A stretch of DNA of 63,123 nucleotides, the filler included, from Rhabdomonas costata (taxonomy: Eukaryota): assembly GCA_019059605.1 (NCBI GenBank). It is 43 parts of 43 records of this genome, joined end to end, with 100 filler letters (N's around TTAATTAATTAA, not from the genome) between each part and the next. Parts side by side here need not be neighbours in the genome. Positions count along the whole stretch, not along the records: positions 17,655 to 19,025 come from JAHMHO010017942.1; positions 19,126 to 20,491 come from JAHMHO010017943.1; 41 more parts are not named here. One strand, written 5' to 3'. Positions 1 to 63,123 of this stretch are shown here, piece after piece. The position numbers were made by a program, and so were the translations under genes. Each line of letters begins with the position of its first letter. The first letter of the stretch is position 1. Under the pieces are notes generated by a model that saw only the letters and a program-made list of their open reading frames with translations, searched no databases and was not told the DNA's origin.

Positions 1-27
<27 letters not shown>
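1..27. repeat. (GT)n microsatellite at window start
   Basis: Perfect GT dinucleotide run. Confidence 0.9.
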
Positions 28-33
<6 letters not shown>

Positions 34-152
34 CATGTTTCGCAGCAACATTGTTTTGACGTGTGCGAATGAGTAAGTTAGGGTAGGTGGGTGTATGCAA
101 TCCAGCGGTGTAGTACACATTGCAACATTGCACTGGGAGATGCCCCGCACAC

Positions 153-1317
<1,165 letters not shown>

Positions 1318-1374
1318 TCACCTCAAAATTTTGGTCAGTTAGAGAAGACAAATCGATCGCCAGCAGGGGGCACA

Positions 1375-1474
1375 NNNNNNNNNNNNNNNNNNNNNNNNNN
1401 NNNNNNNNNNNNNNNNNNTTAATTAATTAANNNNNNNNNNNNNNNNNNNNNNNNNNNNNNNNNNNNNNNNNNNN
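1375..1474. other. Artificial contig linker N44-TTAATTAATTAA-N44 (first of 42, recurring every ~1.47 kb)
   Basis: Identical 100-bp spacer with stops in all six frames; flanking contigs are unrelated. Confidence 0.99.
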
Positions 1475-2690
1475 TGTGGTGGTGGTGGTGGTACTTCCGT
1501 GGGGAGCAGGATCGAGCTGGGCTGCGGCGACGCTGACCTCGGGGTGGTTGTACAAGAGGTCCTCCAGCCGTACCGAAGGAAGACTATTGCGGTGCCCTAA
1601 AAGCGAGAATAGCATTGGCCACTTTCGCCACACCAGACTTTACTGTTGTGTCTCAAAAACCTCCCTCTCTTGCGACCCCAAGTAACTAGAGGAGTGCGTT
1701 CAAGATTCATAAGCAATGAAGAAGCGGCGACGTATGAACGCAACGCAAAGTCCGAAACTCCAGAGTTTCTACTCCAGCAATTCGTTCGGGCCCGAATCTT
1801 CTCGGCACGTGTGACCCATGGAGGCCTTAGCTGCTTCTATCACAACATCCAATCCGCTCAACAGACCCAAACTCAAACATGTGAACAGGTTCATTTTAAG
1901 CAGAATCAGCGGAGGAACAGATTGAGCATATAAACCCTCACACACCTCCCCGCAGAACAGCCTCCCATCGGGATCCATGGCAAGGCACTCCAGAAGGCTG
2001 CCGTAGGGCACCCAACTCAGCCGGGCGACGGGCAGTCCAGTGACCCCGCTGAGCCAGTGCTGCAGGGCGGGCTCCAGAGTGTCCACGGCGAAGGTGGAGG
2101 CCACGCCAACCCCAAAGTTGGACTGGGAGGGGATGACTGCCCCACTCTCGCTACCCTTTGGCTGAGACGGAGTCACGGAGGGGAGAGGTGGACTCGCAGA
2201 CCTGCAGACGGGCAGGAGTGGGCTGAAGCTACAGAGAAGCTGAGCTCAGCAAATGGAGTCAGAAGGGAGTCCGGTGTTCAGGGGTCGCATAGAATTCGAT
2301 GGGTTACTAACCTGCCGGGAGGGGGGAGAGGCGGAGAAACAGGGAGCAGTGTTCCAGGTCAGAGAGGTGCCGACTCCCAGACTGATGAATCAGCCGCAAT
2401 CGCGGCAGTTGCATCCAGAGCAGCACAAACAAAGCAGCACCGTGCCCTGGATGGGGTTTTCAGATCTCTGAAACACGCACTGACGAAATTCCTGGCCAGC
2501 ATCATTAAGCATCTACAGCACACGCACCGCGGCACCACAGCAGGCGGCTTGAGCTCCTCGCCCGCCAGGAAGGGAAGGGTGTAACCCCGCACCTCTATGC
2601 CGGAGGTGGTGGACCCCGAGGACTCCTCGCGCAGCAAGTCAGCCGCGGGCAAAGCGGAAGGCAGCCCAGAGGAAAGTAGATCCAGACCTG
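1475..2690 (-). CDS. Probable exons of an unidentified protein (boundaries approximate)
   Basis: Three GC-rich minus-strand segments with protein-like translations, e.g. FAVDTLEPALQHWLSGVTGLPVARLSWVPYGSLLECL and SVRLEDLLYNHPEV; no family recognised. Confidence 0.35.
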
Positions 2691-2944
2691 TGTCCAGGAT
2701 ACCAACTCCCGTTTCACAGACAGAAAAGCTACGAAGAGTACACGGCATCACCGCAGTGTTCCAATCTGTTGAGAAGGCCCAGAGGAGCAGCAGTGCGTAT
2801 ATTGGGTGATTGGCAAGCTGGCAGGTGAATGGCACACACCAAAANNNNNNNNNNNNNNNNNNNNNNNNNNNNNNNNNNNNNNNNNNNNTTAATTAATTAA
2901 NNNNNNNNNNNNNNNNNNNNNNNNNNNNNNNNNNNNNNNNNNNN

Positions 2945-4316
2945 GAGCGCTGTTAGATTCCGGAGCTTCAGATTCGTTTATAAGTCAAGAAGTGGTGCAG
3001 AGATTCCGTTTGCAGAAGTACCCGTTGCAGCAAAGGCTCACGGTGAGAGTAGCGAATGGAGAAGGACTCCCAGTGACCCATTTTGTGCGAATTGTCGGGA
3101 AATTAGGTACCATGCCGATTAATTTGTTCTTGAGAGTGATTCAGACGACAATTTCAGTGGTACTGTGCTATCCGTTTTTGACGAGGCTTCAGCCACAGAT
3201 TGATTGGAAGCGTATGTGTGTCAAGGTTTGGAGAGGCGGAAGGATTTACGACATTCAGGCTCTTCCAGCAGTGTATTCTTTTAGAATTACGTGCCCAACC
3301 ACAGTGATGATGGAAGCTGAGCCGGAGGAAGTTGTTCCAGAGCTTCCACACATCGCTCAAGCACGGAAAGGGTCGGGGTTGTGCGAGCCCATGGTGGTGA
3401 CTGTTCCACAGGGTGCGGAGTCTCTTCCAGAGTTGATTCCAGAAGGTGCTATTTCCACAGTGGATGTGGAAGAGGTCACTCCGACTAAGCAGGACCAGCG
3501 AGCCATAGCTAGGGCTCAGGAGCCTAAGTGGAAGGTCAAAAGGAAGTTGCGAGATTCGCCCAGGAAGGAAGTAAAGTTAATTAAGGAGGTGGACCACAGC
3601 ATTTGTGGCCCCCTTGTGCGGTGTTACCAACACCTTCAGAGATCGAGAAGTTAAACCAACAAGTTGCGCACATCTTTCCAGCGTCAGTTCCGGGAGGGTT
3701 ACACCCTTCGAGGAGAACGGACCAGAGGATTGATTTGAAGCCAGTAAGGTACCAGCCCAGAGTCTGTACCGAATGTCACCGGGGGAAGATGAAGAATTGC
3801 GGAAGCAACTGAAGACTCTCCAGGAGCTTGGTTTTATAGAGCCAGCAACCTCGTATGGCGCAGGGGTGCTGTTAGTTTTAAAGGCCAACGGTAAGTTGCG
3901 CTTGTGTGTGGATTACAGACCCTTGAATGCGATTACTGTTACAGATGCGTACCCTTTACCAAGATGATTGATCACGCGGGAAAGGCGAAGTGGTTTTCCA
4001 AACTAGATTTGCATGCGGTATTCCATCAGATCCGCATTCATCCAGAGCATGTGAAGAGGACGGCATTTAAGACAAAGTACGGTTCGTTCCAATTCAGAGT
4101 CATGCACTTTGGGTTGTGTAATGCCCCAGCCACGTTCCAGAGAACCATGGACTTCGTTCTTGAGGATCTGCGAGAGACTACAGGTGCGTAAGTGGACGAC
4201 ATTCTCGTCCATACGGAGACCTTGGAAGCTCATGTGGAAGCTTTGCGGGTGTTGTACCAGAGGTTGGATAAAGAGAAGCTTTTTGCAACCTCTGGTACAA
4301 CACCCGCAAACCACCC
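2945..4316 (+). mobile_element. Degenerate Ty3/Gypsy LTR-retrotransposon pol fragment (aspartic protease + reverse transcriptase)
   Basis: Protease ALLDSGASDSF at 2947-2979 and VRVANG. RT motifs KLRLCVDYRPLN, AYPLPR, FSKLDL..FHQIRI, RTAFKTKYGSFQFRVMHFGLCNAPATFQRTMD. Catalytic YVDD reads TAA-VDD at 4189; several frameshifts. Confidence 0.95.
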
Positions 4317-7300
4317 NNNNNNNNNNNNNNNNNNNNNNNNNNNNNNNNNNNNNNNNNNNNTTAATTAATTAANNNNNNNNNNNNNNNNNNNNNNNNNNNN
4401 NNNNNNNNNNNNNNNNTTTTGTCTTGGACGTGGTGTTTTGCAACACTTCGTAAGGTTTGGTATTGAATTGTACACTTTTCTTGTACTTTGATTTCCCTTT
4501 TACATTTCAGCTGTGTAGTTGTGCTCTGCAGTGGAGTCGTGCTCCGGAGTGAAAATGGACGTTACTGTGGCGCTTCTGTTGGGAAGAATGCTTTGCGCAT
4601 CTCATTTCGTACCAACTGGAAGAGAACGTTCGTTGTGCTGCCGACCGGCTCTTCATAATTCCTTCGTTTTCGTGTGCGGCCGATGAAGTTTCGGTGTATT
4701 CCTTGGCCAAGAGCCCCCCCCCTGTTCACTGGTTTCTTTCGCGCTCTGGCCTCGGTCCCCTTTTGTGTTTTCGAGGTACCTACTGCACCGTTTCGCAAAC
4801 AACCGAGTTGAAAACTGCTCGAGGCTTTGGAAAGATGTGTGGAACCCACCGGCACTGCATGCCCCGGCTTCCAATTCATGTGACTGCGCAATTTTTCCTC
4901 TTCCTTTTTCCTCAATTTGACTTGCATCCACTTTGTGCGCGCCCTATTTTACCACAACGCGTGGCAGCTTTCTTCCGCCTTGACCCTCAGTGCTAGGCCA
5001 CAGGGGTCACTTGGCCGGAGACTGGGCAAGCGGAGAGCACCCGTTTCCTCCGGACTCTTCGCATCCATGCTTTAGCTGTCTGCCCCTCTTTCCCTTTCCT
5101 CCTCTCCTTCTCTGTACATAACTTTTTTCTTTTGTCCTTCTTAGAAAACAAGTTCGTTCGCGACGCGATGCGAAACTTTTGCCTGCGAGGAGTGAAGCTT
5201 CATTTCTCTTTTTGAAAGGGAGCAGCCGCCCGGAAATCGGTCTTACCCTTCATACCTGCCACCAAGCCATGCAAGGAATTCTTGAGTTGAAGGTGTATGG
5301 TGGTGCCATGCTTTCCTGCATTAGTGTGGTGAAAAGGTTTTTTGTCCCTCGGTCTGCGGCACCACTCTCAAAGTGTGGGTACCTGTTACCAGGTGGTCCC
5401 CACGCAAGCACCTGCGGCCCATCGGCGCATGAGTGCCGATGGTTTACACACAGACACGCACTTCACTATTGGAGCTCGGTATTCTCCCCGGAACTGTGGC
5501 TCAGCAAATAATAAGGCCAGAGCGGCGGATTCGTAAGAGATGGCCGTGAATACGACCGAGCTTACCGACTAATCAGAGCGGGCACAGGCATTGCGACCCC
5601 AGCATCAGGAGGTACGGCATGCGATGGGACACCGGTCGGTTCAAGACGATCCGTGTGGGTGACCCGGCGCAGCCCAAGGATCCCACTAGCGCCACAAACT
5701 CCCATCTACCATACCTGTTGGACAGCCCCTTGCAAGATCTGCTCCTGTTCACGCTGACCAACGGTGGGGTCCAGTGGAACAACAAACNNNNNNNNNNNNN
5801 NNNNNNNNNNNNNNNNNNNNNNNNNNNNNNNTTAATTAATTAANNNNNNNNNNNNNNNNNNNNNNNNNNNNNNNNNNNNNNNNNNNNTGTGGTTTTGGAG
5901 AAGGGATGTATTTTTTCGCGAGTTAGCGAATTGGAATTAGAGGTTTGTTACATTTTGGTGGGGTACATTTTGAGGTGATCTGGTGGAATGGGTGATTGTG
6001 CCGTTTGGTGTGGTGGTGCTGTCTGGGAGGATGGAGACGTTTCCATAGATTCCGGTGTGGTATGGACTGTTTTTGTAACCGTAGACGTGGCGTTATTTCC
6101 GACTGTAATTGAAGACGGGCTTCTGCGCAACTACCTTCAATCACACCAGGCAGAAAGCGGTATGCTTTTCAAAGTGGACCTGCGTCGATCCTGTGTTGGT
6201 ATGATGCCATGGACCACAATACCACTACACACGTTATGGTATTACATAGTTGTTAAACTACTACCATAGTCCACCACTGGCAGCAGCACCATAGGACATA
6301 CACCAGGACATGCCCTTACTGCGATGACACCACTGGGGTTGTGACTGGCTTGTATTGTGGCATGGTATCGTACCATAGCACACAATACCCTTAGGCTCAG
6401 TGCTGCTATGACCGCTATGCCGTGACATACTACTGCTATGGTTGCCAATGTTACCACAGGTTGGGTCTTGCCATACCGTTCGCTACTCCGGTGCTCGTGG
6501 AACCATAACTTAAGCTGTGGCTATATGTAAGATGCTGCGTGGCTGCTCATTATCACAGTAGGCTGCAAGACACAATTCTTATCCCTTACGCTAGATGCTA
6601 GATGAGGTCATACTCGTGTGCCAACCTGTGTTTACGAAATATGACTCGCCTCACCCTACCCCAGAACTAACGGCGCAGCTGTAGGATTTGAGTAAGGAGC
6701 ATAAGAACCTGTCAGATGCATACCCTTACCGTTCGTCCAAAGCCATCCTGTCTGGTAAACCGTCCTCTTATGAATCCGCATGTGTGCTTGTCGTACCGCG
6801 AGCTAGCTCGTTTTTTGCTCCTTGAGTGGGACAGTGTCGTTCATGTCAGCATTACCTGGGAGCCATTCCTCGGTTACCGGTAGATTATAGTAGTTGCCGC
6901 TTGCCATCCGGATGACCTTTCGTTCAGTCCTTCAAGTGCTTGGCTGAGCTGTCGATGTGTAAACTCGAGCGTCCCCTTCACACACGTAGGCTTGAATTGA
7001 ACTGACGAGGTCACTATTGCCCAATTCCTTCACTCACCATCTCAGCTCGGATATCCCGAAGGACATCAGGTGACCTTGAGGGATAAAAACACGACACCAC
7101 AAACCCACGCGGAAATTCAATTCACACCAACAAAGCAAGCCGACACCCTACGACACCACCATAGCAAAGGCCTGACACACATCCCACCACCTGAAGCCAC
7201 TTGCACCACAAGACACACCCCAATCTTACCCTCCAACGCACCCCATCCAAAACCCCACNNNNNNNNNNNNNNNNNNNNNNNNNNNNNNNNNNNNNNNNNN

Positions 7301-7514
7301 NNTTAATTAATTAANNNNNNNNNNNNNNNNNNNNNNNNNNNNNNNNNNNNNNNNNNNNGGTGGTTGGTCACAAGAACGATTTCAGGGGGAACACGGTGCC
7401 TTAGGATCAAAAAGAGCCCTCGGGCTAGGAGTGACAGATCGGTTCGAAATTGCTTGCGTTTTTGTTACTATTGAGAGGATGCTGTTTAAATTGAGATACT
7501 CTGCTTTTGTGCAG

Positions 7515-8283
7515 GAGGTGCTTTTCCGCTATAACACGTGGTTCAAGGTGTCACAGCGACTGGGCCCGGCCGGGAAGAAGTTTTTGGAGACCCAACTAAA
7601 GCGCCCCTTGGACCACGTCGAGGTGTGCATGTGTGTATGGATGCCCTAATGGGCCTGTGGCTGCATGTGGTGGACGAAACCTGGACTGAGTTCCCTTCTA
7701 CACCGTTAGTTTTTACCTTCAGCGCCTGGCACAGTTCGAGACTGCTGGCGGTGCCCTCCCTGCTTGAACTCAAAAGAAAAGCTTTCAGTACCCCTCGGTG
7801 CGGCATTGCCTGCTGGCCGCCTGCAAGGCGTCAGCGGGATTCTAACATTGCTCACGATTGCTGCCTCCCACCCTCCTGCAGACCACTCGCCCCTGCCCCC
7901 TACAAAAGGTCTTTGAGCTGGTGGAGGTCACGGAGGAGGAGGCCCGGGAGGCCACGGCGAAGGACCAGGCCCTGCGGACGCTCAACGGGGAGCGCGTGCT
8001 GCAGGCCCTGGAAAGGGGCAACCTGAACCGCGAGGCCCTCAACATGCTGCTGCTGGAGGAGCCCTGCGACGTCAACCTTAGGGACGGCCACGGGGAGCCC
8101 ATGCTTTGGGTGGCCCTGCGGGGCGGCCACGAGGAGGTCTTCCAGAAGCTTCTGCAGCGCGGTGCGGAGATCAACGCGAAAAGCCAGCACGGCCGGACCG
8201 CTTTGCATTCCGCCGCACTTGAGGGCCGAGCGGAGGCTGTGGAGAAGCTCCTGCAGAACAGGGCGGATCCCAATGTCAAAGAT
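7515..8283 (+). CDS. Ankyrin-repeat protein preceded by the C-terminal end of a putative ADP-ribosyltransferase (ART) domain
   Basis: Exon 7515-7622 EVLFRYNTWFKV...DHVE joins in phase 0 to exon 7909-8283 (VFELVEV... then ankyrin repeats GEPMLWVALRGGHEEVFQKLLQRGAEIN and GRTALHSAALEGRAEAVEKLLQNRADPN). Ankyrin call strong, ART call moderate. Confidence 0.8.
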
Positions 8284-10300
8284 GTATTTCTTCATGTTTC
8301 TTTGTCTTTGTGGCGGCGGGTTTTGACGTGAGGTCTTTGCGGGTCTGGCCATTGATTCAACCAGCATGCATCAGACATCATCACCGAAAGGCATTTCCCA
8401 TTCCTAAATTTGCGTACAGCGTGAGCACAACGTATTCTCACTGCCACAGGTTGTTATTTGCTTTGTCCTGAATGTGCCGCACTGGTGCATGTCCTCCGGT
8501 TCATCTGTGCCGCCCACTCACCTGAACGAATCACCACACCCGTACGTTTGGCGGAATGGACACCGCAAAAACAGTAATATTTTTTTGGGTTGCTTTGGGT
8601 GACTGAACTCAGATTTTCAGCCTAAACCTTGCTTCTCCACCGTGTACCCAGCAGGATTTGGGATGCAAATGGCAGCACAACCGCACAACCACTATTTTTT
8701 GATGGCACATCTTACCCTTACCACGACCCNNNNNNNNNNNNNNNNNNNNNNNNNNNNNNNNNNNNNNNNNNNNTTAATTAATTAANNNNNNNNNNNNNNN
8801 NNNNNNNNNNNNNNNNNNNNNNNNNNNNNTGGGTGGGTGGGTGCGGCCCGGAACATAGTACTTATAGTCTTCCTGCTGAGGTCCGAGGTAGGATACCGGT
8901 CCGGGGTTCGGGGTTGCCAAGTGAATGCCCCAACACTTTGTGGTTTATCACGAGCAAAATCGAGGGACGGGGCTAACACGCACATAAGGCAACATAAGGC
9001 ATCCCCCCTCACACCCGCCACAATTGGCAAGCCCACCGTCGGATGATCCCTGGGATCATCTGAGGAGAAGACTTTGCCTATCCCTCCCCCACTGGCATGC
9101 GCACCACACATACCCCTCAATGGTCACCAGGGTGTCGAGGCGGCCGGTGCCGTTGCTGAGCACGATGCCCTCGGTGATCTCGATCCCAATGAAGGCTGTG
9201 GTGCGGCTGCGGCGGAGGTTCTCCGCGGCCAACGCGCTGCGCAGACAAGGAGCAGCAGCAGCTTAACACCACTCGCCTTCCTTTCGAAGTGTGCTGGATG
9301 GTCACATGCCATTAAGCGGAAGCATTTTGCTTGCTGGTGCACGTGAATGTGACATGGGTGGTGGTAAGATCCGCCGGAGCTGAAGCTTCTTTGGATTGGG
9401 TGCGTCGTTGCGGGTCACTCTCTTCTTCTAATGGCGCTGCTGTAGGTGCGGCCACAGTTGTTGCGTTAGCAATCATGGCAACGGCGCTGTCGCATTGAAC
9501 GCGCTGGGGACAAGGTCTCTGATGGCCCTCTTGAAACGCGCACACATCATATTGCAGGTAAGAGCAGGGCAGCACACCTGGAGCGGGCCATGCGCTCATC
9601 GGAACGGAGGGAGCGGCGCTCCTCGGCTTCGTTCTGCTCCACACCCCACCGTGAGGCAGCTTCTTCCTGTAAACACAAAGACACGTAACGTATCCTCAAG
9701 GCCCCACTCAGGACAATGAACTTAATGTGGCGGCCGCTGCGGCCCTTGCGGCTGAACCACCAACCACCGCAATAGAAAGTATGGATTTCACCGTGAACCT
9801 CCCTGCTCGTGAGCTGAGTAGTGATTAAGTTCCTGGAGTTGGCTGGCCGGTGCACCGCAGCTGCTAGCTGACAGACAGGGCCTATCTCTCTCTCTCTGTG
9901 TGTATACAACTGGTGCACAAAACAGGTGCACAGAGTGGTTCTGTGTCGGCATATGCGTATGACAACCAGGGGCTCGATTATAAAATCTTTCCGGGTATTT
10001 GCTCGGCCCTACTTTGCTTTGCGCACCTCCCTTTACGTTACTCCCGCTCCATGAAGGACCCCGTGAAGAGAGGAGAGTAAGCCATTCGTCCAAAGGAGGG
10101 GAGGGGCAATTCTTTCTTGCAAAGGCCCAAGATGTATTGGGTGCTCCACCGCGCTCCACGGCCTCGTGGGTGCTGGAGGTTGGGGGCGTCACACACACCC
10201 NNNNNNNNNNNNNNNNNNNNNNNNNNNNNNNNNNNNNNNNNNNNTTAATTAATTAANNNNNNNNNNNNNNNNNNNNNNNNNNNNNNNNNNNNNNNNNNNN

Positions 10301-10460
10301 CAGTCAAAACCACTCAGAAACTAGTCAAAACCACCGCGAAACCAGTTAAAACCAGTTGAAATTAGCTAAAATCACCATACAAAACCAGTGACAAATCAGT
10401 CAACCCAACACAAAACCATACAAAACCAAACAAAACCACTGAAAACCCACCCCGAACCAT
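10301..10460. repeat. Degenerate short tandem repeat (AAAACCA-core units)
   Basis: Recurring cagtcaaaacca / aaaccagtt / aaaacca units. Confidence 0.5.
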
Positions 10461-11771
10461 ATACGCCGACACCTCCCAAACGCGGAATTGCGGATTTAAT
10501 ATTCCGGGATTCATATTAACCGGGACCCTGCCCAGCGAAGCTACAGAGAAAACTGACAGAGAAAGGGTGAGTCAAACACATGTAGTGGGAGTTACGGAAG
10601 CTTCTGCCAAAATGGACAATGTTTCGGGGCAATTGAAGGGTCATCCACGAGGAGGTGTGATGGCATAGTTGCCCAAATCCTATCTTTTGTTTTGCCACTC
10701 TGGCCATTTGCAAAAGAGATTTGGACATAGTAACCTCCCCAGGGGGGAGAGAGCACTCATCGCGTGTCGATCCTCCATGGATGGATGCGCATTCGATGTT
10801 TTCCCTGGCACCCCCGCCCAGCAGCGGATTTTTGGAGTTTCCAGCCAAGTGCCGTCCGCAATTTAAGCGCAGGGACGCGGCCTCGAAACGCCTCGCACCC
10901 CAATCAGAGGTTTAGCTCGTCGGGGGCTCCTTTGAGGCTCACGAAGAGGTCCCTTGCTGAGCCTTGTTCAGCTTAGCCAGGATCTCCTCCACGGAGGAGC
11001 CCACGATGGAGGAATCCGCGCCGCTGCCCGCCGTGGGAAAGGGGAAGAAGGGGCACCGCGGCATTGGCGGGGGCTCGTCGTCGTCCTCCTTCCCCTTGCG
11101 GGCCGACCACAGCCTCAGAGAGAGCACTCTGAGGACGGAGGATCAGCATCAGGAGGATAAGCGAACAATGGCACGGATAATCCGTCGAGCACAGAAATAA
11201 GAGAGAGTGGTGATACCAAAACCCTTCTTCTTTGGAACGCATTGTTTTTACGTTGTGCAGAAGTAAGCGAAATTTCAGGGAAAACATGACTGTCTAAACA
11301 GAATATGAGTAGTCCTGGGCAGTAAATTCGGTACGTCTGTCTGCGCTGGTTAACGTGGTGTACCAGTGTCGGCAGCCCATTTAAGAAGTACACGCCAGGC
11401 CGAATGGATGCATCCCCTTCTTGATCACTTTGTTGAGCCCACCATTTAATGAGAGCATGAATAGCATGAGCAGTAGTAGTATAAGCAGTCTAAGAATAGT
11501 TAAGAATAGTTACAGCGATAGTAGTAATATAGTAGTATCAGCATGAATGATTCCCTCCGTCACAGATGCTCCATTGCGAAATAATTGAAGGCCAGCTTTC
11601 TTTCAGCAGCCGCACTTCTTCGGCAAAGGCAAACCATAGCTTCCTTTTGAGAACAAGCATGACCACCCCCCNNNNNNNNNNNNNNNNNNNNNNNNNNNNN
11701 NNNNNNNNNNNNNNNTTAATTAATTAANNNNNNNNNNNNNNNNNNNNNNNNNNNNNNNNNNNNNNNNNNNN

Positions 11772-13142
11772 GGGTTTGTTGATTTCGTCGAACTGGCCCC
11801 CGGAGCGTGGAATGAAGGCGTAGCCTGTCGCGCCGCCCTCCCCCACGAGGAGGTTGGTGAGCAGGAATGCCCCCGGGGCGTAGTCCCCTTCGGTGCAGGT
11901 TCCCATCACAACCTGTAGATGGGAAAGTGGCAGAACTGGCGCATTGTTAGCACAATTGCGGCGGCGCGCAGCATCGCTCAGAATTTGGCATTGGGCAGGA
12001 CTGCGGTGATGTGAAGGCATGCATAGCCCAGAAAAAAAAAGAGAGAGGGGTTCTTGCCACGATATTGCATCCACCACCTCCCCACCGCCAGGTGGCCATG
12101 CACGCAAGGGGACTTTGCAGAGGCAGCGGTCAGTTGGCATTGCTCGAGGCCCGTGCTACACACTAAGTAAAATACCTGGGTTTAGGTGGAAATGCACGTG
12201 CACGCCGGTTATCATTGCTGCGAACAGGCTCCATATTCTTCTCGTTCTCCGGTGCCACTTCAACGAAATCAACGAGATTCCCAGACATTGCAAAACTTGA
12301 GGAACACGTCCCCGTTCAACATGCAACAAAAGAGCGCCTCCCGTCCCACGGGAATTATATGGTCCACCCGCACTGCTCGAATCAAAAGGTGAGCGAGAAC
12401 GGCCAGGGAAGGGGGGGCGGTGGAGGAAGGAGTGAACTGCCTTGATGGCGTCCTTTCCGACTCCCGCCTGCAGTCCAGTGCCGTTGACCCACAGTTGAAG
12501 GGTCTTACCAGAGGTTGCGGTGGCAGGAGAGACCCAGAACGACCTCTTCGACCATGGCCCTCCCACATTGACCATTCCCAGCAGGCTCCATGACGTGGCT
12601 CCGGTGTACAAGTAGCACACGGCGAAAACCCCGCCCCACCCGAAGGTCGCCGTCCAGGACACGGAGGTGGCCGATTTCTCGACCGGAATCGCCGCAGTGG
12701 TGCCCGGGGCCAGAACCCTATGCTCACACCCGGGAAAGGGGTTTTGCAGTGTCAAAAACTTGATCACGCCATAGTCACAAGCAGCGGTTCAGGGTTCATG
12801 GGCTCCTGTCTTTTTGACCAGAGCTGCACACAAAGCTGAGAGGGTAATCGAGGGCGACGTAATACTGGTTTGCATGACGGGATAGCGGAGTTCTTCGTCC
12901 CCAAATCCAAAACAGGGAGGAGTCCTGCCGGTCCAGCAAAGAATGAGCCATGCACACCCCGAGGTGCAGTTCCCCACCATGAGCTGCACCACGTCCTCCG
13001 GGCTGAGGCCGAACCCCGGCAGGGTGAACGTCACCATCACCGTCGCCAAGGGAGGCGAGGGCACCGTGGAAAAGCTCGTCGAGAAAGTGGGCCCCGGTAC
13101 GGCCAGGGCGTCCAGGGTCAGCCACCCGCCTTGGTACGGGAG
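11772..13142 (-). CDS. Large repetitive, probably extracellular beta-rich protein (three exons, partial)
   Basis: Exons 13142-12958, 12717-12441 and 11912-11772 join in frame. Internal repeat: GP..F.T.PSPP...FTLPGFGLSPEDVVQLMVGNCT vs GP..F..SPATA...LWVNGTGL...KDAIKVVMGTCT, plus a VCY..W..LG.V.V motif. Confidence 0.7.
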
Positions 13143-13598
13143 NNNNNNNNNNNNNNNNNNNNNNNNNNNNNNNNNNNNNNNNNNNNTTAATTAATTAANN
13201 NNNNNNNNNNNNNNNNNNNNNNNNNNNNNNNNNNNNNNNNNNGGGGGGGGGGGGGTTGCCTGTGCCTGTTTGGAAACGTTGAGGGGTTGAGTGTTTTTTC
13301 CGTGGCTGTGGCGAAAGAAACGAGAGCTGCCATTCCGTGCGATGTCAAAGCTAGTACGCCCCCTCTACTGTGTTCGGCGTTGGGTACGCGCACTCACTTG
13401 AAGAACGTGAAGGTTGCAGTGACATCCTCACCCCTTTATTTTTTATTGCGCTTCCTTCCTTTAGTTGTCATGAGCTATGTCTCGGGGGAATAGCTTGGTG
13501 TCTTTCCTTTTCGCTTCGTTCTGGGGGCCAATGGAAGGTTCAGTGACTGAGCGTTCTCATATAATTGGTGTTCGCAATAAATGCACGCCTTCTCGCAG

Positions 13599-13784
13599 TC
13601 CATCGTGAGCCTGGCGGATACCAAGCTGGGCTCCTTCATGGGCAGCAGCATGAATCTGGGGCTGGTCGAGGCCCAAACGGACACCCAGTCCCACCCGCGC
13701 AACAGCGGCGACCAAAGGAATTCCGTGGGCAGCGGCAGCGCCCCGACCCCACACCGCGGCGCAGGCTCCCCGGCCTTGTGCAAG
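13599..13784 (+). CDS. Probable exon, low-complexity linker of an unidentified protein
   Basis: Acceptor ttctcgcag, GC3-rich codons, SIVSLADTKLGSFMGSSMNLG... Confidence 0.4.
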
Positions 13785-14556
13785 GGTGCTGCGGGTCACG
13801 GACAAAGCCGCGCTGCTTTGAAGCGCAGAAGCACACACGGAGCCACCGGCGTCGGAGTCCCTCGTGTGGTCCGCCGCGGGGTGTGTCCGTACCTTCGCTC
13901 CCTTCACCCCTACATCTGCATACAATGCCGTCACATCGCTTTTCCCGGCAACTTGAGTTCTGTCCGCCTGCTAAAAGTGTTCTAGCGGTGGAACCCTTAC
14001 CGCAATTGACCCCTCGAAGATTTTTGGTTCGTTATCGGTGTCTGTTGGGAAGAAGGCTGTTTTTGACACAGGTGTGAACAAAACGCGGAAAGAAAAGTTG
14101 CATCGGGTGCATCAGGTGCATCGTCCAAAAAGAGAAACGCAGCTGAAAGGGGTGTCCATGCAAGTGGCCCCATTCCACGCCCCATTCCCTAACCCAACGG
14201 CTCAAAGAAACGGACGCGTTCATAGCGCGCATCGGAGGCACGTCGATGACCGGTAACAGAAACTGCAGCGGAGAGTTCTGCTGGTTGGGGCTGCGCCAAC
14301 CACACCCCCGCACTTTAGAGGCATCGAGAGCGTACAATGCACTGGACGACTGTGGCGTCAGCTTCAGGTCCCTCTTGTGTTGAGATCAGGACAACCCTTT
14401 TTTCTGTAGGAGGGCTGTCCAGACTACGGGTGCCACTCAAAGCGGACAAAGACCCACTCACACTCACACACGAGTAAAAGTGTCAACCCACACGTGGAGA
14501 AACGGCGGCCTCGGACACCGGTACTAATCGCGGTCTGGTGCGGTATGCGGTGGCAG

Positions 14557-14613
14557 ATGGCGGTGATGTTCGTGCGGCTGGTCAACTTTGAGGAGCTGCA
14601 CGAACAACCTCAA
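14557..14613 (+). CDS. Exon start resembling the first strand of a degenerate class III nucleotidyl cyclase domain
   Basis: After ggcag: MAVMFVRLVNFEELHEQ, compared with consensus V.VMFADIVNFT.L; very short and cut by the contig end. Confidence 0.3.
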
Positions 14614-14916
14614 NNNNNNNNNNNNNNNNNNNNNNNNNNNNNNNNNNNNNNNNNNNNTTAATTAATTAANNNNNNNNNNNNNNNNNNNNNNNNNNNNNNN
14701 NNNNNNNNNNNNNTTTTGGTGGGAAAAAATATGGGAAGAATCACGGTGGGCATCCTCAAGCGCGGAGTAGGGGTGGGGTGGGGTGCTTGAATGAATGGCT
14801 TCTGTACTCGGCCATGCGCCCAGACCGCAATAGGAAGCAAACACTGTCACCGAGGCAGACGGTAGCCTACGCCACCCATAGATGAAATGGAGAGAGAGGG
14901 TGGGATCAACCGCTAC

Positions 14917-15835
14917 CTTTACAGCTGAGGTCAATCACCCGGAGCTGCCCCTGCTGCAGCTCCGCTAGGGTGCGCTTCAGCCCCGGAGGCTGGTGGTTGA
15001 TCCTCACGGTGAACCTCAGCTTCTCCGCGGCCTCGGGCGAGAGCGCTGGGGTGCTCTCCAGGCCCAAACGGGACAGCGTGTGATTGGTCGTGGTCAGCAC
15101 GGCCAGCATGGCCTCGGCGCTGACGTCGTCCAGGCGGGTGCCCGAGAGGTTGAGCTCGATCAGGGTGGTGTTTTGCTCTGGTTAAAGGTGGAAGAAAACG
15201 TTCAAGAAAACACTGCGGAAAAGGTCTTTGCAGTTTCGCACAGACCCTTCATTAAGAACGGAGCAGGAGCCAGCAGGGTCTTTCACAGCGGCTGTTATAA
15301 GTAAAAAAAATGCCAGAAAGGTTACGAGAACATAGCGTATGGTGTTCGGATTGGGTGTCCCGTTTTCCACTCATAATAAAACTCATTTATGAAAAAGAAC
15401 ACACGGCATTACCTGGTATCTGAGAACGTGGTGACTTCTACCCTTGACAGCAGTGAGTATCTTGGACACCTGTCTTGGAGGACCTCACACACACACCACA
15501 CATTTCAATGCTTTACTGCGCAGTTCCACTTCCACAAAACAAAACAAAATATGAAACAGCGAGTAGCCCGGTCTTCAGTCTTTAATAGCGCAGCGCACAA
15601 TGCACCATCGAGTCAACAACTCACAAAGGAAGGCGTGCGAGGGTAAGGAAGACGGCAACCCAGCATCCGGACGAGAGTAAGGCACCCCTCCCGGCCGATG
15701 TAGTTGTCTGCCAAGTTGAGGCGGGTGACAGTGGTGTTCGCCTTGAGGGCGTCGGCTAGGCTTCCGGCTGAGACGTCCGTGACATGACTCCGGGCAAGGT
15801 CCAGCTCCGTGAGACTGGAATCATTGCCAATAAGC
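14917..15835 (-). CDS. RNI-like (NLRC3-type) leucine-rich repeat protein, two exons
   Basis: Exon 15835-15660 LIGNDSSLTELDLARSHVTDVSAGSLADALKANTTVTRLNLADNYIGREG. Exon 15177 to ~14917 QNTTLIELNLSGTRLDDVSAEAMLAVL..NHTLSRLGL. Phase-1 GT-AG join. Confidence 0.88.
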
Positions 15836-16707
15836 CTGCAAAAAGCCCACCCTAAATTGCACCTCATCACCCTCCATCTGCCATCTGTAAATTAAATACA
15901 CAGGGAACAAAATGCGGCACAGTCTTGTGTAATGACCGGAACACAGGCAGGCTTTGGTACGTTGGCCATATATTGAGCCTGCAGTTTGGTTCAGGGCAAG
16001 CAATACACAGGTGCGCGGAGCCCGCTGCTCTTCCCAAGCCCCGGTTTTCCACCTGTGGATAAGGGGTGTCCGAGACAAAACAACNNNNNNNNNNNNNNNN
16101 NNNNNNNNNNNNNNNNNNNNNNNNNNNNTTAATTAATTAANNNNNNNNNNNNNNNNNNNNNNNNNNNNNNNNNNNNNNNNNNNNGCGTGCTGGACCTTCC
16201 TTTTCTACGCGGCACGTCCTTGCTCGTCTTCTTCTTCCCCCTGCCGTCATTGTTGTCATGCCCAGTGACCCTACTCCCTTCAATCCCCCAGTCAGAGATG
16301 ACTAGGACGGTTTTTCGAGCATCTTGTTTGCAGCAGGGCTCCAAGAGCTCCAGTTGACGCACCTGCGGAGGATGGAATGAAAGACTTCATTTAAGCTCCG
16401 AGAATTGGCTTAGGGTTTGCAGCAGACAAGCACACAAACACACTCCCCCTCCTTATCTTGGTGCAGGCAAGCACAAGCCGTCTTCGAACCACGTGGGCGT
16501 CTGCCACACTGCTCGGTTTGGTTCTCAAACGATAATTTGTTTTGTTGCCCTCCCGTGAGCCGCATAGAAAGTAGAAAACGACATAACGTCGCCGTATTAA
16601 TGTATGTGATTTGCGCGCCCAACTGCAGTCTGTCTGCGAAATCTTTTTGAAAAACTGCTAACAGCTATCCCCCAACTTTGCCAAAAAAAAAATAGCTTAC
16701 CCCGCAG

Positions 16708-17277
16708 AAGGTGCTGCACGTGCTGGGCAACGTGGTGCTGGCAGGGCTGACCCTGCAGTGGACGGACACCCGCCCGAAGATCACAGTGGCTCTCGTCGCG
16801 ACGTACGCCGCGGTGGAGCTGGGCCTGCGGGAGCTTCCACCGCTTCGGTGGCGGCTCCTCGCGGCGCAGACCGTGAGCATCGGGGTGATCACGCTGCTTG
16901 ACGAAGGTCTGCTTCTGGCTGTGAAATGGCTGCTTTGGAAGCAGGGGGGCGCCTGGGGATCAGTATTCTACTTTGCAAGCTGCTGTCCCAAAGGAAACGT
17001 TGGCAGTGCCGAACATACGAGACCCCTACTCTCACATGAACTCTTACACTGATGTTGGGGCACCAGAGTGCGACATAACCTGTTATGGTAATGCTGACCT
17101 CCCAACATCACACCATTTTGATCTGCATGTATACCCCGGCCTTTCTGCTCGTTCGTATATCTCATGTGCATCTGTTTTTTGGGGCTCCCTTTTGCAGTCC
17201 CCTTTGTCAACACGGTGCGGCGGGTGGTGCTGACGTCCACGATTACTGGGATGATGTTCTGCGTGCACGTCAACTGG
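16708..17277 (+). CDS. Multi-pass membrane protein fragment, two exons
   Basis: Exons 16708-16906 and 17198-17277 join in phase 1; several hydrophobic segments; family not recognised. Confidence 0.55.
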
Positions 17278-17970
17278 GTCCGGTGTGCACTGCTCGTGAT
17301 GGGATGGAGGGCGTGCGTCGAGGGTGTATTCCCCGATGTCGGTCCCCTAAAATATGGCGCGCGTCATGTCAAAAGTGAGAATTACAGCCGAGGCGATAAT
17401 GCTGCAAAAACTGTCCATGAAACAAAGGCGAGATATGATGACCCTAATAAGGTCGTTATGTCCAAAAAGGCTGAAAAATTCCTGAAGCACCCCGTTAAGT
17501 CGCGCGCCATGAGAGAAAACCATGTCACTATGTCGCCTTTTCAGTTCGCCGTTTNNNNNNNNNNNNNNNNNNNNNNNNNNNNNNNNNNNNNNNNNNNNTT
17601 AATTAATTAANNNNNNNNNNNNNNNNNNNNNNNNNNNNNNNNNNNNNNNNNNNNGGGGTGTTTGTCGAGCGGCAGAGGGAGGTGTGCTCATGACAAACGC
17701 GACATCCTTTCTGGGTTTAGGAAAGTACGAAGTCAGCCAAGAAGGGATTCGAAGAACGACTACCTCTGCTTCTTTTTCTCATGTTCTGGGCACTAAAACT
17801 GGAATATTTCATTCCTGCGAAACCCAAAATGAAATTGAATTGCTGGTTTTATTTCCATTGTTTTGTGCATTGGAATGGCACGGTTGCACTTTGCAGGCTG
17901 CGTTTGCATCGGGTGTTCTCGGAAAGCCTTTCAACTTTCTCCCGTTTCTCCTGGATTCTTTCTGCCTCAG

Positions 17971-18031
17971 GAACGCATTCGTGCAGCGCGTCCCAAGCGA
18001 ATCATCCTCATCCGTCATGGGGAGTCTGAAG
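17971..18031 (+). CDS. Histidine phosphatase / phosphoglycerate mutase-like protein, short exon with catalytic RHG motif
   Basis: cag|ERIRAARPKRIILIRHGESE(G)|gt; absent from the ORF track because the exon is only 61 nt. Confidence 0.85.
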
Positions 18032-18610
18032 GTTGAGTTGTTTAGCTTCTATCACGCAAATCGGTTTATGCTATTGCCTTTAGTGGGTCTTCCCTGGGTT
18101 CTCGAAGGCTCAAGCTTGACTTGAACCTTCGCCTCTGACAATTGGTGAAAATGACCGGGTTTTTTTCTTGTTAAGGAAGGTTCTGTAATGACCGAGTCAT
18201 TGGAGTGGATGGAAAGCATCTCGAATATCCGACGGCTTCGGCGAACGCTTGAGGTCGTGTTTGTTTGATTCAAAAAGTTCCCATCCTCCCTGGATTTCCG
18301 AATGGGGCTTTTTTCTTTTTTGTTCCGTATCTGCAAAAACGCTCCTTTACATTAAGAAATGAGAGGCCTCGAACGATTTATAGAATAGGATGGTGAGTAG
18401 TTTGCCTTTGCGTCCCAAATGGCCTCAATATATCACAGCACTGGTTCAGATGAAACCGTGCATTTGCACTTTTCGGGCTGGTTTTAAAACCAGGGAATGT
18501 AGACAAGACTCTTTACGAGAGGATGCCTGACCCGCACATCTCTCTGACTTGCCAGGGACAAGGTGTGCGCTGTTGCGTGGATGATGTGTGTTTTTAGGGT
18601 TTTTTTTTGT

Positions 18611-18617
18611 GTGTTTG

Positions 18618-18672
<55 letters not shown>
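18611..18672. repeat. (GT)n/(GTGC)n compound microsatellite
   Basis: Directly visible. Confidence 0.9.
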
Positions 18673-18673
<1 letters not shown>

Positions 18674-18677
18674 AGGG

Positions 18678-18807
18678 AGTGGTGGAGGCGGGAGGCACCG
18701 CACGCGTGGTGGACGCTCCCTCGGAACCGTGGAGCGAACAACAGTGGTGGAGGCGGGAGGCACCGCACGCGTGGTGGACGCTCCCTCGGAACCGTGGAGC
18801 GAACAAC
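18678..18807. repeat. Exact 65-bp tandem duplication (2 copies)
   Basis: agtggtggaggcgggaggcaccgcacgcgtggtggacgctccctcggaaccgtggagcgaacaac at 18678 and 18743. Confidence 0.9.
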
Positions 18808-19208
18808 TGTTCGTGAGAGAAGCGAACGCAAGGGTTTCCGTCATCTATGAAGATTCGCTCCAAAAAATCAGTCCCTTGCGGGACGTGGGAGCTGGAATAC
18901 CCAAATCGAAAACCCCGAAGGCAATAGCCCTCTTTTATGCTATCTGCTGGACGCGAAAGCCCGGCAGGCATATGACGCGAGCCTGGAAGCGGGGCGCGGA
19001 AGGGAACAGGGGCATCCCGCTGTGTNNNNNNNNNNNNNNNNNNNNNNNNNNNNNNNNNNNNNNNNNNNNTTAATTAATTAANNNNNNNNNNNNNNNNNNN
19101 NNNNNNNNNNNNNNNNNNNNNNNNNTTTGGGTTTGTGTAGCAAAATTATATAATATTTTATAAACAAACAAGATGATATAAAGACAAGAAAATATAAAAA
19201 GATATAAG

Positions 19209-19655
19209 ATGACAGAACTAAAGGAATATCTAAAAGGATATGAATGTGAGAAAGAAGCGACACATACAATGATGAAATGTAAGAAATGGATAAGTCCAGG
19301 AAAATGGCAAATACCGAAAGAAAAACGAAAAGAATTTTATACATTGTATTCAAAAGAAAAAGAATATGCATTTGTTGAACGACATGATAAGAAAACATCA
19401 CCAATAATAATTGATTTTGATATAAATCAAGAGGATGAAGAAAGGAGAACAACAAATGAATTTACAGAAGAGATAATAGAGGCATTTTATATAGAAATAA
19501 AAAAGTTTATAAAAATGAATAAAATGAATAGTATATGTTATGTAATGATGATAAAGAAGAAATTGAATAAATTAAATTTTTATTTAAATAAAAATTTAAT
19601 TTTTTTTACTTTCAAATGCACTGAATCCTATCCAACAGCCTATCAATATAGATAA
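19209..19655 (+). pseudogene. Truncated NCLDV D5-like helicase-primase, N-terminal AEP primase region
   Basis: ATHT...GKWQIP...EFYTLY...FVE...PIIIDFD (DxD motif I). Similarity ends near 19550 before the catalytic His motif; the frame then runs through the palindrome into the convergent gene. Confidence 0.72.
19569..19602. terminator. Perfect 34-bp AT palindrome, Mimivirus-type 3'-end/polyadenylation hairpin
   Basis: aaattaaatttttattt|aaataaaaatttaattt is self-reverse-complementary and overlaps the stop codon (19596) of the minus-strand gene. Confidence 0.75.
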
Positions 19656-20200
19656 AATGCTCCACATTGGTACACTTGTTATTTTATATGCTACTAAAAT
19701 TCGTGTTATTGATGGTTCTAATAATTTTATTAAACTTAAACTTAGTATACTACCAATAATAAATATATCCTTTTCATTGTATATATTGTCTAAAATACTA
19801 ATTGAACTTTTGAAAAATATACTGTATAATATACCTATTATTATATTCACTATAACACCAACACTGACTGTTTTTAATGACATATTTTTACCATTTATGT
19901 ATGTAAGAATAATTGTTTTATATTTATTTTTATAAATGTAATATGATACTGCAATAAATGATACAATTATTCTTATATATGCAATAATTAATGTTGTTAT
20001 TTTCTTATTTTTACCATCATGCATTATTTTATGAGTCAATAATAATAAAATTATTGGTATCAACATACATAATACGACAAACACACAATCACAATATTTT
20101 GATGATGATGATTTAATATCATTTCTTCTTGTATTTCATCAGTTATAACTTGTTCAGATTGTGTATCATTATCTTGATTTTGTACATTTAAATCAGACAT
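19596..20200 (-). pseudogene. Viral-type multi-pass membrane protein gene with a frameshift near the 5' end
   Basis: ATG at 20200 (MSDLNVQNQDNDTQSEQVITDE) is out of frame with the hydrophobic ORF 20084-19596 (~5 TM segments); frame switch near 20135. Confidence 0.6.
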
Positions 20201-20246
20201 TATATATTTACATCATAAAAATATAGCTGAAATAAATTAAATTTAA

Positions 20247-20254
20247 AAAATTGA
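20247..20254 (+). promoter_or_regulatory. AAAATTGA Mimiviridae early-promoter motif
   Basis: Exact octamer ending 42 bp upstream of the ATG at 20297, in a 96-bp divergent intergenic region. Confidence 0.65.
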
Positions 20255-20296
20255 AATATTTATTCTATATATGTTTATAACAAATAAACAACAACA

Positions 20297-20491
20297 ATGA
20301 AATATAATTCTGTATTTGATTTGTCGGAGTCGAAAGAAGTGGAATTTAAAGAATTCCGTTTATTGATACATGAGATGTTTAATGAAAATGAAATTAAAAA
20401 ATTTATTAAAAATTCAAAAGATAATTTGTTATTTGACAAATTTTTAACATGTGTCAATAAAAATCTTGAATTATATTTCAAAAAACCCACC
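20297..20491 (+). CDS. Schlafen/AlbA_2 (AAA_4)-like domain protein, 5' part
   Basis: MKYNSVFDLSESKEVEFKEF carries the ES..VEFK signature of AlbA_2/Schlafen; cut by the contig end. Confidence 0.6.
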
Positions 20492-23400
20492 NNNNNNNNN
20501 NNNNNNNNNNNNNNNNNNNNNNNNNNNNNNNNNNNTTAATTAATTAANNNNNNNNNNNNNNNNNNNNNNNNNNNNNNNNNNNNNNNNNNNNTGTGTTGGG
20601 TGTGGGTGGTTGTTTGTTTTTCGCTTGGTTTGACATTCGAAAAACAATGTCATTCGGCGCTTTCATGGCAATCTTGCCTCACTAGCGGACTGAAAACCAC
20701 CGAGCACACCAACCACATAGAGTAGTTATCAAGGCCTTGGTGTTCAAATTTGTTCTCTATTTACCCACAAAACCACCACCACCACCACCACATGCCCACA
20801 GTGCAAGCACAGCACTTGCGAACATTTACACGCACCAGCGCAGCCTTTCCCTATTGACTCTTTTCTTTTTGCCACCGGTCGTGCTCAGGGCACCGCCGAA
20901 ACACTTCACGAACCACCAATTGACAAAGTCGTGACGTTGCTGAACAGTTAAACCCAGATACCAGTGGTAAAAATTTGTTTTCATCGTGTGGTGGTTTTGA
21001 AAGCTACCACCGATTAAAGCCGCCACCCCGGGTAACAGAACCTGGCACGCCGCAAAAGCATGCGCTACCGGCTCCGGTGGTGTGAATCCGTACTGAATGG
21101 AGTGGGACTGTAAAGGTTTACCTTGTGATATGGTTAAGTTCAGCGAGACCGCACGTACCGTAACGACGCTTTTACTAGATCTCTTCTTTTGTGCTACCAT
21201 GTTGATGATCATTTGTGTTTTTCAGGGCACTCTACACCACTGCTGCAGCACCCTTCCGCGTATGTGTTTCTTTGCTTGTATTTCTGGTATCATTTTTGCT
21301 TTTTGTACCAACCAGAGTGCGGCCAACGGCCTCCAACCTTCCGCCCGGCAGCAGCTTCTATGCGCTGCATCCGGCAAGACCCCCGCCAGCCAGTCAGCCC
21401 TGACACACATATACATGCACACACAAAAATACCCTGCACTGGACCTCTGCACCACTTTTTGCTGCACTTGTTTTTCCCCTCGCACCATTTTCCGACTAAA
21501 ACTTTCCGACTTCAGATTCTGTCCTTAGCAGCCCCTTACCCTTACCCTTTTCCGGAGCTCCTCTGCCCTCATAATGTCAGAAACCGATTCTTTTCACCAC
21601 TCTTTTCTCCTTGCCCGGAAACACATACTCCAACAACACTACTTTCACCCACATTTCCCTTAACAAAATTCCCTTTTGGCCAAATGGCCTTTCTGGACAT
21701 TCCACATGACAATTGCTACTGTCACTTCGAGCTTTTCTTCCTGCTTTTGGTTCCACTTTTCCCTCGCGTACCTTTTGATCACTTGACCCTACCGCATTAG
21801 ACCAAAACTAAAGGAATCTAATTGTAAACCACCTTTTGCTAGACTAAAACTCCCATCCCAACAAAACTACTGGATTTGACCCAAAACCTTAGGCCAATAA
21901 ATTGTTGTCCCATGCTTTTCTTGCACATTTGCCTTCCTTTTCCAAGTTTGTACACACACCCNNNNNNNNNNNNNNNNNNNNNNNNNNNNNNNNNNNNNNN
22001 NNNNNTTAATTAATTAANNNNNNNNNNNNNNNNNNNNNNNNNNNNNNNNNNNNNNNNNNNNTTGTTGGTTGCTGGCGATTGTTTTCCTTGTTCATTTGAT
22101 TAAAAGTCGCCACCCCACCTTAGAGCTACCCCGCAGATTTCGAGTTCTCTGTCTTCTAAATGACTATCTGGCCCTGTCGTGCGCCATAGTGATGAGCTGG
22201 AAATGCGTATTGGGCGCTTCCCATATCCCGCACCGCAAGCAAACACACACAGAAGGGTTCTCATGCTCCTGCAGTTTATTTTGGCTGCATTGTGCTGTGC
22301 TGATTAAAAGCGGTGTTCGTTGTCATGGGCTTTCTTCTCTGAGTCGGGGCGGCCGGTCACTCCCTATTTGCGGATTTTCTTCGCTCTTTTATGTGACGCT
22401 TCTCGGGTTCCCACTTGGGCTGCGATATCACAGCTTTTTGCTGCTTTTGTTGCTCTGAAAACTCTGATTTTACAACGGCAATGTGCCCTTCCCGGTTGAC
22501 ATTTTGCTTCTGTGCCGCAGAGGTCCCTTTCTATGGAGCGCTGGGTTTTTGTGACCAACTATAGCACCCCATCCACTTTATTTCTATACCCTTATATGCC
22601 GACGGCCTGCTTCGGCTTAGCCCTCTTTATATGCCAAATCAGTAATTTTCCTCCATCGAATATGAGTGTAGTGTGTTGAAGAAAGTTGTTATTACTGCAG
22701 AGGTGTTTCGCCTTGTCTGTTGTCCTCGGCACCTCGGCTGACACGCCTGTGAGTTACCAAACCCCATTCCGGCGCTGCTGTAGCACTGCACAGAACCAGC
22801 CACACAACCATCGGTTAATCTGTGGCTGGCTTGAGTGTGGCCACTATCCACAGTGGGAGACGGGGGTGGGGGTGTAGGAGCGTTTGCTTTGTGCTGTTCC
22901 TAACAGTGAAACCCGGAATCTGCGGCCACCGTGACCTCATTCGGTTCTCTGGTTATCTTTTGTTTTGCTTCCCACCATCTCTCAGATTACACTCATTCAA
23001 AAAACCCTGTAACACACACGACTTAAGCAAAGAATGATATCGGAGGGGAGCCGTGCCCCTGGGGCCCTCGCAATGGTTGAGCTGCTGCTGGTGGTGGTGC
23101 TATGGCTGAGACCACAGTGGAGTGTGGAAGCAACTGCATCCATCGGATGCTACCTGAATCCCAATGGCGCAGTATGAGTTTTAAACGAGATCCACAGCCC
23201 TGCACCGCATTAGGATTGTCCTACATACTTACCGAAAGACGTTTTAATATCGGCGAGAGCTGGGCGCTCTCTACCTTAGCTAAGAATCCACTAAAATTTG
23301 TAACCTAGCAACACAAAACGGGCTCAAGTAACCGTGTTTTTATATGTGCAGCCATGTGTGTAACCGGTTTACCAAGCTAAAGTCGCTACAGTAAACTCGG

Positions 23401-23534
23401 TAAGTTACCCACCCTAACATAAAACAAAAACANNNNNNNNNNNNNNNNNNNNNNNNNNNNNNNNNNNNNNNNNNNNTTAATTAATTAANNNNNNNNNNNN
23501 NNNNNNNNNNNNNNNNNNNNNNNNNNNNNNNNCG

Positions 23535-23537
<3 letters not shown>

Positions 23538-23570
<33 letters not shown>
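23538..23570. repeat. (CT)n microsatellite
   Basis: Directly visible. Confidence 0.9.
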
Positions 23571-23574
<4 letters not shown>

Positions 23575-25577
23575 TTTTTTTCGCTCGGTGCAAGGCCAGC
23601 TGCTTGTGTTTGTGTTGAGGGGGGGGGATTACCTCTTAGCTTTCAGTCATCCGACCAGGGTTGAGTAACCGAAGGATGGATGGGTGTTTTTCCAGCACAT
23701 CAGATTCTGATCGACGGTGACGAATGGGGCACTTTTGTTATAGGTATTACCAAGACGTCGAGTTGTCGAGCTGGTCTCAGCGCAGTGCCTGGACTGTGGC
23801 AGGAAGTGGTACGGGTATTGGGTCGGAACGTGCAGAGAAGCGTGAGGCATGTGTGCAAACACATCTGATTCCATCTTGATTCCTCTGCTGCCCGCATCAC
23901 ATTGGCCGGCTCACTTCAAAAAGATAAAAAGACGATACTTGGAACTCAAATGTGCACTGCATCGCAGCAAAGGGCAAAGATAGCGCACGCCACCTCGCCA
24001 GCGGCCATGGCCCTCGCATGGGCCTCCTCGATCAGCCTCCGCCGCTGCACACCTCTGCTCGTCTCATCCGAGGAGAAGCGGCGCCAGGCATGAGCATGGC
24101 GCTGCGGGATGCAGAACCGGTGCAGGGTCAAGACTTGACACAGAAGGGATCGCATCAGTTATCCGGTTGCCCCGACGCCCCGCAAGAAAGCCAATTCGAA
24201 TGAGATAGCCAACCGCTCCGATGGAGAGAAACAAAAGAAGGCGGGCGCAATATTTGCGCGAACAGCAGAAACGTTATCAGCGGAAGAAAAAAAAGGTCTC
24301 GCACAACCAAACGACGTTCCGGAGAGTATAGGTAGATGGTAGATACTTTTGGGGGGTCGGAAAAAGAAGAGAAGTGTCGCTGCGGTGCAAACAAAGAGAA
24401 GGAGAAAAAAATGGTCGTGATTAAATCTACCAACAACGAGAAATCCCCACAACGAGAAATAGGAAGCTGCAAAAGACGTTAGTTCTGGAAGCTCGCTTCG
24501 AGCATGAACATGCGTTGAACCCGTTTTAGCCAATGGAGCACAGCAAACGAACGAAGTGACATCGCATAAAGCCTCATTTGAAAGCCCAAGCACATGGGAA
24601 AAAAATGTCGTGTCTTTCCACAAAAACTCCTGAATAAACTTACTGTACATCTCCCTTGGTCAAATAATCATAAAAAAATCTGTTCTGGCATCCAAGCACA
24701 AACTAGTGGTTCTTCTGTTCGAACCTGCTGTTCCAAATCTGTTCCAATGCAGGGTAAGCGTTTTGTGAGTCTTGTGTGAGATGCTTCTGCGCTGAGGATA
24801 GGTTGCACCGAAAATCTGCAATTGCATGCGGCAATCTCAGATCCTGCTGCAAACTTTCTATTTTTCATGGGGGGGGCAGTCATGTGCTTCTCACCACACA
24901 AAACNNNNNNNNNNNNNNNNNNNNNNNNNNNNNNNNNNNNNNNNNNNNTTAATTAATTAANNNNNNNNNNNNNNNNNNNNNNNNNNNNNNNNNNNNNNNN
25001 NNNNGGTGGTGTTTGTCGGCGAAGCAAATTTTAAGCTGTATGTATATACAGGCGATTTCACCTTCTTTACAGTATCACTTGTGCCATGATCGACATTTCC
25101 GAGGAGCGAGGAGGACGCGCTTTTTGATGAGACTAGATCGTTTGGTTTGTCGCTTTTGTCACCTTTGTGCACGTCTTCGTCTCTGAAATCAAGTCATCTC
25201 TGGTATTAGAAGCTAACGGTTGAAATTCTCTTCCGTGCTAGTCTGCTAAACCGTGACGGCATCGCAATTTTGGACTCGGTTCGGCCTAGCAGATTGTTGA
25301 CAGAGAACAATTCTGGAGCTTTGAGCCGAGCTTCTTTCAACCATTGCTCTGCGCGAGTCATTCCTTCCTCTTTTTATGAGTGTTTATGGGTTGCGCGAGA
25401 TTCTCCTTTTTGCAAGGCTTTGCACTCACTGATGCCTCTCAGAACGCCAGTCAGTCTGCTGCCCGGGGAACGCCGGGGCGCGGTGGGCGGGCATGGTTGC
25501 GCAGGATAGAAGGCAGCTCTTCCCAGGGGCTTCAGGTGAATGGTGCGGACATGGGCATGGGGTGGGCTTCGGCTCAG

Positions 25578-26375
25578 GTCTGGCTTTCGTCTGCTGTTCC
25601 TGAAGCTGACTCATTAGCAGCGGAGGCTGCGGTGTGCGCGATAGCCCACCGGGCAACGCTGGAGGGTCTGGAGAACGTTGTGAGGTATATTGGAATGGGG
25701 ATAGGTAGTCCCTTACACCGTGTGCTGCGTATTAATATGACGCTTGACCTCAACCCACCACCAAGCTCCTTTCAATAAGAGAAGGATCGTGTTCGGATCT
25801 GGATTGTATTTACGTTTGTCAGGTCCTCTCTCCCCTCATTCATAAAGTTTGCAGTGGTATGCCTCGCTAAAACTCGATACACGGTCATGTTCCACGTCGC
25901 AACATCTCAATGTCAGCCACAGTCGTCCGAACGTTTTCCTCATCGCGTCTCCCCCACGATTCACTTTTGATCAAATCACCCGTGCCATAACCGAATAGAC
26001 CTCCTTTAAATTCCTCAACCTCCCTCAATCTACCGTTTAATCTCAGAAATGTCGTTGAACCACCCCATGCCGATCTTCTCGTCTACTGGGGCACCGCCAC
26101 CGGGGTGGAATCTGAGTCCACCGCAAAGCTGGATGCTGCCTTGAAAGCCGTATCCACCGCAGTGCTGCGTGGACCTCAGCCCACGGCGAAGGAGCTGCGG
26201 GCCGTCCTGGCCAAGTCTCCTGCCGCGGCGCAATACGAACAGCTCAACGACAACGTACTAAGCCCGGCCTTTGGCCGCCGCGGTGGGGCGCTGTTCCTAT
26301 ACCTCAGCCAAAGTGTGTGCCTTGGGCTGGTTCGGCGTGTGGAGCGGGAGCGCCGGGGTGGGCGGGCGTACCGGT
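25578..26375 (+). CDS. Unidentified protein, at least two exons
   Basis: Exons 25578-25684 and 26047 to contig end join in phase 2 (ENVVR|NVVEPPHADLLVYWG...). Confidence 0.5.
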
Positions 26376-26475
26376 NNNNNNNNNNNNNNNNNNNNNNNNN
26401 NNNNNNNNNNNNNNNNNNNTTAATTAATTAANNNNNNNNNNNNNNNNNNNNNNNNNNNNNNNNNNNNNNNNNNNN

Positions 26476-26810
26476 AGGAAGTCCCCAAGGAACTTCAGCA
26501 GAAGGTCCTTCCCCAGCTGCCCCACGCACTCCCCGTGGTCCCCAAGCACGCACACGTTGCACTGCAGGATCAGGAAGGTGGGCAGCGTTGGGGTGAAGTA
26601 GATGTCGGAGTACCCCGGGTTGAACCGGTTGGTGGAGTTGGAGCGCCACCCCACGCTGCGCGCCAGGGGACCGGTCTGCATGGTGGGGGCTTGGGTGATG
26701 TCGTAGTCGGGTACGAACAAGGACAGGGTGTCAAACTTCGGCATCAGCGTCACCGGGTCCAGGGGGTAGATCTCCTCCCCCATAACGCTGTACAGGGGTA
26801 AATGAAACAC
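26476..26810 (-). CDS. Exon encoding the C-terminal part of a dCache-like extracellular sensor domain
   Basis: GYSDIYFTPTLPTFLILQCNVCVLGDHGECVGQLGKDLLLKFLGDF resembles the dCache_1 pattern W..PY...L.IT..PV...G...GV.G.DI.L..LS.FL; acceptor ttgcag at 26811. Confidence 0.55.
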
Positions 26811-28049
26811 CTGCAACCCGAAATATCTGCACTGACCTTGCGCTGATGGAGGGAGACCAAGTGTACGCAGAAGGCACAAAACGCTCCAGATTCCCCGTCA
26901 GTAATTCTTAGATCGTACAGCACTAAAGCTAAACGAATGCTACAATGCCGGTGCACACGGGGGCCTTCCTCGAGAGCTGAGAATGAGGAGAAGCTGGTTA
27001 GCGGAGTTTAATGGTTGCAGGGCAGTGCTGCTAAGTTGTCTCCACCCCCGCAGGACAAGGGGGTCACAGACTGTGGTGGACTCTGTTCCGCAGGCGATCC
27101 GCAAAACCGTCGGCAGTCGAACCGATGGTTGGTTGCGGGTAGGGGGCCCGGGACCAACGTGAACCGCGTGATAAAGGGACACTGAGGTTGCTTCCTTGTA
27201 ATTCCTTGTAACTTCATTCCATGGAGTTGTTAGAGGGCTTCATCAACTCAGATCGATAAGGCCCAGCTCAACTTGAATGACACTTGAACAAAGAAAACTG
27301 CCGAGTATGGGGGAGAAGAAATCCCTCATTGATGAGTCATGGCGCAGGACGAGCAACCGCTTCTTTCTGTTGGTCTCCCCTGAGTCTCAGGTAAACCGAG
27401 TCCCTGAGAACTGAAGGGCCTCATTCACACTGTTGTCAGTATATTTTCAGTTACCATCGCGCAAGATGCATCGAAGAGATTCCAATCCGAGTCATGAGGC
27501 AATACTCGAACAATAGGACTCTGAAGCTCAGCTCTGCAAAGCGTTTCTGCAGCGAGCGCATTCTGAGGAATCGACATTTTTCATTTTTTCACCTTACTTC
27601 TCAAAAAGCAACTCGACAACAGACAACACAAACCGAAACCTACCAGAGGTGGCGTGTCCTCGTCATGCTCTTTGCAATCAAAGAAGAACGTTGATGGGAG
27701 AGTTAAACATATTCGGCATATTCGGCTGCCACTGCTCTGAAGGAAGCTCAGGTTGCGTTCCCGCGAACGAATACGCTCCGATCGCCGTCGATGCCAGTCC
27801 TTGCTCACGTTCAACTTTCGAGTGGATCGTATCCCAACCACAACCNNNNNNNNNNNNNNNNNNNNNNNNNNNNNNNNNNNNNNNNNNNNTTAATTAATTA
27901 ANNNNNNNNNNNNNNNNNNNNNNNNNNNNNNNNNNNNNNNNNNNNGGGTTGTTTTAAATTTACAGCAGCCGTCCCGAAACGCTGCAAGATGATGGATCCG
28001 AGCCTGTTCTTACCGTCCCATCGACCCCTCCACCATCCACCACGCACAC

Positions 28050-28646
28050 CTCACAGATGGTGGTAAGGGCCATCATGGTGCGGGGGATCCCGTTGTAGGC
28101 CATGTTCTGCAGCACCACCTCCGTGCCCGCGGCGTGCTGGTCCTGCGGGAGGCTCTCCCACAGCTTGGACAGCCGGAACAGGTTCCCGCTGGCGGTGTAC
28201 CCCGCGATCTGGCATAAGTTCGCCGTGGCATCGTCTGCGACCAAAGGTTCAAAAGAAAGACGTGCAAAAAACATACAGAGAGGTGTTACAATGCTGAAGA
28301 CTGGAGGTGCCTGAGGTCGTCTTCATTCACTCGCTCACAGCAAATTTTCTTCCCGCAAAACCCTGATCTTCAATCCTGCCTTCCACCACATGGTTATTCT
28401 TTCACATTTTCCTCTAAGGCTAATACAGGCGAGCAGGTGATCGGGTCACGTTATGAGTCAGCTGAACTGCAATCTCAGTTCCACACACCGATATACTCGG
28501 ATCGATCGATCATGGATCCTTCCCTCGAAAAAAAAAAACACGAATCGACGATGGCATGAGAGCGCACCGAGTCGGGAGTGGATCGACGCGGCGCGACCAG
28601 GAGGGGACTTCCGCACCAAGGCCCCGGCAGCCCGACGAATCGACAT
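28050..28646 (-). CDS. Carboxymuconolactone decarboxylase/AhpD-family protein with a putative mitochondrial presequence (first two exons)
   Basis: Exon 1 28646-28568 MSIRRAAGALVRKSPPGRAASIHSRL follows a long pyrimidine tract. Exon 2 28234-28050 has EVVLQNMAYNGIPRTMMAL (CMD E..LQ...Y.G.PR...AL). Phase-1 join. Confidence 0.7.
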
Positions 28647-29697
28647 CGCAGGGCAGAGAAAAGCAGAGGGAAGAGAAATCGCAGAGAGATTTGAGAAAGG
28701 AAAGTGGAGAGGGAAAAAGGAAAGGGAGAGGGAACTCGCAAGAGGAAAGCAGCAAAACGAGCTCGGAACAAGAAGCTGAATTCCGCCCCATCCAGTTTTT
28801 CCAACGCACCTCGCCAACCGACACCAGTAAACGAGAGGCTGAAAGCAGACTGCGCTGCAGATTTTCCCTCATTGCCACATGGCTTCTCTTGGATTCAGTA
28901 ACATGGTCGCAACTTTCTCTGGGAGAGAAACGGGGAGAAGGAAGGGAGGGCCGTCTCAATAAGCCCCCCCCCCGCCTATCACCGTTTCAGAGAGGAGTCA
29001 GCCGCCTGCTCCTTCCCGCCCAACACAGAAGTTTCACAACTTCACAACAGCCATTGGGTGGGCTGGGGTAAGGTTGCAGCCAAAGACGGCTCCCAACGGG
29101 GTCATCTCCGAAAAGCAGAGCAAGGAAACCACACCGCACAACTCACCTTCACAACGACAAGCAATTTTTGGCGAGCTATCCATCCATTCATCTATCCATG
29201 GAAAGATGGATCTATATTTACACCAAGCGCCCATCTACCATTCTATGACATGATACTACTACGTGGGATGCAACGAAGAAGCCCCTCCCACACTCTGCTT
29301 AGGGTGCTGGAAGGTNNNNNNNNNNNNNNNNNNNNNNNNNNNNNNNNNNNNNNNNNNNNTTAATTAATTAANNNNNNNNNNNNNNNNNNNNNNNNNNNNN
29401 NNNNNNNNNNNNNNNTTTGGGTCATTTTCATATGATGCCGCCACTTGACACATTGACAATTGCTGTAAAGCGGTAAGTTCACAGGGAGCACAGCACATGA
29501 CTCTGAGCAACATTTTTTTACTTCTTTCGGAAGTATACACAGCTATTGGAGCACCTGATTCACGGAAATTTGCTTCAAAGACGAATCCGTAGCCATGAAC
29601 AATGACACAAACCATTGAAACTGGTTCAACGTCTGCGAGTCATGCAACATATATATGCAAACCTCACTTGCTGGTGGAGAACTAACCAACGCATTTG

Positions 29698-30318
29698 TCA
29701 GTGTGCCGGGATGGCCACCCAAGGTTTGGGGTCCATGGGCTCATTTTCAAACAAGCCCTCCACGCACAGCGTGAATGGGTCCAGATGAGCCTTCACCTCG
29801 GACTTTCCGGCAGGAGGGGATACCCACAAAATGGCCCCCGTCACAGCAAAGCTGGGCGCCAGGGTGAACTCAAACTGTCCCTCGAACCGGTAGTTCCGGT
29901 CAAATGGCCCCTGTTTTGGAAAGACCCCGGAAAGAGACCACAACTGATGTCCTCCCCGAAGCACCTGCGACGTGAACTTCGCTTGGTACCTGAACTGGCC
30001 ATCCGCCACAACGTTATACAGACTGCTTGGGCACAGTGCCATCAGCTTCCTGTACCCCTCCAGAGTACCAAACTCGCTGCACAGCCGCTGAAGTGCGGGG
30101 TAAGACGGGAAAAGGGTCCGCAGGAGCGCCTTCCAAAGTTCTGGGGATCGCACCGCAACCTCCCATCGGTGGCAAACTTCTCTCAAGGAAAGCAAGTCTT
30201 GGCAGCAAAGGTGGTATAGAACCACTTCCAGAAGCTCCGAGGGAAAGGCTGAGACAGTTGAGGTGGGCATTGGTCTGGCAAGGGCAGTGGGTATTGCAGA
30301 CTGTGGGGCTTCCGCCAT
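29698..30318 (-). CDS. F-box protein with unidentified C-terminal domain
   Basis: FPSELLEVVLYHLCCQDLLSLREVCHRWEVAVRSPELWKAL is an F-box motif; ATG 30318 lies just after a ctccag acceptor; stop at 29698. Confidence 0.85.
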   Translation of the reverse strand: MAEAPQSAIPTALARPMPTSTVSAFPSELLEVVLYHLCCQDLLSLREVCHRWEVAVRSPELWKALLRTLFPSYPALQRLCSEFGTLEGYRKLMALCPSSLYNVVADGQFRYQAKFTSQVLRGGHQLWSLSGVFPKQGPFDRNYRFEGQFEFTLAPSFAVTGAILWVSPPAGKSEVKAHLDPFTLCVEGLFENEPMDPKPWVAIPAH

Positions 30319-30985
30319 TATCTGGAGAAACAAGCACTCTGGAAAGTAAGGTGACAGGAGGAACCGTCCAAGTTGTGCAAAGAGCTCCCCGTCCATCTCA
30401 GAGTCATCATTTTTTTGGGGTCATTTCTGAAAATGCCTTTTTCAAAAAAACCGCCAACCTTCCGTTGCGCAAACCACACGCACAGCAACCTTACGCTATC
30501 CATTCCATGCCATCACCTGCTTCCGCTCACCGAATCAACATAGGCAGAACTTCAGAATGTCTAGAATTCAAACAAATTGGACAACCATGCAACGCGGTTG
30601 AGCGGCTAACACCATGCCATCATATCCAACCGGCCGAGGCCAAGACTTGAAAGTGGGCAAACACCAACACCCCCCAGACATGCAGTGGTGGGGAGGAAAC
30701 AAAAGCAAAACCATCACGCGAGCACCATGCCACAGCGGAATAAAGATGCATTTCGGAACCAGGCTCTTCGAGGGGCACCAAAAACNNNNNNNNNNNNNNN
30801 NNNNNNNNNNNNNNNNNNNNNNNNNNNNNTTAATTAATTAANNNNNNNNNNNNNNNNNNNNNNNNNNNNNNNNNNNNNNNNNNNNGTTGGTGGGTTCTTC
30901 CTTTTTGCTTAAACATGACTTCCGTGTGACTGCATTGGTTAATTTTGGACTTCGAGTCCTATCAGAAGTCAATGCCCATTCACAG

Positions 30986-31366
30986 GTGTCCTTCATTGAG
31001 GAAATCACTGGTGCCGGGCCTCAGTGGAGCCGGCTTTGTTGCAGCTCTTTATTGGGGTTGTATTTGTTTCAAAAACGCTGAAGCCTGCGACCTTTTTGTG
31101 AGTGGGGGGTGCATTTGTACATGTCTTTGGAGTCTTGGCAGTGTTCAGAATGGATAGTAAGTAAGGTGCAGCTGTTAAATGACGCGTATGGGAGCCACTC
31201 TGGAATAGAAATTGTGAATGTCTGTGTTTGTGGGCTATAGGTGGTTCAACCCCGACAAGCACCCCGAGATGGTGGTGATCGTGGTTGGTCAGCCGATGAT
31301 CTACAACAACCGCGTCACTCCAGTGCAGCCCACTATCGGCATCCCCCTGGAAGACAACCCTAACCA
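30986..31366 (+). CDS. Unidentified protein, two exons
   Basis: Exons 30986-31023 and 31241-31366 join in phase 2: VSFIEEITGAGPQWFNPDKHPEMVVIVVGQPMIYNNRV... Confidence 0.5.
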
Positions 31367-32459
31367 GTATGTGTGCGCGAGCGCTTGGGAGTTGACGAAG
31401 AGTGGGAGGCCATAACAGAACTCTAGACGTGTTAGTCTGAGTTTCGATGGGATGGTCATCTCTGTACGACGGCGACAGCGGCAAGTTAGAAGACGAGAAA
31501 GAAGCGGCTGGGAGCGCCAAACACGGGTGTGGAAGCTTTCACCAGGAAAGGTTTTCTTCATCCGAAGGTGAGAAGTATGTATGGGTATGTATGTGTAGTG
31601 GTTCGAATGGGTCCACCGCCCACAAAGAAAATTTTCATCTAACAAGTGCTGCAATTTCTTCGTTGCAGAAAAGAGGTCAGAAGCCCAGACTACAGAAGCA
31701 ACTCATCGGAAACGGTGTAGTTTTCATGGGAGCAGCAAAGGAGATGATATGCAAGTGCGCTATATATATGAGAGCACAGGTGGGCGAGCAGCAAAAAAGG
31801 CCCCACGGAGTCAGCTGCCCACAATCGTTTCCCGTTTCAAGTGTCTTTTCCGCCAAAGTGATAGTGTGAATAACTTTTTGAGGTTACGTAACGACACCAA
31901 AACGGGTGTAGTCACCTCAGGAGGAGGGCCCAGTGCTTTTTTTTTCTTTTCCCCTTCAGCCCAGTCTCTCATTTTCACCCCCTTTTTTCGGCCCTTCTCG
32001 CAGGAGTGAAGATCCGAAGACGATTCCCGAGCCCAACCACGAAGGCTAAATACAGTCAGTGCAGACTCCCTGCAATACAGCAGACCAGATAGTTTTTTAT
32101 CACCCCCTGTAGAGGAAACTCACCTGTCCATGCCCATCCTTCACGCCCCCCGCGCTACTTCCTCTCACTTCCACCGTAGCCGATTCTGTCTGTAGCACCG
32201 CTCCCGCAACGAGAAAGTGGGCCTGGCTGATAGTTTTGATGTGTGTGTGTTTTNNNNNNNNNNNNNNNNNNNNNNNNNNNNNNNNNNNNNNNNNNNNTTA
32301 ATTAATTAANNNNNNNNNNNNNNNNNNNNNNNNNNNNNNNNNNNNNNNNNNNNGGGTTTGGTTCCCGTCAAGGTCGAAGAAATTATATGGATTTGAATGG
32401 CCTATTGTGGATGAGTAGAAAACCCGCACTTACAACCGGTCCAAAGGACACACGCGCAC

Positions 32460-33227
32460 CCGTGATAGGCCCTGCTCCAGGGCCTGCTGCACCTCCTCCG
32501 TCGAGGCTCCAGAGATATATATGATCTCCTCCAGTGTGGCGGCACGGCCAAGTTCCGTTAGCACCGCCTGCGCCTCCTCGGTTAGATTACGTAGCAACTT
32601 ACGTCTCCTGGTCGCCCTCTCCATGAAGGCCTTGTAGAGATCGCGAAGTGTCTTCCACACGTCGCCCTCTGTGGATGCGAAGCGGATCGTGGATCCGGGA
32701 ATGGGAAAGGTGAACGCATTCCGTTCAGCCACATCTAAAAAAAATGCAGTTCACTCTCCATCCTCTTCGGAAAACTCAAAGCAAATCCTACAAGTAGTTC
32801 ATTGTCACCTTCCTTCCTTCCTTGACGACTTGACTATCAAAAGCTCTGCACCCAAGCACCCAATCTTCTCCGGCTGGCAGCCTTTCCGAGGCTAATGAAC
32901 TGTTGTTTTCTCACAGCTGCGTTCTTGTGTCGACACACCCTTTTGAGTTGTCTTGGAACCTTGAAAATTGGCCTTGTGCGCAACCATTGCCGTCGAAAGT
33001 GTTCCCCTGTTCTCTGAGAAAGCAGAAGTTTTTTCTGTTTTCTCAGAGAACAGAGGAACACGGAAAGAAGCATAGGTGTTTTGCGACAGGTTCGAACCTC
33101 GGATCAGATCCGCGTTGACCTTGGCCACGCCCTGCGCAGAGAGCCAGCCCAGCATAACTTTCTCGTCCGCAGCAAGGGAAAACCCCAGCCGAGCCTCAAG
33201 CACATCCACAATGGAGTACTTGGTCAT
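32460..33227 (-). CDS. Unidentified protein, first two exons
   Basis: Exon 33227-33098 (MTKYSIVDVLEARLGF...) joins exon 32734-32460 in phase 1 with GT-AG borders. Confidence 0.6.
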
Positions 33228-33823
33228 CGTAAAAAAGGAAGCGTAAAAAAAAAGGCAAATGCAAACTGAAAGACTGACGGAGCACAAGGGGACAGCACAG
33301 TTGACAAAACACGTGCGATTTGCTAATTTCTGAAGAATCAGTAGAAGCGGGAAATCGCAAAGGGTGTTTTCGGAAACAATAAGACCAACCTCTCATGACC
33401 CTGTTCCACTGAAACCCACCGGACAGGGGAAACAGAAGATGTGTGTGTGTTTCCCTATAGCCCGCTATAGACCCCTTGGGCATTCCATCCTCTAGTAGGA
33501 ACTGATTTTTCATCTGCCCGCCTCGAGCGAGCTGCGATTCATCTGGATGCATTATTCAAAAGAAAAATGAAGGGTGCACAAGAATCCATTCTAATCACAA
33601 ACAAGAAAACCGCATTGCATTCATCATTGCAGGAAGCGATGCAAGACATGAACACCATATCTGCCGAGGTCCTGCTGAAGACTAGTACGACAAACCTGAC
33701 AACAACCCCCAAACACCCAACACNNNNNNNNNNNNNNNNNNNNNNNNNNNNNNNNNNNNNNNNNNNNTTAATTAATTAANNNNNNNNNNNNNNNNNNNNN
33801 NNNNNNNNNNNNNNNNNNNNNNN

Positions 33824-34868
33824 GGGGTGGGGTGTGGAAGGAGGTTGCCTCAGCGGTGGTGAGTGTGCGGAGCAGCAGTGGCTTTGCAGTGGAGCAGCGC
33901 AGGTGGTGGAGAAGTGCACTTGCGGTGATTCAGAAACTGTCGTCGTCTATGGAGGGCAGTGGAGGCCGCGCGTACGCGAGGGTGCTGGTGGACGCTGGGG
34001 TGGTGGAGTGGTGCTTTGAGGCTCTGGCGGATTGCGGAACTGGGTATTCTTTGTACTCTTTGGAGTACACCGCAGCGTTACTGCTGAATCTGTGCACCAC
34101 TCTGGAGGTGTTTGCCCATCTTTGCCAACGGAATTTCTCCGTGGTGCTCTTTAGTTTCTGTCCTTTTCTTTTGTCGCAAGTATGTAAAGCACCTATTCTT
34201 GTAAATGCTCGATATTAAAGTCCTCTCTTGTTTTGAAAGGGGAAGCTTCATCATTGCGTTGCTCGTCGATGGGCAATCAGAGCGGCGTTCCTGGAGGCAG
34301 GGAGTAATACATCAGGAGAATAAATTGGAGGTACTCAAGGTGTTATATCTTAATCCTTTTTAGAGATAAACTGCTGGATGCCCATGTGTGTATTCCAAAC
34401 ATTCATGCATTCAGTTGTGGCTTTCCCTTGCAGGGGCTTCGCCGACTTTCGGAAGCTGGGCACTGCAGTGTGGTTCCGCTTTTGCAGCACCTTCCGCAGC
34501 TTCCTTCTTCTAATGCTCGGGTGTTCACCGCGGGGGCGGTTTACGTACTTCTTGGCGCTCAAGAGTACAAAGCCCTCTCTGAGGTAGAGATTGCCTTAGA
34601 AGCTCTACGCGATCCGCAGGTAACCATTCCGCTGGACTTACCTCTGGAGCGGTTGTTGGCTCAGCTCAATGCAGAATCAATTTCTCCGGCACAATGGGAC
34701 CAGCGCTGGACTCGAGGGCGAAGTGGCTCTATGGTGGACGAGCAGTTGGAAGCAGAGGAGTATGCAGAGGAGTTCGAGGAGGATTCGACTGTGGTTTGTG
34801 AAATCGCAAAAGCAAACCTTCTTACTGGGGAACTGTTGCTGGATGAACAGTTTACTTCTGGACAGTAG
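33824..34868 (+). CDS. ARMC9: LisH/armadillo protein ARMC9 homolog (ciliary), last two exons
   Basis: ALAVIQKLS...GVVEWCFEAL...YSLEYTAALLLNLC in the exon ending 34107. Exon 34434-34868 has FTAGAVYVLL...LLAQLN, an acidic tract and TGELLL, matching the ARMC9 C-terminal motif order. Confidence 0.8.
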
Positions 34869-37800
34869 CAACCCAGCATTCCTGGATTTCACGCTCTCTT
34901 GGTTTTCTCCCGGGTCAGGTTCGAAATTCCCATTTGCCGCTGCCGAGTTAACGAAGCAGCAAGCTGGTTTTCTGAGCTCAAATCAGAATGAGCGGTTCTG
35001 TTTCGCTTACTGCCACGAGTTTCCACGGGTATTTACCCAATATGAATATAGGCTTTACTTCGGCTGTGTACCCAGACTTTTTTGTAGTTTTTGTTTTCCT
35101 TCACTTTTTGATGTTTTGGATGTTGTCGCTTTACGACGTGTTGGAAATTGCCAGTGACGAAGGAAAACAAAAACTACAAAAAAGTCTGGGTACACACNNN
35201 NNNNNNNNNNNNNNNNNNNNNNNNNNNNNNNNNNNNNNNNNTTAATTAATTAANNNNNNNNNNNNNNNNNNNNNNNNNNNNNNNNNNNNNNNNNNNNGGG
35301 GGAGCTGAGGCTCGTAGGAGACCCCAGAGAAGTTTCCCAAGGTCGCGAATTTAGGAAAGGTGGTGTTGACCCCAGAGGGGGTGGTGTAATGCATGAAAAA
35401 GTCCGCGTCAATGGGCTCCAGAAGGTATCTAAACAGCCAAAGCCGAGCGGACAGCAAGGACTACAGGACCCGTCACAAGATGCCAGAAAGAGAGCCTACG
35501 AGGCCTGCAAGACCAAGATCGGGGCCCAGCGGAACTGTGGGAAGGGTGTTGCTATTGGGTTTTACGACGTTGCTATTGGGTTGTAGAATGGAATTAGGCC
35601 AAGAGGTTTGTGGGCTCCAGATGCCCCCGAACTTACATGCTTTCGAGTTATCAAGGTCAAAATCCATGCAATGTTCCAGCCTCAGTAATCTGCTCGGGGG
35701 ATAAACCGATTAACAACCTCCCACCCACCCAAGGCCTTGGAACGCAAGCAAGGTCACATGGCACCTGATAAAATGAAGCAGTGACCCAGAGATACTGCTG
35801 CATGAATAGGGCGTTGTGTCAGTCTAACTCAGCTTTCTGCCTGCACCTTAAATGCGCCTAAAATGTTGCCAGACTATGCACAGCACCGTTTTTTCAGGCA
35901 AGAGACACGCACGAACAGAGGGAGAAGCATCGGGGATCTGGTTCTGGGTCTGCCAAACGGACAGGAGACCGCCCCGCCCACGTCTATTTTCCGAATTTTG
36001 CTCTTTTGGATTTCCAGGTGTCGTTGGTTTTGGCAATACCAAAAAAAAAAGACCGCAGAGTAAAAAGTGAAATACCTCCGCAGGTTGGCCAGGCGCTCTG
36101 AGCTCACTCGCAGCGCAGGGCCCGCCACGCACACCGCAACCTCACGGCGGGTGGCAGGACCCAGCCATGTCTGTGGAGGCCGCACCAGTACCTCCTCGAC
36201 CGCGCTGACACCGCAGCAAAACAGACAAAGGACCCAAATCATATGAATACACAACGTCAGCTCGTGGTTAATCAGGAAGGCCTGCCCGACCCTGGAAACA
36301 AGGCCACGGAGCTTCAGCATTCCAAAACGGCGTCTGCTGCAAAGCGCAACAGGCGAGTGGGGAACAGAACCCCCTGTTGGTCTACAGCCCAAGGGCACGT
36401 CAGGACGAAGCTCACACAACAACCCGAGAACAAGAAAAACAGCAGGAGAAGAAGTCCTAAACAGCATCGCTCTGTTCCTGAAATCAGAAGGGGTAATGTG
36501 AAGCAGACACTTTCGCAGCGATGCAGCGGCAGTACCTTTATTGAGCTTTTGAAACGAGCTCCAAGACAAGCCGGAAAGATCCACAATGACCAACGGGACA
36601 AAGACGGAAAAACTATCCAGAGCACCATCATTCAGACATTGCAGCGGGCTAAAAAAAAAACAAAACANNNNNNNNNNNNNNNNNNNNNNNNNNNNNNNNN
36701 NNNNNNNNNNNTTAATTAATTAANNNNNNNNNNNNNNNNNNNNNNNNNNNNNNNNNNNNNNNNNNNNTGGGGGGGTGGGTGAGCGTTGAGTCTTCTTGTG
36801 ATCATTTTTTATGGTTATTCTTGCTTCCAGTAACGGACTCTCCCCGTTGTCAATTAGACCTTTACAGATGGTGTGTTGCAAATTTTTTTAAATGCGTTGT
36901 TGGTACAACTGCGTTTTTTTAGTTTTTTTTTAAGGGAACCATTTGATGTATCAAGACATGACGCGGACTGCAAATCTACCAGAGTAATTCCAGGGGAGGT
37001 GTGTCGCACACTGACTGCAACACCTTCCATTGACATTCAAGTGGAATTAAGAAAGACAGAAAGACAACCTGCGAATGACAACTCCGAAAAAGGATTTTCT
37101 GGTTGGTCTTATGCAAGCCGTGAGTGTAGAAATAGGTGTGGGATGGTTTGTGCAATGGTATGGGATGTCACGTACACCTTGTTTCCCAACTGTGCTTTGC
37201 CGAAGATCACATTGGATGCTCGTCTGTTCCCACTGTGGAAGAAAACTTCCTGAGGGAAATTAGTTTCGTGTGGCCAAGAAATATTCTTATGCACCTCCTA
37301 CGAGGTGTGCTTCCTCTCTGTGTTGTGCTGCGTCAGTGGGGAGCATGCCCCTCAATTGGAGGCCTTCCTGCAGCGATTCTTGACCGCCGTGGTGCCCCAG
37401 GTGCGGGCCCACGTGCTGGCCCACCCCCTGCTGAGGCTGAGGTTCGACGCCTCTGCTACAGTGAAAGACACCCTGGGCTGCGTTGTCGTGGGCATCAAGT
37501 GCGCCTCTGCGGCGATCGGTGCCTCCACGACCCACCCACTCAATCTTCCTTCTCACATCTCACGCTGTTAAGGGATGAGCGTGTCTGGAGAACTGTTTGT
37601 GCTCCTGATGGTTGTGTAGCACAGGATGTATGTTTTCTGTGTGTTTGTTGTTGTTCTGTACGGAAGGGGTAACCGCTCTATTTATGAAGGGAAAGGTTCG
37701 GGGAAGGATACGACGACGCTCGGTCTGGGGCAGGTTTTAGGAAAAGCCCAAAAGGAAGCCAGATGAGCGACCGATATTGAGAATCTGAAGCTGCAAAAGT

Positions 37801-40800
37801 TAACGCTGGAAACCCACCGCATTCTCGCATGCAACGTCACAGCCACACTCACACAAACTCATATGCGCGCCACACGCTTGCTTCTGCAGTGAGCAGCTTC
37901 CGCGGCCTGGACCTGGCGGCGGTGTCCTCTCGGGGCGAGGAACTTCAGCAGCTCATTGCAGAGACATCTGAAGGTGGGTTCAGGCCCCTGATGCCTGATG
38001 CTTAAGTCACATGCACATAGTGGCAAGGGATGCACGCACAACCTTCCTGGGGTGCGCCGCAGGTATAGCAAACGGCCTGTTACAACTGAGATCCGTGCTG
38101 CTTGTAGTTGCGTGGCTCACTGGGACGCAGCGTCCCCNNNNNNNNNNNNNNNNNNNNNNNNNNNNNNNNNNNNNNNNNNNNTTAATTAATTAANNNNNNN
38201 NNNNNNNNNNNNNNNNNNNNNNNNNNNNNNNNNNNNNTTTGTGTTTACTTTTCAGTAATTTGTATGACGCATTCTGCGGTTGGAAAATTTGTACGTCTAT
38301 GAAAGGGGGGGAGTTCTCCTAGTGACTATATTCATCTTTATTCAATTATTCATGGCTCTCCATTGCCTTTCTCTGCTCTTATGCTTTTTGTGGGATGTTT
38401 TGGTTTTTCGAGATTCTTTCCGTGGGGTCGAGCTGTGCTCGCGGTGTCTATGCCGCTTCCATGTGAGCGGTGAACAGTTTTTAACATGAGATGCTGACGC
38501 CAAAGTGAGAGGGCTGACGCCTGCTTTGCAGGGCCGTCGTGCACGAATCTCACTGTCCTTTTTCTCACTCTTTTTTTTCCGTGTTCTCTGGTTGGCTTAA
38601 TTCTCGGTTTTTGGCTGCCTTCTCTTTTCGCTCTTGGCGTATGGAGAAAGCAGACAAGGGAAGGTTGTGGACCCACTCCCTTTTGTCTTATCAGATTCCT
38701 CCACTACCCCCGTCCTCACTACACATACATAATTATGCTCCCCGAGGAAATTCCACGGCACCATGTCATTACTCGTCCTTGGTGTGGAAAGTCGAATGAT
38801 TATCGCTCTTGCCTGTGAAGAGCAGAGGGTTGGTTTGGGGAAACCGGATTCTTCTTGTTTTCATTTCATCCCTGTTCTGAATGCAGACCAAAGATGAAGG
38901 TCGGCGGTAGGGTACCACGGCAACCACGGCGAGCCATTTGCCATCCTCAACAGACTGTGTACGGGATCATTCACGGGATGGGCCCGCTATGAACCGCTGA
39001 GTGTATATGGATCCGCAGTCTTTTTCTCGGTCTGTGCACTGACGCGGGTGGTCGTAGCAAAGGTCGGCATGTATCCTTCTCGGAAAGAACCCAGTAAGTT
39101 GGGGTTGGGGGTTTTCTTCTCAGGGTCTTTAATCTGTGTGTGCAGCGAACCTCCCACCTGTGCCCGACTTTCCCTGCGGCTCTCTCGCTTAGTTTCACTT
39201 TTTCACTTTTTCACTTTTTCACTTTTTCACGGCTTCCCCACTGCTCTCCCTGTTCTTCTTATCCGTTGTCCCTGCCCTTTCCACTTGTCTCAACGTTGAT
39301 TGACAACTTGTTGACAACTGTTCAGCTGAATGCACTTTGAGATTTGTACCAGAGCCACAGGGAGTACAGATGGAGTGAACGGATCGGGAGTAACCGGAGC
39401 TGATATAAATTCTCGGCGGCTGGAAATCTAGTACCAGGATCTGACTGAAACCTTTGATGTCAGTGATACGGAACCAAAATCAAACCAAAATCAAAATCAG
39501 AATCAAAGCCCAATTTCCTTGGCAGGTTGAAGTGCGTCCATCTATTTCCTTCCCTCCGCCCAGCGGTGGAACGAAAAGCCGACTCTCGAAAAAGGCCACA
39601 AAAACCCNNNNNNNNNNNNNNNNNNNNNNNNNNNNNNNNNNNNNNNNNNNNTTAATTAATTAANNNNNNNNNNNNNNNNNNNNNNNNNNNNNNNNNNNNN
39701 NNNNNNNGCCAAATATTCCGAATAAGCTTTCCCATTTCGGAGAGAAGGGTGTGCGAAAAGCGATTCAAATCAGGACGTTTCCCTTCTTCGGGTTCGTGAC
39801 CCTGTCCGTGACCCTGACGGCGAAGTTCAAGAACAAGCCTTCATCAATACCCGAAAGCGCTTTCGTCATGCGCGTGGTTTTTAATGACGTAATTCGGCAC
39901 GTACGGACACAAACCCAAAACTCCACGCAGAGCTTTCAATTTCTTGGACATAGGTCTTCGCTCCACGGCAGTTAGCTTCGAGGCGTGCCCCCCGAGAGGA
40001 GGTGGCCGCAGAACTCCACCTCTGAGCGGAAGAACCTGCACTTGTCGAGCGCCAGGTTCAAGCGGAAAGAACGACAAGGAAGAGTACTCAGAGGCCGCAG
40101 AAGCTCTGTGGAACCGAGCAGGGGCCTTCATAATAACATGACTCTTCACTGGGAGGTCACTCGCGGTCGGCAACAACCAGTGGAACCTGAAGTATCCGTG
40201 CTTCAGGTTCAGCACGCTGAACACTTGACACCATGACACCGGCATGACACTGGGACTGAACACCTGGTAGAAGCTGACGGTAAACTTCCAAACTCACCTC
40301 GAGGAATCTGGAAAAAGAACTGGGCAATTGTAGCCCTCACCTTGTGTAAGGTGGCGGTCACCACAGGAAGGTTCACAAAATCCTCACCATGCGCCCTTCG
40401 TGCAGCTCAATGTCCCGTTCCTTGTTGACATCAATCTGCATGAGAAACAAAAATGCGAATCGGGGAGACCAAAATGCGATGCAGAAGCGTGCACAAAAAA
40501 GACGAAGCCAAAATTTTGCCCCAGGTTCAGGTTCAGGTCAGGTGTGTGTCTGCACCACACAACCGCGGTGTACCGATCGGTTTATAACTCCCACCATGGT
40601 GGGACGGGTCTGCGAATAGGTTCGAAGGTGAATCAGAATTCTCATTCTTGCTATCGCCCACGTTGGTTGCTATCGGCGAACCCTGACCTTTTGTTTGAGC
40701 TCGGCAGCATGTTCTGTCGGCGCTCTGACAACAAATGCTACCGTCGGGACTTTGGTTAGGTTGCTTTTGCGACCCTTGCTACCCAATGCACCCTTCAGTA

Positions 40801-43800
40801 AAAAATTCCTTTCACAAAAAATTCCTTTCTCCGCTGGGCACATTACACTGACCGAACGCAAACACACCTGAACATGCAACTCACGATTCCATTCAGACAG
40901 TACACCACTCAGCCCCATCCCTAAAATGAGGGAGGTCTTGTCGTAGGCGCACGGGACCACGTTGCTCATCCGGAAGGCTCCCCGAACTTGGGAACGGAGG
41001 AGGGAATATTGACCATCAAACGGCGAAAAACTGCTAATAAGCCCTGTAACCTCTATATTCCAAGTATTGGGGTGATTNNNNNNNNNNNNNNNNNNNNNNN
41101 NNNNNNNNNNNNNNNNNNNNNTTAATTAATTAANNNNNNNNNNNNNNNNNNNNNNNNNNNNNNNNNNNNNNNNNNNNGTGTTGGTGTGTTTGGGTTGTGG
41201 TGGTCCTGCTTGTTTGTTTTTTCCTAAGTCTGTCACCGGCCGCCTGCCCCAAGTCTCTCCCCTTGATGTTTTGCTGCCCTTCTTGTATCTTGGGTTTTGC
41301 ATGCTGGATGGCATTCCATTATGAAAGCCCCAGCAGTCGTGATTGGTGGCTACCCCTGTTCTGACTTGGCGGTGAAGAACACCCCCAGCACACAAAAAAG
41401 GTCCAGGAAATCCCTAACCAAGGCGCGCGAGCTAATGCACTCCGGCGGTTTCCCTCGGATTCTCTGTGGAGCTGATCGCTTTCCGGGCACGAGCAGCTGT
41501 GTGCACTGATCCAATACCTTCATTTGAGGAGCTGGGGCAGTGGTATGTGTCTTCCTCCCCCCTTCCAGCTGCTCGATTCATTGCATGCAGCAAGCAAGCC
41601 TTGGCTTTTGTCCCACGCCCTCTCGTCAAATACATAGGAAGTACGAAAAAAAAAACGAAAAAAAACGATGCAAGTAAAAAATGCCGTCGACATCAAAGTT
41701 CCCAAATTATTCGTGCAACTAATTTCAGAAATCGCCAACAGAAGCATCTTTCCTCGGCATTCCTTCCCATGCATCCCTGGCAAAGTCCACGCCATTTCCA
41801 CTGGGAACACAGCCACGCACTGCTGGACCCCTTTTCTCTCGCCCGGACCGGGTAAGGGGGTCCCGACGCGTCGACAGGAGAGGAGAGGGGATTGCCGTCC
41901 TCATCGGCGGGATCTGAGGCAGTCGAAGTGGAAGAAGTGCTCGCCATATGCTTTGCGCTATTTTCCGCGGGTAGGATTTTGCCCAAGGGGCGTTCGCGAC
42001 GAGACGGACACAAAAGAAAAGAAAAGGTGATAGCGATCTGTAAAAAAGCAACTTTGAGTCCGAAAATATGGCGGTGTTTAAGCATCACTCCAGCTCACCG
42101 CATGCCTCACCCCTGTTGTGGGTTCACATGTCCGTCTCGTTTCCTGCGAATATTCAGAAGCAAAAAAATTACCTCCCCAAAACTCCCATGGAAAGCCACC
42201 AGTATTTATGTCACCGTGTCACCGTGGCGGGGATCAACAACAACCCAGTGTCTTGACTATCGCTGAATGAAGAGTGCCGCCGAGTGCTCCACACAGTCAT
42301 TCTTGGGGGACGCCCGCAACCACAATTATTACACCCCCCCCCCAAAAAAAAAGGCGGCCGTAATTTACTTGTCAGAAACCGAACATTCGAACAGTGTCCG
42401 CAAGCAAAACGTTCTGCACGATCGCCTCGGCTCCCATGGACATCATCCAAAATTACACCGATTGAGCAAACTTAAGCGAACTTACAGTCCCAGAAGCAAA
42501 ATTCCCTTGAACAGCAAAGGTGCAATAGCACAGCTCTCCACTGCCACNNNNNNNNNNNNNNNNNNNNNNNNNNNNNNNNNNNNNNNNNNNNTTAATTAAT
42601 TAANNNNNNNNNNNNNNNNNNNNNNNNNNNNNNNNNNNNNNNNNNNNGTTGTGGGGGGTGCAGGAGAAATGGGCATGGGTGGACCGTTGGTGCACCCCCA
42701 AGAAGTAAAAGAGGTAAAAATGCCTTTTATTTGCTGGTCGTATACGCCCTCGTGTGCACTCGGTCGTATACTCCCTACAAGTATGAAAGCCAAATACTGA
42801 ACCCCTCGTCTCGAAGCATACGCTCCTCGACTTGGGGGCACTTAGGAGCCTCGCTGCGTTTCGTTTTGTTTTGGGTAAAATGTCTGAAGTCAAAGTTTGC
42901 GCGGTGACGTCTACCCCTTAGATCATTAGCCGTTCGCATTGTTGGAATGCGTTTTTTGGATTTCGTAACTTTAGTTTGGTTCCCCGTTTCCCGTCTCTTA
43001 CGTGCGGCCGGATTGACAGATACTCCAGAAAGATCTTCACTTCCGAGATCATTTTTGTGCCGCCCATCACCACGAAGCCCAGCACGCACTGATTGACAGG
43101 GACTGGCATGAAATAACTTCCAGCAAAGCAGTCAAAGACAACACTAGGTCTTTCAACACATGTCCATCTGTCACACCACCACCTCCAACTCTACTCAACC
43201 AAATCCAGTCGCGAGAAGAGAGATTATACAGGATGGTACACGTATAAAAAAAAGCACAAACCAAAGCAAAGCGGGCCGTGGTCCATTCCGCGATTGCGCC
43301 TTCAAGCGGTGGTTTGCTGAAGAGACTGGCTGCGAGAGCCGAAGCAGCCGAGGCGGCACAACAGCGCCGTGTACCCCGAAAGGGTGTCCTCGCCTGCTGC
43401 TCGCCCACGCCGCACTCTCCCTCCATTCCTCGCTGGAGATATCCCCGTCCCGGAGAGCCAGCCGGTACCCAGTGCCGCGGGTGTGTGGGGGTGAGACCCG
43501 CCACACCCACAGGCTTCCTCAAAGGCACATGCCTCGGTGACTCTCGCTCCAAGCCCACCGGTGCGTCGCTTCGAGACGCGCGTCGGGCTGACCAGGGGAA
43601 AAGGGGTCTGCTCCATTGGATGGGGAAGGGGCTTTCCGCCGAACAGTTCTCACGGCCACTGCACAAGGTTTTGGGAACACGCTTGCTCTGCTCCGCAAGC
43701 GGGAGCTTCACAGAGAACCAGAACCGAATCCGCCACACACGGCGCCCTACACCACAGAACCACCTTTTATTGTTTTGAAAATAGCGAAGCAAAAAGGACC

Positions 43801-44158
43801 AAAAAGTGGATGCTAAGCAGTCAGAATTATAGTCATTTAGGTCTCAAGGATCTATTGGAAAGCGTGAACTCAAGTTCGGGATATCACATCCAGAACGGAT
43901 CTCTCGTTCCAGTAATACCTTACCGCTGCCTATCACCACAACAAAGCATTTATCAGTTTTGTACTCTTCAACGCGGGAATATGCCGGCGTGAAGCGATCA
44001 GGTGATGAAAACAAACANNNNNNNNNNNNNNNNNNNNNNNNNNNNNNNNNNNNNNNNNNNNTTAATTAATTAANNNNNNNNNNNNNNNNNNNNNNNNNNN
44101 NNNNNNNNNNNNNNNNNGTGTGGGTGGAGGGGTGGCTGTTGCAGGGGAATCGAGGTAC

Positions 44159-44750
44159 CAGCCGTTCAGCGCGGTGAGCATCTTTCCGATGTCATCCGGT
44201 CGGATGTCCCGTCCTATTGTGTCCAGTACCTCCACCTGTGTGCGTTGATGTGCACAAGGGGGCAAAAAGAAAAGGCGCCCCCCCCCCCGCTTATCGGCGC
44301 CTTATGCCCGAAAACAACTTGCATACGCTCAAAGAAAGAGCTTTGTGTCCGTGTCCGTGTGTGTATGTGTTGGGTTTGCCTGGTATGGCTGTTGAAGACC
44401 GCTGTACGCTGTAGACTGACGGGTGCACGCGATGCTGGCCACGGGTGCTCGCGAAAGGTACCATTGGAGCGAATGAAGCCGTGGGGTAACGGCTCAGTAC
44501 CAAACATTCCACATATGACAGCCTCCCTTCTGCCCCGGTGCTTTCTTGTGCAGCTGCTCTGTGTGTTTGTATGTGTGTGTTCAATGTGTGTGTGTGTGTG
44601 TTTGGACAAATGCCAATGGTTTACCGTGCGCGCGCGCTGGTCCAGCTTCGCGGTGATCAGCCCGTGGGTGTTGGTGTCAATCAGAAGGTCCTCCAAGGAC
44701 CTCAGGTCCGCCAACTCCAAGCACCCCAGCAGCACATCATAGGAAATTAT
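44159..44750 (-). CDS. CSN7: COP9 signalosome subunit 7 (PCI domain), two exons
   Basis: Exon 44750-44625 ISYDVLLGCLELADLRSLEDLLID...LITAKLDQR; exon 44235-44159 VEVLDTIGRDIRPDDIGKMLTALNGW. Confidence 0.88.
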
Positions 44751-45307
44751 CTGTAGGGGATCGCAAAAGCAGCGTCCCCCCTCTCACCCCTGAATTCCGA
44801 GCCGCCGCAGCGCGCAGTGTTGGAGCTGTTCTTCTCGCACGACCCATTCTTTTCTCCTCACCCTTCCTGCGCTCTCTGCGTTGACCTAACCTACACACAG
44901 CACTGTGTTGACTTTCCGCTCCCTCTCTGACTCTCGACATCATCTTGTGGGCCGCCTCTATTCGCTTGCTTTTCTCCCCCTTCTCATCTTTGTTTCAACT
45001 CTATTGGTGCCACTGCATATCACCAGCACTGTGCCTTTGCCTGCACCGGTACCCTGAATTACTGCTGTGATTTTCTTTCAGTGTTAGGGCTGTTAAGGAC
45101 AACTTGGACAATTCGGAAGTTTGAAGAATCGTCCTACGCCCAATGTCCCCCACACATCTTAGATGAGGTCACGGTGACGTGGACTGGCCACTATACGCAT
45201 ATCTGGGGGTTTCCATACCTATCGAAGACTTTGGCGTCCACAGTATTTCATACCCCCCCCCCCGTTTTCTTTAGTGAATGTCCTCGTTCTTCGAACCCAC
45301 AGGTAGT

Positions 45308-45481
45308 GTGTCTGGCAATAGCACAGCATGTGTATGAGCATGAGACGTAGATACATATCCAACTGATATCCAACTGATACCAACGCTATTCTTTTTATTC
45401 ATGCATGGGTATCAGTTGGATATCAGTTGGATATGTATCTACGTCTCATGCTCATACACATGCTGTGCTATTGCCAGACAC
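45308..45481. repeat. Perfect inverted repeat, 74-bp arms, 26-bp loop, at contig end
   Basis: 45308-45381 is the reverse complement of 45408-45481. Confidence 0.9.
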
Positions 45482-45587
45482 CCAACCNNNNNNNNNNNNN
45501 NNNNNNNNNNNNNNNNNNNNNNNNNNNNNNNTTAATTAATTAANNNNNNNNNNNNNNNNNNNNNNNNNNNNNNNNNNNNNNNNNNNN

Positions 45588-46797
45588 GGGGTTGTTGGCG
45601 GCCGTCACGGGCTCGCTGGTTGGGGTCGGAGTGCTGGCTCTTCCGGCGCTGGTTCGGTACAGCGGCAGCCTAGGGGCCGCCCTGGCCACCCTGCTAGGGT
45701 GCGCCGCGACGAACTGCATCGCAGGGCATCTGGTACCCCATTCTCTCCCCTGGCCTGCAACCCATGTGTGAGTTGTGCAGAAGGAAGAGAACCAGAAAGA
45801 GGTAAAGGGAGAAGTCAGGGGCAAGCTCTGGCGCAATGGAAGTTGGGGTGGGGGGAGTGGTAACCGTTACCATTGGTAACTAACCAGTGGTAACAGTGGT
45901 AACAGCAAACCAGTGGTAGCTTATCCGCTTATGCGCTTATCCTAAAAACGGTGAATTAACATATAAACAGCTCCAAATGACTTTGTTTTATGTTAAGGGG
46001 TGAGGTAAACTTTGCCCGTGCTCCTTAGATGAGTGTTTTTGCTTAGCATCTCAACACTGCTTCTGGCTGAGGACTCACCCATTGTCAGCCTTATTTTTGG
46101 GTGCATGCCAGCGTCGCGGCGGCGGGAGGAACTATAAACAAACACTTTTGACTATTTTGATTATCATTTTGTATGCCTTCTATAAGCGTTCAGCGGCACC
46201 CGTCCATGGCGAAACTCAGTCTCAGCTGCCCACGCCCTCCTCCATTTCAGCACCACACGAGCACGAACTTCGAGTACTCACGCGAAAGAGATGATCCCTC
46301 GGGAATATAGGGAAACAAGAATTCTGGTCTGTGGTGGTTTCCCACTTAAGCATCTTACAAGTTTACAGCCTACACCAGCACACCCTGGGCACCATCAGAA
46401 TTCTCTACATTCCTTTTCGTTCAGGCTTGGGTTCATGTAGGCAACTGTGTTCAACGGACATTTTGTCTGAGATAATCTGTGTACCTGTGCTATGTATTGG
46501 TTATGTTTTTTCGTTTCGATTGCTATGGAGCTGTGGAGCCGTTTCGGCATACTTTCCTGGCTCCTCCTTATTCTGTTCGAACAGCTGGGGCGGGTACTGG
46601 TGACGGACCAGAGCCTGTGCGCGTACTCCGACGTGATCTGCGCTGCGTTTGGCCGCGCGGCGATTCCCGCGGTGGCCATGGCGTGCTGGCTGAGGCAGTT
46701 TGCCGTCCTCCTGGCCCTGGCCACGGTGCTGCAGCAGTGCCTTCCCCGCTACGGGGAGTGGCCCGCCGCGGTCCTCTCCAGTGGTCCCCCATCGCAG
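45588..46797 (+). CDS. Amino-acid transporter (Aa_trans/AAAP family), two exons
   Basis: GSLVGVGVLALPALVRYSGSLG in the exon ending 45732; exon 46585-46797 AYSDVICAAFGR plus a TM segment; phase-0 join. Confidence 0.72.
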
Positions 46798-48969
46798 GTC
46801 AGCTTGAATGAGATTGTGGAAGTGCGGAACGTAAGCATTACAACGTTACCGAATATGTTCCGGTTTCGAATGCGGAATAAGGTTCTCTGAAGAGTTCTGG
46901 AATGAAGATGGGGTGTATGCCCCCACCCCACCCCCGGAATCCACCCTACCAACCACANNNNNNNNNNNNNNNNNNNNNNNNNNNNNNNNNNNNNNNNNNN
47001 NTTAATTAATTAANNNNNNNNNNNNNNNNNNNNNNNNNNNNNNNNNNNNNNNNNNNNGTGTGTGTGTGGCCTTCGCATTTCACCACGAAGTGGTGGTGTG
47101 AGACCTTTTTGCACGGCTGGTTGGTTGCCTTTTCTCCTTTATCCCTTTTCTCCTTTATCAGATTAGAGATACAATGATGAATTCTGGTCCTCGTACGTCC
47201 CGCCTCGAATTTTACAGACAGTAGAATGCAGAAGAATCGCCCTGAAACGTCTTGTTGTCATTGTAGGGCATGTACGCTTCCGCAGTTTCGCTTGCAGCTC
47301 AGGTTTTAGCGGAAGTTTTGGTTGTTTATGAGCCCTTTTTGCCTTTACATAAGCTTGGAAGGACCGATTTTTTTACGCTTGCTTTTCCTTCGGCTTGGGT
47401 TTTGGTAAGAGAAAGAACACTAGGCTGTCACATCGTCTGCCGACCTGCACGCCGGTGCGCCAGCAATGATTTTTTCTGTCATTGCTTTTTACTGCAGAGC
47501 TCGTCTGCAGTGGATGGCACACCCGACACCAGGTTTCCCGCCTTTCCCGCGTTCCCAGGTTTTTCCGCGCCAGTTCCTGAAGGTTTCCAAAATGGAGGAT
47601 GCAAGTTGAACCAATCAGTAGTCAGAGGCCATCATGGTGGGCATGGGTTGCCTCGGATTTCGAGGGGAGATGGGGATCCCAGCTTGGGTGCATTATTGTT
47701 GGGAGTCCGATACATATCTGTATGAAGGGGGGTGCCAAACCGTTCTCTCAAGACGTGAGTCGACAAGCTTTTTTGCCGATTACAGTCTCACCACTGTATC
47801 GGAAACGTCAGTGGAAAAGCATCTCAGCATCAGCAAGTGGTTTCAGTGATGGCTTCGAATTGCCCCCTTTCCCAGATAGGTCCCCATATCCTTGGCTATT
47901 GCTGCCCAGTGAATCCCAAAAAGGTGGGGCCGTGGGGTTTAATTCGATCTGGGTCCGTTTACCACTGGCTCATTGTGCGTTTCAGTTTCACTGGGACTGT
48001 TTCAAATTGCTGAGAGCTGTCATTTTTTCTCTGCCGCTGCAGGACTGACACAAAGGTTCCGCTGCTGGGCCGGGCAGTTTTCCTGCTTCCCCCCTCGCCG
48101 CCATCGAGGCAGATCTTGCTGGTGCCTGTGGTTTCCAGCGACGGCGTCACCACGGTTGTTGCTTCTTGGTTTCTTGGTTTCGAAGTGCAGCGGCGCTCAT
48201 CGCACCTTTTTTCCGCTTCACATCTGGGGCAGGGTGTACTCGACTCAGAAATACGATGCACTTTAATTGCCACCTTGTCGTCATAAATACCCTCCCCCCT
48301 CCCCCTCAAAATTATATGTAAATCATGTCTTTCTAGGGTCGGGAAAACAATACACCTAACCCATTTTGCTAAATGTCTGTCAAGTGCATTTCGAGGTTAT
48401 TGGCACAGATCACCTAAACCCNNNNNNNNNNNNNNNNNNNNNNNNNNNNNNNNNNNNNNNNNNNNTTAATTAATTAANNNNNNNNNNNNNNNNNNNNNNN
48501 NNNNNNNNNNNNNNNNNNNNNTTAGCAGGTGAGGACAGTAACCCGCAGAAGACAGACCCAGACCGACGCGCAATGCGCAGTTAAATACTGGAAGCCATCC
48601 GGAGCCACCGTCACGTGCGATGCGGTCGGTGCCTCTGATTGGCAATGCTACGCCTCTTCCGCGTGTGTTGCGGACAGCGAAGAAGAAGCCGGCTCTGTTG
48701 CGACAGCCAGTGAGGGGTGGTAGTACCAGTATGGTTATCAGGAGTGAGAACGTGGAGGTGCTTGAATCACCCATACAGAAAAAAAGAGTGATGGAGAAAG
48801 GTTTTGAGCAGTTAACGCTGGGAGATCGACCAGGAATGCTAACACTACCGTATTCTTCTTCGTTTTCTTAACCCCCTTTTTTGCAACCACTACCGGTTTT
48901 CTACCCAAAGAACTAAGACTGAAAGCTTTGTTTCACCGAAGTTGAAGTTTCCATTGAAGAACACTTGGG

Positions 48970-49320
48970 AAAAATGTCGGATCCAGGAGCTTCAGATTGT
49001 TACCTTTGGGAATTATGTAGTGCCCGCCATGTTGGATTCATGAACTTCAGATTGCTTTATGGGCAAAGCCCTGGTCACTGAACTGCAACTCCCGCGCAAG
49101 CGTCTAAAGCAGCTGATGTCAGTCAGAGTCGCTAACGGAACCACCTCGGTGGTCGCAATTTGTCCGGGTCTCCTCATTGTGTATCCTGATCCTGATGAAG
49201 AAGACACCCATGGCAGTCCTTTTCAACTTGTCCTGCCATCCGAAGATCAAAGTATAGATCTAATGCCCCCAGCCAGTACAACAACCAATGGGACCGGCAA
49301 TATTTGAACAAAACAGTAGA
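48970..49320 (+). mobile_element. Highly degenerate Ty3/Gypsy aspartic protease remnant
   Basis: AMLDS*TSDCFMGKALV.ELQLPRKRLKQLMSVRVANG (TGA at 49041 replaces the Gly of DSG); parallels the protease at 2947. Confidence 0.7.
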
Positions 49321-50333
49321 CAAGTTTCCGAATCCTCAGACTCAGCAGCAAGTGATCCTGCGCCGTATGCCAGGGAGCATTTACCTCCAGTGGGTGAGAA
49401 ATCCTCTCCAGTGAAATAGCGTTCATCCCCGCCATTAACAGCTAACGACTACTTAGACGAAGACCCCTTTGACTTTGCACGTGCAGTACGCAACCAAATG
49501 CCACTGAGTTATGCAAGACAATTGCCTCTAACGACACCACCTGTTACACAAACCTTCTGAGTTGCCTGCCTGGGACCATCCCGTACCTAACGCGCAACCA
49601 GTGTCCTGACTAACGGAATCAGCACCCTTGCAAAATGTTGTTACTGAGCCTCCAGGTCCACTGACTCCGGAGGATTTTCCTCCACTAAAGGATGAGGATC
49701 ACGATTCACTCCCTTGGCACGAGTTTGATCCCACGTCTATCCCAGGTACCACCCCATAAAAGGCCTCGCTTTGGATTCGCACGGCTCGAGCCTCAACCGA
49801 GGAAGGGCCGAAGACGATGCGCTTTCCTCCGCCACCAAGACCTCAATGATTTCCGCACCAAGTCCTAACGCCTTGATTCACCCACCACAACNNNNNNNNN
49901 NNNNNNNNNNNNNNNNNNNNNNNNNNNNNNNNNNNTTAATTAATTAANNNNNNNNNNNNNNNNNNNNNNNNNNNNNNNNNNNNNNNNNNNNGTTTTTGCC
50001 TTTGCCTGTGTGCAGGGGGACTGATACACCAATATGTATGGTTATCTCATTTATGCATGCCCCGAGTCAGGTTAAAATTGAGAGTTCAGCACGGTTTGAA
50101 TGGGGTTTGTTTTACACTAATGGTGTGCGGGAAAGAGATTTGGACGGGGACGGTGGTCGTATTGCCAGACCTTATTCCCGTGCATCTCGTGTGGTTGGAG
50201 AACCCGATCGAAGAGTCATTGACCTCAGTCTTTAACTTCTTCGGCTCATATGTGTGTTGATTTTGAGGGCCCCCCTTTTGGTGCTCTTGCTTTAAGCCGC
50301 CCTCTCTGGGGTCTACTTGTGTGTGTGGAACAG

Positions 50334-50450
50334 GAGAACCCTTTGCTGGCGTTTTTCTGCAAGAAGTTTGTGCTGGACAAGGCCAAGCAGAGCCTTCCGG
50401 CGAAGCCCGACCCCACCGCCACACAGTTCATGGTTGATCTGCAGAATGAG
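50334..50450 (+). CDS. VTA1/LIP5-like N-terminal MIT-domain exon
   Basis: cag|ENPLLAFFCKKFVLDKAKQSL...TQFMVDLQNE|gt resembles Vta1 DP.VAYYC..YA.........FL..L.D.LE. Confidence 0.5.
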
Positions 50451-51172
50451 GTCGACGGATAACGGGAAGGTTAGGGAGGGGAGCGAAATGGCGTCCCATG
50501 CCACACGAGGAGGAGAGGCAACAATCTAGCGCTGCCACAATTTCTACTCTTCAAACGGGTGATTGTTGTTACATTCACAATCCTTTCAACCCTCAGCGCA
50601 CAAAAGTCCCCCCACCCCTAAAGGGGTGTGTGTGCAGTGTCCTTGGGACCCTGCGAGTGCGGAATGTTGGGTACCCACAAAGAGATCTCTGAACGCTTTT
50701 TTTAAGGGGGCTTCTTTTTTTTTCTTTTTTCAAGCTCGCTTGGGTCGTCGCACCCCCGGCCCTTAATCACTGCGAGCTTGGACGAACCATGGTGAACATA
50801 AGCACAAACAAACAAGGGGAAAACCCGCCCATGGCGGTCTCTATCTCCGCTTGCAAACACTGCAAGAATGCAGGAAACTCCCGAACGAGAACCCGCCCTA
50901 GGCGGTCACTTTCTCCTCTTGCTCGACTGGATGAGAGTGTGTGTGCGTGCGTGTGACAGTGACAAAAAGGAGAAGAAAGTTTGTCCCCGGCCCGCTGGTG
51001 CGTGTTGGGGGGGGGGGTCTGGGCGCAGAGAAGGGCGTTCCTGATGAGCAACCTTTATTCGACTCTAAATTGAGTGTCATGATCACCTATGTGCCAAAAT
51101 GTGCCAAATGGTGTGTGGGTACCTGGATTTATATATTCGGCATTACTTTAGAATTGTACCCACGGCCAGGAA

Positions 51173-51244
51173 CCCTAACCCTAACTGTATCCCTAACCCT
51201 AACCCTAACCCTAACCCTAACCCTAACCCTAACCCTAACCCTAA
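51173..51244. repeat. Interstitial telomeric-type (CCCTAA)n array
   Basis: 2 units, CTGTAT, then 9 perfect units; non-telomeric sequence on both sides. Confidence 0.9.
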
Positions 51245-52030
51245 CCCCCAAAGGTAACGTCAAAGAAGTAAATAAAAACATGTCACTGAAAGTAGCCGTC
51301 TCGGATGTGCTCACATAAGGCAATAAAAGGGTCCAAGGAGCCGATGTTGCTCCTCATCTCAAAAAACAANNNNNNNNNNNNNNNNNNNNNNNNNNNNNNN
51401 NNNNNNNNNNNNNTTAATTAATTAANNNNNNNNNNNNNNNNNNNNNNNNNNNNNNNNNNNNNNNNNNNNGGTTTGGGTTCTTGTGGCCTCCAGTTACTTT
51501 CAGGAGGTTTTTTTGATGTTCTGCTGGATGCTTCGTTGGATTCTTTTCATTGCGGTTGGTTGCGCTCTAAGCCAATGTTGCCAAAAAGAGACAGTAGGCT
51601 GCAGAGCTTTCTTATGGCGTGAGTTTTCCAAAATGGAAAACGGAAAGCAAAGACGGCACCCCCCAGTCCTAAACGTTTCTAAGGGGCAATTAAAATTGAT
51701 TTGTGCCATTTCTTGTGTGGCACCTTTTGACCAAAAATCGTGTGGTCGTTGGGGTAAATAATGTAATGTAGGTTTCCTGCATCTCCACTTTTTCCCGCAC
51801 TTATCCCCGTAGTTTTTTCGCTTTCTTGCCAACTCTGTCAAGCAATCCTCTGGACAATGTTGCTTGCTCTTGCACCATGTTTGTTCGGGGATGTTCTCCC
51901 TGGCTATCTTTCAGTTTCTCCTGTTTAGATGCCATTTTTATGGAGTGGTGGGTGGGAGAGGTGGGTGGCCTCGGATGCAGCAGGCGTGTCTCAGTCCTTT
52001 CTCTCTGCTGGTTTTCTTCTGTATCCTGAG

Positions 52031-52748
52031 GCCGAGCAGTGGGGACAGGAGCTTCACCGCCTGCTGTCCACCTGCCCCGTCCCGCACCTCTCGCTCTACC
52101 AGCTTACGGTGTCCCCGAGCACCAGGATCGCCTCAGACTTGAGCCACCACCGCTGCGCACCGCTCCCGGACGAGGACGCTGCAGTGCGGCAGGTCGAGGT
52201 GGGTCAGGCCATCGCGGCGCAGTTTGGGCTGGGGCGGTATGAGGTCTCGAACTACAGCCGCGTGGGAAGGGAGTGCGCCCACAACCTCACGTACTGGAGG
52301 AGTGGGAACTTCGTGCCCATCGGTGTGTGGGAGGAAAGGCAACTGGAGTGTAAACGGGGATTCGGGCGTTGTATCATGACTTGCAAGTAATCACTCCACC
52401 AACCTTTTTATCAAATGAGGCCCCAATGACTGAACCAGCCTGCACTTTCAGCTCGTTCGTGTTGAATTGGTTCGCTTCGGAAAGTCCATCGTACATACAT
52501 GTATTAATTCAGGACCCGCTGCACATGGACGGCTCATGCTTCCCGGGGGCATAAGAGTGGCCCTCGCCAATCCTGTCAGTCCTGGGCAGTACTTGGCGAA
52601 CCTCTTCGACAGTGTAGCGCGGGAGCGCGCGCCCTCATTCGAGTGCAGCACGGCCCCGAAAGCATGTGCGGACCGCTGGCTGCGCTGGCTGACGTCGTGG
52701 TCCGGTACGGAGGCTCGGATTCTCACCGCCACGGAGATCGCTGCGGAG
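52031..52748 (+). CDS. RSAD1: Radical SAM heme chaperone HemW/RSAD1 (HemN-like), two exons
   Basis: HLSLYQLTV...LPDED...YEVSNYS...CAHNLTYWRSGNFVPIG (to 52322) joins exon 52513-52748 (G)PAAHGRL... in phase 1. Confidence 0.9.
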
Positions 52749-53314
52749 GTAATTGTATTACTGTTACAGACATAAGGCTTGCATATCGGCATGAAAACCA
52801 TCCCCATCCGACCCATTCAGACACTTTTTCACCCCACACNNNNNNNNNNNNNNNNNNNNNNNNNNNNNNNNNNNNNNNNNNNNTTAATTAATTAANNNNN
52901 NNNNNNNNNNNNNNNNNNNNNNNNNNNNNNNNNNNNNNNGGTGGTGTGTTTAAAAAGGAAGCAGAACCAGCCTCCATTCGCCGTTCCACGGAAGAACGGG
53001 TTCAATCGGTGACATCTAGGAGCGGTGAAATGTGCTTTGTGTTCACCCTGAGCCCTTATTTTCGCCTCCCTGAGAATTCAGAGCGCTTGGAAACGGACTA
53101 CTTTGCGATGTATCCTTTCCGGATTCCAGGGATTCCAGGTTAGCCCGTAGTTGGCTCCGCAGCTTGCGGTCACCTTGCCAAAGGGGAAACGATCCGAAGA
53201 CACGCGTGGTTCATGCACTCAATCCCTCCTTTCGAACAGGCAGCTAAGGAACGGAAGCAGTGCATTGTCGTTTAACGGTCAGCCACATTTGCGCTGTCTT
53301 TCCGTCTTGGGTAG

Positions 53315-53811
53315 CTTCTGCATCGACTCCACGATGCTGGGCCGCACCGGGGTGGACTACACTCTGATCTCCATGAAGTACGACCGGGTGTTTGAGGAGG
53401 AGGGCGGGGCGTACTTCCACGGGGTGCGCCGGATGAAGTTCGTGCCCGGCCTGCAGCGCGTGCTGTGCGCGGAGAAGTCCGTGATGAGAGCTGTCGATCC
53501 CCAGGTAGCGTTCACCTCCCCTCACCCCGGCACCCTTGAAACTTCCACCTCTCTTTTTCATTCGCAACGTAAGCACCACATAGATCCCAAACTCATTCGC
53601 AGGTCCCGTTACAAAGCAGCTCATCACACGCTCACTCTCGCAGACGTGGCAGCCCTCGCGGTACTCGGCCCAGGACCCGGGGATCATCCTGGACGTGGAG
53701 TTCCTCCCGGACACCTCGGAGGTTCTGCTGTCCTCCTCCGACCTCACTCTGAAGGTGTACAGCGCCGTCACCTTCGCCCTGGTCACGAAGACCAAGGTGG
53801 ATGTCAGCCAG
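53315..53811 (+). CDS. WD40-repeat protein, two exons
   Basis: Exons 53315-53504 and 53644-53811; ILDVEFLPDTSEVLLSSSDLTLKVYS is a WD40 blade. Confidence 0.7.
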
Positions 53812-54417
53812 GTCAGAATGCACAGCCTGTGGGGACTGGCACCTCTGAACTTTGGGCCGCTCCACGTTCCCCTCGCAAAGAATTTAATAGAATATCTTCT
53901 TTGTAGAGCCTGGAATCCGGAGGCACGTGGACCTCTTGCAGGTACTTTGACCAAGTGATACAACAATAACCGGACATCGAATGAATGCAGGGTGGATGTA
54001 GTCAGCGGGGAAGTCCGTGGGCCAAGACTGGGAAAAAAGAAGAGGAGGAGGAAAAAATGGGAAAAAGAAACAAGAAATTTTTATTAAACGCGGCGTTTCT
54101 GCTGTGGAACCTGCAGCCCTGGGCTTTCTTGAGACCATGTGTTGAGGTTTTGCTTCTGCAGCTTTGCGTAGTACGGTGCAAGACGCTGGCTATCTGATTT
54201 TGCTTTTCAACGCACACTTTTCCTGTTGAAACCACTCATACAGCTGACGCAGTGTGTGTTGGCATAAGATGTGAAAAAAGGAAGATATCCTGGCTGTCGC
54301 CCCCAACCCNNNNNNNNNNNNNNNNNNNNNNNNNNNNNNNNNNNNNNNNNNNNTTAATTAATTAANNNNNNNNNNNNNNNNNNNNNNNNNNNNNNNNNNN
54401 NNNNNNNNNGTGTGCGG

Positions 54418-54492
54418 TTTCATGGCCGGTTGTGTGTGTGCAAAACCAGCCACCGGCCCTCTTGTCTTGCACACACACAACCGGCCATGAAA
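54418..54492. repeat. Inverted repeat, 26-bp arms, at contig start
   Basis: 54418-54443 is the reverse complement of 54467-54492. Confidence 0.85.
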
Positions 54493-54518
54493 GCACACAG
54501 AGAGAAAAAGACAGAGAC

Positions 54519-55626
54519 CAGTGCAGCAATCGCTTTGCACGCAGCTCTGCGAGCTGCACATCGTAGACCAGGCCTTAGCAGTGAACCCCACGGGGCAGGC
54601 GTAACTGCCGCAGGTCGGGTTGGCTGCACGAACAAGCGGTCAACCTTAATACCACAGTTTGAAGGTGGCCTCGTTAAAAAACTGTCGCAACAAGAATCCT
54701 GCGCGCAAACTCACAGGTTGCACACCAGTGCAGCAGTCCGCCTGGCTGCAGGTCAGCGTGGAGCAAACCACGGTCGAGCCCTTCGCCGTGAAGCCCGAGG
54801 GGCAGGCCATGGCTCCACAGGTCGGGTTAGCTGTGCGCGTTTGGGTGGGTGTTAAGGTGTTTAGGTGGGAGTGATGTAACGACATCAAGGAAGGTAAGAA
54901 TCAGACATTCCGGCAGAAGGAACATTCGAGAGAAAAAGAAGAAACGCGGACGCACTTTTCCTTCCGCCATATTATGAAAAAAGTTCACCAGTGCAGCAGT
55001 CCGCCAGCCCGCATGTCGCAGAAGCGCACAATGTGCTGGCGGTCTTCGCGGTGAAGCCCGAGGGACACGGCACCGCTGGGGAACTCCCACAGCTCGGGTT
55101 GGCTGCAGACCCGTGGGGGTAGGGGTAGGGGAACGTACCCCAACCCGACCCCAGGTTTGGAGCACAAACACATACACGCGCACGCGTGCGCGTACACACA
55201 AACCCACACTCATTCAAAACACGAACGCACGGAGTTACCGAGTGATCTTTTTTTTTAGTTTGTCATGCTTGCTTCTCTGGTTCCTCTCTGTTTATGTGTG
55301 GGTTGGCTGGACTTGATTTGCGGTCATTTGTCAATGCCATCGTTTTGCTGTTGTCAGAAAGTCGGGAAGACTCCGAAGTCTCCGAATCTGCTAAACTACC
55401 TAACTACCAACCGCCAGCGGATGCCGGCCAAGAAGACAACGGCATAAACACCCCTTGAAAATACAGTTGAGCAGAGACACCAACAACCACAAAAGGATGC
55501 ACACACATACACACCACTGCAGCAATCCATCTGGGTGCAGCTCAAAGAGGCACAGACCGTTGCCGTGGCCTTCGCGGTGTACCCCAGGGGGCACACAATA
55601 GCCACTGCTGGTGCAGGTTGGGTTGG
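54519..55626 (-). CDS. Cysteine-rich tandem-repeat protein, one 6-Cys repeat per exon (4 exons visible)
   Basis: Exons 55626-55515, 55102-54989, 54830-54726 and 54623-54519 each encode ANP[TS]C-x3-6-CP.G[FY]TAK-x5-C-x4-C-x3-DCC[TS], all phase 1-1 with GT-AG borders. Confidence 0.88.
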
Positions 55627-58056
55627 CTGTGGACCCGAAGAAACAATATGGGTGCAGACCCAAATCTCACTCTATGTGCCTCTAGCTTGAGCGTAGGCCA
55701 CACGGAACCTCCATTGTTTGGTTCTCCGATCCTGAAGCTTTGTTAAAGACCCCAAAACTATCTAGCTCCCCCCACCACNNNNNNNNNNNNNNNNNNNNNN
55801 NNNNNNNNNNNNNNNNNNNNNNTTAATTAATTAANNNNNNNNNNNNNNNNNNNNNNNNNNNNNNNNNNNNNNNNNNNNTTGACAATGAACGTTTGACGTT
55901 TTTCAGGACGATCATAATAATATGAAATTCCGAAAATCATGACGACCGCTATGACGCTAATCCTAAACATTGTTGTGAAACTCTCTGAAATGTCGAAATT
56001 TGTGTTTTGTCGAATTTCCTAATGTTTGTTTTTTGAAAGAGTTGCTGTGGAACCGTGGAAAATGGCTACTGTTGTCTTGGATATGGAACTTTAATTCATA
56101 GGATTCCACCAATGGGAGAGAAAGCGGTTCACCCGAGGTTTGGCGGATACTGTCCAGAAGGAAGTTGCAAAAATAAACTTGTGGATGTTGCTCTTGCTGA
56201 ATGCGTATTTTTCTAAATTGTGTGATTTCTTTCGAGTTTCCACACAAACGCGTGCGAAGACAAAAAGAGGAAACCAAGGGGGACTTCGTCGGCGAAACAG
56301 ACCTGCACACGACAGAAGCAACGCATTTTTTTGTGTTGCGCACGACGATGGTTTCTGGATATCTCAGTGCTGATGCGAGCACCACCCGCCCACCCACACT
56401 GCACATCCACCACTTCAAAAGAGCCGACTTCAGCAGTCTCCTTTTTGCACTGGGACTCTCATCATTTCATTCAGGAACCTGCAGAGCGTCAAGCAGATTG
56501 TGTTTGGCTTTAATTGCGTGGACAATATGTATACCGGAATGCGAGGGGTGTTCTCCCCAAAGCGGTGCGGTGTGTTTGCCTGAAGTGGGACAAGAGCCAC
56601 AAGGATGTGGGGGAATAGCTATGTATGCGCCTGCCTTTCCTGATCGCCTCCTCTCCTCTCCCAGCTTTTTGGCTATTATCTTTTATGTTCTTGTGCTATA
56701 TCGGCACGGTACGGGACGTTTTCACACCGATCACGGGGTTGTTTTCGTTCTTTTTTGCTTGTGTTGAGCGTGGCGAAGTACTCCGTTGGAGTTCTTTACA
56801 GTTGTTGTGCTTCCTTTTTTTGTGCTCCCGCTCTGTTCAGCTCCGCTGCTGGGCTGATTGCGGTGACTCGTGATTTGCAGTGTGGTTTATGCTTACGAAC
56901 TGGTCGAAAATACAATTTGGTATGTGTTGCGATTTGCTGTGCACAATTCTTTTAAAAAAAATAGGAACCACTACTCGCCACTGGCGTTCGCCTCTATGCA
57001 GGTGGAAGTGGAGCAAACATATTATGCCCGTTCGCTTGTCACTATGTCGTTTATTTGCCGACCACGGGGTTAGGTTAAGTATGCATGTACTTGCTTGATG
57101 ATGTTAATGTTGCGAAAGAGGTTAGGTTTGCTGTTCTAGTGCCCCTTAGATGCCGATGTTAGTTCAAAATTTTAGATCGCTCAATAATGTTGAGTGTTTA
57201 ACCCAAAAAAAAATGCAACAGCCCCTTGTATGTACGTGACGACACAACNNNNNNNNNNNNNNNNNNNNNNNNNNNNNNNNNNNNNNNNNNNNTTAATTAA
57301 TTAANNNNNNNNNNNNNNNNNNNNNNNNNNNNNNNNNNNNNNNNNNNNGGGGGTTTGTAGTAGGTGCGGTCCCCGATGTTCACCAGCCGGTCCGAGATGG
57401 CTTAGTGCCCCCGGGACGCGGAACGAGCTGCTGCAGGGGCCGGCCGTGCAGCAGGAGGGGGCTGCGAGGACGTAACAGGCTGCTGGTGTATCCAGCCAAC
57501 CAGAGAGGAGTAAGAGGCTCGGCCGAGTGTCTGAGCTTTCGGAGACCAAGTGCGCTGGTGCCTCGGGCGTGGGTTGTGCGCGGAGTCAGAAGGGCAGGAG
57601 GCACTTGGGAGCGAAGGGCACTGAATGGGCCTGGAGCAGAGTCATCTGTGCGGAGAGAAGATGGAGACTACGAGCTGGAGTCGTCGACGGCTCGCGCCTT
57701 CGCAGTGGGCTGTTTAGCGTCGGTCATTTTTGACGGAAGAAGGGATAAAAGGGGGGAGGGGAGATGCACCACAGAAATTCGAATGAGGGCCGAAAGGGCA
57801 GGGAAAAGCAGCAAGAGACATGCGCTAACTTCGGTTTCCTTCAGGAACGTTCGTTTCTCAGCCCACCCGGGAAAGGACCAGAATGCACACAATGCGCAAT
57901 GAACTTTTCTAGCACTTTAATAACCCATTGGGATTGTGTACAGCATTGGGATTGTTTTTCGTTCTTCCGGACCCCACAGACAGAACCGCACATTTCTTGA
58001 ATCTTTTTTTCTTGAGTTTTCCCTTTCCCATTTTTTCCCACTCTGGCTCCACCCCA

Positions 58057-58202
58057 ATGGCGCTCCTGCTTGCTGCGGCAACTGCTGCTCTGGTGTGGGC
58101 GTGGGTAGCTGTTCCGGCGGTGGCCACTGCGGAGACGGTGCCCACTGTCTTTCGGGCTGCGTTTGCGTACAACACCGCGGCCAATGACATGGCGTGGACG
58201 TG
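58057..58202 (+). CDS. First exon of a signal-peptide-bearing protein
   Basis: MALLLAAATAALVWAWVAVPAVATA-ETVP after a pyrimidine tract; donor TG|gtacgg. Confidence 0.55.
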
Positions 58203-58818
58203 GTACGGGACTCTTTTCTTTCGCCTGCGAGAGCCTGCGAGAGGAGGAGCATGAAAGGCCATGTGCCCGCGCACCTATTTCTGCGGTTCTTCTGAACGCT
58301 TGGCTTCACCTATCCTGCTTTTCTGTTTTGTACTCGTAAGTGTTGGTTACACGCATTACCTCTTAGTGGATTAGAGAATCCGTTCGAACGCTAATTGTTT
58401 TTTGCTAGCAATTGCGAGCATTACAGACAATTGATTGATAATACCGTACAGAGACGTGGAACCATGATACATTTGTCCTCCCAGCATCCAGATGGAAGAA
58501 GCTTTTGAGGTTTGGAGGTTAGAGGATGCTTCCTTTTGTCCTGCGTGATGTACCGTAATATATTTGCAGGGGGGGGGTCATTGTCGTCTGAGATTGCAAT
58601 GGAAGATTTGCAGAAAGATTAGAGGCCAGCTCACGTGTCCTGGGGTAGTGTTTTGTTTGATTCGCACTACAGACGACGGTTGACACTTCCAACCATTGCT
58701 AGAACGACCCCAACCCCCNNNNNNNNNNNNNNNNNNNNNNNNNNNNNNNNNNNNNNNNNNNNTTAATTAATTAANNNNNNNNNNNNNNNNNNNNNNNNNN
58801 NNNNNNNNNNNNNNNNNN

Positions 58819-58957
58819 GTTTCTGAAATGGATGTCTGGTAGTTTGAAACGATCCTCTGTAATTCGCCGAATCCCACTCGGCAGATTCATTCAGCGCAGA
58901 GGAATTCGGCGAATTACAGAGGATCGTTTCAAACTACCAGACATCCATTTCAGAAAC
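58819..58957. repeat. Perfect inverted repeat, 54-bp arms, 31-bp loop, at contig start
   Basis: 58819-58872 is the reverse complement of 58904-58957. Confidence 0.9.
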
Positions 58958-59024
58958 CCAAATCACGTTCTTTTTTCACACCTGCATCCCGGTATGTCGC
59001 TTATCATCGGCCCGGTGGCTGCAG

Positions 59025-59911
59025 ATGGCCGACATTCGGGAGCAGCGTTACCGCCAGATGGGCCTGTCGTCGACGTACCTCTTCAAGGCCTCGGACTACG
59101 AGGTGATCGACGCCACCATGAAGGGCAACCTGGCGCGCTTCATCAACCACAGCTGCGAGGTGACTAGGGCTACAACGTTTCGTGCGACCATCCCCTCTCT
59201 GGAGTTTTTTTTTATTGTTTCCTGTTTGTTCATTGTTTGCAGGCGAGGGGGGTGCGCAAAATGTGATTGTACCGGGGATACGTTCCCTCCACCGTCTGAT
59301 GAGCGCATCATTTCAGAAGGTCTGGGAAAGTGGGAAGAGGGGTTCTTCGGCGACCTAGAGACCTGCCCATGGCATGGAACGCGCCAGTACTTCGGGTGTT
59401 GGCACATCTGTCCCGCGGGTCGGTGTGCCGGCGGGGCAAGGCCAACGGAATGCGAAGGAGAAAGGCTTGCATCGCAACCTCCACTGATGGTCGCAGCCCC
59501 GATTATGAAGAGCCTCACTCTTCTTTTTCAATTGCTCGCAGGTCCTGCATGGTTGTGGGATAGATGTGCCATATACAGCGTCTCGCTCACACCCACTTCA
59601 ACTCTATCTTTTCTTTTTCGCTTTGCCCATTTCTTTCGCAGCCCAACTGCCGAGCCGTCGTGCACCGCGTCTCTGCCCCGGCGGCATCCCCGGCAAGTCC
59701 TGGGACAGCAGCAGGCAACAGCCCAACAGAGGGGGGTGGCGGTGCACCCGCCAGCGCACCCGCCTCCGTGGAGTGCATCCTGCTATACGCGCAGCGCCGA
59801 ATCGACCCCTTGGAGGAGATCACATACGACTACCGTCTGGACCGGGAGCAGCCCAAAGACAGGGAGCCCTGCCGCTGCGGCGCCGCGAAGTGCCGGCAGT
59901 TCCTGAACTGA
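59025..59911 (+). CDS. SET1: SET1/Trithorax-type histone H3K4 methyltransferase, C-terminal SET + post-SET (last two exons)
   Basis: Exon 59025-59159 [17 protein letters not shown]...[19 protein letters not shown]; exon 59642-59911 PNC...EEITYDY...[13 protein letters not shown]. Confidence 0.9.
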
Positions 59912-60327
59912 GCGCAGCTCAGCATCGCTCGCATCGCGCTCTTTGGCGCCCACTGAGGCGTCTTCTGCGTTGTAACCTCTGCGCATGCCAGGGGACATTT
60001 TTCTGCTCCATATTTGGAATGGAACTTTCTCAAGTGGCAGGACCCTTTTTTATTCGCGCAAGGGCCTGACTTTTTAGCAAGATACAGAGCCGACGTCTTG
60101 CGGGGTCACGCACTCCGTTTTCCATGTATCAGTTTTCCTGGGGCCCATTATTTTCCCCTGACGTTGGATGCAAAAACCCCCNNNNNNNNNNNNNNNNNNN
60201 NNNNNNNNNNNNNNNNNNNNNNNNNTTAATTAATTAANNNNNNNNNNNNNNNNNNNNNNNNNNNNNNNNNNNNNNNNNNNNGGTTTGTTGGTTTAGGTGC
60301 GTTGCAGGTGGCGTGGGCTTTGTGCAG

Positions 60328-61314
60328 GTGAAGATGCCAAGTCCAAAGCCGGTTGAGGTGAAGCCAATTGGAAGTACAGGGCACGGCTGCTGCCTCAGTG
60401 GGGTCTCCGCGGTGGACTTCTGCCTCGTAATACCCGAGGTATGTTTTTGGTTGACCCTCGTGCGCCTGCAAACCGACATAACGCAGCCAATGTTTTTGAT
60501 GGTCCAACTAAAGCAGCAGTGCAACAGAGCTACTCGACGGAAGAGGCCCTGAAAATTTTCTCTGAGGAATTTTGTTTATTCATCTCTTTCTTTCGGGATG
60601 TTGGCTGTGTATATTTTTTATGTTCCATTTGTTAAGTGGACAAGTAGGTTTGGGCATTTGTCCGGATGTGTTCTGGTTGGGTAGCTTCAATCCTCCGCAC
60701 GCCAGTTTGGCAGTACCGGACGCTTGCAGCGTCACTGCGAGACAGAGGGGCAGCATTTAAGCAGTGGGTGACAGCAGAGAAGCAGTTGGTTCCGTATTCT
60801 TCAAAAGGAGTTCTGCTGCGGGCAGCCAACCTTGCGGCCGAAGTACCTTCAGCTTCGGGAGAGCTTTCTGGAGCACACCCGCACCTTTGTGACGGCGCAG
60901 AAGAGTGTGTCCCAGGTCACCGTGGAGAGCTTTGCCAGCGATGGCAGCAAGAAATTTCTCTCCGTGAGCTTGCACAATGGTATTGCGCACCGTATTGTCA
61001 ATCTCCCCAGTGCCTCGTCGTTTAAGATGTCTGATTTGCAATTTCTGCCTGCAACTCTCGGTCTTGTGGGAAGACTTTGGTGATTTTTCACCGATGAGGG
61101 CATCGCACGCGGCAAGCCTCCCTTTGTTCCGAACTGTCCATTTGCATACAAAGATACGAAATGGCAAAAGAGCGAATTTTACAGAAGCCACGACCAAGCG
61201 TGTGTTTTGGTTTCTTGGATTTCAATGCGCAGCCCCTTGCAAGGTGCATCTTCACGTTGCGCCGGGATGCCCAGACGACTTTTCCGAGGTCGGGTTTTTG
61301 GAGGCCAACCGCAG
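60328..61314 (+). CDS. NOL6: NOL6/Utp22 (Nrap) N-terminal region, three exons
   Basis: Exon ending 60438 PVEVKPIGS.GHG.....AVDFCLVIPE; exon 60808-60979 KYLQLRESFLEH...DGSKKFL; exon 61233-61314 KVHLH. Frames join and motif order matches Nrap domain 1. Confidence 0.6.
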
Positions 61315-61390
61315 GTTTTTGACTGTGTTCCGTTCCGTCGTTCACTGTCCCATTCTGTTCAAATGTTGATGCTAACCCTTTGGTTTTCCT

Positions 61391-61650
61391 TTTTGTCGTG
61401 TTCTTTTGGAATCGTTTGGTATCCCTCCGAACCCGTATTTGGACCATTCTTTTCTGCGTGTGTGCTACAGCATCTTTCACAGACTGCAGTTGCTGGTGAA
61501 ACCCCTTGCACTTGGAACCCTTGGTATAGTGGCATGCCAAAATGTAGGATGATATTAATGATCTTGTGCGCTGTGGCACACACGCAGAAAAGAATGGTCC
61601 AAATACGGGTTCGGAGGGATACCAAACGATTCCAAAAGAACACAACAAAA
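61391..61650. repeat. Inverted repeat, 81-bp arms (2 mismatches), 98-bp loop, at contig end
   Basis: 61391-61471 versus 61570-61650. Confidence 0.9.
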
Positions 61651-61751
61651 CNNNNNNNNNNNNNNNNNNNNNNNNNNNNNNNNNNNNNNNNNNNNTTAAT
61701 TAATTAANNNNNNNNNNNNNNNNNNNNNNNNNNNNNNNNNNNNNNNNNNNN

Positions 61752-63123
61752 GCACCAGAAGGCAATACCACTTGAGACACACCACCAGCACCGGATCCAC
61801 CCAACACAACAAAGCCCACCAAAATAGAAGCCAAGGTCTACAGCAACACGACACCCACCACACACGATTGCACCATACCCACACCCTAGCCACACACACC
61901 ACTCCCTTCGCCGACACACCCGAACCCTACGACACCCTCCCCACCAAATCCAGCATCCATAGCACACGCCTCGCAAACAGATGGATAAGCAACCACACCC
62001 ATGGGTAAGACCATACACGCCGAAGAACCACCGCAACACAACCCCATCCCTGCACCCTCACCACCCAACGCACCACAGAAGCAAGCACCACCCTAGCACA
62101 TGTTACCCACACCACCCAGTACACCCCACGCCACCGATCCCAACGCACCTTCACCACCCACCGTACACACAGCACCCTCAGCACCCACAGCACACATAGC
62201 ACCAGCATCCGATACGCACGCAACATCACCCACTCCACACGCAGCATCCACTCCACACGCAACAAACCCGAACGACAGCACCATGGCACACAGCGAACCC
62301 TTGAAGACGACCTAAGCAGAGGGACCGAAACCTGACACCAAGGACACAACTACCCCACCATGCACGCTCAACCCACACCAAGCACCCGTACAATCGACAC
62401 CATGACACGAAGGCATACCCGTAGCGCAAGAACCCGAAGCACAACCGACACGCAACCCCAGAAATGCAACCCCAGCACACAAGAATGCGAATACCGGTGT
62501 TGGCCCTTCCATAGCATCCAACAACCACGAATGCAAACCCAAGAATGCGGACTTCGAAGAGAACCCCAAGCACGAAAAGCCATCACCACATTGCCCAACA
62601 TCGACCCCAGCCCCCAACGCACCACCCATGTACACCTCAGCAATCCCAACACCATGCACACCCAAAGCACCCTGCGAAACCCAATCCATGCACACGTCAC
62701 CACCCTCGAAACCAGCACACACTCCATCCCACACCATGACATCAATACCCGCACCGCAAACGCACAAACCGACACCCAGCCCCAACCCCAAAATCACCAC
62801 GCAACCCCCAGCCACCCACGCAAGCACCCACCTAGAATCCACACCAATAGCAGCAGTACCACACACAGCGAGAGAACCCAAAGCAACAACGGAACCAAGC
62901 CCACCGACACCCGAAGCCAGAATCCACCCACCCAACGCTTGCGCGACAACCTGAACCAACGAGACAACGGAAGACCCCTAAGCGGAAGGACCGAAGGCCA
63001 AAAGCAACACGCACACACCAGCACCCACCTTGACCCACGAAAGCACCAACGAAGTACGAACCGAAACACAAGCAGCACAAGACGTAGCGAAGGAACCCAG
63101 CAAACAACGGAACCTCTGACCCC
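61752..63123. other. Strongly A/C-skewed low-complexity contig of unclear origin
   Basis: Plus strand is dominated by A and C throughout; ORFs are compositional. Confidence 0.6.

Follow-up and report, generated by a model that had tools for sequence, protein, structure and literature searches.

A very AT-rich contig of giant-virus type with a truncated D5/C962R-type primase gene in the genome assembly of Rhabdomonas costata

The contig studied here (positions 19126-20491, about 1.4 kb) carries three open reading frames, the first encoding the N-terminal part of a D5/C962R-type archaeo-eukaryotic primase (AEP), together with a further short frame, a palindrome at the junction of ORF1 and ORF2 and a spacer upstream of ORF3 (Table 1). 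It is one of 43 contigs, each of about 1.37 kb, from the Rhabdomonas costata assembly GCA_019059605.1 that make up the window, the whole stretch of 63,123 nucleotides that was analysed. The GC content of the contig is 21.7% (0.217), compared with 0.45-0.589 in the other 42, and in 150-nt windows its maximum is 0.31 while the minimum in every other contig is at least 0.33, which bears out its earlier description as an AT-rich outlier. The same 150-nt composition analysis found nothing resembling a viral island in any of the remaining 42 contigs and, within this contig, no host-like sequence and no shift towards the host. The contig was also described as gene-dense, and ORFs do cover approximately 90% of it, with a GC content of 20-26% in the ORFs and 12.5-15.7% in the intergenic parts. 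Elsewhere in our survey, only one F-box domain was seen among the 44 longest frames of the window. Only one of the 43 contigs is of the giant-virus kind, which does not suggest heavy infection.

Table 1. Features of the AT-rich contig, with positions counted along the whole window.
Feature	Position	Strand	Basis or remark
Contig start, G/T-only 13 nt	19126..19138	+	Probably amplification-primer remnant
ORF1, 148 aa, N-terminal remnant of D5/C962R-type archaeo-eukaryotic primase	19209..19655	+	Pfam, relatives' profile
Perfect 34-nt palindrome, A/T-only, 17-nt arms, no loop	19569..19602	.	Shuffles, RNA fold
ORF2, 162 codons from GTG (156 from first ATG), small multi-pass membrane protein	19596..20084	-	
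46-codon ORF, acidic N-terminus, other frame, overlaps ORF2 start	20060..20200	-	GC 25.5%, coding-like
Divergent intergenic region, 96 nt, 12.5% GC	20201..20296	.	
AAAATTGA octamer, possibly Mimivirus-type early promoter element	20247..20254	+	43 nt upstream of ORF3 ATG
ORF3, first 65 codons, open at contig end, no family	20297..20491	+	Pfam, Atlas, IMG/VR
Contig end, A/C-only 13 nt	20479..20491	+	Probably amplification-primer remnant

The ends of the contig follow a pattern seen across the window. Of the 43 contigs, 28 begin with 8 nt or more of only G and T, against an internal background of 1.0% of 1032 positions, and 27 finish with 8 nt or more of only A and C; both end types occur in 16 contigs, including this one. 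Both of its ends are therefore probably leftovers of amplification primers. With both ends defined by primers, a host junction could not be present in the contig, and the missing junction is uninformative on integration, either way. As the contigs of this assembly are primer-bounded amplicons, absent junctions and genes broken at the edges should not be taken as biology.

The D5-type primase N-terminus proposed in the preliminary description is confirmed. ORF1 matches PF23162 (AEP_C962R) with an E value of 7.5e-14 and 52.8 bits (cut-off 23), residues 18-121 aligning with profile positions 1-107 of 190, and an exhaustive search through 1.84 billion representatives yields 25 relatives with a top identity of 48%. 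The homology of ORF1 is solid from residue 1 to about 122 (19209-19574): a profile built from 149 relatives covers residues 1-122 with an E value of 1.7e-30 and stops aligning there. Motif I (IIDFD), which holds the DxD metal site, is retained, and its residues D69 and D71 are invariant in the alignment, as are the aligned residues H19, G31-K32-W33, E57, H59 and P65. Motif II, [DNE]G[LIVFM]H[IVLF], which contains the catalytic histidine and is present in 137 of the 149 relatives, is absent from ORF1. Also absent are motif III, PriCT_2, D5_N and the SF3 helicase: a tblastn search with 28 relatives against the contig gave no further match better than E 0.013. Since motif II and everything beyond it are missing, ORF1 cannot encode an active primase and is either a relic or a short paralog. 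BLASTP alignments with two relatives (P0007 and P0005) run on to residue 148, past the palindrome. We rejected homology in this part because the profile ends at residue 122 and because, against the motif II region, shuffled versions of the ORF1 tail (residues 114-148) do as well as the tail itself: its mean score was attained by 183 of 300 shuffles and its maximum by 212 of 300.

The relatives of ORF1 are primase-helicases of giant-virus type. PF23162 was found in all 13 relatives scanned, PriCT_2 in seven of them and D5_N or DUF5906 helicase parts in some; among the profile matches listed, 120 of 120 have PF23162. The only virus names among 20 proteins looked up are those of the Faunusvirus and Satyrvirus metagenome-assembled genomes (MAGs). 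Pattern matches in IMG/VR numbered 122, of which 20 could be confirmed: 12 are on GVMAG contigs and eight on other records, these eight lying on records 22 kb to 1.26 Mb long. The one record searched in full, the 175-kb record behind L005, carries a gene for the NCLDV major capsid protein (E 3.3e-57). In L008, a locus from a 143-kb record, an AEP-bearing ORF of 418 aa adjoins a D5-like ORF of 944 aa, and another locus (L015) has two full-length AEP copies in tandem: bona fide giant-virus contigs, too, contain additional and shortened copies of the AEP. ORF1 taken alone found nothing among longer proteins in the word index and nothing in IMG/VR, and a 28-nt exact word of ORF1 had no matches in IMG/VR and JGI metagenome contigs. 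In a quick tree of 65 rows, based on the primase piece of about 120 residues, ORF1 groups with six metagenome proteins at an SH-aLRT of 91, and these fall within a larger group of 30 rows (SH-aLRT 89) to which the Faunusvirus and Satyrvirus MAGs also belong; the tree has no outgroup from other NCLDV orders. No starred branch of this tree holds ORF1.

The palindrome extends, with one mismatch, to 19566-19605. Arms of 17 nt were reached in none of 1000 dinucleotide shuffles (largest 16), and as RNA the palindrome folds with -12.6 kcal/mol (z -3.89, 0 of 200 shuffles). It had been presented as perfect and intergenic. It is indeed perfect and not due to chance, but it is not cleanly intergenic, as it lies where the ORF1 homology ends, inside the ORF1 open frame, and its right arm covers the ORF2 stop codon (19596-19598). 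This one instance lies at the only 3' junction on the contig. By analogy, the palindrome is likely a hairpin transcript-end signal common to the convergent ORF1 and ORF2; if the Mimivirus 'hairpin rule' holds here, it would form an RNA hairpin in the viral factory and define where the transcripts of both genes end and are polyadenylated. Such terminators are not exclusive to Mimiviridae, since a passage in PMC4402537 reports them for the AT-rich Pithovirus as well.

The octamer AAAATTGA, also part of the preliminary description, is present in a single copy, in one of three upstream regions on a contig too short to judge its prevalence. Of 1000 shuffled versions of the contig, 574 contain it at least once, so that only its position is suggestive. 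As a marker of ORF1 relatives the octamer was rejected, being barely enriched over 26 related loci (129 seen, 105 expected). An octamer such as this carries almost no weight in DNA of 22% GC, unlike the palindrome, which does carry weight as a signal. The A/T-rich spacer that contains it might tentatively be regarded as an early promoter of ORF3. The primary papers on Mimivirus expression signals are reportedly those of Suhre (2005) and Byrne (2009). Passages in PMC5294985, PMC6163669 and PMC4402537 describe the octamer in Mimivirus up to 150 nt upstream. It is not exclusive to Mimiviridae either, since a passage in PMC5294985 reports an iridovirus promoter containing it. A passage in PMC6163669 presents even partly sequenced Mimiviridae as recognisable by the octamer together with hairpin terminators.

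ORF2 has about five hydrophobic stretches, and none of 198 candidates among proteins of 89-284 aa scored against it. Its hydrophobic first helix begins upstream of the first ATG, and the 46-codon ORF is either the N-terminus of ORF2, displaced by a frameshift, or a small gene in its own right. Two genes had been counted as disrupted; this stands for the truncated ORF1, and a frameshift in ORF2 is plausible only. For ORF3 just 65 residues are available, the last four codons lying in the primer-derived end. Its only resemblance to AlbA_2 (PF04326) is in a short stretch, ESKEVEFKEF, that recalls the N-terminal signature of this domain. The earlier assignment of ORF3 as AlbA_2-like is not upheld: in Pfam, at E values up to 10, there is no match to PF04326 or to any other family except one sub-threshold phage family, and the Atlas gives no AlbA_2 cluster. 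The single-sequence AlphaFold model of ORF3 is all-helical and of low confidence (pLDDT 58.4). The best Atlas scores, 0.82 for ORF2 and 0.85 for ORF3, are both below the 0.9 level, and ORF3 found nothing in IMG/VR. In tblastn searches with ORF2, the 46-aa ORF and ORF3 against the 26 loci of ORF1 relatives nothing fell below E 0.4, hence there is no gene order in common with these relatives. All three ORFs are open, and only ORF1, a truncated gene, has relatives.

The ORF1 family, the relatives of ORF1 and the gene layout together make a giant-virus (Nucleocytoviricota) origin of the contig well supported; no NCLDV hallmark gene was found on it. The preliminary description went further and called the contig Mimiviridae-like. 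This affinity is plausible, the three weak items that point to it being one hairpin, one octamer explained by chance and a tree without outgroups. We see about an even chance that the contig is an amplified fragment of an undescribed, very AT-rich member of Nucleocytoviricota, probably of Mimiviridae/Imitervirales, and likelier viral DNA than an old insertion. The viral DNA would have come into the sample through infection, with prey or on an attached particle. It is conceivable, if doubtful, that the contig is the first trace of an uncultured, unnamed giant-virus lineage that infects, or recently entered, the eukaryote of the other 42 contigs, and thus of a new host-virus pair. The suggestion of a new lineage is based on the primase clade, which consists only of metagenome proteins, and on the best identity of 48% among the 1.84 billion representatives.

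A decaying giant endogenous viral element (GEVE) in the host nuclear genome was the reading preferred in the preliminary description. ORF1 is indeed cut off after about 120 residues, short of the motif II that nearly all its relatives have, and the ORF2 helix upstream of the ATG and the coding-like 46-codon ORF in another frame fit a frameshift; eroded GEVEs are reported in protists (PMC12455990). The preference is not sustained, however, as the contig has no host-like sequence or composition shift and the other 42 contigs no virus-like island, the palindrome is free of mismatches, and the ORFs stay open although about one in ten random codons would be a stop (an estimate by arithmetic from the base frequencies of the contig). 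The truncation is itself matched by the short and extra AEP copies of bona fide giant-virus contigs. We consider a GEVE rather unlikely. Virophages, polinton-like viruses and transpoviron-like plasmids are AT-rich and use the promoter and terminator signals of giant viruses, and the contig might instead belong to a small giant-virus-dependent element of one of these kinds; small elements may also carry this AEP type. The closest relatives of ORF1 lie on short contigs of 1.4-18.7 kb, and PMC11464507 describes transcriptional regulatory elements that virophages and transpovirons share with their giant viruses. What makes such an element improbable is that the closest full-length relatives are proteins of about 1000 aa with the AEP-PriCT_2-D5_N/DUF5906 organization of a typical giant-virus D5, that the ORF1 clade nests among giant-virus MAG sequences in the 65-row tree, which has no outgroup, and that more distant relatives come from records as long as 1.26 Mb.

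By GC content alone several AT-rich organisms would fit, and ORF2 and ORF3, having no relatives, exclude nothing, so the contig could in principle come from a cellular contaminant (a bacterium, an organelle or another eukaryote) with a primase fragment. We regard this as very improbable. The matches of ORF1 among the 1.84 billion representatives number only 25, and all 13 scanned are of the C962R/D5 type; tblastn with ORF1 against 50,697 phage and 72,556 plasmid records found nothing; and an Rfam scan of the whole window found no tRNA, rRNA or other Rfam family. The very short spacers and the convergent genes with a common hairpin are, moreover, a viral layout.

Giant-virus lineages detected in metagenomes number in the thousands, and very few of them have a known host. 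Viral DNA amplified along with a protist cell of known identity is a cheap lead to a host-virus pair. The lead is thin here, consisting of one 1.4-kb amplicon with one recognisable gene, which is truncated, and one amplicon is not enough to establish a new link between host and virus.

In relation to known systems, the roughly 120 residues of ORF1 correspond to the N-terminal half of the AEP of an NCLDV D5-like primase-helicase of the African swine fever virus C962R type. Such proteins combine PF23162 with PriCT_2, D5_N and an SF3 helicase, whereas the parts that follow the AEP are nowhere on the contig. In C962R, the only relative with a solved structure, the profile matched just the PriCT part, and this part is missing from the window. 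ORF3 differs from the AlbA_2/Schlafen-type domain (PF04326) in Pfam match, Atlas cluster and model alike. Like a GEVE, the contig represents DNA of giant-virus type within a eukaryote assembly and has one or more broken genes, but it differs in having no junction (its ends being primer-derived), no host-like flank and no composition shift towards the host. Compared with the Mimivirus early promoter, the octamer lies within the described 150-nt range before a start codon, in one instance that is not above chance. The palindrome differs from the hairpin terminators of Mimiviridae in that a transcript of ORF1 ending there would lack a stop codon; like them, and in agreement with the 'hairpin rule', it is an A/T-only perfect palindrome at the common 3' ends of two convergent genes.

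The 63,123-base window consists of 43 separate contigs of 1363-1378 bases each, joined by runs of N around a TTAATTAATTAA spacer. A G/T-only run of at least 8 bases is present at 28 of the 43 5' ends and an A/C-only run of at least 8 bases at 27 of the 43 3' ends; 39 contigs have one or both of these runs (typically 10 bases) and 16 have both, against a background in which such runs start at 1.0% of 1032 internal positions. Examples lie at 20592-20621, 32354-33723 (3' end) and 41178-41204, and at some contig ends longer G/T words resemble a common primer tail. Simple dinucleotide repeats also stand at the start of contigs: a (GT)n tract occupies 1-27 and a (CT)n tract ~23540-23568. G/T-rich degenerate primers are in use in some whole-genome amplification kits, and we read the end runs as what is left of quasi-random amplification primers. 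On this reading each contig corresponds to about one amplicon of ~1.37 kb, bounded by primers, and the outermost ~10-13 bases on either side may be non-genomic. Contig 14 (19126-20491, 1366 bases) has both kinds of end and comes from the same amplification as the others. As its ends are primer-made, a junction with other DNA is impossible within it.

The preliminary description singled out this contig as extremely AT-rich, and it is a real compositional outlier, with 21.7% GC vs 45.0-58.9% in the other 42. In 150-base windows its maximum (31% GC) is below the minimum in every other contig (at least 33%), and none of the 43 contigs is of mixed composition. Within the contig, the spacers have 12.5-15.7% GC vs 20-26% in the ORFs. 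Of the other contigs, 41 have an open frame of 100 codons or more; Pfam matched only one of their 44 longest frames, with an F-box domain at 29701-30420 (-) (PF00646, E 7.1e-8), which is consistent with a eukaryotic genome in which long exons are scarce. Rfam gave no match anywhere in the window.

Features of the AT-rich contig, in window positions
Feature	Position	Strand	Description
Primer-type ends, both kinds	19126-19138 and 20479-20491		
ORF1	19209-19655	+	148 aa
Perfect palindrome	19569-19602		17-base arms, no loop, A/T only
ORF2	19596-20084	-	162 codons from GTG, 156 from first ATG
46-codon ORF	20060-20200	-	other frame, overlaps ORF2 start; 25.5% GC
AAAATTGA octamer	20247-20254	+	single copy in contig, 43 bases before ORF3 ATG
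ORF3	20297-20491	+	65 codons, open at contig end

The D5-type primase N-terminus proposed for this contig is confirmed. Pfam assigns ORF1 to AEP_C962R (PF23162; E 7.5e-14, 52.8 bits, cut-off 23), aligning residues 18-121 with profile positions 1-107 of 190. When 1.84 billion representatives were searched exhaustively with phmmer, 25 proteins reached E <=0.001, six of them E <=1e-10 and none E <=1e-30; the best match, P0001, has 48% identity (E 4.6e-25). PF23162 is present in all 13 of these 25 relatives that were scanned, together with PriCT_2 in seven, D5_N in three, and DUF5906 with a VapE-like helicase part in one. Among longer proteins, 160 of 3696 candidates matched in a profile search at E <=1e-5, and all of the 120 listed have PF23162, in most cases together with PriCT_2 and D5_N or DUF5906. 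In precomputed Pfam annotation, intein/homing-endonuclease domains (PF05204, PF05203, PF14528) are found in P0058, P0079, P0080 and P0093 and likewise in P0096, P0099, P0103 and P0109. The ASFV primase C962R was the only solved structure reached by profile (E 1.4e-4), but this match is confined to the PriCT part, absent from the window.

Among the 20 proteins looked up, P0009 (a Faunusvirus MAG) and P0040 (a Satyrvirus MAG) alone belong to virus-named clusters; the others have automatically assigned names ("P4 family phage/plasmid primase-like"). In IMG/VR, 122 pattern matches included 20 confirmed relatives (25-43% identity), 12 on contigs named GVMAG and eight on other records of 21,922-1,259,197 bases. 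The one record searched for a capsid, that of 175,441 bases behind locus L005, has an NCLDV capsid family at E 3.3e-57. Neither phages (50,697 records) nor plasmids (72,556 records) gave a tblastn match to ORF1. Two giant-virus contigs in IMG/VR have tandem D5-like primases: in L008 (8480-12769, from a 143-kb record) a 418-aa AEP-bearing ORF lies directly upstream of a 944-aa D5-like ORF, and L015 (229-5850) has a pair of full-length copies (926 and 927 aa). In the closest JGI metagenome relative, L021 (22% GC, 1783 bases; features at 1135-1500 and 3-992 (-)), the primase N-terminus is split over two frames, beside a 330-aa ORF with, by eye, a GIY-YIG-like start and CCHC zinc knuckles.

ORF1 shares the residues invariant in the alignment with its relatives (H19, G31-K32-W33, E57, H59, P65) and the DxD motif (D69/D71). 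A profile from the N-termini of 149 relatives aligned with residues 1-122 only (E 1.7e-30). The tail (residues 114-148) scored a mean of 17.5 against the motif II region of the relatives, vs 17.9 +/- 1.05 for shuffles; 183 of 300 shuffles reached the observed mean and 212 of 300 the observed maximum. Homology through residue 148, as in BLASTP alignments to P0007 and P0005, was rejected because the profile ends at 122 and the tail is no better than shuffles. The motif [DNE]G[LIVFM]H[IVLF], present in 137 of the 149 relatives, is absent from the window, and the rest of the primase has no match elsewhere on the contig in any frame (best other E 0.013). ORF1 therefore consists of a D5-type primase N-terminus of ~120 residues and a further ~30 codons unrelated to it. 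With motif II and the later parts missing and homology ending at about residue 122, its product cannot have primase activity.

The end of homology, at about 19550-19575, coincides with the palindrome, which extends to 19566-19605 if one mismatch is allowed. When the contig was shuffled 1000 times with dinucleotide counts preserved, arms never reached 17 bases (mean 8.0, largest 16), and the RNA fold (-12.6 kcal/mol, z -3.89) was equalled by none of 200 shuffles. The palindrome is thus real, but not cleanly intergenic as had been described: the ORF1 frame continues across it to a stop at 19653, and the stop codon (19596-19598) of ORF2, convergent with ORF1, lies inside its right arm.

ORF2 encodes about five hydrophobic stretches. 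It had sub-threshold Pfam matches only, a best Atlas score of 0.82, and no score for any of 198 candidates drawn from proteins of 89-284 aa. The first hydrophobic stretch starts upstream of the first ATG, and the 46-codon ORF, of coding-like GC, lies directly ahead in a different frame. A single frameshift within a gene of ~200 residues is therefore plausible; alternatively, an amplification or assembly error could account for it. Antisense to ORF2, a 92-codon ORF at 19657-19935 (+) is probably a by-product of ORF2's A/T-rich codon usage and not a gene. The suggestion that ORF3 is AlbA_2-like is unsupported: it had no match to that family even when E values up to 10 were allowed. ORF3 had a best Atlas score of 0.85 without an informative cluster, no IMG/VR relatives by the pattern method, and an all-helical model of low confidence (pLDDT 58.4). 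No counterparts of ORF2, the 46-codon ORF or ORF3 were found near ORF1's relatives in 26 fetched loci.

The ORF1 family, the capsid-bearing record of a relative and the GVMAG contigs among the relatives support giant-virus DNA as the source of the contig, and we consider a cellular contaminant highly improbable. A small element dependent on a giant virus is also quite improbable, if a little less so. We see about an even chance that the contig is non-integrated viral DNA. The preliminary description preferred an endogenous element decaying in the host genome. In favour of insertion, eroded giant viral elements are reported from protists (PMC12455990), and only one of the 43 contigs is of this AT-rich kind. 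However, the composition has not drifted towards that of the host, the palindrome is still perfect, and all ORFs are open although, by arithmetic from base frequencies, about one random codon in ten is a stop. Extra AEP copies are also found in giant-virus contigs (L008, L015), and L021, equally AT-rich, has its AEP N-terminus split over two frames. Of the two broken genes taken as a sign of decay, ORF1 is indeed cut to ~120 homologous residues, but the ORF2 frameshift is at the level of plausibility, and we do not favour that reading of them; a decaying insertion seems unlikely. The link to a flagellate host raised in the preliminary description is conjectural.

ORF1 was placed in a quick maximum-likelihood tree (65 rows, 137 kept columns), midpoint-rooted without an outgroup from other NCLDV orders. 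ORF1 groups with six unnamed metagenome proteins (P0001-P0004, P0006, P0026; SH-aLRT 91), nested in a group of 30 rows (SH-aLRT 89) that includes the Faunusvirus and Satyrvirus MAG proteins, and falls within no starred branch. An Imitervirales-like origin of ORF1 would be compatible with this placement, which falls short of establishing it. The octamer, put forward as a Mimiviridae signature, is present once upstream of ORF3 but at chance level: 0.83 copies are expected at such composition, 574 of 1000 contig shuffles have at least one, and over 26 related loci it is barely enriched (129 observed vs 104.9 expected). An iridovirus promoter containing AAAATTGA is also described in a review (PMC5294985). 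The octamer is thus weak evidence, its function argued by position only. According to the same review, 45% of Mimivirus genes have it within 150 bases upstream, a range that includes its position before ORF3. In Mimiviridae, transcripts are described as ending and being polyadenylated at hairpin-forming palindromes of non-conserved sequence, a rule also obeyed by Pithovirus, outside that family (PMC4402537, PMC6163669). The palindrome here is placed as in this arrangement. A Mimiviridae-like affinity of the contig is plausible. Giant-virus sequence in protist assemblies is of a well-known kind, of which the AT-rich contig is a new, very small case.
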